This document shows positions 1 through 60,979 of a DNA stretch of 60,979 bases, piece by piece (within the stretch, counting starts at the first letter, position 1; every line of letters starts with the position of its first letter). The notes under the pieces are model-generated. The model did no database searches, had not been told where the DNA came from, and saw only the letters and a list, made by a program, of their open reading frames with translations. The stretch spans positions 9,111,728-9,172,706 of the forward strand of contig NC_057754.1 of assembly GCF_004010195.1 (NCBI RefSeq), read 5' to 3'. The DNA is from Chiloscyllium plagiosum (lineage: Eukaryota). The position numbers were made by a program, and so were the translations under genes.

Positions 1-874
1 GAGGTCAATTCTCTCTCTAGAGTTTTAATTAGTTCACAGACCTCAGATCTATGTATGGCAGCAATGTCTGCACCCAGAAGTCAATGCATTAGCACAGTGA
101 TCAGCATGTGTGGCACAGCGTAGATGAACTGTGGTGGAGGTCAGAGCCATTACAACATTTAAGAAGTACTTACATGAGCACTTTAAATAGCATAGCATAC
201 AAGGTTCGGGGCCAAATTCTGGAAAATGGGATGAGAGTAGATAGGTGTAGGATGACCACTGCGGATACAAAGAACCGAAGGGCCTATTTCTTCCTGCAAA
301 AACTCTATGATTATAAGACATGACAGTCATTCAATTTATCAGAACCTAAATCTCACTGGCATTTTGATCGTGGAAAGAAAAGTATCTGCTGTGTCTATTT
401 CTCGAGGCCTTGGGATCTTTCTATGCATCCTATTAATTAACATTCCAAAGTTACTGGTTATACTCCTTTGGATCTGTCCCAGACTTGCTCATCTCTAAGG
501 ACTGCTTGAATTCTGTTATTTATTGCATTCCATGTACTATCTCTGTCAAATTCAGTTATTCCTCTTATATTTTCCATTGTCTAAATTATATATGTAAAAA
601 ATACAAAAGACAGTTGGTCTTAACTAACTGCTATAAGATTTGTAATATGAATTAACGTTAAAATGTTCATTATAAAATGTAGAGTTATACAGGTACTTCT
701 ACTGTTAGCACTTGGTGATTAATAATTGCAAGCAGTCTATTTCATTCAGGGCTTACCACTATTTTTATAGTTAAGGAAAGCATTTCTTGAGACTAATTAA
801 TTTTCACATCTATGTTTAAATGCTTTTCCCCTAATGCTTCTATTATATGTTAGCTATATGTGTATCTATACTTA

Positions 875-996
875 GGAGAAAGTGAAGACTGTAGATGTTG
901 GAGATTAGAGTGGATTAGTATGGATACAAAAAGTGTGGTGCTGGAAAAGCACAGTGGGTTATGCTGCCTGACCGGCTTTTCCAGCACCACACTTTT
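875..996 (-). mobile_element. Internally deleted fold-back PLE pLTR element (family A)
   Basis: 34-bp perfect inverted arms 917-950/975-1008, family tail on the left. TSD tgtatc(t/c)atactta at 861-874 and 997-1010. Confidence 0.75.
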
Positions 997-1439
997 TGTA
1001 TCCATACTTATGTTGAATCTATCTCTATGAATATCTGAGGAATCTTTAACCACAACCTATTTTATTAATATTGTGAATAACTTCAAAGAAGCAACTAATT
1101 ACTACAAAATAACTTTAGCTGTTGTTTTCATGGTTGCTTAATGAGTTAGGTGCTTTGGTTAATGGGCTGAGATTTTGACCCCTTGTTTTAATTGGTGCTT
1201 TTTACCTAATGGGACAACATCCATTCATTAATGAGGCTTTAATCAATTATTTGTCTATCCTTAGACAGCCTGTTATCAAACTGTCTCAAATGGTTGTTTG
1301 CAGGGTCCCTTATTGACCTTGGAATAGCCCTGTTCAAAGATACCATTATGTTGCACTTAAATATTGTAACAGGCTGTTTCATTCTGTTTAATACTTGTTG
1401 GCCATTTTGTGTCTTTCAAACATGGGCCGTCCTTACAGG

Positions 1440-2515
1440 TCTAGACAGAGTAAAGGATGTTTCTGATGACTAGGGTGTCCAGAACCAGAGATCACAGTCT
1501 AAGGATAAGGAGTAGATTATTCAGAACTGAGATGAGGAGAACCCAGAGAATGGTGAGCCTGTGAAATTTTCTGTCCCCAAAATTGGTTGAGGCAAAACCA
1601 TTGAATGTATTCATTAACGAGTTAGATGTAAAATCAGAAATTGCTAGAGAAATGTTTTAGGTCCAGTGAAGTTCTCTCCATGAATGCTGTCAGACCAACT
1701 GGATTTCTCCAGCAATTCCTATTTTTGCTTTAGATTTCCAGCATCTGCAGTTTTAAGGACTTACATACAGTTCTTAGCGCTGAAAGGATAAAAGGCTATA
1801 GGGACAAAGCAGAATCAGGGGACTGAGTTTGATGATTCTCTTTGATTGTATTGATTGGTGAAGCATGCTCAAAGGTTTTCAGATAACAACTCCAGAATTG
1901 GTGGTTTGGTGGACAGTTAAGAAGGTTATCTAAGATTACAAAGACTTTTGAGTATAGGTGTTGAGACATTATGCTGAGATTGTACAGGATGTTGGTGAAG
2001 TTCCTTCTGGAGTGCTGGTCACCTGGTTATAGTAAGGATATTACTAAGCTGACAGGCCTCAGAAAAGATTTACCAGGATGTTGCCAGGAATGGAGTGTTT
2101 GAGTATAAGGAGAGGCTGGATAGACTGGGACTTTTTAAACTGGAACATAGGAGATTGAGGAATGACCTTGTGGAGGTTTATAAAATCATGAGAGATACAC
2201 AAAAGATGAATGGCAAATGTCTTTTCCCAAGGGTGAGGGATTTCAAGACATTTTTAAGGTGAGAGGAGAAAGATTTTAAAAATACATGGGGGACATTTGT
2301 TTTTTACAGAGTGTGGAAACATGTGGGAATAAACTGCCAGAGAAAGTGGTGGATGCCGATGCAGTTATACCATTGAAAAGACATTTAGATAAGAACATGA
2401 ATAAGAAATATTTGGAGGGCTGTGAGCGTGGAGGTAGGACTAGTTTAGTCTGGGATTATGGTCTGTGCTGACTCTGAAGGACTGAATGGCCTCCTCCTGC
2501 TCCTATTTTCTATCC
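1440..2515 (+). mobile_element. CR1/HER1 LINE 3' fragments
   Basis: gtttataaaatcatgag, WN.LP.KVV and FKRHLD-type motifs, CR1 3' end. A small inverted pLTR-like insert at ~1630-1755. Confidence 0.7.
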
Positions 2516-4961
2516 ATGACGGGTCCCGCTCCTCATTCGCTCCGATTGGTTGGTAGACCAAACATTTCCGGTCGGGCTTCCCCTTCTCCCTCTTCCTATT
2601 GGCACTATCTGTCTGTCAATCATCTAGTAACAATCATCTACCTTTTTCCATATTCCTGCACATCATTACTATCCAATAAAAGTCCAGTGCCCCCTTGAAT
2701 GTCTCAATTGAACATATCTCCACCACATTTCCAGACAGTGCATTCCATGCCCCAACAGTTTGCTTTTGTGAAAAAGGTTTCTTCTCACATCACCCTTGCT
2801 TAATTTTAAAGTCACTTTAAATCACTAATCTTTGCAAATTCTACACTTCAGTGTCTGAAAGGTTCCACTGATTAACATCTCTGATGAAAATGTGCAGAAT
2901 AATCCTCTCTGACAATTCTTACTAATACATTGCAGTCACTGACACTTCCATTATGAAATTAAATTTATCACAGAATTGTGAAACCAAATTGTGAAATATT
3001 TTACAGATTATCAATAAAAGCCTCATCAATCAGTATTGATACTGATGACGTCTGGAAGTCATGAAGTTCATTTGTTTATGACCCAGCAATAGCAATGTTG
3101 GAGAAAAGTGGATCCCACAACAAAGATTGTATTGAGACCTGTGCAGCAGCAGATAAAAAAAACACCTTGTGCACAACATAAATCTAACACCTAGAAACTG
3201 TATCACTTAAAGGTTGCCAATTCAGAGAGATATAATGCAAATAAACACTGGATTAATCACGGTCAGAATGCCGAGCTGCCTGTGACAGTAGAAATCTGAA
3301 GTGCTGTGTATGATGGGATGCTTGGTGCAACCATCAGCCCCCTGAGATCGGTAGCTGGGCAAGTGCTCATCGACCAAAGATGATCTGCTCTGTTGAACAT
3401 TACTATTGAGTTATATCAAATAAACATCTTCCTGTTTCTGTTTGACACCTCCTGCAGCTTCTTGTCATGATTGAGTTGAATGATGACCACCCCTCCCACT
3501 GCATCACTTGAGGTGGTTGATTGCTGACCCAAGTAGAAATCCCATTCCATTAACTTCATAAAATCTTCAGAAATTTATTGAATATTGTAAGAATAGCTCT
3601 CTTCCGGTAATGAAGAAAATTTTCTGGTTAACAAGTGCAGGAGAGCCTAGCCCAGTGGGCTCCAATTTTGTCTAAGATCACTTTGAATCTACCCCCAGAA
3701 AATATAGAATAAACTGTTTATTTTTAGTGCCATAAGCCACTACAGATAATTATTCATTTTGTCCTCAACACACTTAAATCTCAGTGTCACCTCCTGAGGC
3801 TCTGCCAGTACCTTGAAGTCTGTGTTGTGGTTTGAGACTGCTAGTTGTAAACTGTCCATCAAATAGGTATCCAAGAGGACAATGCAATAGTTGGACCTGA
3901 TTATCTTCATTTGGGTGCATATGGTCTCCCAGAAGTATGTGGAACTATAAAGCAGGCTTTCACTTTAGAAGCAGATAGAGTCATACAGCATGGAAACAGA
4001 CCCTTGCACGTGACTTGTCCATGTCGCTGGGGAGTGATTATTTTTCTCTGTTTATGAGTCCCTAAAAATCGCTGTCCCTTTATTCAACTTTCAGCTCAGT
4101 ATCATTTTGGCAAAGCAATTATCTCTGTATCAACTCCACTGCTTTGTAAATCAAACACCTGATGGAATTTGGTGATCGAGCCACCAATGATGGCCTGAGG
4201 AATGGATTTGAGATGCTTTGTATTTTTTCTATTATTTCTTCTTTGTTCCAAAAGTCTTTGAATAAAAAGTCAGTGACACACAGTCATTGTTTTTTTAACT
4301 ACATCACCATCTGTGAATGATTTGTTTTGCTAGAAGATTCAATGCAGACTGTACCTCTTGCTGCTGGTTTCAATAAAAGAAAATCAACTGGTGAGCTTTC
4401 AAAATAGTCTTCACCTTGCCAACATTCTTCATCCGAAGCATGCTTTATAAGGAAAATCCTTGAATTTACACTATATCGTTATGTAGTAGTGTTCCAAATT
4501 CCCATTTTTACTTATTAATATACTTTGGCGAAATGTAAAGCAAAACTTCTTATCAATTACAGTTATGAAGGGAAATGTTTTTTTCTTAATCCATGAGGAA
4601 GTTGTCCGTTTTTGGTTTCTTTTTAGATGGTCCAGGTTTAACATATCTTTTTTGCTCCCCATTATAGTTTGTGACGTCACTCTGCCTCTGGTCACACTGT
4701 AGGTCGGCCTTAGGATCTGATCCTCAGGAACATTGACACTGTTGTGGGCAGCTTTCACACGTGGAGGCACGGGAGGTCACTTCTGTGGCTGAGATTTGTT
4801 TCCACAGTCCCTGGTCAGCTCGTATGTTGGGCACGGCAATGTTCCTGTAATTTTTCTTCGTCCCGCACGGCTTCACATTATCAGTTCCTTGTATATTTCT
4901 TATTAACTTGCCACCAGGAAACCTGCTTTACCCTGCAATTATAGCCTATCTGGACCAAACT

Positions 4962-5445
4962 GGGCAGCACGGTGGCTCAGTGGTTAGCACTGCTGCCTCA
5001 CAGCGCCAGGAACTCGGGTTCAATTCCAGCCTTGGGCGACTGTGTGGAGTTTGCACATTCTTTCCGTGTCTGCGTGGGTTTCCTCTGGGTGCTCCAGTTT
5101 TCTCCCACAATCCAAAGATGTGCAGGTTAGGTGAATTGGCCATGCTAAATTGCCCATGGTGTTCAGGGATGTGTAGGTTAGGTACACTAGTCAAGGGTAA
5201 ATATAGAGTAATTGGGTAGGGGAATGTGATGAAGGACTCCTGCCCAAAATGTCGATTTTCCTGCTCCTCGGGGGCTGTCTGACCTGCTGTGCTTTTCCGG
5301 CACCACTCTAATCTTGACTCTGATCTCCAGTCCTCACTTTTGCCTAGGGGAATGTATCTGGGTGGGTTACTCTTCGGAGGGTCGCTGTGGACTTGTTGGG
5401 CCAAATGGCCTGTTTCCACACTGTAGGGATCCTATGATTCTATGA
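4962..5445 (+). mobile_element. tRNA-derived HE1-type SINE
   Basis: A box tggctcagtgg, B box ggttcaattcc, conserved core, CR1-like 3' tail. Carries a PLE insertion. Confidence 0.85.
5228..5344 (+). mobile_element. PLE pLTR fragment (family A) inserted into a SINE
   Basis: Begins gatgaagg... (degenerate hammerhead) and ends with the family tail. TSD taggggaatgt at 5217-5227/5345-5355. Confidence 0.75.
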
Positions 5446-5849
5446 AATTGAAAATAGGATGCAACAAACTGCCAAAGCCTATTAAGATCATGCACTTTTT
5501 TTTCCCAACTTCGCACGTTTTGGATGCAGAGGTCATGCAGCAGCATGATGGTCAATGCGCATTTGACGAGGAAACTCAGGTTGGTGAGATTGTCAGATGC
5601 TGGTGGTGAAGGAATGCAGCAGGCTGTGAGACTGACTGTTAGAGATTCTATAATTGGCCAGTTGATCACGATCTATGTTATGGGAGCCCACGGGACTCAG
5701 CCTTTCACCATTGCCAAGGAGATGACTCCAGCACAGAACCAAAACGATCCTGATGGGGTGGGGCATCTTATCTCCCTTACATAGAGCAACTGCTCTGAAT
5801 ACAGCTTAAACACCACCTCCCAGCTAACCAGTCACAAAATGAGTTCACT

Positions 5850-6525
5850 GACTTCCAACTCCAACCAATTTTTATAGATGCACCATAGAAAGTATACTAT
5901 CTGGATGCATCATGGCTTGTTCATGCCAAACTGCTCTTCTCAGGCCCATAAGAAATTGCAGAGAGTTGTGAAAACAGCCCAGTCCATCATGCAAGTCAAC
6001 CTTCCATCCACTGAGTCCATCTATACTTCTCGCTATCTCAGGAAGGCAGATAACTTAATCAAAGACCCCTCCCACCCCGGTTATAATCTCTTCCAACTAC
6101 TTCTGTTGGGCAGAAGATACAAAAACATAAACACACATAACAACAGATTCAAGAACAGCTTCTTCCCCGCTATTATTAAACATCTTAATAGACCAAGATA
6201 AATGTTACGGGCATAAGCCCTTCATCATCTCCTGCTTGAATGCTGCCTGACCTGCTGTTCTTTTCCAGCGCCACACTTTTCGACTCTGATCTCCAGCATC
6301 TGCAGTCCCCACTTCCTCCTAGTTATCTTAACAGACCTCTCAAATTTCGAATTTAATGTTGACCTCACTCTTTGTGCACCTTCTCTGCAGCCGTAATATT
6401 GCATTCTTCGCTCTATTCTATTATCTTTATGCACTTGGTATGGTGTGAGCTGCCTGTACTGCACATAAAACAAAGCTTTTCACTGTACTTAGGTACAAGT
6501 GACAATAATAAACCAAATCAAGTCA
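5850..6525 (+). mobile_element. Rex1/Babar-like LINE 3' fragment
   Basis: IKDPSHPGYNLFQLLLLGRRY...RFKNSFFPAIIKHLN is the typical C-terminus of this clade. Confidence 0.7.
6195..6323 (+). mobile_element. PLE pLTR fragment (family A) with a short inverted piece
   Basis: gggcataagcccttcatca joined to the direct pLTR tail. TSD atcttaa(t/c)agacc at ~6182-6194/6325-6337. Confidence 0.65.
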
Positions 6526-6981
6526 ACAAAAATAGGAGGAATTATCTTGAATACCTGTCTCATTACCAATGGGACATTGAATAAGTGATGACAACATGGG
6601 ATCCTTAGAAATAAGCTATATGAAGGAGAATTAGAGGGAAAAATCACCTCACACAGGAAGGGGCCTCTCAGAATGATCCACGCTAGCTTTAGCCTAAAAC
6701 CATGGCCAGCTCAGGAAGACTGAGAAAGGGAGTCCAGCCCTGGAAATCAGCTTTATTTGTTTATTGTCCAAACTGGATGCCATAAACCATTGACCTCCAG
6801 TTGCAGCACAACATCCTGCCGGGGACAAGGGTATCATTCCGAAGAGATTGTCATGCCTAGTCAAAGAGCTCAGCATCCCCTGATCCGGGAAAAGGGAACC
6901 ATTCTGTAGAAACTGCCCCTTCAGTCCTGAGATCAATGACCTCTTGCCCCATACCCTTGTCCAATCTGGGATCAATACATT

Positions 6982-7198
6982 GTTGAAACTTTATTGCTGG
7001 AACAGCACAGCAGGTCAGGCAGCATCCAGGGAACAGGAGATTCGACGTTTCGGGCACAGGCCCTTCTTCAGGAATGAAGAAGGGCCTGTGCCCGAAACGT
7101 CGAATCTCCTGTTCCCTGGATGCTGCCTGACCTGCTGTGCTGTTCCAGCAATAAAGTTTCAACTTTGATCTCCAGCATCTGCAGACCTCACTTTCTCC
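6982..7198 (+). mobile_element. Young fold-back PLE pLTR element (family A)
   Basis: Perfect 89-bp arms 6982-7070/7075-7163 with a GGAA loop and an unpaired 3' tail. TSD tcaatacattgtt at 6972-6984/7199-7211. Confidence 0.88.
7040..7075 (-). ncRNA. Minimal type I hammerhead ribozyme motif
   Basis: AUUC-CUGAAGA-A-GGGC-CUGU-GCCC-GAAAC-GUC-GAAU: intact core, paired stems I and II, palindromic ACGU stem III. Confidence 0.8.
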
Positions 7199-7512
7199 TC
7201 AATACATTGTTCTCATGTGAAGGGCTGTATGTCTTTTATGACCTTTGATTACACACCACCTCAAGCTTGATGCTTCTTAAGAAAAGTTTCTGCAAAATGA
7301 CTTTGACTTTCTCCTTGAATAACCTGTAACTCCTGGTCTAAAATCTACCTTTTTATGGGAAGGGAATGAAAACAGAAATAATCTAGAATCATGACAAGGT
7401 GTTAGTTGTGGCTCATCATGAGTCAGGTGAGGGGTTCAAAAACATTTCTAAAAACATGAAAATAAAGTTCAGGTTGATATTCTGATGCTGCAGTGAGGGA
7501 GCACTACAACAT

Positions 7513-9020
7513 CATAGAGTCATACAGCATGGAAATAGACCCTTCAGCCCAACCAGTCCATACCGAACATAATCCCAAACTAAACTAGTCCCACCTGCCT
7601 GCTCCAGGCCCATATCCCTCCAAACCTTTCCTATTCATGTCCTTATCCAAGTGTCTTTTAAATGTTGTAATTGTGCACACATCCACTATTTTCTCAGAAG
7701 TTCATTCCACACATAAACTGTCCTCTGTATAAATAATTTACCCTTCATGCCTTTTTAAAAACTCTCTCCTCTTACCTTAAGAATGTACCTACTAATCTTG
7801 AAATCCTCCTTCCTAGGGAAAAGAACTGACCATTAACCCTATCTATATCCCTCATGATGTTACAAACCTCAATCAGGTCACCTCTCAACCTCTTACGCTC
7901 CAGTGAGAAAAGTCTCAGCCTATTCAGCCTTTCTTTACAACTCAAACCTTACATACCCAGCAACATTCCTGGTAAATCTCTTCTGAACTCTCTCCAGCTT
8001 AATAATATCCTCCCTATAACAGGGTGACCAAAACCGGAATCAATATGCCAGAAAGGCCTCACCAATGTCACAGAGTCAGAGATGTACAGCGCAGAAACAG
8101 ACCCTTCCTTCCAACCCGTACATGCCGACCAGATATTCTAACCTAACCTAGTCCCATTTGCCAGAACTTGGCCCATATCCCTCTAAATACGCCTTATTCA
8201 CGTACCCATTCAGATGCCTTTTAAATGTTTTTAAATGCCTCCACCACTGCCTCTGGTATCTCATTCCATACATGCACCACCTTCTGCGTGAAATCCTGTA
8301 TAACCTCAACATGACTTTCCAACTCCTATACTCAAAGTAGTGAGCAATGACGGCAAGTGTGCTAAATGCCTTTTTAACCACTCTGCCCATATGTGATGCA
8401 AACTTCAAAGAATTATGTACCTGAACCCCCCCCCCCCCCCGATCCCTGTGTTTTACAACACTACCCAAGGGCCTATCATTAATTGTAAAAGTCCTACCCT
8501 CTGTTTGCTGTACCAAAATGCAATACATCGCATTTATCCAGATTGAACCCAAGCCCGCTTTTTCCTGCCCATTAACCCATGAGACATTCAGTTATAGCCA
8601 TTGTTGTGACAGGTGACATAAATGAAAGCTTTCCAAAGACAAAGATTCAAAAATAGGATGGTCAGTAACAGGACATTATAGAATTTTGCAGTACATAAGG
8701 AGGCTATTCAATCCATCATCTTTGTATTAGCTCTCAAAGGAGCAACCCAGTGAGTCCCACTCTCCAGTCCTATCTCCGTAGCCATCACTTTCAAATATAT
8801 ATTCAGCTCTCTGTTGAAATCTCCTACAGAATCTGCCTCCACCACTCTCCCAGACAGCGCACCTAACAAGTTATGAGTAAAGAACTTTCTCTTCATTTCA
8901 CTCCTAGCTCGCTTGCTGACAATCTTAAAATTGTGACCTCGAGTTAGACATACCAACTAGTGGAAACAGCATATCCTTCTTTACCCTGACAAAGTTGTTC
9001 AGAATTTTGAACATCTTAAT
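7513..9020 (-). mobile_element. Nested CR1/HER1 LINE 3' fragments
   Basis: ORFs 8148-8552 and 8708-8956 resemble the CR1 ORF2 C-terminus. Confidence 0.8.
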
Positions 9021-9134
9021 TTTGAGAAACCAAGAACTCAATAAAATGTGTTTGACACAAAGCTGATTTATTTAACCTCCAATTCAGAAATCAGCCCAGT
9101 TACAGGGATTATTAATAAAAAATGAAACAAGTTA

Positions 9135-9563
9135 AATTGGAAGGGGACTAATATACTGGCAGGGAAATTTGCAAGAACTGCTCGGGAGGATTTAAACTAG
9201 TAAGGTGGGGGGGGGGGGGACCCAGGGAGATAGTGAGGAAAGAGAGCAATCTGAGACTGGTACAGTTGAGAATAGAAGTGAGTTAAACAGTCAGGGCAGG
9301 CAGGGACAAGGTAAGACTAATAAATTAAACTGCATTTATTTCAATGCAAGGGGCCTAACAGGGAAGCCAGATGAACTCAGGGCATGGTTAGGAACATGGG
9401 TCTGGGATATCATAGCAATTAGGCATTTGGATGGGTATATGAATAGGAAGGGTTTAGAGGGATATGGGCCGGGTGCTGGCAGGTGGGACTAGATTGGGTT
9501 GGGAAACCTGGTCAGCATGGATGGGTTGGACCGAAGGGTCTGTTTCCATCTCTATGACTCTAA
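9135..9563 (+). mobile_element. Internally deleted CR1 (ORF1 end/ORF2 start fused to the 3' end)
   Basis: LNCIYFNARGL...DIIAI is joined directly to RHLDGYMNRKGLEGYG. Confidence 0.75.
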
Positions 9564-9582
9564 GTGCCAAATTATACATGGC

Positions 9583-10005
9583 TCAGTCCTGTGTTTGATT
9601 AAGAGCAGCAATAACAGCAGAATATAACCCTGGAGTCATTTGTGAATTCTAGTATATCTGCAGGATGGATTAATGAGTGAATTTCTTCAGGCACAGATAG
9701 CAGGTGATGTCTCTCCCAGGGTGAACTTGCTGGTGAGTCAACAGATCCTGGTTGCTTTTAAAATTCTTCTCATAGTTAGAACACTTAAAAGGTCTCGAGT
9801 CAGAATGAGCATGTTGGTGTGAAATGTCTTTCCCTGGTATGAGCTCTTTGGTATTTATACAAGCTGGATAACTAAGTGAATTCCTTCCCACACACAGGAC
9901 AGGTGGATGACCTGGTTCCAGTGTGAATTCGCTCGTGTCTCAGCAGGTAATTTGACTGAGCAAACTCTTCCCACACTTGGGCAGGTGAACAGTTTCCCCT
10001 CAGGA
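9583..10005 (-). pseudogene. Degenerate 3' end of a C2H2 ZNF gene
   Basis: Decayed fingers (RPFKCSNYEKNFKSNQDLLTHQQVH) with frameshifts, ending in LYSAVIAALNQTQD*, which is homologous to the gene 1 tail. Confidence 0.8.
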
Positions 10006-10544
10006 GGTCTCTCCTATTCCATAGACCTCTTTTGTATGGAGACGGTAGTGTCCATTGTCAATCCATCAGCACTGAAACCGCACTGTACTTCTGGACACAA
10101 ACACTCGACGAGTGGATAGAAACTTTTTAAACATGAACCTGATGAATGTTTGCCCTGTCACTTGTGGAGTGAGATGCTCCTGTTGTTGCTGCAATCTCCT
10201 CTGTCTTCTTTTGGTTTTGCAGATAGTGATGACATTTTTTACATCATGCATGTCCTATGCAACAGATCCAGCTCCTAACAGAGAAGGAGGTCATGAAGGT
10301 GCAGCAGTAGACGGGACTTTCAGTAAAGCTGTGACTGCATCCTTGTCCAGGATCTTTCTGGTTGCTCCAAAATTATTGGCCTTTGCAAGGTCAGGTGATG
10401 AGAGTAACACATCAATCACAGCCATGACCGGAAGCTGCAGGAGAGCATTAGATAGCAACTGGAGGATATCTGGGGGAGTATATTTCATAGTCGTGTTTAA
10501 CCCCATGGGATATCTGTTTAATTCTGTGAGTACCTCACCATATT

Positions 10545-10848
10545 GGGCAGCATGGTGGCTCAGTGATTAGCACTGCTGCCTCACAGTGCCAGGGACCTGG
10601 GTTCAATCCCACTTTTGGGCAACTGTCTGTGTGGAGTTTGCATGTTCTCCCTGTGTCTGTATGTTTTCCTCCCACAGTCCAAAGATGTGCAGGTTAGGGT
10701 GGATTGGCTCTGCCAAATTGCCCATGGGGCCCAGGGATGTGTGGATTAGCCATGGGAAATGCAGGGTTACAAGGATAAGGTGGGTCTGGGTGGTATGCTC
10801 TTCAGAAGGTCGATGTGTACTTGATGAGCCGAATTGCCTGCTTCCACA
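10545..10848 (+). mobile_element. HE1-type SINE
   Basis: Same head and core as 4962-5445. Confidence 0.85.
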
Positions 10849-11835
10849 TTTTCTCTGCCAAATCCAAGGGATGGTGGTACCAAGTACTCTCTTGACCTCA
10901 GACATAGTACTTCGACACAGACCATTTGGATTCCCTGACATGGTTTATCCAGTGTTTATTTGCACAGTATTTCCCCATAATCTGCACACAACTGTCAAGA
11001 TTATTTTCAAGTGTTTCAGATTCTATGTTTTTGTTATGTGTTAGATAGACTATGCCTTTTGCTTAAGTTAGAGATATCACGACTGCTTAGCAAGTCTCAA
11101 ATCAGTTTTTCAATGGAAATCTAAATGTTACAAATAGGACTGAAAGAGCGCTTAGTCCCACCATTACGGAAGTTGCCCATCTTGTCCAAAGTTTGGAATC
11201 AAACAGGTGTTTCACTGGACTGCACACAATTGGTCATCTCCCAGTCTCCATCTGACACTCACCTGCAGCTTGCTGTCATGGCTAAATTGGACAATAAACC
11301 CTTGTCACTGAGCTGGACTGGGCCACCTATGGCTGAGCAAGCATAGAGGCTCCTAATCCATGCTGAAATCACTACTCCACTGCTTGTAGATTTCACTTAA
11401 CACTGCTGCTGCTTCTGTGTCATAAAAGATTGAAACCAGTGACTTCAAAACTTCATCAGCATCAATGTTGATTGATGAAGCTTTGATTGAATGTGTCTGG
11501 AAAATATTTCACTATTTTGTTTCATGCTCCTTAACACTTCAATTTTGATTACAAAAGGTGTTGCTGTGGAGAATATGAAAGTCAGTAAGAATAGTCAGCA
11601 ATGATTAATTGTTTATCAAACATTTCTAATTGGATATGTTGAACAGTGGAATGATTCAGACACCAAACTGTAGACCTTTCATCAAAGATCAAGTTAAGGT
11701 TTTTAATTTAATTTTAATCTTGATCCTGTAGATAAGATCATGCATTATGGAGAAAGATCACAGATGTTGCTTTCAACAAAAATGACAATTATAGATGTTA
11801 CATTCAGTCGAAACAACCCAAGTATTGTCAGATAA

Positions 11836-13416
11836 TTATTCCTGGATCTGATCAGCAGGATCAATAACAGCAGAATCCAAACTCTGATGACACGTATGAG
11901 CTCGCTGATGTAACATTAGGTTGAAGGACCGAGTGAATCCCTTTCCGCACACGGAGCAGGTGAACGGTCTCTCCCCAGTGTGAACCCGCTGATGTGTAAG
12001 CAGTTGGGATGACCAAGGGAATCCCTTCCCACACGTAGAACAGGTAAATAGTCTCTCCCCAGTGTGAACTCGCTGGTGTGCATTAAGGGTGGATGACTGT
12101 CTGAAACTCTTTCCACAGAAGACACAGCTGAATGGATTCTCCTCAGAGTGAATTCGCTGGTGTATCAGGCAGTTTGAAGACCGAGCAAATGCCTTGCCAC
12201 ACACAAAGCAGGTGAATGGCTTCTCCCCTGTGTGAACCCGCTGATGTGACCGGAGGTAGGATGACTGCCTGAATCCCTTTCCACAAGCACTGCAGCTGAA
12301 TGGCTTCTCCTCAGTGTGAACTCGCTGGTGTGACCAAAGGCCAGACGAATGGGTGAATCCCTTCCCACACACGGAGCAGATAAATGGCTTCTCCCCAGTG
12401 TGGATTCGCTGGTGTGCAGTGAGATCGGAAGACTGCCTGAATCCCTTCCCACAATGAGTGCAGCTGAACGGCCTCTCCTCGCGATGAATTCGCTGGTGCA
12501 ATGTGAGGCTGGCTAACTGAGTAAATCCCTTCCCACACACAGAGCAGGTGAATGGTCTCTCCCTCGTGTGTACCCGCTGATGTGCAGTGAGGGTGGATAA
12601 CTGCCTGAAACTTTTTCCGCATTGCGTGCAGCTGAATGGCCTTTCCTCAGTGTGAATTCGCTCATGTACCACAAGGTTAGCCGACTGAGTGAAGCCCTTC
12701 CCACACACCGAGCAGCTGAATGGCTTCTCCCCAGTGTGATTTCGCTGGTGTGTCAGTAGAGCAGATGACTGAGTAAATCCCTTCCCACACAAAGAGCAGG
12801 TGAATGGTCTCTCGCCAATGTGAACTCGCTGGTGTGACAGGAGTTCTGATGAAGATTTGAATCTCTTTCTACAGGATGTGCAGCTGAAAGGCCTCTCCTT
12901 AGTGTGAATTCGCTGGTGTACTACCAGGTTAGCTGACTGAGTGAATCCTTTCCCACACACTGAGCAGGTAAATGGCTTCTCCCCTGTGTGAGTACGTTGG
13001 TGTATCATCAGGATGGAGGACTGAGTGAATCCTTTCCCACACACAGAGCAGGTGAACGGTCTCTCCCCAGTATGAAGTCGCTGGTGTGCGGTGAGGGTAG
13101 ACGACTGTCTGAATCTTTTCCCACAATAAGTGCAGGTAAATGGCCTCTCCTCAGTGTGAACTCGCTGGTGTAGCATGAGGTTGGCTGACTTAGAAAATCC
13201 CCTCCCACATACGGAGCATATGAATGGCTTCTCCCCAGTGTGAGTGCGTCGATGAATTTCCAGCAGGGATGGATAATTGAATCCTTTACCACAATCCTCA
13301 CATTTCCATGGTTTATCTGCACTGTCAGCCACATTGTGACTGCGTTGATGATATTCCAAACGGGATCGGTAAATGAAGGCTTTACCGCAGTCATCACATT
13401 TCCATGGTTTCTCCAT
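11836..13416 (-). CDS. C2H2 zinc-finger protein, 18 tandem fingers, no KRAB/SCAN/BTB seen (ZNF gene 1)
   Basis: Uninterrupted ORF with 18 CxxC-x12-HxxxH units and TGEKP-type linkers. First in-frame ATG is 13416 (MEKPWKC; the track start at 13452 is a TTG). Ends with tail LDSAVIDPADQIQE*. Confidence 0.92.
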   Translation of the reverse strand: MEKPWKCDDCGKAFIYRSRLEYHQRSHNVADSADKPWKCEDCGKGFNYPSLLEIHRRTHTGEKPFICSVCGRGFSKSANLMLHQRVHTEERPFTCTYCGKRFRQSSTLTAHQRLHTGERPFTCSVCGKGFTQSSILMIHQRTHTGEKPFTCSVCGKGFTQSANLVVHQRIHTKERPFSCTSCRKRFKSSSELLSHQRVHIGERPFTCSLCGKGFTQSSALLTHQRNHTGEKPFSCSVCGKGFTQSANLVVHERIHTEERPFSCTQCGKSFRQLSTLTAHQRVHTRERPFTCSVCGKGFTQLASLTLHQRIHREERPFSCTHCGKGFRQSSDLTAHQRIHTGEKPFICSVCGKGFTHSSGLWSHQRVHTEEKPFSCSACGKGFRQSSYLRSHQRVHTGEKPFTCFVCGKAFARSSNCLIHQRIHSEENPFSCVFCGKSFRQSSTLNAHQRVHTGERLFTCSTCGKGFPWSSQLLTHQRVHTGERPFTCSVCGKGFTRSFNLMLHQRAHTCHQSLDSAVIDPADQIQE

Positions 13417-13779
13417 GCTGCCGCTGTCCTTGTGTCTCTCCAGTTTGAGCAATCAATCAAAGCCTTGTTCACATGCAGAATGTGTTAACAATTTCTCCCA
13501 CTGCAAAATGGAGTGATGTATTTTCAGAGTGTATAGCAAGTGGAGGGTTCACCACAGTCAGGGCACAGGAACACTCTCAATCCTGTGTGTTGGCATTTTT
13601 CCCATTCAGAACGATATTTGAAATCTTTTCCCAAAGATAAACACAGAGCAGTCAGTTGTTAAGTTCTATGGAGCATTTGTTTTCCTCTTATATTTTCACA
13701 GAGCCTTTGAATCCAAATCTATAGCACCACCTCGTCACTCTACTTCCAGGTGAGCGCTTTCCTCTCCGTGTTTGGATCT

Positions 13780-14365
13780 CCAGCTCTCATGTTCAGATCT
13801 CCCCTGATCACAGACCCGGAAGCTCAGCTCAGTCAGTTACCTCACCAAGATGGCCGCCGATTTGGCCTGCACTTCCCCCAAAATGGCGGACGGCCCGTTT
13901 CCCGGGCAACCCTGGCCCATCCCCAAAATGGCGGACGGCCCGTTGCTTAGGTAACCCTGGTTCACAACCCCTCCCCCCCCCAGCCCAAGGGAGGGAGCCC
14001 CGTCGTGCCTCCCACTCAAGATGGCGGTCAATGAGTACTGTCCTCCAGGGCCTGATCCGCCCGCAGGGCAAACACGGGGGACCCTGAGCTCTTATTCAGA
14101 ACCACAGACCTCCTGCAGGAGTTGGTAAAGTTGCCAGGCCTCAATGGCCGCGGTCTCCTTTCCTACCCTGCCTCACAATCTTCTTCGGCCGCCCGAATCG
14201 TCCGCTCTTCTTCAGACTGTCCCCATGACTGGGACTGAGCATGCTCAGAGCACTGCCCGCTCCCGCACCTGCGCACTGGGCTCCCTTACCCACTGATAGG
14301 GGGCTTTCTGCACCACAGAGGGGTCTAGGTAAATAATCTGCCATTGGTCTCCTATCATCACTGAT
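13780..14365 (-). promoter_or_regulatory. CpG-rich promoter/first-exon region of ZNF gene 1
   Basis: High CpG density. Repeated AANATGGC(G/C) YY1-type motifs (~13847, 13880, 13925, 14018). NRF1-like ctgagcatgctcag and tgcgca. Candidate minus-strand splice donors near 13845, 14166 and 14288. Confidence 0.65.
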
Positions 14366-14479
14366 TAGCAGTGTGATACATTCTGGGTACATAACAGTGC
14401 CATTGAATTGGTGACTAAGAGTTAATGATTTCCCATCCCAACTGGAACTGAACCCAAAGGCCTAAAACAAAGTACTGCA

Positions 14480-15363
14480 CGTTTACAGAGGAGACAAGCA
14501 GGAGGCTGGAAAAACACACCAAGCCAGGCAGTATCAGGAGGTGAAGAAGTCAACGTTTCAGATATAACTGTTCTTCAAGACTGGGGGTGGGGGTGCGGGA
14601 AACTGCAGATAAGGGGGGGGGGGGGTGGTGGAGGTTTTGGGTGAGGAGAGGGGGCGGGATGATGAGGTTGTGACAGGTGAACACAGGTGGAGGGTATGGC
14701 CTGGTTGGTAGTTGGAAGGAAGGGTCGTTCACCCGCCCATTTCAAATCCGCTTCCCATTCCCTCTCTGACATGACCATCTTCGGCCTCATCCATTGTGAG
14801 AAACAGAACTCACTCACAAATCAATCAGCCTGAGACAAAGCCTTGGAAACAAGAACAATTTATTACAGTCTTGCAAGAACTGGACGCCTCTGCAATCAAG
14901 CAGAAATGCGCACGAAAACAGAGCCTGTTAGCATTCTTATTTAATTTACGAGTTGCGGAATCACGCCTCCCTTTTCCCATCCTATCATAAGCCGATTACC
15001 TCCCTTGTTAGTTATTTTCTTATCTGGCCATCCTGCTGTCCTTGTCTGCATTCTTTGTTCCTTGTTTGTTACAGCTTGTTCTTTTATCAGTTTCTCTTAT
15101 CATACTATAAGCTTTATTGTGAAATGCTCTTGCTGCTGCTTTTTGTGGTCAGCTACAACCCTTTAAAGTTATTTCCTAGCTTAAAACTATTTTCTTTAAA
15201 AGACCCTCTATATTCATTAAAGTCTTAGCCTTAAGTATACTACATGCTACAAGAATTAACACCCCTCCCCCCACCTGCAAAAACAACATTTCTAATCTCC
15301 CACACATTGCACACTGAATCAGACTGCAAATTTCATCTGCCTGGGAAGCCGACAGCCTGGAAG
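14480..15363. mobile_element. PLE (family D): inverted pLTR plus direct GIY-YIG C-terminus, interrupted by a solo LTR and followed by CR1
   Basis: Paralog of 26940-27338. Degenerate hammerhead on minus at ~14548-14582. Confidence 0.6.
14797..15304 (-). mobile_element. Solo LTR
   Basis: TG...CA termini, 5-bp TSD cattg (14792-14796/15305-15309), AATAAA on minus at 14859-14864. Absent from the paralogous unit. Confidence 0.7.
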
Positions 15364-15537
15364 ACTTTATCGAGGTTTATAAAATCATGTGGGGCATAGT
15401 TTGGGTAAGATGAGTTATTTTTCCTTGCAGTGGCAAAGTCCAGAATTAGAGGGCATAGGTTTACGGTGAGAAGGGAAAACTTAAAAGGAACCTAAGGGGC
15501 AACTTTTTTCCACACAAAGTGTATTACTCCAGGTGTG

Positions 15538-15731
15538 TCAAAAAGTGTGGTGCTAGAAAAGCACAGTAGGTCAGGCAGCATCTGAGGAGCAGGAGAAGCA
15601 ATGTTTTGGGTATAAGCCCTCCTGATGAGTCTTATGCATGAAACATCCCTTCTTCTGCTCCTCAGATGCTGCCTGACCTGCTGTACATTTCCAGCACCAC
15701 AATTTTAGATTTTGATCTCCAGCATATGAAG
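15538..15731 (+). mobile_element. Fold-back PLE pLTR element (family A), older
   Basis: Imperfect inverted arms centred at cctgatga plus tail. TSD tccaggtgtg at 15528-15537/15732-15741. Confidence 0.75.
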
Positions 15732-17295
15732 TCCAGGTGTGGCCTCACCAACAACCTACACAGTTGTAACATAAACTCCCTCCTTTTAAACTCAATCACT
15801 GTTACAATGAAGGACAAAATTCCATTTGCCTGTTGAAAAGTGTGGTGCTGGAAAAGCGCAGCAGGCCAGGCAGAATCTGAGGAGCAGGAGAATCAACGTT
15901 TCAGGCATAAGCCCTTCTTCAGGAATGAGACTGGTGTGCCGAGGGGGTGGGACGGAGAGGTTGAGAAGAAGATTGTAGGTCAAGAGGGTGGTGCTGAATC
16001 CGGGGGTTGGGATTGAGATAAGGTGGTGGGAGGGGAAATGAGGAAGCTGAAGAAATCTACATTCATCCTGTGTGGTTGGAGGGTTCCTAGGCGGAAGATG
16101 AGGCGCTCTTCTTCCAGCCGTCGTGTGGCCAGGGTCTGGCAATGGAGGAGGCAAAGGACCTGCAAGTCCTTGGCGGAGTGGGAATTACCTGTTGTACCTG
16201 CAAACCAACCTTCTGTGATTCATGCATGAAGATACCCTTGCACAGCAGCATGCCAAATGTTTTTTTACTGTTTAAGTAAGAGTCCTTTTTAGTGTTATTT
16301 CTATCAAAATTGATGGCTTCACATTTATTAACATTGTACTCTATCTGCCAGACCTTTGCCCATTCACTTAGACTATCTATGTCCCTTTGCAAAGTTTCAC
16401 AATCCTCTGCACACTTTGCTTCACCACTTTGTCATCTACAAACTTCGAAATAGTACAGATGGTCCCCAACTCCAAATCATTTTTGGAAATTATAAACAAT
16501 TGCGGTTCCAACATTGATCCCTGAGGCACGGCCCAAGTCACTAGTCGCCAACCAGCAATTATTTAATCAATCCTCTCTCCATGCTAATACATAACTCGTA
16601 ATGCTGTGTACCTTTATCTTATGCAGTAGCCTTTTGTGTGGCACCTTGTTGAATGCCTTTTGGAAATCTAGAAACACCACAACTACTGGGTCCCCATTGT
16701 CTACCATGCTCATGTCTTCATAGAATTACGCAAATTGGTTAAACATGACCTGCCTTTCATGAACCCGTGCTGCGTCTGCATAATGGGACAATTTCAATCT
16801 GGATTTCTTGCTAATTCTTCCTTGATGGTAGATTCAAACATTTTCCCCATTACAGAGGTTAGGTCAACTGGCCTATAATTCCCCATCTTTTGTCTACCTC
16901 CTTCTGTAAACAGTAGTGTCATATTTGCTGTTTTCCAATCAGCTGGAACTACCCCGGAGTCCAGTGAATTTTGGAAAATTACCATGAACGCATTTGCTAT
17001 TTCTCCAACCATTCTATTTTAGTACCTCGGGATGCATTCCATCATGGTCTGGAGACTTGTCTACCTTTAGCTCCAACAGCTTGCCTAAGACTACTTCTTT
17101 TATGATAATGCTCATTTCTAGGTCCTCACCTACCTTAGCCTTCTTGTCAATTACTGGCATGTTTCTTCTGTCTTCCAGCGTAAAGACTGACACAAAATAC
17201 TTGTTCTGTGCCTCGGTCATTTCCTCATTTCCCATTATTGCATCCCCCTTCTCATCCTCTAAAGGACCAATGTTTAGCTTGCCATCTTTTTTATT
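15732..17295 (-). mobile_element. CR1 LINE ORF2 (RT) relic, interrupted by a PLE
   Basis: KSPDHDGMHPEVLK, DWKTANMT, NYRPVDLTS, QRDIDSLSEWAKVWQ. Confidence 0.85.
15831..16190 (-). mobile_element. PLE 3' fragment (family A): GIY-YIG C-terminus, hammerhead and pLTR
   Basis: Encodes RRLEEERLIFRLGTLQPHRMNVDF. Hammerhead-like attc-ctgaaga-a-gggc-ttat-gcct-gaaac-gtt at 15926-15891. Confidence 0.8.
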
Positions 17296-17740
17296 TTATA
17301 TATTGCCAATGAATGTGAAAAAGTAAGAATTTATAAACAATGTCAGAACAGAGAGTTTTCAGTCATTGTGAAAGATTGAATAGGTTTGGCTTTTACTGCA
17401 AGGGAAGCCTTCAAGATGACTTGCTACAAGTTTTTAAAAATTATTCATGGATAATATAGATTTGGACCCACATTTTCCCACTCGTGGGAGAGTTAAAAAT
17501 AAGCACCATAAATGCAAGAGAGTAACTAATGAATCTAACAAGGAAATAAGGAGAAATGTCTGATGAGCGAGTTGTTAGAACAGAATTTTCCAAAGTGGAT
17601 GTTGGAACCTCAAATGGGGTCACAAGCTCCAAGGCAGCAATGGCCACAGTGAAACTCCAACTAAGTTACAAGAAAAAGAACTGACTTAGAAAGACGAAAA
17701 AAAGAAACAAACAATAAAAAACTGGAACTAAGAAACTGCT

Positions 17741-17874
17741 ATGATTTGGAGGTGCCAGTGTTGGACTGGGATGTACAAAGTTAAAAATCACACAACACCA
17801 GGTTATAGTCAAGGAGCGTCGCTCCGAAAGCTAGTGTGCTTCCAATTAAACCTGGTGTTGTGTGATTTTTAACT
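17741..17874 (-). mobile_element. Deleted fold-back PLE pLTR element (family C)
   Basis: Arms aaaaatcacacaacaccagg / cctggtgttgtgtgattttt with a partial hammerhead. TSD aactaagaa(a/g)ctgct at 17726-17740/17871-17885. Confidence 0.75.
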
Positions 17875-17914
17875 AAGAAGCTGCTGACACCTTGAAACTA
17901 TTGCCGATTGTCAG

Positions 17915-18130
17915 AAGAAAAGCACATATGGCTCATTAATTCCTTCAGGGAAGGAAATCTGCCGTTCTCACCTGGTCTGGCCTACTTTGACTCCAGATCC
18001 ACAGCAATGTGGTTGGCTTTCAAATGCCCTTTGAAATGGCTTAGCAAGTCACTCAGTTCAAGGGTAGCAAGGGGTAGGCAATAAATGCTGGCCAGCCAGT
18101 GACACCCATGTCCCACAAGTGAAAATAAAA
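17915..18130 (+). mobile_element. Second SINE type with L2-like tail (SacSINE1/DeuSINE-like)
   Basis: agggaaggaaatctgcc...caataaatgctggccagccag. A related copy lies on minus at ~50645-50875. Family name is from recall. Confidence 0.55.
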
Positions 18131-18280
18131 GCTATGCTCCCACTCTAACAGGTACCCACACTTTTGGATTTGGCCCCTCCCTACTCTCAAAAGTCTCAAA
18201 CCCAAACCCACTGGTCTACTTCCAGTCTCACAGGTCTCTCTCCCTTACTGTACTCTCTAACCCACACACACCCAACTCCA

Positions 18281-18439
18281 GTCTGGATTAGAGTGGTGCT
18301 GGAAAAGCACAGCAGTTTAAGCTTTTGCCTTAAATTTCGATTTTACTGCTCCTCAGATGCTGCCTGAACTGCTGTGCTTTTCCAGCACCACTCTAATCTA
18401 GACTCTGGTTTCTAGCATCTGCAGTCATTGTTTTTACCT
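18281..18439 (+). mobile_element. Fold-back PLE pLTR element (family A variant)
   Basis: Inverted arms plus tail. TSD acacccaactcca at 18268-18280/18440-18452. Confidence 0.75.
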
Positions 18440-19345
18440 ACACCCAACTCCATAAAACCATCAGAAATATGAATAGGAGTAGGCCATTCAACCCGTCAAG
18501 ACTTCTGCATTATTCAATTGGATCACGCAGAGGGTGGTGCATGTATGGAATGAGCTGCCAGAGGAAGTGGTGGAGGCTGGTACAATTACAACATTTATAA
18601 AACATCTGGACAGGCATATGAATGGGAACATATAGAGGGATATAGGCCAAGTGCTGGCAAATGGGACTAGATTAGGTTCAGATATCCAGTCGACATGGAC
18701 AAGTTGGACTGAAGGATCTGTTTACATGCTGTACATCTCTATGCCTCTACAACTCCGCTCCCAAAACCCGTCGGGACAGGGAGTTCCAAAGACTCACAAC
18801 CCTCTGATAAGAGATTCCTCCTCATCTTAATCTTAAATTCGCACCTCTTAATTCTGAGACTATGTTCTCCAACACAGGTCTCACAGTAACTTTTAAGCCT
18901 AAAAACAAGATCACGATGGGAAAAGTTTGGGAAGCATTGTGTTAGAAAGTAAAATTCACAACCACATGAAATGTTTGATGTGACTAGCTTAGGTGCTTCA
19001 AGAGGAGCGTAGGCGATTGTATGTGAGAAAACAGAATAGAAAGCAAACAGGCTGACAAGGTATATGGAATGTGTTGTATATCATTGAACTATGACATAGT
19101 GGGCAAAAAGGTATAGGACAGAGATGTGCTCTACCATTCCATGAAATCAGTACTTGATCTGACTCCACTTACCTGCCTTAATGCCATAACTCATGATATT
19201 CTTGCTGATAAGGTATCTGTCCATCACAGTCTTGAATATACTTAATGGCCCAGCTTCAACAGTATTCTGCTGTCAATAGTTGCACAGATTTATTGAGAGA
19301 GAAAAAAACCTCATCTTTGTCCTAAATAGGCAGTCCCTTAGTCTG

Positions 19346-20430
19346 TGTGGTGTAAAATTATGTCCCAATACATGTGTGAATCATAATGTAACACATGTAT
19401 TGGGCCAAGCAGTGGAATGTGGTGTAAAATTATGTCCCAATACATGTGTGAATCATAATGTAACACATGTATCGGGCCAAGCAGTGGAATGTGGTGAAAC
19501 GGTTAACATGTGTGCTCATAATGTAACACATGTATTGGGCCAAGCAATGGAATGTGGTGNNNNNNNNNNNNNNNNNNNNNNNNNNNNNNNNNNNNNNNNN
19601 NNNNNNNNNNNNNNNNNNNNNNNNNNNNNNNNNNNNNNNNNNNNNNNNNNNNNNNNNNNNNNNNNNNNNNNNNNNNNNNNNNNNNNNNNNNNNNNNNNNN
19701 NNNNNNNNNNNNNNNNNNNNNNNNNNNNNNNNNNNNNNNNNNNNNNNNNNNNNNNNNNNNNNNNNNNNNNNNNNNNNNNNNNNNNNNNNNNNNNNNNNNN
19801 NNNNNNNNNNNNNNNNNNNNNNNNNNNNNNNNNNNNNNNNNNNNNNNNNNNNNNNNNNNNNNNNNNNNNNNNNNNNNNNNNNNNNNNNNNNNNNNNNNNN
19901 NNNNNNNNNNNNNNNNNNNNNNNNNNNNNNNNNNNNNNNNNNNNNNNNNNNNNNNNNNNNNNNNNNNNNNNNNNNNNNNNNNNNNNNNNNNNNNNNNNNN
20001 NNNNNNNNNNNNNNNNNNNNNNNNNNNNNNNNNNNNNNNNNNNNNNNNNNNNNNNNNNNNNNNNNNNNNNNNNNNNNNNNNNNNNNNNNNNNNNNNNNNN
20101 NNNNNNNNNNNNNNNNNNNNNNNNNNNNNNNNNNTGTGGTGTGTCCCAATACATGTGTGCTCATAATGTAATACATGTGTGCTCATAATGTAACACATGT
20201 ATTGGGCCAAGCAGTGGAATGTGGTGTGTCCCAATACATGTGTGCTCATAATGTAATACATGTGTGCTCATAATGTAACACATGTATTGGGCCAAGCAGT
20301 GGAATGTGGTGTGTCCCAATACATGTGTGCTCATAATGTAATACATGTGTGCTCATAATGTAACACATGTATTGGGCCAAGCAGTGGAATGTGGTGAAAG
20401 GGTTAAAATTGTGTCCCAATACATGTGTGA
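19346..20430. repeat. 72/85-bp minisatellite with internal inverted repeat; N-gap 19560-20134
   Basis: 72-bp units start at 19346 and 19418; 85-bp units at 20135, 20220 and 20305. Each has cccaatacatgtgt...acacatgtattggg. Followed by a ~118-bp direct duplication at 20432-20668. Confidence 0.9.
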
Positions 20431-20978
20431 ATCTAACCGGAATGGAGGTGTTGCTTAGTCCCGTGTGAATCTTATTACACACCTTCCCGTGTGAATCTTC
20501 TTATCTGTATGTAACCAGAATGGAATGTGTTTTTTAGCCTTGCTCTGCTCTAACCGAAAATGGAAGGTGTCGCTTAGTCCCGTGTGAATCTTGTTATACA
20601 CCTTCCCGTGTGAATCTTCTTATCTGTATGTAACCAGAATGGAATGTGTTTTTTAGCCTTGCTCTGCTGTTCACATGAATGTTTATATCTGGAAAAGAGT
20701 ATATCAGCTGGAAAAGTCTCCAGTTCGGTGAGTCTGCTCCGGGGTTACGTTTAACCGCCGAGCGTGGGTTGTTGGCAACCGCTCTACGAGAACTGACGGC
20801 TCCCAGTTCCGGTAACATGTAGAGTGAGTATAAGCCAGACCCGTTGTAAGTATGGGACCTGGTTGTGGCGACGCTGCGGGGAATAAAATGCTCATATTCT
20901 AGCAGACTCGTCTCTTGGTCGTTTGTTCTGTGTCAGACTACTCTCCTACGAACCTGACCTTGAGAATTTTTTAAAACA
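19346..20978 (+). mobile_element. Solo LTR containing a tandem-repeat array (spans the assembly gap)
   Basis: TG...CA termini, 5-bp TSD gtctg (19341-19345/20979-20983) inside a CR1. TATA-like at ~20828, AATAAA at 20882. Confidence 0.65.
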
Positions 20979-21297
20979 GTCTGAGAATATGTCCTCTGGA
21001 ACTAAATTTTCTGACCAGGAGAAAGAATATCTCCACATCTACCCTGTCAAACTCCAAAGAACATTACACGTTTCAACAAGGTCACTTCTCATTCTGCTGA
21101 ATTCCAATGAGTAGAAGTCCTACTCAAACTCTCCTCATAAGAAAGGTAGTGTCTGCTGACACCCGCAACTATGGCCAACTGCATGTGCGCTAATTTGGGA
21201 ATACACACAATTCCCTGGAAATTAGAAGTGAGGACAGGGTTTGGGGAGAGAAGTGAGGATGGGGACTGGACTGCATTTCCCTGTACTTGTTTAAGTG

Positions 21298-22280
21298 TGC
21301 ATCTTCAGTGAGCCTCTGGATGAAGCACTGCTGCTGTTTCCTGCTTTCTATTTATATGTTTGGGTTTCCTTGGGTTGGTGACGTCATTTTCTATGATGAG
21401 GTCATTTTCTGTTCTTTTTCTCAGGGGGTGGTAAATGGGATCCAAGTCAATGTGTTTGTTGATAAGAGTTCCGGTTGGATGCCATCCTTCTAGGAATTCT
21501 CGTGCATGTCTCTGTTTTGCTTGTCCTAGAATGGGTGTGTTGTCCCAGTCGAAGTGGGGAAGGAAAATCACCGATAGTGTCTTCAAAAAGAATGGATACC
21601 TAATGAACATAGTCTGCCGATTTCTCAGCAACAAACCCAAACAAGCAGACAAAGCGTGTCCAGAAACCCTAGCCACTCTCCCCTACATCAAAGACATTTT
21701 GGAAATGACTGCCAGACTACTCAGACCCTTTGGTATCATAGCAGCCCACCAACACACTAAAACAGCAGCTAATTAACTTGAAATACCCTATACAGCCAAA
21801 ACTAATGTCATTTACAAAATACTGTGCGAGAACTGTAACAAACACTACATTGGACAAACAAGCAGAATACTAGCCTCCAGGATACATGAACATCAACTAG
21901 CCACAAATTGACATGACCCTCTCTCACTAGTATCCTTACATACAGATAAGGAAGGACACCACTTTGACTGGGAGAACACACCCATTCTAGGACAAGCCAA
22001 ACAGAGACATGCACGAGAATTCCTAGAAGCATGGCATTCCAACCTGAACTCTATCAACAAACACATTGACTTGGATCCCATTTACCACCGCCTGAGAAAA
22101 AGAACAGAAAATGAGATCATAGGAAATGATATCACCAACCCAAGGAAACCTAAACATATAAATATAAATCAGGAAACACCAGCAGTGCCTCAATAGGAGG
22201 CTCACTGAAGATGGTACCTAGTATGGTGACGAAATATCTGAAAATGAATCTTACAGCTCAGCGAGCAAACCTACATCCAT
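21298..22280 (+). mobile_element. PLE (family B, Poseidon/Penelope-like): inverted 3' segment plus direct RT-thumb/GIY-YIG relic
   Basis: Encodes VFKKNGY...TLPYIK...NVIYKILCENCNKHYIGQTSR...REFLEAWH. 21298-21555 is an inverted copy of the 3' end. Confidence 0.88.
22202..22241 (+). ncRNA. Hammerhead ribozyme motif (family B, partly decayed)
   Basis: UCA-CUGAAGA-U-GGUACC-UAGUAU-GGUGAC-GAAA-UAUC-UGA. Confidence 0.6.
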
Positions 22281-22719
22281 CCGAAGATAAAACCCATCAT
22301 ATTCTTCAGCCCCATTAGTTCCCCTAGTACTTTCTTTTTGATGATAATTACTTTGGTTCTTCCATTCCTCCTTTAGTTCCTCAATTATTTAGTATTCTTG
22401 GAATGCTATTAACGTCCTCCACTGTGAAGACTTATGAATAATATTTGTTCAAATCCTCTCCAAATTCCTGGCTGCCCATGATTATTTCACCAACCTCATT
22501 CTCCAAATGATCTACAGTCACTGTGGCCTCTCACTTCCTTGTCAAATATTTAAAGAAGCTCTTACTGTCTGTAGTGGTGCTACTTGCTAGTAACAGCCTA
22601 CATCGTGTTTTTTTTTCTTCTTTACTTTTTTTTGCTCATCATTTTTTGGTTTTTAAACTTCCCCAAACTTCCAGTTTACATTTGCCACATTGTATATGTT
22701 TTCTTTCAATTTGATACCA

Positions 22720-23443
22720 GTGGTCTTCCATCTTCCCAATACAGAAGAGCCACCCACCAACGCACCCTCCACTCCCAGCACCTTCACTTTCCGCCGCAAC
22801 AGGTGTAAAATCTGCACCCCACATCTCTGTCTGAGGCCCTAAAAGATCCCACCAGGTCTGACAGAGATTTGCCTGCCCATCCAAACACCTCATCTGCTCT
22901 GTCCATTGCTCTCGATTTGGTCTCCTCTACATCGGGGAGACAGGACGCCAAATCACGAAACATTCCAGAGAACATCTCCTGGACACACGCACCAAACAAC
23001 ACCACCACCCTGTGGCTGACCACATCAACTCCCTTTCCCACTCCACCAAGGATATGTAACTCCTGGGCCGCCTCCACCACAAAATCCAATCCACCTGAGG
23101 CCTGGAGGAAGAACACCTGATCTTCCGCCTTTGGACCCTCCAACCACTCGGCATCAATGTCGACTTCACTAGATTCCAAATCTCCCCCCCAACATCCCAG
23201 ATCCAACCCTTCAACTCGGCACCTCCTTCCAACCTATCCTCTCCACCCTCCCCTCTAACCTATCACCGTCAAGCCCCTCCTGCAAGTACCTATCATCTTC
23301 CCATCGATCTTTCCCCCGAGCCCCACCCCTACCCTCCTATTTATCTCTCAGCCTACCCCACTCCCCCCGACATTCCTGATGAAGGGCTTATGCCTGAAAT
23401 GTTGACTCTCCTGCTCTTTGGATGCTGCCTGACCTGCTGTGCT
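22720..23443 (+). mobile_element. PLE (family A, Neptune-like) GIY-YIG relic with pLTR
   Basis: RRNRCKIC linker, LYIGETGR...REH at 22925, LEEEHLIFRLWTLQPLGINVDF. Decayed hammerhead ctgatga-a-gggc-ttat-gcct-gaaa at 23376. Confidence 0.85.
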
Positions 23444-24182
23444 TGTCCCAGGGACAGGACAGGTTGGGATACCTCTGATGGGGGCGGTTTGTTCAATAAC
23501 TGACGTTGCTGGTCCAGGGACAGAGCACGTTGCGATGGCACAGGATTGGGGTTCATTCAGTGTCTGACCTTGAGCAGTCCTCACAACTCATCATCTGCAG
23601 GAACAATTCTGCACTCAGAAAGAGTTCAAAGAAAGGACTGCTTCAAGTCTCTGCCACCTGTATCCTGCAGCAATCCACATACAAAGAGCAGCTAAACGCA
23701 TTATATTTATTTTCCAATTGTTTTACAGTGATTCACCACAGTCATGACAGCTTACTGTCAATCTCATATTTGAAAGTGAGTTCCAATTGTGGGGCGGATT
23801 GAGGTGACGTTTATTGCGATTTACAGGTCAGTTACAGCATCCAGCAAAAAAGGCAAAAAGGCACACAAAAAGCTTCAGAATGTCTTAACTTATACACTTC
23901 AAGCTCAGAGCGCATATGCTCCCCCTTTGATTACTATTGGTCAGCTGAGCCAAGTTGTCCCTCTGGAATTGGCTCTCTTGTACAGCATCTTATACAATTG
24001 AAGCTTGCTTCAGCAAAACGACAAAGCAGTAGTCAGGCTTGTAGTCCACCCCTGTCCTTCATGATGTTTTCCAAACTCTTATCTCCCTTCTTGAGCCTTT
24101 TCACAATGGATAGCGTATTCAAGTAACATTTGCCAGCTGTTAACTACCAATTAGATAAATTTCTCACTACAGGGAATATGAA

Positions 24183-24325
24183 GTGTGGCATGGTGGCTCA
24201 GTGGTGAACACTGCAGCCTCACAGCACCAGAGACCTGGGTTCAATTCCACCCTCGGGTGGCAGTCTGTGTGGAGATTGCACATTTCCCCTGTTTATGTGA
24301 GTTCTTTCGGGTGCTCCAGTTACCT
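24183..24325 (+). mobile_element. HE1-type SINE, 5' part
   Basis: A/B boxes present. Absent from the paralogous unit at ~36930. Confidence 0.75.
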
Positions 24326-24924
24326 CAGGGTTTATAAAAGAATATTGATTTTTGATTCAATTTACTTTCTGTACCTATGATTTATTTCTCCCGGTTAGGT
24401 CTGAAACTGCTTTGAATCCTTTCCTTTCATTTGGAATCTATATCTAAAATTATTGATTAAACAACTAGTTAGTGTGGGATGTTCTTAATGATGTCTTATG
24501 TGTCAGCTGCAACTTGAGCTGCTATTGTTATCCAATGTGAAATGTTATTATCTAGGTCTTGTGTCTCAACAGTTACTGCTGACCTTGAGCTTACAGAATT
24601 TCCCAAACACTCTGTCAGCCATGTTCTGCTGCATTAGTCATGGCAGCCCTAACACTTACATTTAATGGAAGTAAGCCTTTCAGAAAATAATCCTTAACCC
24701 TCCATCTTTATCATATCTAGAATATTAAATCCCACTTCAGGTGTCGGGATGTTTACCACCAGCAGGATCTGACTGTCTAAATAAATCCAGTTCAATCTGG
24801 TTAGGATTATCAGTCGTAGCAGAAGAATCCAAACTTCATGTGTCAAAAGTTGAACAAGCTGATGTTTCAGCAGGGTGGCTGAATTATTGAATTCCTTCTC
24901 AAACACAAAACAGGTGAATGGTTT

Positions 24925-25866
24925 CTAACCCGTGTGAACGAGCTGATGCGCTCTCAAGCGGGAGGAATGAGTAAACCCCTTTCCACATTCAGGACATTTA
25001 ATAGGTTTCTCTTCCTTGTGAATCCACTGATGTTTCACCAGGTTAGTGTGCTGACTGAATCCCTTCCCACACTCCGAGCAGGTGAATGGCTTCTCCCCGG
25101 TGTGAATGCGTTGGTGTGCCCGCAGGTGGTATGACTGCTTAAACCTCTTTCCACAATCAGAGCACTCGAATGGTTTCTCATCAGTGTGAATGACCTCATG
25201 TTTCCGCAGGCCAGATGAATTTTTGAATCCCTTCCCACACAAGGAGCAGGTGAATGGTCTCTCGCCAACGTGAACTCGCTGGTGTGACAGGAGTTCGGAT
25301 GAAGATTTGAATCTCTTTCTACAGGATGTGCAGCTGAAAGGCCTCTCCTTAGTGTGAATTCGCTGGTGTACTACCAGGTTAGCTGACTGAGTGAATCCTT
25401 TCCCACACACTGAGCAGGTAAATGGCTTCTCCCCTGTGTGAGTACGTTGGTGTATCATCAGGATGGAGGACTGAGTGAATCCTTTCCCACACACAGAGCA
25501 GGTGAACGGTCTCTCCCCAGTATGAAGTCGCTGGTGTGCAGAGAGAGTGAAAGACTGTCTGAATCTTTTCCCACAATAAGTGCAGGTAAATGGCCTCTCC
25601 TCAGTGTGAACTCTCTGGTGTAACATGAGGTTGGCTGACTTAGAAAATCCCCTCCCACATACGGAGCATATGAATGGCTTCTCCCCAGTGTGAGTGCGTC
25701 GATGAATTTCCAGCAGGGATGGATAATTGAATCCTTTACCACAATCCTCACATTTCCATGGTTTATCTGCACTGTCAGCCACATTGTGACTGCGTTGATG
25801 ATATTCCAAACGGGATCGGTAAATGAAGGCTTTACCGCAGTCATCACATTTCCATGGTTTCTCCAT
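24925..25866 (-). CDS. C2H2 zinc-finger protein, 11 fingers; chimera of gene 1 (5') and gene 3 (3') (ZNF gene 2)
   Basis: ORF from ATG 25866. Fingers 1-7 and the start of finger 8 match gene 1; from KNSSGLRKHEVIH onward it matches the last four fingers of gene 3, including HTG*. Confidence 0.9.
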   Translation of the reverse strand: MEKPWKCDDCGKAFIYRSRLEYHQRSHNVADSADKPWKCEDCGKGFNYPSLLEIHRRTHTGEKPFICSVCGRGFSKSANLMLHQRVHTEERPFTCTYCGKRFRQSFTLSAHQRLHTGERPFTCSVCGKGFTQSSILMIHQRTHTGEKPFTCSVCGKGFTQSANLVVHQRIHTKERPFSCTSCRKRFKSSSELLSHQRVHVGERPFTCSLCGKGFKNSSGLRKHEVIHTDEKPFECSDCGKRFKQSYHLRAHQRIHTGEKPFTCSECGKGFSQHTNLVKHQWIHKEEKPIKCPECGKGFTHSSRLRAHQLVHTG

Positions 25867-26229
25867 GCTGCCGCTGTCCTTGTGTCTCTCCAGTTTGAGC
25901 AATCAATCAAAGCCTTGTTCACATGCAGAATGTGTTAACAATTTCTCCCACTGCAAAATGGAGTGATGTATTTTCAGAGTGTATAGCAAGTGGAGGGTTC
26001 ACCACAGTCAGGGCACAGGAACACTCTCAATCCTGTGTGTTGGCATTTTTCCCATTCAGAACGATATTTGAAATCTTTTCCCAAAGATAAACACAGAGCA
26101 GTCAGTTGTTAAGTTCTATGGAGCATTTGTTTTCCTCTTATATTTTCACAGAGCCTTTGAATCCAAATCTATAGCACCACCTCGTCACTCTACTTCCAGG
26201 TGAGCGCTTTCCTCTCCGTGTTTGGATCT

Positions 26230-26818
26230 CCAGCTCTCATGTTCAGATCTCCCCTGATCACAGACCCGGAAGCTCAGCTCAGTCAGTTACCTCACCAAGA
26301 TGGCCGCCGATTTGGCCTGCACTTCCCCCAAAATGGCGGACGGCCCGTTTCCCGGGCAACCCTGGCCCATCCCCAAAATGGCGGACCCCCGCGAGCCTGG
26401 GTGACTTTGCCCCACCCCCAAAAGGCGGACGGCTCGTTGCCTGGGTAACCCTGTTCCACCTCCACCCAAGGGAGGAAACCCGGCCCTGACTCCCGCTCAC
26501 AAGGTGGCGTTCAGTGAGCACGGTCCCATCGGGAAGGACCCGCCCGCAGGGCAAGCACGGGAGACCGTAAACTGTTATTCAGAGCCGTAGGCCTCAATGG
26601 CCGCGGTCTCCTTTCCTACCCTGCCTCACAATCTTCTTCCGCCGCCCGAATCGTCCGCGCTTCTTCAGACTGTCCCCATGACTGGGACTGAGCATGCTCA
26701 GAGCACTGCCCGCTCCCGCACCTGCGCACTGGGCTCCCTTACCCACTGATAGGGGGCTTTCTGCACCACAGAGGGGTCTAGGTAAATAATCTGCCATTGG
26801 TCTCCTATCATCACTGAT
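26230..26818 (-). promoter_or_regulatory. CpG-rich promoter/first-exon region of ZNF gene 2 (paralog of 13780-14365)
   Basis: Same motifs as the gene 1 promoter at an offset of ~12450 bp. Confidence 0.65.
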
Positions 26819-26939
26819 ATGCAACCTTAGCAGTGTGATGCATTCTGGCTATATAACATTGACATTGAATTGGTGACTAGTAGTTAATGATTCCACATAT
26901 CACCAAAGTCAAACCCAAAAGCCTAAAACAAAATACAGT

Positions 26940-28005
26940 TAGAGACAAAAAAACTGTGCATTCTGGAATCTAAAGTACACAGGTAGGAGGCTGAGAGCCA
27001 GGCAGTATCAGTAGGTGGAGAAGTCAACGTTCTTCAGGACTCGGTTTGGGTGGAATGGGGTACTGCCGATAAAGGGAGAAGTGACAGAGGGTTTTGGGTG
27101 AGGAGAGGGTGGTGAGATAGTGATAGGTGAACACAGGTAGAGGGCACCGCCTAAGTGGGAGGAATGAATCCAGTTGATAGCTATAACGTAAGGTCAGTTA
27201 ATACCCATTTATATTCCCTTCCCATTCCCTCTCCAACATAACCATTCTTGGTGTCCTCCACTGCCACAGTGAATCAGACTACAAATTGGAGGAACAAAAT
27301 CTCACCTTCTGCCTGGGTAACCTACAGCTCAGAGGACCTGATAGAGGTTTATAAAATCATGAGGGGCATAGATAGTTAAGTAGACAAGGTATTTTCCTTG
27401 GGGTGGCAAAGTCCAGAATTAGAGGGCATAGGTTTAGGGTGAGAGGGGAAAGATTTAAAAGGGACCCTAAGGGGCAACTTTTTCACACAAAGAGTGGTGT
27501 GTGTATGGAATGAGCTGCCAGAAGTGGTGGAGGGTGGTACAATTACAACATTGAAAAGGCATCTGGATGATTGTATGAATATGAAGGGTTTAGGGGGATA
27601 TAGGCCAAGTGTGGCAAACGGGACTAGACTAGGTTAGGATATCTGTTTGGCATGGACGAGTTGGACTGAAGGGTCTGTTTCCATGCTGTACATCTCTATG
27701 ACTCAACATTGAGTTCTCCAATTTCAATTTCCTTCCCATCCCCCGTCTCCCTTTCCAGCCCCTCCTCCTCCTTTCCTCTGACCAGCCCTTCCTTTCCATT
27801 ATCAACCAGATTCATTCCTTCCATCGACCAACTAGGCAGGTACCCTCTACCTGTATTCATCTATCACTACCTCACCACTCCCCCCTTTATCTGTAGCTCC
27901 CCTTACCCCCAGTCCTCAAGAAGGGTTATACCCGAAACATTGACTTCTGTATCTCCTGATGCTGCCTGGATTGCTGTGTTCTTCCAGCCTCCTGCTCATC
28001 TAAAA
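26940..28005 (+). mobile_element. PLE (family D): inverted pLTR, direct GIY-YIG C-terminus and pLTR, split by a CR1 (27339-27703)
   Basis: KLEEQNLTFCLGNLQLRG / NIEFSNF across the CR1. Hammerhead-like agtc-ctcaaga-a-gggt-tat-accc-gaaac-att-gact at 27911-27945. Confidence 0.75.
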
Positions 28006-28559
28006 CAAAATATAAGCACTGAAATTATGTAAAAGCCCAAATGTGTAGGCCCTTCTGCCTGTTCATCCTGCAATTCACCTGTACCTCCTCTGACCAAATT
28101 GGAAAAGAGGCAGAAGTGGAAATTTCCAAGTATCTGTGCTGGCACCACTGTTCTAATTGTGAATAGCTAAATATTAAGATGAACAATAGAAACCAAAGTG
28201 GGAGTGTATGTTTAAAACGAGAAGGAATGCAGAATAATACAAGAAGATTTGAGAAAAAATGCAGACTGGATAGTGAATTAGCAAATGAACTTCAGTGGTA
28301 ATATGCTATGATGTACTTTGGTTAGAAAACTGATGAAAATCATTCTACACCTTACAGTAATAAGTCCATTACTGGTGTAAAAGAGAAAAAAATCTCTGTA
28401 GACAAGTTAATAATTAATTGCAAACACAGTCACAAGCCAACAAATCACTTTTTTAAAATCACATTTATTTCCGGAGATACAATATTCAGAACTAGTGAAG
28501 TTAGGCTCATGTTTGCATGGTCCTGAGGTACAATTCATGCTTTAAAAAGGGACAAAAAA

Positions 28560-31500
28560 TTAGAACATAACCAGGAGCAGGAGTAGACCATCTGTCCCTT
28601 TCAGCCAGTTCCACCCTTCAGTAAGATCGTTGCTGATCTTTTCGTGGCCTACTTCCACTTACCCACCCTCTCACCATGACCCTTAATTCCATTACTGTTT
28701 AAAAAATTATCTACCTTAGCCTTAAAAGCATTCAATGAGGAAGCCTCAACAACTTCGCTGGGCAGGGAATTCCACAGATTCGCAACCATTTGGGTGAAAA
28801 AGTTCCTCAATGCTAAATCTGCTGCCCCTAATTTTGAGGCTATGCTCTCTCATTCTAGTTTTACCCACCAGTGGAAGCATCCTCTCTGCTTTTATCTTAT
28901 CTATTCCCTTCATAATTTTTATGTTTCTATAAGATCCCCCTTTATTCTTTTAAATTACAATGAATATAACCCCAGTCGACTCAGTATCTTCCCATAAGCC
29001 AACCGTCTCAGTGTGGAATCAACCTGGTGCACCCACTGCAGTGTCAGTACATCCTTTCTCAAGTAAGGAGACCAAAACTGCAAGCAGTACTCCAGGTGTG
29101 GCCTCACCTGCACCTTATACAGCTGTACCATAACCTCCCTGCTTTTAAACTCAAACCTTTTAGCATGGAGGAGAAAATTCCATTTTTCTTAATTACCTAC
29201 TGCACCTGTAGACCAAGCTTCATTGATTCATGCACAAGGACACCCAGGTCCCTCTGCATAGCAGCATGCTGCAATTTTTTACTGTTCGAATAAAACTCCT
29301 TTTTACTGTAATTCCTATTGAAATGGATGGCTTCACATTTACTAATATTGTACTTCATCTGCCAGACCTTTGCCCGCTCACTTAAACTATCTATGTCCCT
29401 TTGTAAAGTTTCATAGTCCTCTGCACACTTTGCTTTACCACTTTGTCATCTATAAACTTTGACATACTACAGATGGTCCCCAACTCCAAATCATCTATGT
29501 AAATTGTAAACAATTGCAGTTCCAACACTGATCTCTGAGGCACACCACGAGTTACTGATCACCAACCAGAAATTACTTATTCCCGTTCTTTGCTTCCTGT
29601 TAGTTATCCAATCCTCTAACCATGCTAATACATTAGTCATAACGCTGTGTACCTTTGTCTTATGAAGCAGCCTTTTCTGCAGCACCTTGTCGAATACCTT
29701 TTGGAAATCCAAACCCTTAACACTATGGCACTCCCAGTCTATGTTTGGAAAGTTAAAATTCCCTACCATGATCACTGTATTATTCTCACAGATAACTGCG
29801 ATCTCCTTACGAATTTGTTTCACAATTTCCCGCTAACTATTGAGCTGTCTACAGTACAAAGTAAGGTGATCATCTCTTTCTTATCTCGCAGTTCCACCCA
29901 AATAACTTCCCTGGACATATGCCCACGAATATCCTCCCTAAATACTGCTACAATGTTATCTCTATTCAAAATGTAACTCTCTCTCCTGTCTCGCCCCCTT
30001 TCGATCCTTCCTGTAGCATCTATAGGAACATTAAGCTGCCTGCCTATCCATCCCTGAGCCATCTTTCTGTAATTGCTATGATATCCCAGTCCCATGTTCC
30101 TCACCATGCCCTGAGTTCATCTGCCTTACTTGTTAGGCCTCTTGCATTGAAATAAATGCAGTTTTATTTATCTCTACTTTGTTCCTGCCCGCCTTGAGTG
30201 CTTGACTCACACTTTTACCCAACTGTACCATTCTCAGACAGATCTCTTTCTTCACTATCTCCCTGGGATTCCCCCCCTCTTTTAGTTGTTTAAATTCTCC
30301 CAAGCAGCTCTAGCAATTCTCCCTGGCAGTACTGTATATTAATCCTCTTCCAATTCAGGTGCAATCTGTCATTCTTGCATAGGTCACTTCTACCCTGAAA
30401 GAGACTCCAATGATGCAAAACTGTGAATCCTTCTCTCCTGCATTAGCTCTTTAGCCACACATTTAGCTGCTCTATCCTCCTATTCCTACCCTAGTACAAA
30501 GTGCCAGGAATAATCTAGATATTACTACTCTCGAGGACCTACTTTTTAAATTCCTGCCTAACTTCCTGTATTCTCTCCTCAGAATCTCGTCCTTTTCCCT
30601 TCCTGCATTGTTAGTTCCAATGTGTACAATGGCCTGCTGCTGGTCCCTCTTACCTTTGAGAATATTCTGCATCATCTCCGAGATATCTATGACCCTAGCT
30701 TTAGGGAGGCAATACACCATTCTGATGTCTCACTGTTGGCCGCAGAAACATCTGTCTGTACCTCTGACCAGAGAGTCCCCTACCAGAATGGATTGCTTGG
30801 AACATGGCATAATCTTCATTACATTAGACTCGGTCTCAATACCAGAAACCTGGCTGTCAGTGCTACATTCCCCTGAGGGTCCATCAACCCCTACACTTTC
30901 CAAAACAGCACACTTGTTTGAGATGGGGATAGCCACAGGAGACTCCTGCAATACCTGCCTCCCTCTCCTACCTTTCCTGGAGGTCACTCATCTAACTGAC
31001 TGTTCCATCAGTTTATCTCCTTCCATGCAACCACCATCCATCACACCCCTTAGCTCCTGTAAATTCCTCATTGCCTCCAAGGTGCCGATTTGAAAGGACT
31101 CACAACCAAACACACTTCCTGCAGACATATTCATCAGTAACACTGAAACTCTCCCTAATCTCCCACATCCAACAGGAAGACCACATCACTCTACTAAAGA
31201 CCATCTTTTCACCTTAGTAATCTACAAACCCAGAAAATAGCACTGTCTTACTGAACTAAAAAATACTGTTCCAGGCTAGCTCAATACCTATGTTTTTTAT
31301 ATTTTTAACGTTTAATCAAGACACAGTTCTCAATAACAACATAATAAAAAAACCCACTTCTCACTATTGTAGATTTACAAAAGAAAAACAGTAAGGTTAC
31401 ACGTTAAAAAGCCACTTAGCTGCTCCTCTGCTGTAAGCTCCCACATACAGGTTTCTCCAAGGTCAGCTGTGAATTACACTGTTTGTTTATTTTTCTTAGA

Positions 31501-31830
31501 ACAAACTCTGATTTCCAGAGATACTTGAAACAAGCCAGCAAAGGCAGCAGTTGTGCAGATTACTGCTGGGTCAGACAGCAGTGTAGGTTTTTTTTTGTTT
31601 GAATCACTTCCCGTATGGTCACTGCCTTTATTTGTCTTCCTCCTTTTAAAAGTGCTATTGTTTTGATCTTTTCTTCCAAAACAATCCAAGAATTTATACA
31701 ACAGTAATTATTGTTCCTAGAACTCGAGGAAATCAGTTCCAACGGTGAAAATGCCTCAAAAAGGAGCAACCCTCACAGCCACAATTCTTTTCACATCCTC
31801 CATCTTGGATTGCCCAGAATCCTATGCTGC
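28560..31830 (-). mobile_element. CR1 LINE with ORF1 (SGNH esterase), partial EN/RT and 3' end
   Basis: ILVGDSLVRGTDR, VHIGTNN, VGNFNFPNIDW fused to LDFQKVFDKV. Confidence 0.85.
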
Positions 31831-32219
31831 AATGAAGCGTCTGTTTATTCTACATTAGTAATTATAAATCTAATCATTACCCAACGGTCACTCTATTTCA
31901 GCTTGACCATGTACATACATCTGCTTCCTTTTCTGCCTTATCATGTTCTGTCTGGTTTTGCTCCAGTGAACTTCCTATGGTCAAATTCAATTGTGAAATT
32001 GCCCAGCCAGTCTCTTAATCGAGAATGGTATCTGCTCTCAAAGTTTCTTATCATGGGCCTTCAGAGTATCCGCAAAGGCCAATTCTCAACCTGCAAATCT
32101 TTGAGCATGTGAGCCAGGGTGACAATGTGGTAGCGAATCTAAACTGGAGGATTATTATCTTTGCCATCATTCTGCCTCATCATGAATACATTATGACACA
32201 AAGTGTGATGCAGCTAATG

Positions 32220-32383
32220 CTGCAAATGTGTTGCTGGAAAAGCGCAGCAGGATTCCTGAAGAAGGGCTCATGCGCGAAACGTCGATTCTCTTGCTCCTTG
32301 GATGCTGTCTGACCTGCTGCGCTTTTCCAGCAACACATTTTCAGCTCTGATCTCCAGCATCTGCAGTCCTTACTTTCTCCTCC
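32220..32383 (+). mobile_element. Fold-back PLE pLTR element (family A) with hammerhead
   Basis: Short inverted arm, then CUGAAGA-A-GGGC-UCAU-GCGC-GAAAC-GUC (32256-32283) and tail. TSD gtgatgcagctaatg at 32205-32219/32384-32398. Confidence 0.82.
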
Positions 32384-32483
32384 GTGATGCAGCTAATGAC
32401 AATTTGTCACCATTGTGAATATTTATCAGTCAGTGCATTGAGTATAGGACTTTGGAGGTCATGTTGCAGCTGTACACAGGACA

Positions 32484-32755
32484 TTAGATTCCCGGCAGTG
32501 TGGAAACAGGCCCTTTGGCCCAACCAGTCCACACTGACCCTCTGAAGAGTAACCCACCCTCTGACTAATGCACCTAACACTATGGACCTGGCCAATCCAC
32601 CATCTTTGGACTGTGGGAGGAAACCGGAGCAAATCCACACACACATGGGAAGAATGTGCAAACTCCACACAGACGGTCACCCAAGGCAGGAATGGAACCT
32701 AGGATCCTGGTGCTGTGAGGCAGCAGTGCTAACCACTGAACCACCATGCCGCCCC
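32484..32755 (-). mobile_element. HE1-type SINE
   Basis: Reverse-complement SINE head at 32700-32755. Confidence 0.8.
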
Positions 32756-32966
32756 ATTAGTTAGGCCACTTTTGGAACACTGCCTTCAATTCTGGTCTCT
32801 CTGCTCTAAGAAAAGTGTTGTGAATTTTGAAAAAGTTCAGAAAAGATTGAGAAGGATGTTGTAAGGGTTGGAGTCATGATTTGGAGATGCCGGTGTTGGA
32901 CTGGGGTGTACAAAATTAAAAATCACACAACACCAGGTTATAGTCCAACAGGTTTAATTGGAAGCA

Positions 32967-33001
32967 CACTAGCTTTCGGAGCGACGCTCCTTCATCAGGT
33001 G
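32967..33001 (-). ncRNA. Minimal hammerhead ribozyme motif
   Basis: CAC-CUGAUGA-A-GGAGC-GUC-GCUCC-GAAA-GC-UA-GUG. Confidence 0.8.
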
Positions 33002-33237
33002 ATAGTAGAGGGCTCAATCCTAACACAGAATTTACAGCAAAAATTTACAGTGTGATGTAACTGAAATTATATATTGAAAAATTGATTGTCTGTTAAGCCT
33101 TTCATCTGTTAGAACACAGTGATAGTTTCACTTCTTTCATGTGTAAATCACAAAACCTTTTTTTTAAAAAAGATTCATTTACATCACACTGTAAATTTTT
33201 ACTATAAATTCTGTGTTAGGATTGAGCCCTCCACTAT

Positions 33238-33272
33238 CACCTGATGAAGGAGTGTCGCTCCGAAAGCTAGTG
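33238..33272 (+). ncRNA. Minimal hammerhead ribozyme motif
   Basis: CAC-CUGAUGA-A-GGAGU-GUC-GCUCC-GAAA-GC-UA-GUG (U-G wobble in stem II). Confidence 0.78.
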
Positions 33273-34924
33273 TGCTTCCAATTAAACCTATTGGACTATA
33301 ACCTGGTGTTGTGTGATTTTTAACTTTGTAAGGGTTGGAGGATTTGAGCTATAGGGAGAGGCTGAATAGGCTGGGGCTGTTTTCCCTGGGGTGTCGAAGG
33401 CTGAGGGTGACCTGACAGAAGTTTATAAAATTATGAGAGGCATGGATACAGTGATAGCCAAGGCCATTTCCACAAGGTATGGGAGTCCAAAACTAGAGGG
33501 CATAGGTTTAAGCTGAGGGGAAAAATCTTAAAAGGGCTTAAAGAGCAATTTTTCACAGTGTGGGTGGTGCGCAAATGGAATGTGGAGGCTGACACAATTA
33601 CAACATTTAAAATGCATCTGGATGATATGAATAGGAAGGGTTTGGAGGGATATGGGCCAAACACTGGCAAATTGGACTAGACTAACTTAGGAAATCTGGT
33701 TGACAATCATGAGTTGGACTGAAGGATCTGTTTCCGTGCTGTGCATGCCTGACCCCAAGTGGTGCCAGCTTCTCATGGCTATTAAGAACAGTATTGCTCT
33801 GGTTCAAAGAGAGCAGGCTGCAGGGAGCTTGTATTTCATTAAATATGGATGGATCTTGGACAATCTAATACTTGTTTTTATAACAGGAAATAAGTTTAAG
33901 AGCTAGATTAGGAGAAACTATTTCTTCAACTGGGGAATCCAGAATGAGGAAGCACAGTCTTAAAAGAGTCCAGAGTGAAATGAGGAATAACTTGTTCACA
34001 GAAAGGCTTATGGATATCATGACCAGTCTTCCCCAACGCTGTAAATGTCGGATGTCCTGTAAACTTCTGCAATGGCAGTTGATAGAATTTTGTTGAAGAT
34101 AACAAAGCACGTGGCTCACAGTCCAGACAATGGAATTGAGGTGCAGATGGGCAATGATCTACTGTAATGGTGCAGCAGATGTAAGGGAATAAATGGTCTG
34201 CTTCTGTTCCTATGTTCGGGTTGCAATCTCTCCAGCAATAATTGTCATTTAGAGGCAACTAATGATGTTCAGTGTCTGATCCAGAACTGTCCCAGGTGGA
34301 GGACAAGTTGTGATATCTCTGATGGGAACTGTTTGTTCAGGGCCCAGGGACAGAGCAAGTTGTGATGGCAGAGGAGTGGAATTCATTCAGTGTTTGACCC
34401 TGAGCAGCACTCACAACTTACTGTCTGCGGCTACCACTCTGCTCTCAGAAAGAGTTCAAGGGATGGACGGCTTCATCAAGTCTCTGCCACTTGTATCCCA
34501 CAGCAATCCACATACAATGAACAGCTACAAGCATTACATTTATTTTCCATTTGTTTTACAATAATTCACCACAGTTATGACAGCTTACTGTTAGATCTCA
34601 TATTTTAATGAGAGTCTGAGTCGTGGGACGTATTCAGGTGATCTATATTGCGATTTACAGCTCAGTTACAGCAGACAGCAACAAGGCACAAAGGCAAAAA
34701 GGGCACATTAAAAGCTTCAGAATGTCTTAATTATACACTTCAAGCTCAGAGCGCGTATGCTCCCCCTTTGATTACTATTGGTCAACGGAGCCAAGTTGTC
34801 CCTCTGTAATTGGCTCTCTGGTACAGCATCTTAATACAATTTAAACTTGCGTCAGCAAAATGATAAAGCAATACACAAGCTTGTAGTCCACCCCGAGTCG
34901 TTCATGACGTTTTCCAGACTCTTT

Positions 34925-36822
34925 ATGAGGCTATCAAATTGAAAGAGAAGGCATACAAAGTCACCAAGAACAGCATGAAGCTAGAACATTGGGAAAACTT
35001 TAAAGGTCAACAGAAAGCCACAAAACACACTATAAAGAAATGTAAGATGGAACATGAGAAAAAACTAGCACAGAATATAAAAGATAGATAGCAAAAGCTT
35101 CTATAAATATATAAAATCAAAAAGAGTGGCCAAAGTAAACATTGGTCCTTTAGAGGATGAGAAGGGACATTTAATTATGGGATATGATGAAATGGCCGAG
35201 ACACTGAACAGGTATTTTGTATCAATCTTCACAGCGGAGGACACTAATAACATGCCAGTAAGGAAACAATTATTACGGAAGAGGTAGTGTTGGGCAAGCT
35301 AATGGAACTAAGTCTCCTGGCCCTGATGGAATGCATCCCAGGGTACTTAAAGAAATGGCGGGAGAAATAGCAAGTGCACTGGTGGTAACTTTCCAAAATT
35401 TGCTGGACCCTGCGGGAGTCCCAGCAGCTTGGAAAACGGCAAATGTGACACCACTGTTTAAAAAGGGGGGGTAGAAAAAAAGATGGGGAATTATAGGCCG
35501 GTTAGCTTAATCTCCGTAGTGGGGAAGATGCTTGAGTCTATTATCAAGGAAGAAATAGCAGGGCATCTCAACAGACATTGTCCCATTGGGCAGATGCAGC
35601 ATGGATTCATGAAAGGCAGGTCATGCGGAACAAATCTTTTGGAATAGTATGAAGACATTACAAGCAAGGTGAACAACAGGGACCCAGTGGAAGTGGTGTA
35701 CCTAGACTTCCAAAAGGCCTTTGACAAGGTGCCACACAAGACACTGCTGCGTAAGCTAAGAATGTATGGCATTATGGGTAAAGTATTAGCATGGATAGAG
35801 GATTGATTGATTTAACAGGAAGCAAAGAATGTGGATAAATGAGTGCTATTCTGGCTGGAAATCAATAACTAGTGGTATGCCTCAGGGATCAGTGTTGGAC
35901 CGCAATTATTCACAATTTATATAAATGATTTGGAGTTGGGGACCACGTGTACTGTGTCAAAGTTTGTGGATGACACTCAAGATGAGTGGTAGAGCAAAGT
36001 GTGCAGAGGACTGTGAAACTTTGCAGAGGAACATAGACACTTTAAGTGAGTGGGCAAAGGTCTGGCAGATGGAATACAATGTTAATAAATGTGAAGTCAT
36101 CCATTTTGATAGGAGTAACAGTAAAAAGGATTATTACTTGAATGGTAAGAAATTGCAGCAATTGTGCATGAATCACAGGTGCCATCGGTAATTAAGATAA
36201 ATAGAATTTTCTCCTTCATTGCTCAAGGGGATGGAGTTTAAAAGCAGGGAGGTTATGTTGCAGCTGTACAGGGTGCTGGTGAGGGCACACCTGGAATACT
36301 GCGTGTAATGTTGGTCTCCTGACTTGAGAAAGAATGTCCTGGCATGAGAGGGGCGTTCACGAGGTTGATGCCGGAATTGAGGGGGTTGGCTTATGAGGAC
36401 AGAATGAGTGGACAGGGATTATATTTATTAGAATTTAGAAGAATGAGAGGGGATCTGATAGAAACATGTAAAATTATGAAGGGAATAGATAAGATAGAAG
36501 TTTCCACTGGCAGGTGAAACTAGGACATGAGGGTATAGCCTCAAGATTAGAGGGAGCAGATTGAAGACTGCATTGAGAAGGAACTTCTTCACCCAGAGGG
36601 TTGTAAATCTACGGAATTCCCTGCCCAGTGAAGTAGTTGACGTACTTCAGTAAATGTTTTTAAAGCTAAGATAGATTTTTTTTAAACAACAAAGGAATTA
36701 AGGGATATGGTAAGAGCTGGGTAAGTGGAGCTGAGGCCCCGAAAAGATCAGCCATGATCTTATTGAATGGAGGAGCAGGTTCAAAGGGCCAGATAGCCTA
36801 CTCCTGCTCCTGGTTCTTATAT
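34925..36822 (+). mobile_element. CR1 LINE ORF2 3' half, present in the second duplication unit only
   Basis: YLDFQKAFDKVPH and PQGSVLGP motifs; interrupts sequence that is contiguous at ~24078. Confidence 0.85.
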
Positions 36823-37549
36823 TCTTATCCCCCTTCTTGAGGCTTTTCACAATGGATACTGTATTCAAGTAACATTTGCCAACTGCACTGTTAACTGCCA
36901 ATTCGTTAAATTTCTCAATACAGGGAATATAAAAGAATATTGATTTTTGATTCAATTTACTTTCTGTACCTATAATTAATTTTCCCCGGTTACGTCTGAA
37001 ACTGGTTTGAACCTTTTCCTTTTATGATATTTGGATCTATAATTAATTTGGAATCTACATCGAAAATTATTGATTAAACAACCAATTAGTGTGGGATGTT
37101 CTTAACTATGTCTTATGTGTCAACTGCAACTTGAGCTGCTATTGTTATCCAATGTGAAATGTTATTATCTAGGTCTTGTGTCTCAACAGTTACTGCTGAC
37201 CTTGAGCTTACGGAATTTCCCAAACACTCTACTGTTAGCCATGTTCTGCTTCATTAGTCATAGCAGCCCTAACACTTGCATAAAATTCCAGTAAGCCTTT
37301 TAGAAAATAATCCTATAGCCTCCACCTTTGTCATGTCGAGAATATTAAATCCCAGTGCAGGTGGTGGGATGTTTACCACCAGCAGGAATAAACCCTGACT
37401 GTCTAAATAAATCCAGTTCAGTCTGGTTGTGATTATCAGTTGGAGCAGCAGTATGCAAACCTCATGTGTCAAATGTGAACAAGCTGATGTTTCAGCAGGG
37501 TGGCTGAATTATTGAATCCCTTCTCACACACAAAACAGGTGAATGGTTT

Positions 37550-38251
37550 CTAACCCGTGTGAACGAGCTGATGCACTCTCAAGCGGTAGGAATGAGTAAA
37601 CCCCTTTCCACATTCAGGGCATTTAATAGGTTTCTCCTCCTTGTGAATCCACTGGTGCTCCATCAGGTTACTGTTCTGACTGAATCCCTTCCCACACTCT
37701 GAGCAGCTGAACGGCTTCTCCCTGGTGTGAATGCGTTGGTGTGCCTGCAGGTGGTACGACTGCTTAAACCTCTTTCCACAATCGGAGCACTTGAATGGTT
37801 TCTCATCGGTGTGAATGACCTCGTGCTTCCGCAGGCCAGCTGAATTTTTGAATCCCTTCCCACACACAAAGCAGTTGATTGGCCTCTCTTCACTGTGAAC
37901 TTGCTGGTGTCTCAGCAGGTTGGATGAAAAAGTGAAGTCTTTGTCGCACTTTGAGCACGTGAATGGTCTCTCCCCAGTGTGAACTCGCTGGTGCGCCGCA
38001 AGGCTGGATGGCCAAGTGAATCCCTTCCCACAGGTGGAGCAGGTATAAGGTCTCTCCTCCGAGTGACTGCGCCGATGAGAATCCAGGTTGGATAAAGAAT
38101 TGAATCGCTTCTCACAATCACCACAGGAATATCTCCCCATGTCGTGAATGCGTTTGTGCTTTGACAGAGCAGATGTTTGATTGAAGCCTTGTCCACATTC
38201 TGAGCACGTGTGCGATTTTTCCACATGGTGAGCGGTGCTTTCTTCCTGCAT
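37550..38251 (-). CDS. C2H2 zinc-finger protein, 8 fingers (ZNF gene 3)
   Basis: ORF MQEESTAHHVEKSHTC... with 8 C2H2 fingers. In-frame stop shortly upstream of the ATG. Candidate splice acceptor (ttctgatttcag on minus) at ~38335. Confidence 0.88.
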   Translation of the reverse strand: MQEESTAHHVEKSHTCSECGQGFNQTSALSKHKRIHDMGRYSCGDCEKRFNSLSNLDSHRRSHSEERPYTCSTCGKGFTWPSSLAAHQRVHTGERPFTCSKCDKDFTFSSNLLRHQQVHSEERPINCFVCGKGFKNSAGLRKHEVIHTDEKPFKCSDCGKRFKQSYHLQAHQRIHTREKPFSCSECGKGFSQNSNLMEHQWIHKEEKPIKCPECGKGFTHSYRLRVHQLVHTG

Positions 38252-39478
38252 ATTAAAAGGCCAATCTTATTCTGCTCCTGATGTGGTGTTTGGCTCAAGG
38301 GTTTATCGCCTGCAAACCTGTCCTTTATAATCTCCTGAAATCAGAATATACAAAAGTCATCACTATCAGTACCAGATAGAAATCCAAAAAAAGACAATTC
38401 CATTTTCTACAAATGTTTTGGTCTTTCTTTTCTCTCTTTAGGGTATGAAGGTCAGTCTCCAGGGGCCCAGGAGTATTATGAATTGCCCCCATCCCAGGTG
38501 AGGGTTTCAGGCTCAGGATTATGAGCTGCAGCTAATGGCAGTTCGTTCATCTTTAGTGGTGATGGCTGAGGAGTTGGAGCCCTGAGAAACAGGAACTTCT
38601 CACAGAGGATCCTTCAGGAAGACCACGTGTTTCCTTGCAACACACACTGGAAAGCATCAGGAAAGCATGAGGAACATGCAAGAGAGCAGAGGACTTGCCG
38701 TTGTGCAGATCATCGCTACTTTCTTTTCACCTCTTCAAAGCTGTAAATTGAAGTTTCTCTCTCTCTCTCTGACTGCCTTCAGTTTTTCACTCACTGGTTC
38801 CTACCTCTGTCTCTCCTGAAGGTACTGACTCTGACCGTATCTACTCTTACAATGACTGGATTCCTTGCTCAGGTCAGTGACAGTCTGAGAATTAATGGCG
38901 ACTTGTTCAGTACAGGGAACAGGGTCTGGGGACAAGGACAGGGCCAACATGGGGGCTGTGTTTCCTCTTCAAGCAATAGGTTAATCGTAAAGCAGAGTTT
39001 TTGAATTACTAGTTGAAACAAGCTGATGTTGGAGGCTTATCTAATAATGTTAATGACATGTCTGAACAGCATTATTACTTTAATCTTCAACCCTTTGTTA
39101 ACGAGATGAGCACTTTAAACTGTGGACTGAAATGGGAAAACAACTGTTCTTAAAAAAAAGGATTGTGGAAGGGATTGTTGCAGTTTTCTAAAAGCAAACT
39201 ATCAATACTTATTGTAAGTGCCATTGATGCTATTGTTTGTTCAATGAGTCGGGGAGTGTGCATTAGATGCAGGTGAGCTGGAGCCGGGTATGTGTATGAA
39301 GAGACATTCAGCTAGCAAAAAAAATAACTGATGGTTTTGCTGCGTGGTGATCAATGGTCAAAAAGTTCAAGAAAATTACAATTACCAGTAATACTGAGCA
39401 AATTGTTGGAACTGCAAGTTGACAAATCCCCAGGTCCTGATGGATTTAATCCATGGGCCTTAAGTAGCCAGTGAGATA

Positions 39479-39906
39479 CTGTATACTTGAGTCATAGTCA
39501 CATTTTTCTTACCATTTCTTAAGGTTAAATTTATGGGGTCGACTATTGCAAGCATGCTACTTTTGAGGGGCTGAAATTCATGCCCAGCAAAATTCATACC
39601 ATATCATGAGCAGAAGCCCAAATGATCTGTTAACGAATAAAGAGACTAAAAAACAAATGACGGTAATTCTGAAAACCCGTGGAGGAACACAATGGCCAGT
39701 GGACTGGAAAAACGTGAGTGGGGCGGAACAACCGGCAGACTGGAGCGGATGTGACAGCTGGCACACTGACTCATAAACGTTGATCTGTTATCTGTGAAGA
39801 ACAAGGGTCGCCTTTTACATGAGATGTATGGAAAATTCCAGGTTATTTGGCCAAAAATAGGGGGTCGACTTTTACATGAGATTGACTAATACTTGAGAAT
39901 ATACGG
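39479..39906. mobile_element. Non-autonomous Tc1/mariner (Tc2-like) DNA transposon remnant
   Basis: Imperfect TIRs ctgtatacttgagtcatagtc / gactaatacttgagaatatacgg after a TA, inserted in a CR1. Confidence 0.5.
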
Positions 39907-42900
39907 TCGTTAATGCAGTGGTTTTAATTTCCAAAGCTCATTAAATTCAAGAAAGGTTCCTTTCAAAAAGAGCGGGGGTTGGGGGGAGGGGGGGGGGGAG
40001 GGCAGCAGCAGAAAGCAGCAAATTACAAGCCACTTACCTTAACATCTTTCAGAGGGAAACATTAGAAGCTATTAAGAACATTATAACAAGGCACTTGGAT
40101 AAGTTTAAGGTAATCAAAGACAGCCAACCTGCTTTTCTCAAAGGGAAATCATATTTAACCGATTTGGGGCTGTTTTCCCTGGAACGGCGAAGGCTGAGGG
40201 GTGACCTTATAGAGGTTTACAAAATTATGAGGGGCATGGATAGGGTAAATAGACAAAGTCTTTTCCCTAGGGTTGGGGAGTCCAGAACTAGAGGGCATAG
40301 GTTTAGGGTGAGAGGGGAAAGATATAAAAGAGACCTACGGGACAACTTTTTCATACAGAGGGTGGTACGTGTATGGGATGAGCTGCCAGAGGATGTGGTG
40401 GAGTCTGGTACAATTGCAACATTTAAGTGACATTTGGATGGGTATATGAATAGGAAGGGTTTGGAGGGATATGGGCCTGGTGCTGGCAGGTGGGACTAGA
40501 TTGGACAGGTTGGACCGAAGGGTCTGTTTCCATGTTGTACATCTCTATGACACTATAACTGTAAATAAAGGGGAAACCAGTGATATTGTATTTGATAACA
40601 TGCCACTTCAAAGATTATTGCAGAAAATTAAAGCTCATGGTGTAAGGGGTAACATATTGGCATGGAATAGAAATCTGTCTAACAGGAAGTAGAGAGGAAT
40701 AAATGGGTCTTTTATAGGATGGCAGGATGTCATGAGTGGTGTGCCATAGGGTGCTGGTGCGTCAATTCTTTACAATATACATAAATAATTTGGACAAAGG
40801 GACTGAAGGTATGATAGCTAATTTTGCTGATGACACAAAGTTAGGTAAGAAAGTGAGTTGTGAAGAGGACATAAGGAGCCTGCAAGGTGGATATGGATAA
40901 GTACTAGAGGGCATATTTTTAAGCTGAGCAGAGAAAGATTGAAAAGGGGCAACGTTTTCACATAGAGGAATGAACCTCCAGAGGAAGTGGTAGATGTAGG
41001 CACAGTTACAACATTTAAAAGAGATTTCTACCGGTACATGAATTGGAAAGGTTTAGAGGGCAACAGAAGGTCATTGGGAACGTTGGTGCCAGCCACTTAG
41101 GTAGGGAAAGGGGTAAGGTTCTGCAGAGAGAATATCAGAAATTAGGCAGGAAGCAAAAAAAAAAGTCCTTGAGGGTAGTAATATCTGGACTACTACTGGT
41201 GCCATGAGCTACTGAGAATCAGAATAGAACAGACCAAATGAATGCGTGGCTGAGGAGCTAGTGCAGCAGCCAAGGATTCACATTTTCGGACCATTGGGAT
41301 CTCTTCAGGGTAGAACTGACCTGTATGAGAGGGATGGGTTCTACCTGAATTGGAAAGGGATCAATATCCTTGCAGGGACATTTGTCAAGGCTACTCAGGA
41401 GGCTTCAAACTAGTAAGGGGGGAAAATCAAAGCAATTGTGAGACTGGTAGAGTAGATAAAGGGAGAAAGTCAAGTAATCAAGACAGACGAGAGCTTTGCA
41501 GAAAATGAGGTAAGACTGATAAATTAAACTGCATTTACTTCAATGTAAGAGACCTAACAGATAAGACAGATGATTTCAGAATGGTTGGGAACATGGGACT
41601 GGGATACATAGGTATTACAGAAATGTGGGTTGGGGACGGGCAGGACTGACAGATTAATGTCCCAGAGTGTAGATGCTATTGGAAGGATAGAAAGGGAAGC
41701 AAGAAAGAAGGAGGAGTGGTGTTTTTGGTTTAGGATAACACTATGGCTGTACTTAGGGAGGATATTCCTGGGAGACTGACCACTGAAGTTATATAGGTGG
41801 AACTGAGAAATAAGAAAGGGATGATTCACCTTGTTGGGATTGTATTACCAGGCCCCTCCAATTGTCAGTGGGAAACTGAGAGGCAAATATCAAAGAAGAT
41901 CTCAGGTATCTGTACGAATAATAGGGTTGTAATAATAGGGGATTTTAAATCCAAACATCAACTAGGACTACCATGTTAGGGTGGAGAAGAATTTGTCAAG
42001 TGAGTACAAGTGCATACAATTTTAGAAAGGTGGCAATACTTGATCTTCTGTTGGGAATTAAGGCAGGGTAAGTGCCAATGGGAGTGCACTTGGAGGCCTA
42101 GTGATCATAATTCTGTTAGTTTTAAAATAGTTATGGCAAAGGATAGAACTTATCAAGATGTTAAGGTTCTGAATTGGAGTTTGGCCAATTTTGACTGTAT
42201 TAGACTGGAATTTTCAAAAATTGATTTGGTAGGCTATCCACATGTAAAAGGATGGTTGGGAAGTGGGAAGCCTTTAAAAATGAGAGTCCAGAGGCAGTAC
42301 GTTCCTATTAGTATGTAAGGAAAGGCTGCTAGGTGTAGGGAATACTAGATGACAAGAGAAATTGAGGCTGGATTTGGAGCTGGATGCACCCAGGATCAGC
42401 TGAAATGCTGAGCACTTCATCGATAAAGAGTTTTAATGAGGTGGTCACACCTAAGGTGCAAGCAGAGAGTAGCTGGGGTTTGGATACTGTTGGGGAGGGA
42501 TGTTCAGGGGAAAGCAGCAGTAGCCAGGTTGGTGGTGCTATGACTGGCTCTGGGGCATAGCGGGAAAGGGGAGGGATAAACAGGATCTTAGTGATAGGAA
42601 ACTCAATAGTTAGGGGGACAGATAGGAAATTCTATGGCCACAAATGGGAATTCACGATGGTGTGTTGTCTCCCAGGTGCCAGGGGCCAGGATGTCTCGGA
42701 GTGGCTGCAGAACATTCTCAAGAGGGAGGGTGAGCAGCCAGAAGTCATTGTTCACATTGGCACAAATAACATAGATAAAAACAGTGATGAGATCCTGCAG
42801 AGTGACTATAGAGAACTGGAAAAAAGTTAGAAACCAGGACTTGGTCAGTGGTAATTTCTGGATTACTTCTGGTGCCACAGGCTAGTGAGGGTAAGAACAA

Positions 42901-43028
42901 TAGGAAATGGCAGATGACTGCGTGGCTAAAGAATTGGTGGAGGCGGCAGGAATTCAGTTTTTAGATCATTGAGATCTTTTCTAGGGCAGAGGTGACCCAG
43001 TCGAGAGGGACAGATTACATCTGAACTG

Positions 43029-43619
43029 GATGAATTACTGGTGGCATGGCCCGCTTTCTACTTATGTGTTTAGGTTTACTTGGGTTGATGATCTCATTTC
43101 CTGTGGTGATGTCATTACCTGTTCTTTTTCTCAGGCGGTGGTAAATGGGATCCAAGTCAATGTGTTTGTTAATAGAGTTCCGTTTGGAATGCCATGCTTT
43201 GAGGAATTCTCGCACATGTCTCTGTTTGGCTTGTCCTAGGATGGCTGTGTTGTCCCAGTCGAAGTGGTGTCCTTCCTCGAAGTGGTGTTCTTCCTCATTG
43301 TATGTAAGGATATTAGTGAGGTTGGGTCATACCTTTTTGTGGCTAGTTGATGTTCATGCATCCTGGTGGCTAGTTTTCTGCCTGATTGTCCAATGTAGTG
43401 TTTGTTATAGTTCTTGCAAGCTATTTCGTAAATGATATTAGTTTTGTTTATTATCTGTATAGTGTCTTTCAAGTTAATTAGCTGCTGTTTTAGTGTGTTG
43501 GTGGGTTTGTGGGCTACCATGATGCCAAGGGGTCTGAGTAGTCTGGCAGTCATTCCAGCTCAGCAAGCAAACATAGATCCAGAGCCTCAACTTAAGCTAC
43601 AAATCTTCACAAAACCTGT
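43029..43619 (-). mobile_element. PLE (family B): GIY-YIG segment inverted relative to a short direct tail, inserted in CR1 ORF1
   Basis: Encodes NIIYEIACKNYNKHYIGQSGRKLATRMHEH. TSD ttacatctgaactg at 43015-43028/43620-43633. Confidence 0.85.
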
Positions 43620-44617
43620 TTACATCTGAACTGAACAAGGGCCAATATCTTGGCAGCTATGTTTGCTAGTGCTACAAGGGATTAGATTGGCGGGGGATGG
43701 GATTCTCAACAGCAGGGAGGCATGTGTGAGGCTGGAAGGAAATACAGTCATCAGAAATAGTAAAGTGAAGAGACAGGTCTGGCTGGAACACGACCAGGAG
43801 CAAGGAATGCCAATTGGATTAAATTGCATCTATTTCAAAACAAGAGGGCTGACAGGTAAGGCTGATGAACTCAGGGCATGGACAGGTATGTGAGACTGGG
43901 CTATTATAGCATTACAGAAACATGGCAGGACTGGCAGCTTAATGTACCAGGGTATAGGTGCTTTAGGCGGGACAGAGGTAGTAGAAAGAAGGGAGGGGGA
44001 GTTGCATTTTTGATCAAGGCAAATATCACAGCAGTAGTCAGAGATAAATAACTGAAGAATCATCCACTGAGGCTTTGTAGATAGAGCTAAGAAATAAGAA
44101 GGGGCTGGTGATGTTATTGGGGTTGTACTATAAGTCCCCAAAACATCCAAAAGGGAATTAGAGGAACAAATAGCAGGGAGACTGGGGAGACTTGCAGGAG
44201 CAATAGGGTATTCATAGTAGGGGTTTTTAATTTTCCTAACATAGACTGGGACTGCCAGGGCATCAAGGGCTTAGATGGGGTGGAATTTGTTAAGTGCGTT
44301 CAGGCATGTTTCCTCAAGTAGTATACAGACGGTCCTACTTGCGAAGGGGATAAACTTTGGGACCAGTGACCATAGTTCTATTAATTTTAAAATAGTTATG
44401 GAGAAGGACAAAACTGATCCACAGGTTCAGTTTCTAAATTGGGGCAAGGTGAATTTTGATGGAATTGGACAGAAGCTGGCAGGGGTGGATTGGACTAGTT
44501 TGCTTGCAAGTAAAGGGCCCTTTGGCAAGTGGGAAGTCTTTGTAAGTGAGATAGCTAGAGGTCAAGATCTATCGGTTCCTGTGAGGGTGAAAGGCAAGAT
44601 TGATGGAAATGGGGAAC

Positions 44618-46072
44618 TGTAGGGGTGACCTGTACCTGCTCACAACAAAATGGCCTATGCCTGCTCACACAAAATGGCCGACAAAAAGGATAACCCAGAA
44701 CAACATTAAAATACAAGATGGCTGAAAGGAGTTGAATAAGACTAACAGACCATCCCAGCCTTTAAGTAAAGAAAACAATGGTACCTTTGAACAAATTTAC
44801 TGCAAAGCCAGTAAAGGGGGACTATCCTAAACAATTATGATAAGAACATGCCTACAAATAAGCAAATATTCTCAGTTCGCTTATGAAAGAATTATTGTGC
44901 CACTAAACAGTAAATACCAGGTGCAAGATAGTAGCATGCTAAACTCTCTGAACAGTACCAGAACAACGATAGCTATTTCTTAGTAAACAGTTACTTCTTA
45001 ACTACTCTGCAATATTAAGCAATATTCAGCAACAAGTTAAAATTAAAACATTTTTACATATACGATTAAAAAAGTGGGAAATATAAGGGGCATAATTAAA
45101 TGGAATACAGTGAATAATAGAACTCAAGCTGTCCTGAAGAGATAAGCCAGCCTGTTAGAATGTTAGAATCCCTACAGTGTGGAAACAGGCCACTCGGCCC
45201 AACAAGTCCATACCGATCCTCCAAAGAGTAACCCACCCAAACCTATTATTCTGTATTTACTCCTGACTAATGCACCGAAACACTATGGGAAATTTAGATT
45301 AGATTAGATTAGATTACTTACGGTGTGGAAACAGGTCCTTCGGCCCAACAAGTCCACATCGACCCTCTGAAGAGCAAACCCATTCCCCTACATTTACTCC
45401 TTCACCTAACACTTTGGGCAATTTAGCATGACCAATTCACCTAAGCTGCACATCTTTGGATTGTGGGAGGAAACCGGAGCACCCGGAGGAAACCCACACA
45501 GACACGGGGAGAATGTGCAAACTCTACACAGACAGTCGCCCGAGGCTGAAATCGAACCTGGGTCCCTGGTGTTGTTAGGCAGCAGTGCTAACCACTGAGC
45601 CACCATGCCACCCTGAAACAGATCTAAGGGAGTATGGCCAGTGACTTTGGAATGCAAATGAACAAGATGCATCGAAAGATCCCAAAGTCTCGAGATTGTA
45701 ATGGCCGGTAAACACTACGAGGTCATGGGAAGCTGAGGCTGGTCAGATAGGTGTCTACCACTGATTAGGTGTTTAACACAGATTGGGTGTATGGATTAGG
45801 AGGAAAGGTCTGCAGTTACGTTTTATGTAATTCTTGTAATACAGAAATGTATAAAAATACTACTTTTTACTGTATGAGTTAGTGTCATTAATCTATCTTC
45901 TGACCTGAGCTAAAGATTAAGTGAATAATTGAGTTCATACGTCGAGGCCAGATTCAGGGAAGATCCTTTGGCCCTCTCCCTGCTTTAACTGGTTTCTGCA
46001 TGAATAAACTTCCACATGCCTGCATCCTGCTCCCCAAGTCTTCATTCCCTTTCAGGGAAAAACACTCCTACA
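44618..46072 (+). mobile_element. Solo LTR (~1 kb excluding the SINE)
   Basis: tgtagg...cctaca inverted termini, 5-bp TSD ggaac (44613-44617/46073-46077), TATAAAA at 45850, AATAAA at 46003. Confidence 0.8.
45156..45613 (-). mobile_element. HE1-type SINE(s) with duplicated 3' tail, inside a solo LTR
   Basis: Head at 45550-45613; (ttaga)n tail at ~45295-45315. Confidence 0.8.
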
Positions 46073-46673
46073 GGAACCCTGGATGACAATAAATATTGAG
46101 GGTTTGACCAGAAAAAAGGAGATATGGCTAAGGTACAGGCAGCTGGGATCAAGGGAATCCCTGTAGGGGATACAAGAATTTACTGAAGAAGGAAATCAGG
46201 AGGGTGAAAAAGGGGCTGAGAAGATTAGGGTGAATCCAAAGAGATTCTTTAAGTATATGAAAGGAAAAAGAATAACTAGAGAGAGTTAAGGATCGAAGTG
46301 GACATGTATGTGTAGAACCGCAGGAGATTGGTGAGGTCCTCAATAAATATTTCTCGTCTGTGTTTACTGTGGAGGAAGACATGAAGACTTGGGAAGTGGT
46401 GACATCATAGGGACAGTCCATAGCACAGTGGAGGTGGTGTTGGACGAATTGGAATGTATGAAGGTGTATAAATCTCCTGGTCCTGACCAGATATGTCCAA
46501 GACACTGGAGAAGAAATTGCAGGGGCTCTGGCTGATATTTTTGCATCATCGTTAGCCACCGGTGAGGCCCCAGAAGACTGGAGGGCACCAAATGTGGTGC
46601 CCTTATTCAAGGAGGGCTGCAAAGAAAAACCTGGGAACTATAGATCAGAAAGCCTCTTTGATGAAGTGGCCAG

Positions 46674-46828
46674 GATGTGGGAGAAAACCGGAGCACCCGG
46701 AGGAAACCCATGCAGACACGGGTAGAATGTGCAAACTCCACACAGACAGTCGCTCGAGGCTGGAATCGAACCTGGGACCCTGGTGCTATGGGTCAGCAGT
46801 GCTAACCACTGAGCCACTGTGCCACCCC
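46674..46828 (-). mobile_element. HE1-type SINE fragment
   Basis: Reverse-complement A/B boxes. Confidence 0.8.
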
Positions 46829-48159
46829 ACATGGTAGGCTGCTCTGGAAGGTTAGATTACATGGAATCCAGGGGGAGCTAGCAAAATGGATACAGAATTG
46901 GCTTGATGGTAGGAAGCAGAGGGTAATAGTGGAAGGATGCTTGTCGGACTGGAGGCCTGTGACTAGTGATGTACCTCAGGGGTCAGTGCTGGGCCCATTG
47001 CTGTTTGTTATCTATAGCAATGATTTGGATGCGAACGTACAAGGCATTTTGCAGATGACACTAAAATAGGAGGCAGTGGACAGTGAGGAAGGTTGTCAGA
47101 AATTGCAGCAGGACCTTGATCAGCTGGGGAAGTGGGCCAAGAAATGGAAAATGGAGTTGAATATAGATAAGCATGGGGTGTTGCATTTTGGAAAGTCAAA
47201 TCAAGGTAGGACTTTCATGGTGAATGGTAGGGCCTTAAGGAGTGTAGTGGATCTTGGAGTTCAGGTTCACAGTTCACTGGAAGTGGAGTCACAGGTAGAC
47301 AGGGCAGTGAAGAAGACTTTTGGTACACTGGCCTTCATCTGTCAGGGCACTGAGTATAGAAGTTGGGGAGTTATGTTGCAATTGTACAGGACATTGGTGA
47401 GGCTGCATTTTGCAGTATTGTCTTCAGTTTTGGTCACCTTGCTATAGGAAGGATGTTGTTAAATTGGAAAGAGTGCAGAAAAAATTTACAAACATGTTCC
47501 CATGACTCAATGGTCTGGGTTATAGGGAGAGGTTGGACAAGCTAGGACATTTTTTCTTTAGAGCTGAAGGGGGATCTTATAGAAGTGTATAATATCATGT
47601 GAGGCATAGATCGGGTGAATGCACTCAGTCTTTTCCCCAGGGTTGGGGAATCGAGGACTAGAGGGCATCAGTTTGAGGTGACAGGGGAAAGAATAAAAGG
47701 GAACCTGAGGGGCAACTTTTTTACACAGAGGGTGGTATGCACATGGAATGAGCTGCCAACGGAAGTGGTTGAGGCGGGTCCATTAACAACATTTAAAAGG
47801 CATCGGGACAAATACATGAATAGGAAAGGTTTAGAAGGGTATGGGCCAAGTGCAGGGAAATGGGGTTAGCGTGGATAGACATTTTGGTCAGCATGGACCA
47901 GTTTGGGCTGAAGGACCTGTATCCGTGCTGTAGGACTATGACTCTAATTTATTCATTTCTCTTTACCTGCCCTGCCTGCTGTTATTTCTTCTAGTTTCAG
48001 TGATAGATCTGACACCATGCATCAAAAACCAACCAATTCTATTTCATACTTCTGTCTGAGCTTTTAACATGGCTAAGAACAGACAAATCCTGTCCTTTCC
48101 TCTGATCTGATTGCATTTCAATTCTACAGAATGGATTGTCTTATTAGTGGTGCCATGAA

Positions 48160-51100
48160 TAGAGAACAGTACAGGCTCTTTGGCCCTTGATATTATGCTG
48201 ACCTTTTATCCTACTCTAAGATCAAACTAACCTTCATACCCTTCATTTTACTATCATCCATGTGCCCATCCAAGAGTCGCTTAAATGTCCCTAATGTATC
48301 TGACTCTACCACCACCGGTGCAGTGCATTCCACGCACCCACCATGTTCTGTGTAAAGTATTGACATCTGACATCTCCCCTAAACCTTTCTCCAATCACGT
48401 TAAAATTATGCCCCCTTGTGTTAGCCATTTCTGCCATTCACTCTATCTATGCGTTTCATCATCTTGTACATTTTTATCAAGTTGCCTCTCATCCTTCTTC
48501 ACTACAATGAGAAAAGCCTTAGCTCCCTCAACCTTCCTTCTTAAGACATACCCTCCAGTCCAGGAAGCATCCTGGTAAATCACCTCTAAACCTTCTCTAA
48601 AGCTTCCGCATCCTTCTTTAATGAGGCAACCAGAACTGAACACAATATTTCAAGTCTGGTCTAACCATGGCTTTATAGAGCTGCAGCATAACCTCGCGGC
48701 TCTTAAGCTCAATTCCCTTGCTCATGACTTCCAAGACACCATACGCCTTCTTAACAACCCTATCAACTTGGGTGGCAACTTTGAGGGAACTATGGACATA
48801 AGCCCTACGATCCCTCTGTTCCTCCACACTATTGGCAACCTGTTTGCAACAAAGTGACTCTTTTGAGGTTTTAAACTGAGTAAACTTCGCTTTCCCACAA
48901 CACACCTCAAATCAGACATTTTAACTCGATATATTATAATTGGAAGAGGTTTGGATATGTAAATCTTTAAACCTGGAGAACAAGTTTCCAAGCTGTTTCA
49001 AAATGTTACCCTCTATTTCATAAAATAAACTGCCTAATGCTTGATTTGGCTACAGTAGGACTATTGTAGGTTTGGGTATCTGACACCAGGGAGGATGTAA
49101 AGGCTATGGAGAGTGTACAGGAGAGATTCACTACCAAAGCTATTGGTAAACCTATAAAATGGAAGCAGAAGTAGGCTGTTCTGCCCACCTAGTCTCATTC
49201 AACTGCTGACTGCCCATAGTTAAAAATCACACAACACCAGGTTATAGTCCATCAGGTTTATTTGGAAGCACTAGCTTTCAGAGCACTGTGCCTTCATCAG
49301 GTGCTCCACAACCAGCTAATGAAGGAGCAGTGCTCCGAAAGTTAGTGCTTCCAAATAAACCTGTTGGAGTATAACCTGGTGTTGTGTGAGTTTTAACTTT
49401 GTACATCCTAGTCCAACACCAGCGTCTCCAAATCATGACTGCTTGTGAAATTCTCTCTTCTCTTCAATTCTTCTTTGAAACGTACAGGTTGTTCTCCTAT
49501 AATGCATATTCATTAAACACAATTTGGTTGTAACGTGATTTGTGAATAGCAGACTAAAATAAAGCGAACGTCCATTCGCTGTTACGCAGTTCAATGTCCA
49601 GCACCAGATGAACAACAAAACCCAGCTTCAGGATCCTCTGTCTGCAAAATGCAAATTCAGTGTGTTCAGCTAAAACAGGAATGCAATCAGGGCACAAGCT
49701 TTGAAACTTAGCTTGAAATTGGGAATTGTAGTCTACATTTAGAAGGAACTTTATTTCAAATCGGGTGGAGAATATTCAGGAGATCTGGACTTCCACGTCA
49801 GCATCATGTGGTCAGTCAGTTGTACACTTTCTGGTGACGAGCTTTGTGAAAGTTACAGTGCTGTAGTCAGTGATTTTAGTGTTAAATTTACTGTATTATT
49901 TCATTAAAATGTATGATTTAAAGATTAACTTAGACTGTGCTATCATTTGGGTTAGGTTAGGAGGATTTGAGTTACGGGGAGAAGCTTAACAGGCTGGGGC
50001 TGTTTTCCCTGGAATGTCGGAGGCTGAAGAGTGACCTTATAGAGGTTTACAAAATTATGAGGGGCATGGATAGGGTAAATAGGCAAAGTCTTTTTCCTGA
50101 GGTTGGAGAGTCCAGAACTAGAGGGGCATAGGTTTAGGGTGAGAGGGGAAAGATATAAAAGAAACATAAGGGGCAACGTTTTTACAGAGAGTGGTACATG
50201 TATGGAATGAGCTGCCAGAGGAAGTGGTGGAGGCTGGTACAATTGCAACATTTAAGAGACATTTGGATGGGCATATGAAGTGCTGGCAGGTGGGACTGGA
50301 TTGGGTTGGGATATCTGGTCGGCATGGACGGGTTGGACCGAAAGATCCATTTCCATGCTGTACCTCTCTATGAACTACTATTTTTGTTTCGATTTTTACT
50401 GATATTTTTGGTGGCTTGCCCCAACCCTGTTTTTCCCATAGGCCCAATTATTTACATTGTGCAAGTTTCTATAACACGGTGTCACACGGGAACGCAATTA
50501 CTGCGTTATCGGAGAACTACCTGTACTGTTCAATCTGCTCCCACCAAACTGTCAGACAGTACATTCCAGACTGGAATAACTCACTGAGGGGGAATGAAAT
50601 GTTTTCCCACAGTGACCCATTGCAGCAGTGAAACTGCTGTTTGAGTTTTTATTAATCATTCATGGGATCTGGAGTTCTCTGGCTAGGCCCGCAATTGTTG
50701 CCCATGCCTAATTGCCAGGAGGGCAGTGAAGTGTCAAACACATTACTGCAGGCCTGTGGTCACATGGAGGCCAGATCAGATAAGGATGCCAGAATTCCTT
50801 TTAAAAGGATATTTGTCAACCAAATTGTTTTAAAATGATAATTAGCAATGTTTATATGGTCACCATTAGACTCCTAGAATCATAGAGTTGTACAGCATGG
50901 ACACAAGCCTTCAGTCCAACTCATCCATGCTGACAAGATATCCTAAATTAATCTCGTCCCATGTGCCAGCAATTGGGCCATGTCCCTCTAAACCCTTCCT
51001 ATTGATGTACGCATCCAGGTGCCTTTTAAATGTTGTAATTGTACCAGCCTCTCCCACTTAATTCCATACACACCACCCTCTGCATGAAAAAACTGCCCCT

Positions 51101-52775
51101 TCAGTCCCTTTTAAATCTTGCCCCTCTTACCTTAAACCTACACCCTCTATAGTTTTGAATTCTTCCACCCCAGGGAAAGGACCTTATCCAATGATCCTGT
51201 CCATACCCCTCATGAGTTTATAAACCTCTATAACGTCACCCCTCAGCCTCCAGTATTCCAGGGAAAATAGCTCCAGCCTCTCCCAACATCTCAAATCATC
51301 CAACCCGGACAATATCCTTGACCCCTTTTGTTTATTCCATATTTTTAATTGAATCCAACCTCACTATCTGCCACGCTTGGATTCAAACTCACCCTCAGAA
51401 AATTAGCCTGGGACATCGAATGACTAACAATGACATTACACCAAGACACCGTTTTCCAATTTAGTTCCAACTTGTCTTTTCCATGAGCAGAGATAACAGG
51501 AGCTGGATGAAGGGTGAAATACAAGAGCAGCCCTGGATAGTGTTGTAGAACAGAGTTGAGAATATGTGTAGGGTATATGCAGGCAGCGAAAGCATTAAGT
51601 TCTGAGTTTTGTGAAACAAGAAGTTCAGCTGAGCATGACTCAGATCAGATAAGAGCTTACAGTTAACAATGGAGTGCTGGAGGCAAGGGTAATGGGTTAG
51701 CAAGGTGGAAAAGCATTCATTATGTCGAGCCACTTACCAAGATGAGGTAGCATTCAGTATGTAACATCAGTTAACAAGGTGAAAAGTATTCATTACGAGA
51801 AGTCAGTTATTTATTGTGTAACAATAAATATCTTAATCTCTATCATTAACAATCACTGATTGTAATGGTCACCTAATCAATATGTATGTTGCCTTATCTA
51901 GATGCTCCTCCTGTAAAATGACAATATAGTTCATTGAGAAACTGCTGTTCCAGAGAAGACCGTGAACTCATGTCTCTGTGCACGTGGGCGATCGTTCTCC
52001 CTCCCTCCAGGGCCCAGAATAAAGATGAAGGAGTTAAAACTACAGTGTCTCTGAGCATTTTTCTTCGACTGAGGGGGGAAATGGGACAAGAGAGGGACCT
52101 GGGGTGCAGACACATAATTCTTTGAAGTTTGCATCACATATAGACAAGGTAGTTAGAAAGGCGTTTGGCACACTTGTCTTCATTGCTCAGTTCTTTGAGT
52201 ATAGGAGTTGGGACGTCATGTTAAGGTTGCACAAGACATTGGTGATGCCTCTTCTGGAATACTGTTCTGGTCGCCCAGTTATAGGAAGGATATATCAAGC
52301 TAGAGACAATTCAGAAGAGATTTACCAGGATGTTGCTCGGAACAGAAGGTCTGAGTAATAAAGAAAGGGCTGCATAGACTGGGACTTTCTCCACTGAAGC
52401 AAAGGAGTTGAGGGGCAGTCTGATAGAGATTTATAAAATCATGAGAAGTATAGACAGAGTTAATGATAGTTATCTTTTCCCAAGGATGGGGGATTTCAAA
52501 ACGAGAGGGTACATTTTTAAGGTGAGAGGAGAGAGATCTAAAAAATATTTTTTTAAAAAAACACACAGAGTTGTTCGCATGTGGAATGAACTTCCTGAGA
52601 AAGTGCTGGCTGTGGGTACAATTAGGTTTAAAAGACATTTAGAGAGATACATGGATAGGAAAGGTTTGGAGGGATATGGGAAGGTGCAGGCAGGTGGGAC
52701 TAGTTTAGTTTGGGATTATCTTTGGTATAGACTTGTTGTGAGATATTAAAAGGTTTATTTGCTCTGCTGACCTGC
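48160..52775. mobile_element. Several CR1 3' fragments on both strands (48160-48830 -, 49950-50373 +, 50878-51320 -, 52085-52775 +)
   Basis: ORF2 C-terminal motifs (VRPDLKYCVQFW, WNELPEEVV). Confidence 0.75.
49218..49436 (+). mobile_element. Fold-back PLE pLTR element (family C) with two decayed hammerheads
   Basis: Inverted arms around 49303-49313 with cores ctgatga (minus) and ctaatga (plus). Tail on the right. Confidence 0.78.
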
Positions 52776-53219
52776 AAGAAATTGGATGCCCCAGGAGTAG
52801 GGTGGTTTGCTTCTGTCTTAAGGTGGTATGTCTTTGTCTTACAGGTAGAATGTAAGGAATTTACATTCCCATCCCTTGCCGTTCAGAGCCATTTGCATGG
52901 CCATTTCCTAGTCATTCAGAATAAAAGAATTACATTATCATCCACTATTCACAAATCAATAAGAACATTGCAATTAAAATTCTGACTACTCCCTACAGTT
53001 AAAAAAACGATTCACAACAGATCTGGCCATGAAGGGATGATTTACATTACAGTGTTTCTGGAAATGATGTGATCAATACATTGTGCCTGTGGAAGAATGG
53101 CGGATGAATAAAGTGTGTTTTGCTTTAAATCCAGTACTTAAACAATCAAATTGCATCTGGAATGCAACATCTTGCATTTACATTTAAACTAAGAAAAATA
53201 TAGGGTCTAGACTATCTTC

Positions 53220-55600
53220 TGAATATTTTGAAGGGGTTTGGTCTGGTCCATAACAGTACTGTCAGATATCGGAGTGATGGTTTTGCTACAAAGGCAGCCC
53301 TTTGTCTGACCTTTAAAAGGAATGCACAACTGGTAAGGAAGGAACAACATACACAAGCCATTGCAGCTCTGAACTTAGCGTTACCAACAGCTTTGCGAGT
53401 CCATATGTGGAACCACCTTTTCCTGTGGAATTAGCGGCCACAGGGAGGACATTGTGGCCATACTATCACAAGAGACTACTAGAAGAAACTTAGTCCTGTG
53501 ATAGACATTTCCCAGGTTCTTATGCTGGTGAACCATGGACTGTCAGTGTGTGAAAGGCATCTCCCGACAGACTTTTCTTTTATACTCCAGAGTGCTGTTA
53601 TACACACCTGAACGACCTTCCCACCACCAAAAACACTGAGGCTTTTTTTAAAAAAAGGCTGTTAAAGGCAATGCAAACCATCAAAAGCGATGGGGAAGTA
53701 AGGAAAGAGAGAAGGGACCAAACCAAAATGGAGTGGGATGGGGAAAATAAAGCACTGTATCGCCTGTGGTGCCCACCTCTCTCTAAAGGCATTGAGAGCC
53801 TGGCAATGCTTTGAGTGGTCCAACACTTTGCTTGTATAATAGGGCTTAATCTGCTATTCTGACTAAACACACCCCTGTCTAATTGCTATAGGAAGGTCGT
53901 ATCAAAAATGGAGAAAACAGTCAAAACAGAGAGTATGATGGACCCTGATGTTACAGAGACATAGTGGTGGTGTGTTAAAGTCAGCAGGAACATCAACAAG
54001 GAGACCCAGCCAGTTTTAAAATCTTTGTAGATAGTTCTTCATTGTAGAGGACAGAAGGTGGAAAACAGGGTGCAGCATTTATGTAGAAGACCAGCAAAGG
54101 AGGCCCGTGAGGTGACAGAACGAGCACTAAACTTGAGCATGTAATATGAGCATGCAGGCTGCAGAACTGGCAGCCGTGGTCTATGTAGGAAGCCACTCTA
54201 ATGAATTCCCCACTTCAGCAGACATATATTCAGATAGCATGTATGTGTGTAATAGTTTGACTGATTTCCATCCGTTGTGAGATTTGTGTCGGCCAGGGGG
54301 AAACCATTGCTGTCCACCCAGTTACTGAAATATATTTTACATGAGGTAGAGAATATGGAGCCATTAAGGTGTGGGCACACCACCGTTCCTTCCCCAGCCT
54401 GGAACAGCAGGGCAGATGAGTTAGCTAAACAGGAAGCCATGGAAGTGTGGCAACTGCCGTTATAGACGGAATTGATAAACGCAGTCAGTACTAACCAAGT
54501 TAAAATTGATGATCTTATTATTCAGGCAGAGGACAGCGACGGAGAACTGAAGCAAATAAGGGGTGGAGTGTACCCAGAAATGTACAAAATATGAAAGGAT
54601 AAGATCCAGATTAAAGATGGTTTGGTCCTTGAGAAAGGAAAGCAACATAGTACCATTAGGGAACTGAAATCAAATGATATACCAGTGTCACAATAAACAG
54701 GACCATTAAGGATTGGAGGTGCCAACCAGATGGATTAAATGGATATAAACTGTTGGGGATAGAACTGTATAGTCTATGCCCAGAACAATCCAGAGAGGTA
54801 CACAAATACAGGGCTATTGAGACACACCAGCCTGTAGAGGGTGCTTTGACTAATCTACAATCAGACTGTTAACGGCCCTTACCACCATCAGAGGGGATAC
54901 AAGTACATCTTGGTTATTGTAGATATGTCCACAAAGTGGGTAGAAGCTTTCCAACTCAAAATAACACAGCTAACGTCAGAGCTAATCCAGCATGTATTAT
55001 GTGCTGGGCCTACTGAAAAGTATCGAGTCTGACAAGGGTACACGTTTACTACAGAATGTAATGGTGCTGCTTGTGATAATTCAGAAGTTTGATATCAGCC
55101 CCAGTCTAGTGGGATAGTGGAGTGAATGAATAGAATCCATAAGGAGATGACCAGGAAAATGGTCCAGTAAAAGAACAGAATCTGGGATGTAGCTCTACCA
55201 TTTGCCCGAACACCATTTCGGGTTTCACAGAATTTATCCCCACGTATAACACAGAGTGTCTGATGCGGGAAATGGAAGGTCCTTTGTGTTGGACCTCAAG
55301 AACGTACAGGCCCTTACACATGAAAAAATTGTGCAGATGATCCCAGAAAATATCCAGGGAGCTGCAGCAGTTAAGATCAGGAAAAGGAAAATCCGGAGAA
55401 AGGCCTACTTTGATGGAAAGGTGAAACTGACAGAATACGCGATAGGGCAATGAGAGATGTTAGAACATTTCCAGACCGAGACCTTCCTGTCCCCAAGGTA
55501 CACAAGTGCTTATCAGTGACAGATAAAGCCAGTTCCACAAAATGCTAAGAGATATGGGAAAATTGGGTGGGGCACAGAATAGCTGCCATCAATGTTACGT
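53220..55600 (+). mobile_element. Decayed LTR retroelement/ERV pol (RNase H plus integrase)
   Basis: RNase H: KIFVD (54018), QAAELAAV (54155), DIYSDSMYV (54221), NSRADELAK. Integrase: GPLP (54874), YKYILVIVDMSTKWVEAF, IESDKG (55022), PQSSGIVE (55099). Many stops and frameshifts. Confidence 0.8.
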
Positions 55601-56011
55601 GCCATCAAACCTGGCAGAAGATGAGGAACCTGTTCAAGCTCTGGCCCTGGTTGAACAGGATGAGAAACTTCACCACACACCTTCAGGGGATTAAACCCCA
55701 CCAGGAGGGAGGTTTCTTAGGAAAAGGAGAAAGTGGTCTAGAAACAAAATGCCCCCACAGTGGGAAAGGGGAGACACCAGTCAGTTGAGAAGAAGCTGCT
55801 TAACTAGCCAACTGGCATAAGAATTGGAAAATCTAAATGTGTAACACAGATCAGATGTTTAAACTGTAAATAAGAGATGTCACCTTGAAATTATCTTTGT
55901 TGTAGATTTTGGATAATGGGCAAGGTGATCATTTGGATCTTCTGAATGGAGTACAGTAGTAGAGATATAATGGACAAGAGCAAATTGGTCAATGTCCAAC
56001 TTCAAGCAAGT

Positions 56012-56325
56012 GGGCAGCACGGTGGCACAGTGGTTAGCATTGCTGCCTCACAGCGCCTGAGACCCGGGTTTAATTCCCGCCTCAGGCGACTGACTGTGTG
56101 GAGTTTGCACGATCTCCCCGTGTCTGCGTGGGTTTCCTCCGGGTGCTCCGGTTTCCTCCCACAGTCCAAAGATGTGCAGGTCAGGTGAATTGGCCATGCT
56201 AAATTAGGTAGTGTTAGGTAAGGGGTAAATGTAGGGGTATGGGTGGGTTTCACTTCGGTGGGTCGGTGTGGACTTGTTGGGCCGAAGGGCCTGTTTCCAC
56301 ACTGTAATGTAATCTAATAATCTAA
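56012..56325 (+). mobile_element. HE1-type SINE, full length and young-looking
   Basis: A/B boxes, CpG-rich core, tctaa tail. Confidence 0.88.
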
Positions 56326-58743
56326 TGGAAGTGTAGAGGTCACAGGTTTAAGGTGAGATGGGAAAGATTTAAAAGGGACCTGAGAGGCAACTTTTTCACA
56401 CAGAGCTTGGTGCATATATGAAACAAGCTGTTAGAGGATGTGGTACAGGCGGGTCAATTATAACATTTAAAAGATATTTGGACAGGTACGTCGATAAGAA
56501 ATGTTTAGAGGGATATGGGCCAAACACAGACAAACGGACTAGTTCAGTTTAGGAAATCTGATTGGCACGGACAAGTTGGGCAAAAGGAACTGTTTCCCTG
56601 CTGAGTGACTCTGTAAGTGATAGACAGAGTTAAGCAATCACATGCAAGGTCCCCTCCAAGATACTCACCATCCTGACTTATAAACAGATTTCCGTTCCTT
56701 CATTGTTACTGGGTCAAAGTTCTGCAGTTCACTCCCTAACAGTATTGTGGGTCAGCCTAAAGCATGTGGACTGCAGTGGTTCAGGAAGGCACCTCACTAC
56801 CATCTTCTCAATGGTAACTAGGGACAGCTAATAAATGCTGGCCAGCCAGAGACGTCCACGTCCCATGAGTGAATAAAAAACAGTATTCTATTAGTTAGCT
56901 GATTCTCTGTCCATGCTAATATATTACCTACAACACCATGGATTTTATTAAGTAGCTTAATGTAACTTATCAAATGTCTTCTGAAATACCAATTACATTA
57001 CATCCACTGCTTCCCTGCATATTGCCTCCTCAAATCATTCTAGTAAATTTAATAGGCATGATTTCCTCTTAATGAAGTCATATTACTCTGCTTGATAAAA
57101 TTATCTACTTCTAAATAATCGGCCATTGCATTCTTTATACTGGACTACAAACACATTGCCAACCACAGATGTTAAGCTAACTAGCCTTTAGTTACCTGGC
57201 TTTATTGTTTCCATTTTCAAATAAAGGTATTACGTTGGCAGTTTTCCAATTCTTTAGGACTTCTACAGAATCTAAGCAATTCTGGAATATTACTCACAGT
57301 GGATCCACTATCTCTATAGCTATTTCCTTTAATAACCTCAGATGCATTCCATCAGCTTTAGAGGATTTATCGATCTTTAGCCCAACTAGTTTCCTTTTTT
57401 CTCGAGTTATTGAATTTATTTGCACTTTGAATATTTAGTAATCTTGGGTTGCTAAAAGCGTATTCTACTGCAAAGACTTATGTAAAGTATTTATTCAACT
57501 CCTCTTAGGAAAGATCTTCTGATTCCCCAGACCCTGTCCACAATCTACAACCCACACATCAAGAGAGTGATGAAATTCTCCTGACTTGCCTGGATGAATA
57601 CAGTCCCAATAACGCTTAAGAACTTTGACACCATCCAGGACAAAGGTGCCCACTTAATTGGCACCACATCCACAAACATACGTGTTTTTAGAACTACATC
57701 CATCCAGGCACGTGGAGGAAATGTGCCAGCGCAGGCTTGAAGGGCCAAAGGGCCTAGCCCTTTACTGTATTGCTTTTTGATCTAACTCAGGGAAATAAAC
57801 ATTGATGTTTTGAAAATAATTCACATTACAGAAGAGGAAATGCTGCAGGTCTTAGAAAATATAAAGGGGAATAAATCTCCGGGACCTGATCTCCTGTACC
57901 TTAGGATATTGAGAGAAGTTAGGGAGGAAGTTTTAGGGCCCCTTGCAGAAATATTTATACCATCTATAGCTGCGGGTGAGGTGCCAGATGTCTGTAAAGT
58001 AGCTAATGTTTAAGAATGTAAGGAGAAGCCTGGGAACTGTGGACCTGTAAGCCTTGACTTCAGTATGTTGTCAGAAATGATTCTGAAAAATAGTATTTTG
58101 GATAGGCAAGGAATGATTGGGGATAGCCAGCATGGTTTTGTGCAAGGGAAGTCAAAGTTGTCTCACAAATTGATTGTGTTTTTTGAGGAAGTAACCAAGA
58201 AGATTGACGAGGGCAGAGGGGCAGACAACTGTTTACTTGGACTTTAGTTAAGCCTTTGACAAGGTTCTGCATGGTAGACTAATTAGTAAATTTAGATCAT
58301 GTGGGATTCAGGGTGACCTTTACAATTGGATACAAAATTCACTTTATGATAGAAGACAGACAGTGATGGTGGAGAGTTGTTTTTTGGACTGGAGGCCTGT
58401 GACCAGCAATGTTCCTCAAGGATCGGTGCTGGATCCACTTATGTTTATCATTTATATAAATGATTCAGATGAGAATATAGAAGACGTAGTTAGTAAGTTT
58501 TCAAATGACACCAAAATTGGTGGTATACTGAATAGTGAAGATAGTTATCTAAGATTACAAAGAGATCTTGATCAATTGGGTCAATAGCCTGATATGTCAG
58601 ATGGATTTTAATTTGGATAAATGTGAGGTTTGCATTTTGATAAAATAAATAAGGGCAGAACTAATACAATTAAAAATAGGGCCATGAGTAACATTGTAGA
58701 ATAGTTAGACCCAGGAATTCAGGTACATAATTCTTTGAAGTAT

Positions 58744-58950
58744 TCATGATTTGGAGATGCTGGTGTTGGACTGCGGTGTACAAAGTTAAAAATCACACAA
58801 CACCAAGTTATAGTCCAACAGGTTTAATTGGAAGCACACTAGCTTTTGGAGTGACGCTCCTTCATCACCTGATGAAGGAGCGTCGCTCCGAAAGCTAGTG
58901 TGCTTCCAATTAAACCTGTTGAACTATAACCTGGTGTTGTGTGATTTTTA
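58744..58950 (-). mobile_element. Fold-back PLE pLTR element (family C)
   Basis: Arms centred on ttcatca-cc-tgatgaa. TSD tctttgaagtat at 58732-58743/58951-58962. Confidence 0.85.
58866..58900 (+). ncRNA. Minimal hammerhead ribozyme motif
   Basis: CAC-CUGAUGA-A-GGAGC-GUC-GCUCC-GAAA-GC-UA-GUG, fully paired. Confidence 0.8.
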
Positions 58951-60289
58951 TCTTTGAAGTATGCATCTCACATATTTGGAATAGTTAAGAAAAGCATTTA
59001 GCATGCTTCCCTTCATTACTCAGATCTTTGAGTACAGGACATTATGTTGAGGTAGTACAGAATGTTGATGAGGCCTCTTCTGGACTACCATGTCCAGTTC
59101 TAGTTCCCCTGTTGTAGGAAACATATTAACAAGCTGGAGAGGATTCAAAGAGATGTACCTCAATGTTACTGTAAGTGGAGGGTTGGAGTTAAAGGGAGAG
59201 GCTGGATAGGCTGGGACGTTTTTCACGAGGATGTTGAGGGTGACCTTATAGAGGTTTATAAGATCATGACAGGTAAAGATAAAGTGAATGGCAGATTTCT
59301 TTTCCCTAGGGTGGAGGATTTCAAGACTAGGGGGCATATTTTTAAAGCAAGTGTACAAAGATTTAAAGAAGACATGAGGGTCAATTTTTTTAAACACAGT
59401 CATTTGTACGTCGAATGAACTGTCAGAGGAAGTGATGGATGCAGGTACAGTTATAACATTTAAAAGACATTTGGAAAAGTATATGAATAAGATAGGTTTG
59501 GAGAGATAGGGACCAAGGCAGGTAGGACTAGTTTAGTTTGGGATTATGGGCTGGTTGGACTGATGGATCTGTTTCCATGCTGTATGAATCTATAACATGA
59601 AATAGACTGCCTAACCTGTGATCTGTCCTTTTCGACACATTCTTTGATAAGTTTGATCCAGTTCAGTCTCTAATCAATGGTTATACCCCCCCCCCCCCCC
59701 AATGATTTTGATAGTGCAGGATCAGCAATGACCTTAAGTTAACTTCTCTTAGAGGTGGTTATGGTCTGGCACTTGTAGCGTAAATGTTGCTCGCCAGCTG
59801 TCTGCCCAAACTTGCATATTGTCCAGGTCTTGATGCATATGGACAGGGGCTACTCAGTAAGATTGCCGAACACCATGTAATGATGAGTGAGTATTCCCGT
59901 GTCAGATCTCTACTGCCCAGGCGGAAGAGGGCAGTGGATACGTGGGAACACTTGTAAGTTCCCCTCGACCCACTCAGCACGTTGACTTGGAAACGTACTA
60001 CTGTTCATTCAGCGCTGCTGTGTCAAAATCCTAGAACTAACTCCTTATCGACATCAAAACAAGACGAAGATGCTGGAGATGCGAAACAGAAACAGCTGAT
60101 GAAAGTCAACAAGGTCACGCAACATCTGTGGGAGGACAGAGTGAGGTTTTCGAGTCATCGGAACAACACTGTGGGTCGACAGACAGAGCACGGACTGCAG
60201 TAGTTCACAAAAAGGCAAGCGATTTGGGATGGGCGATAAATGCTGGGCCGAGTCAGCGATTTGCACATCAGGACAACAGGTAAAAAGCT

Positions 60290-60521
60290 GCAGCCAGACT
60301 GCTACTCTTAACCAGGGCTTTCACAGGAAGTAGGCCGCATTTCGAGCAGCAGTACCTCGTTATTCGGGGGCAGTGGCTGACACCGGTTGCTAGAGACGTC
60401 TCTCAAACTCCACGCCGGATCCCGAGGATCGGCGTCACAACGTTCAAACAGGCCGCCTCCGCCTCTTGCCGCTTCACCGCCGCACAGGGATTGACCGACA
60501 ACCAATGACACACTGGGAAGA
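60290..60521 (-). promoter_or_regulatory. CpG-island promoter and probable non-coding first exon
   Basis: Dense CpG, CCAAT at 60502, RFX-like gttgctag, candidate minus-strand donor cgag|gtactg at ~60355. Confidence 0.5.
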
Positions 60522-60979
60522 GGGGGCGGGGCTGGAGGACCGTCAGGGGGCGGGGGTTGGAGGACCGTTAGAGGGCGGGGGTTGGAGGACCGTTAGAGGG
60601 CGGGGCTGGAGGACCGTCAGGGGGCGGGGGTTGGAGGACCGTTAGAGGGCGGGGGTTGGAGGACCGTTAGAGGGCGGGGGTTGGAGGACCGTTAGAGGGC
60701 GGGGGTTGGAGGACCGTTAGAGGGCGGGGGTTGGAGGACCGTTAGAGGGCGGGGGTTGGAGGACCGTTAGAGGGCGGGGGTTGGAGGACCGTTAGAGGGC
60801 GGGGGTTGGAGGACCGTTAGAGGGCGGGGGTTGGAGGACCGTTAGAGGGCGGGGGTTGGAGGACCGTTAGAGGGCGGGGGTTGGAGGACCGTTAGAGGGC
60901 GGGGGTTGGAGGACCGTTAGAGGGCGGGGGTTGGAGGACCGTTAGAGGGCGGGGGTTGGAGGACCGTTAGAGGGCGGGG
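60522..60979. repeat. 25-bp G-rich minisatellite (ggaggaccgttagagggcgggggtt)n, runs off the window
   Basis: Near-perfect 25-bp period with one GGGCGG GC-box per unit. Confidence 0.95.

Follow-up and report, generated by a model that had tools for sequence, protein, structure and literature searches.

The window analyzed here comprises 60,979 nucleotides of the Chiloscyllium plagiosum genome (contig NC_057754.1, positions 9,111,728 to 9,172,706), and all coordinates below count from its first nucleotide. A short insert proper at positions 32874–33325 was bracketed by 15-bp direct repeats, 32859–32873 and 33326–33340 (both plus strand), which were identical at 15/15 positions and represent the two copies of a target site duplication (TSD). 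The first 5 nt of the right copy double as the end of the element, and the microhomology at the two ends of the insert was 5 and 2 nt. The target site is itself a repeat, and its flanks translate into a frame resembling what we take to be the end of a CR1-type LINE ORF2. Contigs from related copies of this repeat showed empty-site joints that skip the insert (32858 to 33335 and 32861 to 33333). Within the insert, two inverted arms (32909–33065 and 33174–33330) are complementary over 157 nt with 7 mismatches. The 108 nt between them (33066–33173) are unpaired and comprise the inner end of the longer arm and the inversion junction at ~33172–33174. The z-score of the fold was −32.8, and equally good folding was obtained in 0/100 shuffles. 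These values bear out the original prediction of a TSD-flanked insert with long inverted arms at this site, and its expectation that read-through RNA folds into long dsRNA also held, as a predicted fold of the 157-nt arms.

Both arms derive from a Penelope-like element (PLE), of which they are the terminal repeat; its ORF specifies reverse transcriptase (RT), a zinc-finger linker and a GIY-YIG nuclease. Family positions are numbered backwards from the T of the ATG of this ORF. The long arm (32874–33172, minus strand) is the PLE terminal region in minus-strand sense, beginning ~296 nt ahead of the start codon and including the tail. It aligned without a break with family copies L002–L010, and the BLAST alignment with L005 spanned −303 to 0. 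Its outermost 35 nt (32874–32908, minus) form a one-sided tail, which terminates at the ATG (32877–32875, minus) with which the autonomous ORF starts. The short, tail-less arm (33174–33330, plus strand) corresponds to −191 to −33 of the same region in plus-strand sense. It carries a TATAAA box at 33203–33208, located 30 nt before the A at 33233 (position −130), the putative +1 of the family mRNA, where short relatives end with an extra G. The counterpart of the TATAAA box on the minus-strand arm is mutated to TGTAAA. A poly(A) signal, ATTAAA, is present at 32953–32958 (minus) in the long arm and, as its mirror, at 33281–33286 (plus) in the short arm. Family transcripts from a related species end at the equivalents of 32941 and 32938.

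Copies of the family extend more than 1 kb upstream of the arm, into an ORF that we surveyed in 20 of 150 protein matches with their surroundings, picked for long open frames. RVT_1 was matched in L145 (E = 1.1e-7), one of the three long frames scanned, and Pfam returned no match in the two other long frames or in three C-terminal pieces. A DKG motif and a CX4CxxC linker were found in L149 and L152, and the parent ORF contains a GIY-YIG region with two internal cysteines. An atlas look-up (score 0.97), useful as a lead, returned clusters with GIY-YIG on 31% and 18% of their members, the best named cluster being that with 31%. The tail ran straight into the ORF in 5/6 stretches that contained a sense arm plus downstream sequence (L144, L145, L149, L151, and L152), and the same five copies showed partial tandems that form a pLTR upstream of the ORF. 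At the pLTR–ORF boundary of L151, a tandem duplication of ~100 nt restarts in the tail and repeats the start of the ORF, which may reflect priming deeper within the ORF.

The framing by an inverted arm and a tail also occurred on ORF-bearing copies of 2–4 kb (L143, L148, L149, L150, L154, and L156). In long copies, the inverted arm often lay on the 5′ side and the tail at one end only. The insert is the short end of a continuum with these long ORF copies, and the proposed link to Penelope-like elements was borne out, as the arms continue into the RT/GIY-YIG ORF in family copies. By the definitions in the accessible text of PMC8557442, where a CX2-5CxxC zinc-finger linker between RT and nuclease marks Neptune and is shared with Nematis, the sequence places the parent as a Neptune- or Nematis-type PLE. 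An adjacent inverted 5′-truncated copy and a one-sided tail of 30–40 bp are standard PLE features in the available parts of PMC8557442, PMC3846280, and PMC2377424, where insertion units also have a pLTR and a TSD of variable length. The family likewise has RT with DKG, GIY-YIG, pLTR tandems, and the inverted truncated copy with tail and TSD. Compared with the insertion units of endonuclease-bearing PLEs (Penelope/Poseidon, Neptune, Nematis) in these accounts, the insert shares the head-to-head arms, the one-sided tail, the TSD, and the parent ORF; it differs in having no ORF between its arms, and most insertions of its family are stump-sized. The locus is an ordinary PLE insertion.

Each arm contains a minimal type I hammerhead motif, one at 32967–33001 (minus; C3 at 32998, predicted cut after CUA at 32970) and the other at 33238–33272 (plus; C3 at 33241, predicted cut after CUA at 33269). 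In each core, stem I comprises 3 bp and stem II 5 bp, and an extra A follows A9; helix III is absent from both except for the palindrome AGCU. A strict canonical hammerhead scan missed both motifs because of the extra A after A9. An Rfam scan of the whole window with E up to 1 returned no hammerhead family, and its only matches were miRNA-like hairpins below their gathering scores. The features of minimal PLE hammerheads, i.e., the conserved core, the extra base after position 9, the G10.1–C11.1 pair, and the palindromic remnant of helix III, were all present. In the part of PMC4209133 (Cervera and de la Pena 2014) that we could draw on, the minimal hammerheads of metazoan PLEs share the type I core, the unpaired base between 9 and 10.1, G10.1–C11.1, and the palindrome in place of helix III. 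The predicted motifs described here differ in that stem I has just 3 bp. The assertion that an intact hammerhead lies on each strand was therefore correct for the motif on both strands, but the motif is of the minimal type, so that its intactness, and not activity, is what can be stated. The monomer assayed in PMC4209133 did not cleave, according to the same portion of that paper, which also already mentions dual motifs on opposite strands, 100–700 bp apart.

The two hammerheads of the insert are one motif duplicated. In the whole RNA, the arms are predicted to pair with each other and bury both motifs: the pair probability of stem II was 3e-18 and 1e-16 (~1e-17). Viroid-like RNAs with ambisense ribozymes have a hammerhead in each polarity and a rod-like fold. 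The insert resembles them in its motif in each polarity and its rod-like fold, but its motifs are a single duplicated sequence, pair together, and are chromosomal, with a TSD. Folding of the ribozyme in each polarity, which characterizes such RNAs, was not found in the model, where these stem II probabilities mean that the stem would never form in the whole RNA. The viroid-like architecture that had been suggested for the insert is not supported, and opposite-strand hammerhead pairs in animal genomes need not mean viroid-like RNAs.

The very high copy number anticipated for the family was corroborated. A 20-mer from the arm had 16,287 exact matches genome-wide. For a closer survey, 63 stretches of 10 kb picked at random were combined with 77 loci that surround listed 20-mer matches on contig C1 and with the window; together they yielded 70 head-to-head pairs and 56 solo arms. 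A tail on one arm only was present in 59 of these pairs, whereas 9 had no tail and 2 had two. The sample is biased against very short arms, as 55/70 pairs came from loci picked by the exact 20-mer in the first 21 Mb of contig C1; the random stretches (630 kb) contributed 11/70. Scaled up, these 11 pairs per 630 kb correspond to roughly 6 × 10^4 fold-backs of the family. Inner ends were compared in the 52 pairs left after removal of a segmental duplicate and of six others in which gaps exceeded 25 nt. A fully intact hammerhead motif in both arms was found in only 6/52 of the sampled fold-backs.

The outer ends of the fold-backs lie at two fixed sites just upstream of the start codon. Tail arms ended at 0 to −2 in 52/58 cases and tail-less arms at −31 to −43 in 56/58. 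The TSD measured 10–17 bp in 48/58, mostly 12–13 bp. Microhomology between element and target averaged 2.0 and 1.7 nt at the two ends, compared to ~0.8 nt by chance (42/58 scorable). The tail-less arm was the longer one in 36/52 pairs and the tail arm in 14/52, with 2/52 equal (p = 0.003 on the 50 unequal pairs). As the tail-less arm is often the longer, a separate template must have supplied the tail. Arms belonging to the same insertion differed at 7.1% of sites compared to 9.4% in shuffled pairs, and shared 13 rare variants (shuffled mean 2.3, maximum 7). They come from a single source, or were homogenized later; gene conversion could account for the similarity.

We consider it probable that the insert consists of two 5′-truncated PLE ends, set head to head in a duplicated target by one landing event in which both strands were primed internally, and that it is a dead end and not a parent of hairpins. 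The GIY-YIG/RT protein would nick the two strands ~12–15 bp apart. Sense RNA would template the extension of each 3′ end, which would start at the tail end for one strand and at about −36 for the other, and the two cDNAs would then be joined at their inner ends. Because of their location in the mRNA, at ~+6 to +40, the hammerheads would be passengers. Hairpin copies would serve poorly as templates: their RNA would terminate at the poly(A) signal, ahead of the priming sites, and they are without the ORF sequence past the tail, which, if the anole element is a guide, may be required for binding.

In vitro, the anole PLE (Anolis Poseidon PAc; Frangieh et al. 2024, PMC11167929) nicked and extended both strands, with two internal starts bounding the tail and uncleaved RNA as template, as described in the accessible part of that work. 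The same steps would fit the fold-backs described here, where they are deduced from end positions in the genome. The anole element belongs to another clade, and its ORF starts within the hammerhead, whereas here the tail ends at the ATG. It also primed without homology to the target, in contrast to the microhomology of 1–6 nt observed here. Inverted copies are left unexplained in the available text of PMC11167929, and tandem and inverted structures are ascribed to 'still undefined features' of the PLE cycle in that of PMC8557442.

The same arms could have been produced by self-priming, with one cDNA (or an antisense template) folding back at a small palindrome and copying the second arm from DNA. 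We regard this as unlikely, since a tail is uncopyable from a strand without one and a longer arm is uncopyable from a shorter one, and the tail-less arm was the longer in the 36 pairs mentioned above. Microhomology to the target at both outer ends also speaks against it. The rare variants common to both arms would be expected from self-priming, and at the locus the tail arm is the longer arm, as this model permits. Moreover, some junctions lie within palindromes (stem II, and a junction with 258 copies described below), and it was from palindromes at inverted junctions that self-priming was proposed for rotifer Penelopes, as stated in the accessible sections of PMC3846280.

Internal priming of both strands also differs from twin priming of LINE-1. 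There, the inverted segment does not duplicate the 3′ end, and priming occurs at the poly(A). The two processes are alike in that two primers at one cut site give rise to an inversion (PMC4859970, accessible part). In contrast to LINE-1, both primers here start in one short region, and for this reason the arms are duplicates.

The inner ends were also unevenly distributed: 81/104 were located at −135 to −105, and 12/104 further upstream than −136. The zone from −132 to −123, which contained 61/160 inner ends, lies 28–32 nt after TATAAA. This box was present in 34/42 long copies, 28, 30, or 32 nt before the A at −130, and the sequence around this A fits what we take to be the vertebrate initiator consensus. 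A start site at −130 is suggested by these motifs together with the DNA fossils. The pile-up of inner ends is ~10 nt wide, with many ends that do not reach +1.

The base preceding the +1 A was scored by hand over the first 100 matches listed. Where it was not the genomic C, it was G in 78/100 (first 100 of 1477 matches, one subfamily) and in 73/100 (first 100 of 480 matches, the subfamily of the insert itself). As controls, G made up 31/100 two bases inside and 12/100 one base outside (Fisher p = 3e-11 and 4e-19, respectively). Among the first 30 loci of the 1477-match set, 21/22 G cases were true ends with varied upstream sequence. A subfamily variant was discarded as the explanation of the extra G, because only 1/22 G loci was a long copy and long copies had C in 47/50. 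An untemplated G is an accepted mark of the cap in LINE-1 and SVA according to the accessible part of PMC4859970, and the extra G of the fold-backs resembles the cap-derived G of LINE-1 as a mark of a capped 5′ end. Judged by this resemblance, the extra G in short relatives likely marks RNA that was copied up to the cap. The common arms of 100–130 nt may thus have been templated by the capped 5′ end of uncleaved mRNA, with the enzyme running off at +1 and copying the cap as an extra base. A cap-type G would indicate a sense template, and it was present on both arms of one element (L227/L228); both observations count further against self-priming. A search of the open literature returned no paper that describes this start-site and cap signature for PLEs, or that traces their fold-backs to run-off or to a G derived from the cap.

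Cleavage by the hammerhead was considered as a source of the inner ends and rejected, because 1/104 lay near the predicted cut at −93 (−96 to −90). Both strands may nevertheless have been primed and the short arms ended by stalling of the RT, either at the folded hammerhead or where the ribozyme had cut the RNA, instead of at the cap. Inner ends cluster beside the hammerhead in both PLE families of the window, a hairpin can form over −134 to −113, and several tail arms end at −112 to −118. The peak, however, is on the 5′ side of the structure, next to none of the ends surround the predicted cut, and stalling would not add a position-specific G at the place predicted from TATAAA. We therefore find this explanation improbable, and copying of the mRNA to its cap remains the reading that we follow.

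Transcripts were available from run X20, a 3′ poly(A) single-cell library of a related species, of which ~2 in 100 reads were read; the reads came from several family copies and are not assignable to the locus. Shortly past ATTAAA, at −62 and −65, family reads ended in poly(A) that was untemplated. At these two sites, reads with poly-T loose ends numbered 290 and 393 (683) in one mapping, and 363 and 438 (801) on L152. The reads showed no sharp start or end in this 3′ poly(A) library, which is unsuited to showing cleavage. The poly(A) site is located upstream of both priming sites, so that ordinary mRNA would offer the priming sites nowhere but at its 5′ end. The great number of 100–130-nt arms would be accounted for in this way; read-through or circular RNAs alone would give long or complete copies. 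Both arms of the locus reach past +1 (to ~−296 and −191), and arms beyond +1 would require a template of another kind, either tandem RNA from read-through or circular RNA. We infer that the locus belongs to a minority that needed a longer read-through template.

For the combined reading of the family, we see an even chance. It holds that the fold-backs are tens of thousands of fossil landing products, primed at two sites by the start codon from uncleaved capped mRNA that was copied to its cap, that the poly(A) site makes the mRNA 5′ end the main template, and that the hammerhead is a switch. Lying within the mRNA's first 40 nt, the hammerhead may act as a self-decapping or tandem-cutting switch. 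The fixed ends, the asymmetry of the arms, the cap-type G in two families, and the placement of the poly(A) site provide in-genome support for internal initiation. The family informs on PLE integration more than the locus itself does, and gives a model that is testable at low cost. Through the fold-backs, hairpins able to form long dsRNA and poly(A) signals that face outward are dispersed in very many copies. As each fold-back sets a poly(A) signal on both strands, it could truncate host transcripts.

The original prediction went further and proposed a self-propagating, non-autonomous class of ribozyme hairpins, in which ambisense hairpins are transcribed, self-cleave, perhaps circularize, and are re-copied by PLE proteins. 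Such a class would show many copies with one junction and one tail orientation, and this pattern was not found. The junction 23-mer of the locus occurred once in 3.56 Gb as an exact match, its junction 28-mer once in the genome with up to 2 mismatches allowed, and a 141-nt query across the junction was spanned by the locus alone (40/228 candidates scored). In the 52-pair set, identical inner-end pairs numbered 2 in a first pass, compared to 2.3 expected from independent ends, and 3 after refinement, compared to 1.2 expected (p = 0.11); 49/52 junctions were distinct. Unique internal junctions, which the prediction itself had named as the observation that would speak against it, were thus found at the locus and essentially throughout the family sample. 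With sharing at chance level, the proposed class is not supported, and a few short hairpin lineages may exist in the family.

Some junctions do recur, as would be expected if hairpins were re-copied (L181/L183, and a junction 20-mer from the window copy at 58744 with 258 exact copies). Of the first 30 copies of the latter, 15 had the tail on one arm and 15 had it on the opposite arm; among the 27 simple copies left after removal of three compound loci, the counts were 12 and 15. This junction was found in more than one subfamily, with its two arms usually of the same type. It is a hot spot and not a lineage, because the tail occurs on either arm about equally and multiple subfamilies are involved. 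Mixed events, with hairpin RNA supplying one cDNA, may fit the 50:50 tail side, and rare re-copying of hairpin RNA may occur. Transcripts of the family in a related species and the existence of non-autonomous PLE derivatives (the retrozyme preprint 10.64898/2026.07.22.740005, accessible part) would also be in line with re-copied hairpins. The uniqueness of the locus junction, the scarcity of pairs with both motifs intact, the predicted burial of stem II, and a poly(A) site that precedes the priming sites all weigh on the other side. The ambisense self-propagating reading is largely refuted, and we rate it as highly improbable; the dead-end landing product described above is preferred.

The non-LTR retrozymes of this preprint are, like the insert, non-coding, PLE-derived, and equipped with a type I hammerhead. 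As far as its available text describes them, they are head-to-tail arrays with hammerheads on one strand, whereas the insert is a head-to-head pair. At least two head-to-tail units with same-strand hammerheads, as in retrozymes, were not found; the insert has one motif per strand, inverted.

Two further observations concern the sampled loci. L032 and L035 (G000:C1:1168663-1171682 and 1679603-1682622) have identical junction, TSD, and flanks, 0.5 Mb apart. They are a segmental duplication or an assembly duplicate, a pitfall for counts of shared junctions, and L032 was excluded as a duplicate of L035 with the same flanks. Compound insertions with at least three arm pieces were observed at L106, L126, L130, L131, L048, and L059, which may have arisen when the enzyme changed templates more than once or when an element inserted again within an older copy.

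Ten smaller relatives of the insert had been listed in the window. Those at 17741, 49218, and 58744 indeed belong to the same family, but the other seven belong to a second PLE family. Six of them (5228, 6195, 6982, 15538, 18281, and 32220) matched the second family, whose arm has no real similarity to the arm of the insert; the copy at 875 was below the BLAST cut-off and was assigned by eye. The copies at 5228 and 6195 are single arms. A hammerhead core on both strands was found in 0/10 of the listed relatives, and those at 875, 5228, 6195, and 17741 had no core at all. Copies of the second family in the window are located at 875–1011, 5227–5345, 6205–6322, 6982–7200, 15538–15921, 18280–18450, 23377–23451, and 32219–32382.

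The second family is more abundant, with 108 arm matches in 630 kb of random sequence. Its hammerhead is of a different minimal type (ACGU palindrome) with the same geometry and is equally far from the family's 3′ end; the TATA-like box is weaker. A related nuclease ORF with 29–35% identity lies upstream of its arm. The extra G was observed in 56/100, compared to 20/100 in a control that probably includes a subfamily variant. In L166 (3747–4891), two nuclease-coding copies of this family lie head to head, a long form of the fold-back anatomy. The copy at 6982–7163 has 89-nt arms with 100% complementarity and a 13-bp TSD, and must be very young because its arms are fully complementary. The window also contains four long, older inverted repeats (21300–22213, 49991–51279, 8094–9546, and 27101–27886), which are 76–90% complementary and 400–1200 nt apart; these are probably oppositely oriented LINE or SINE copies.
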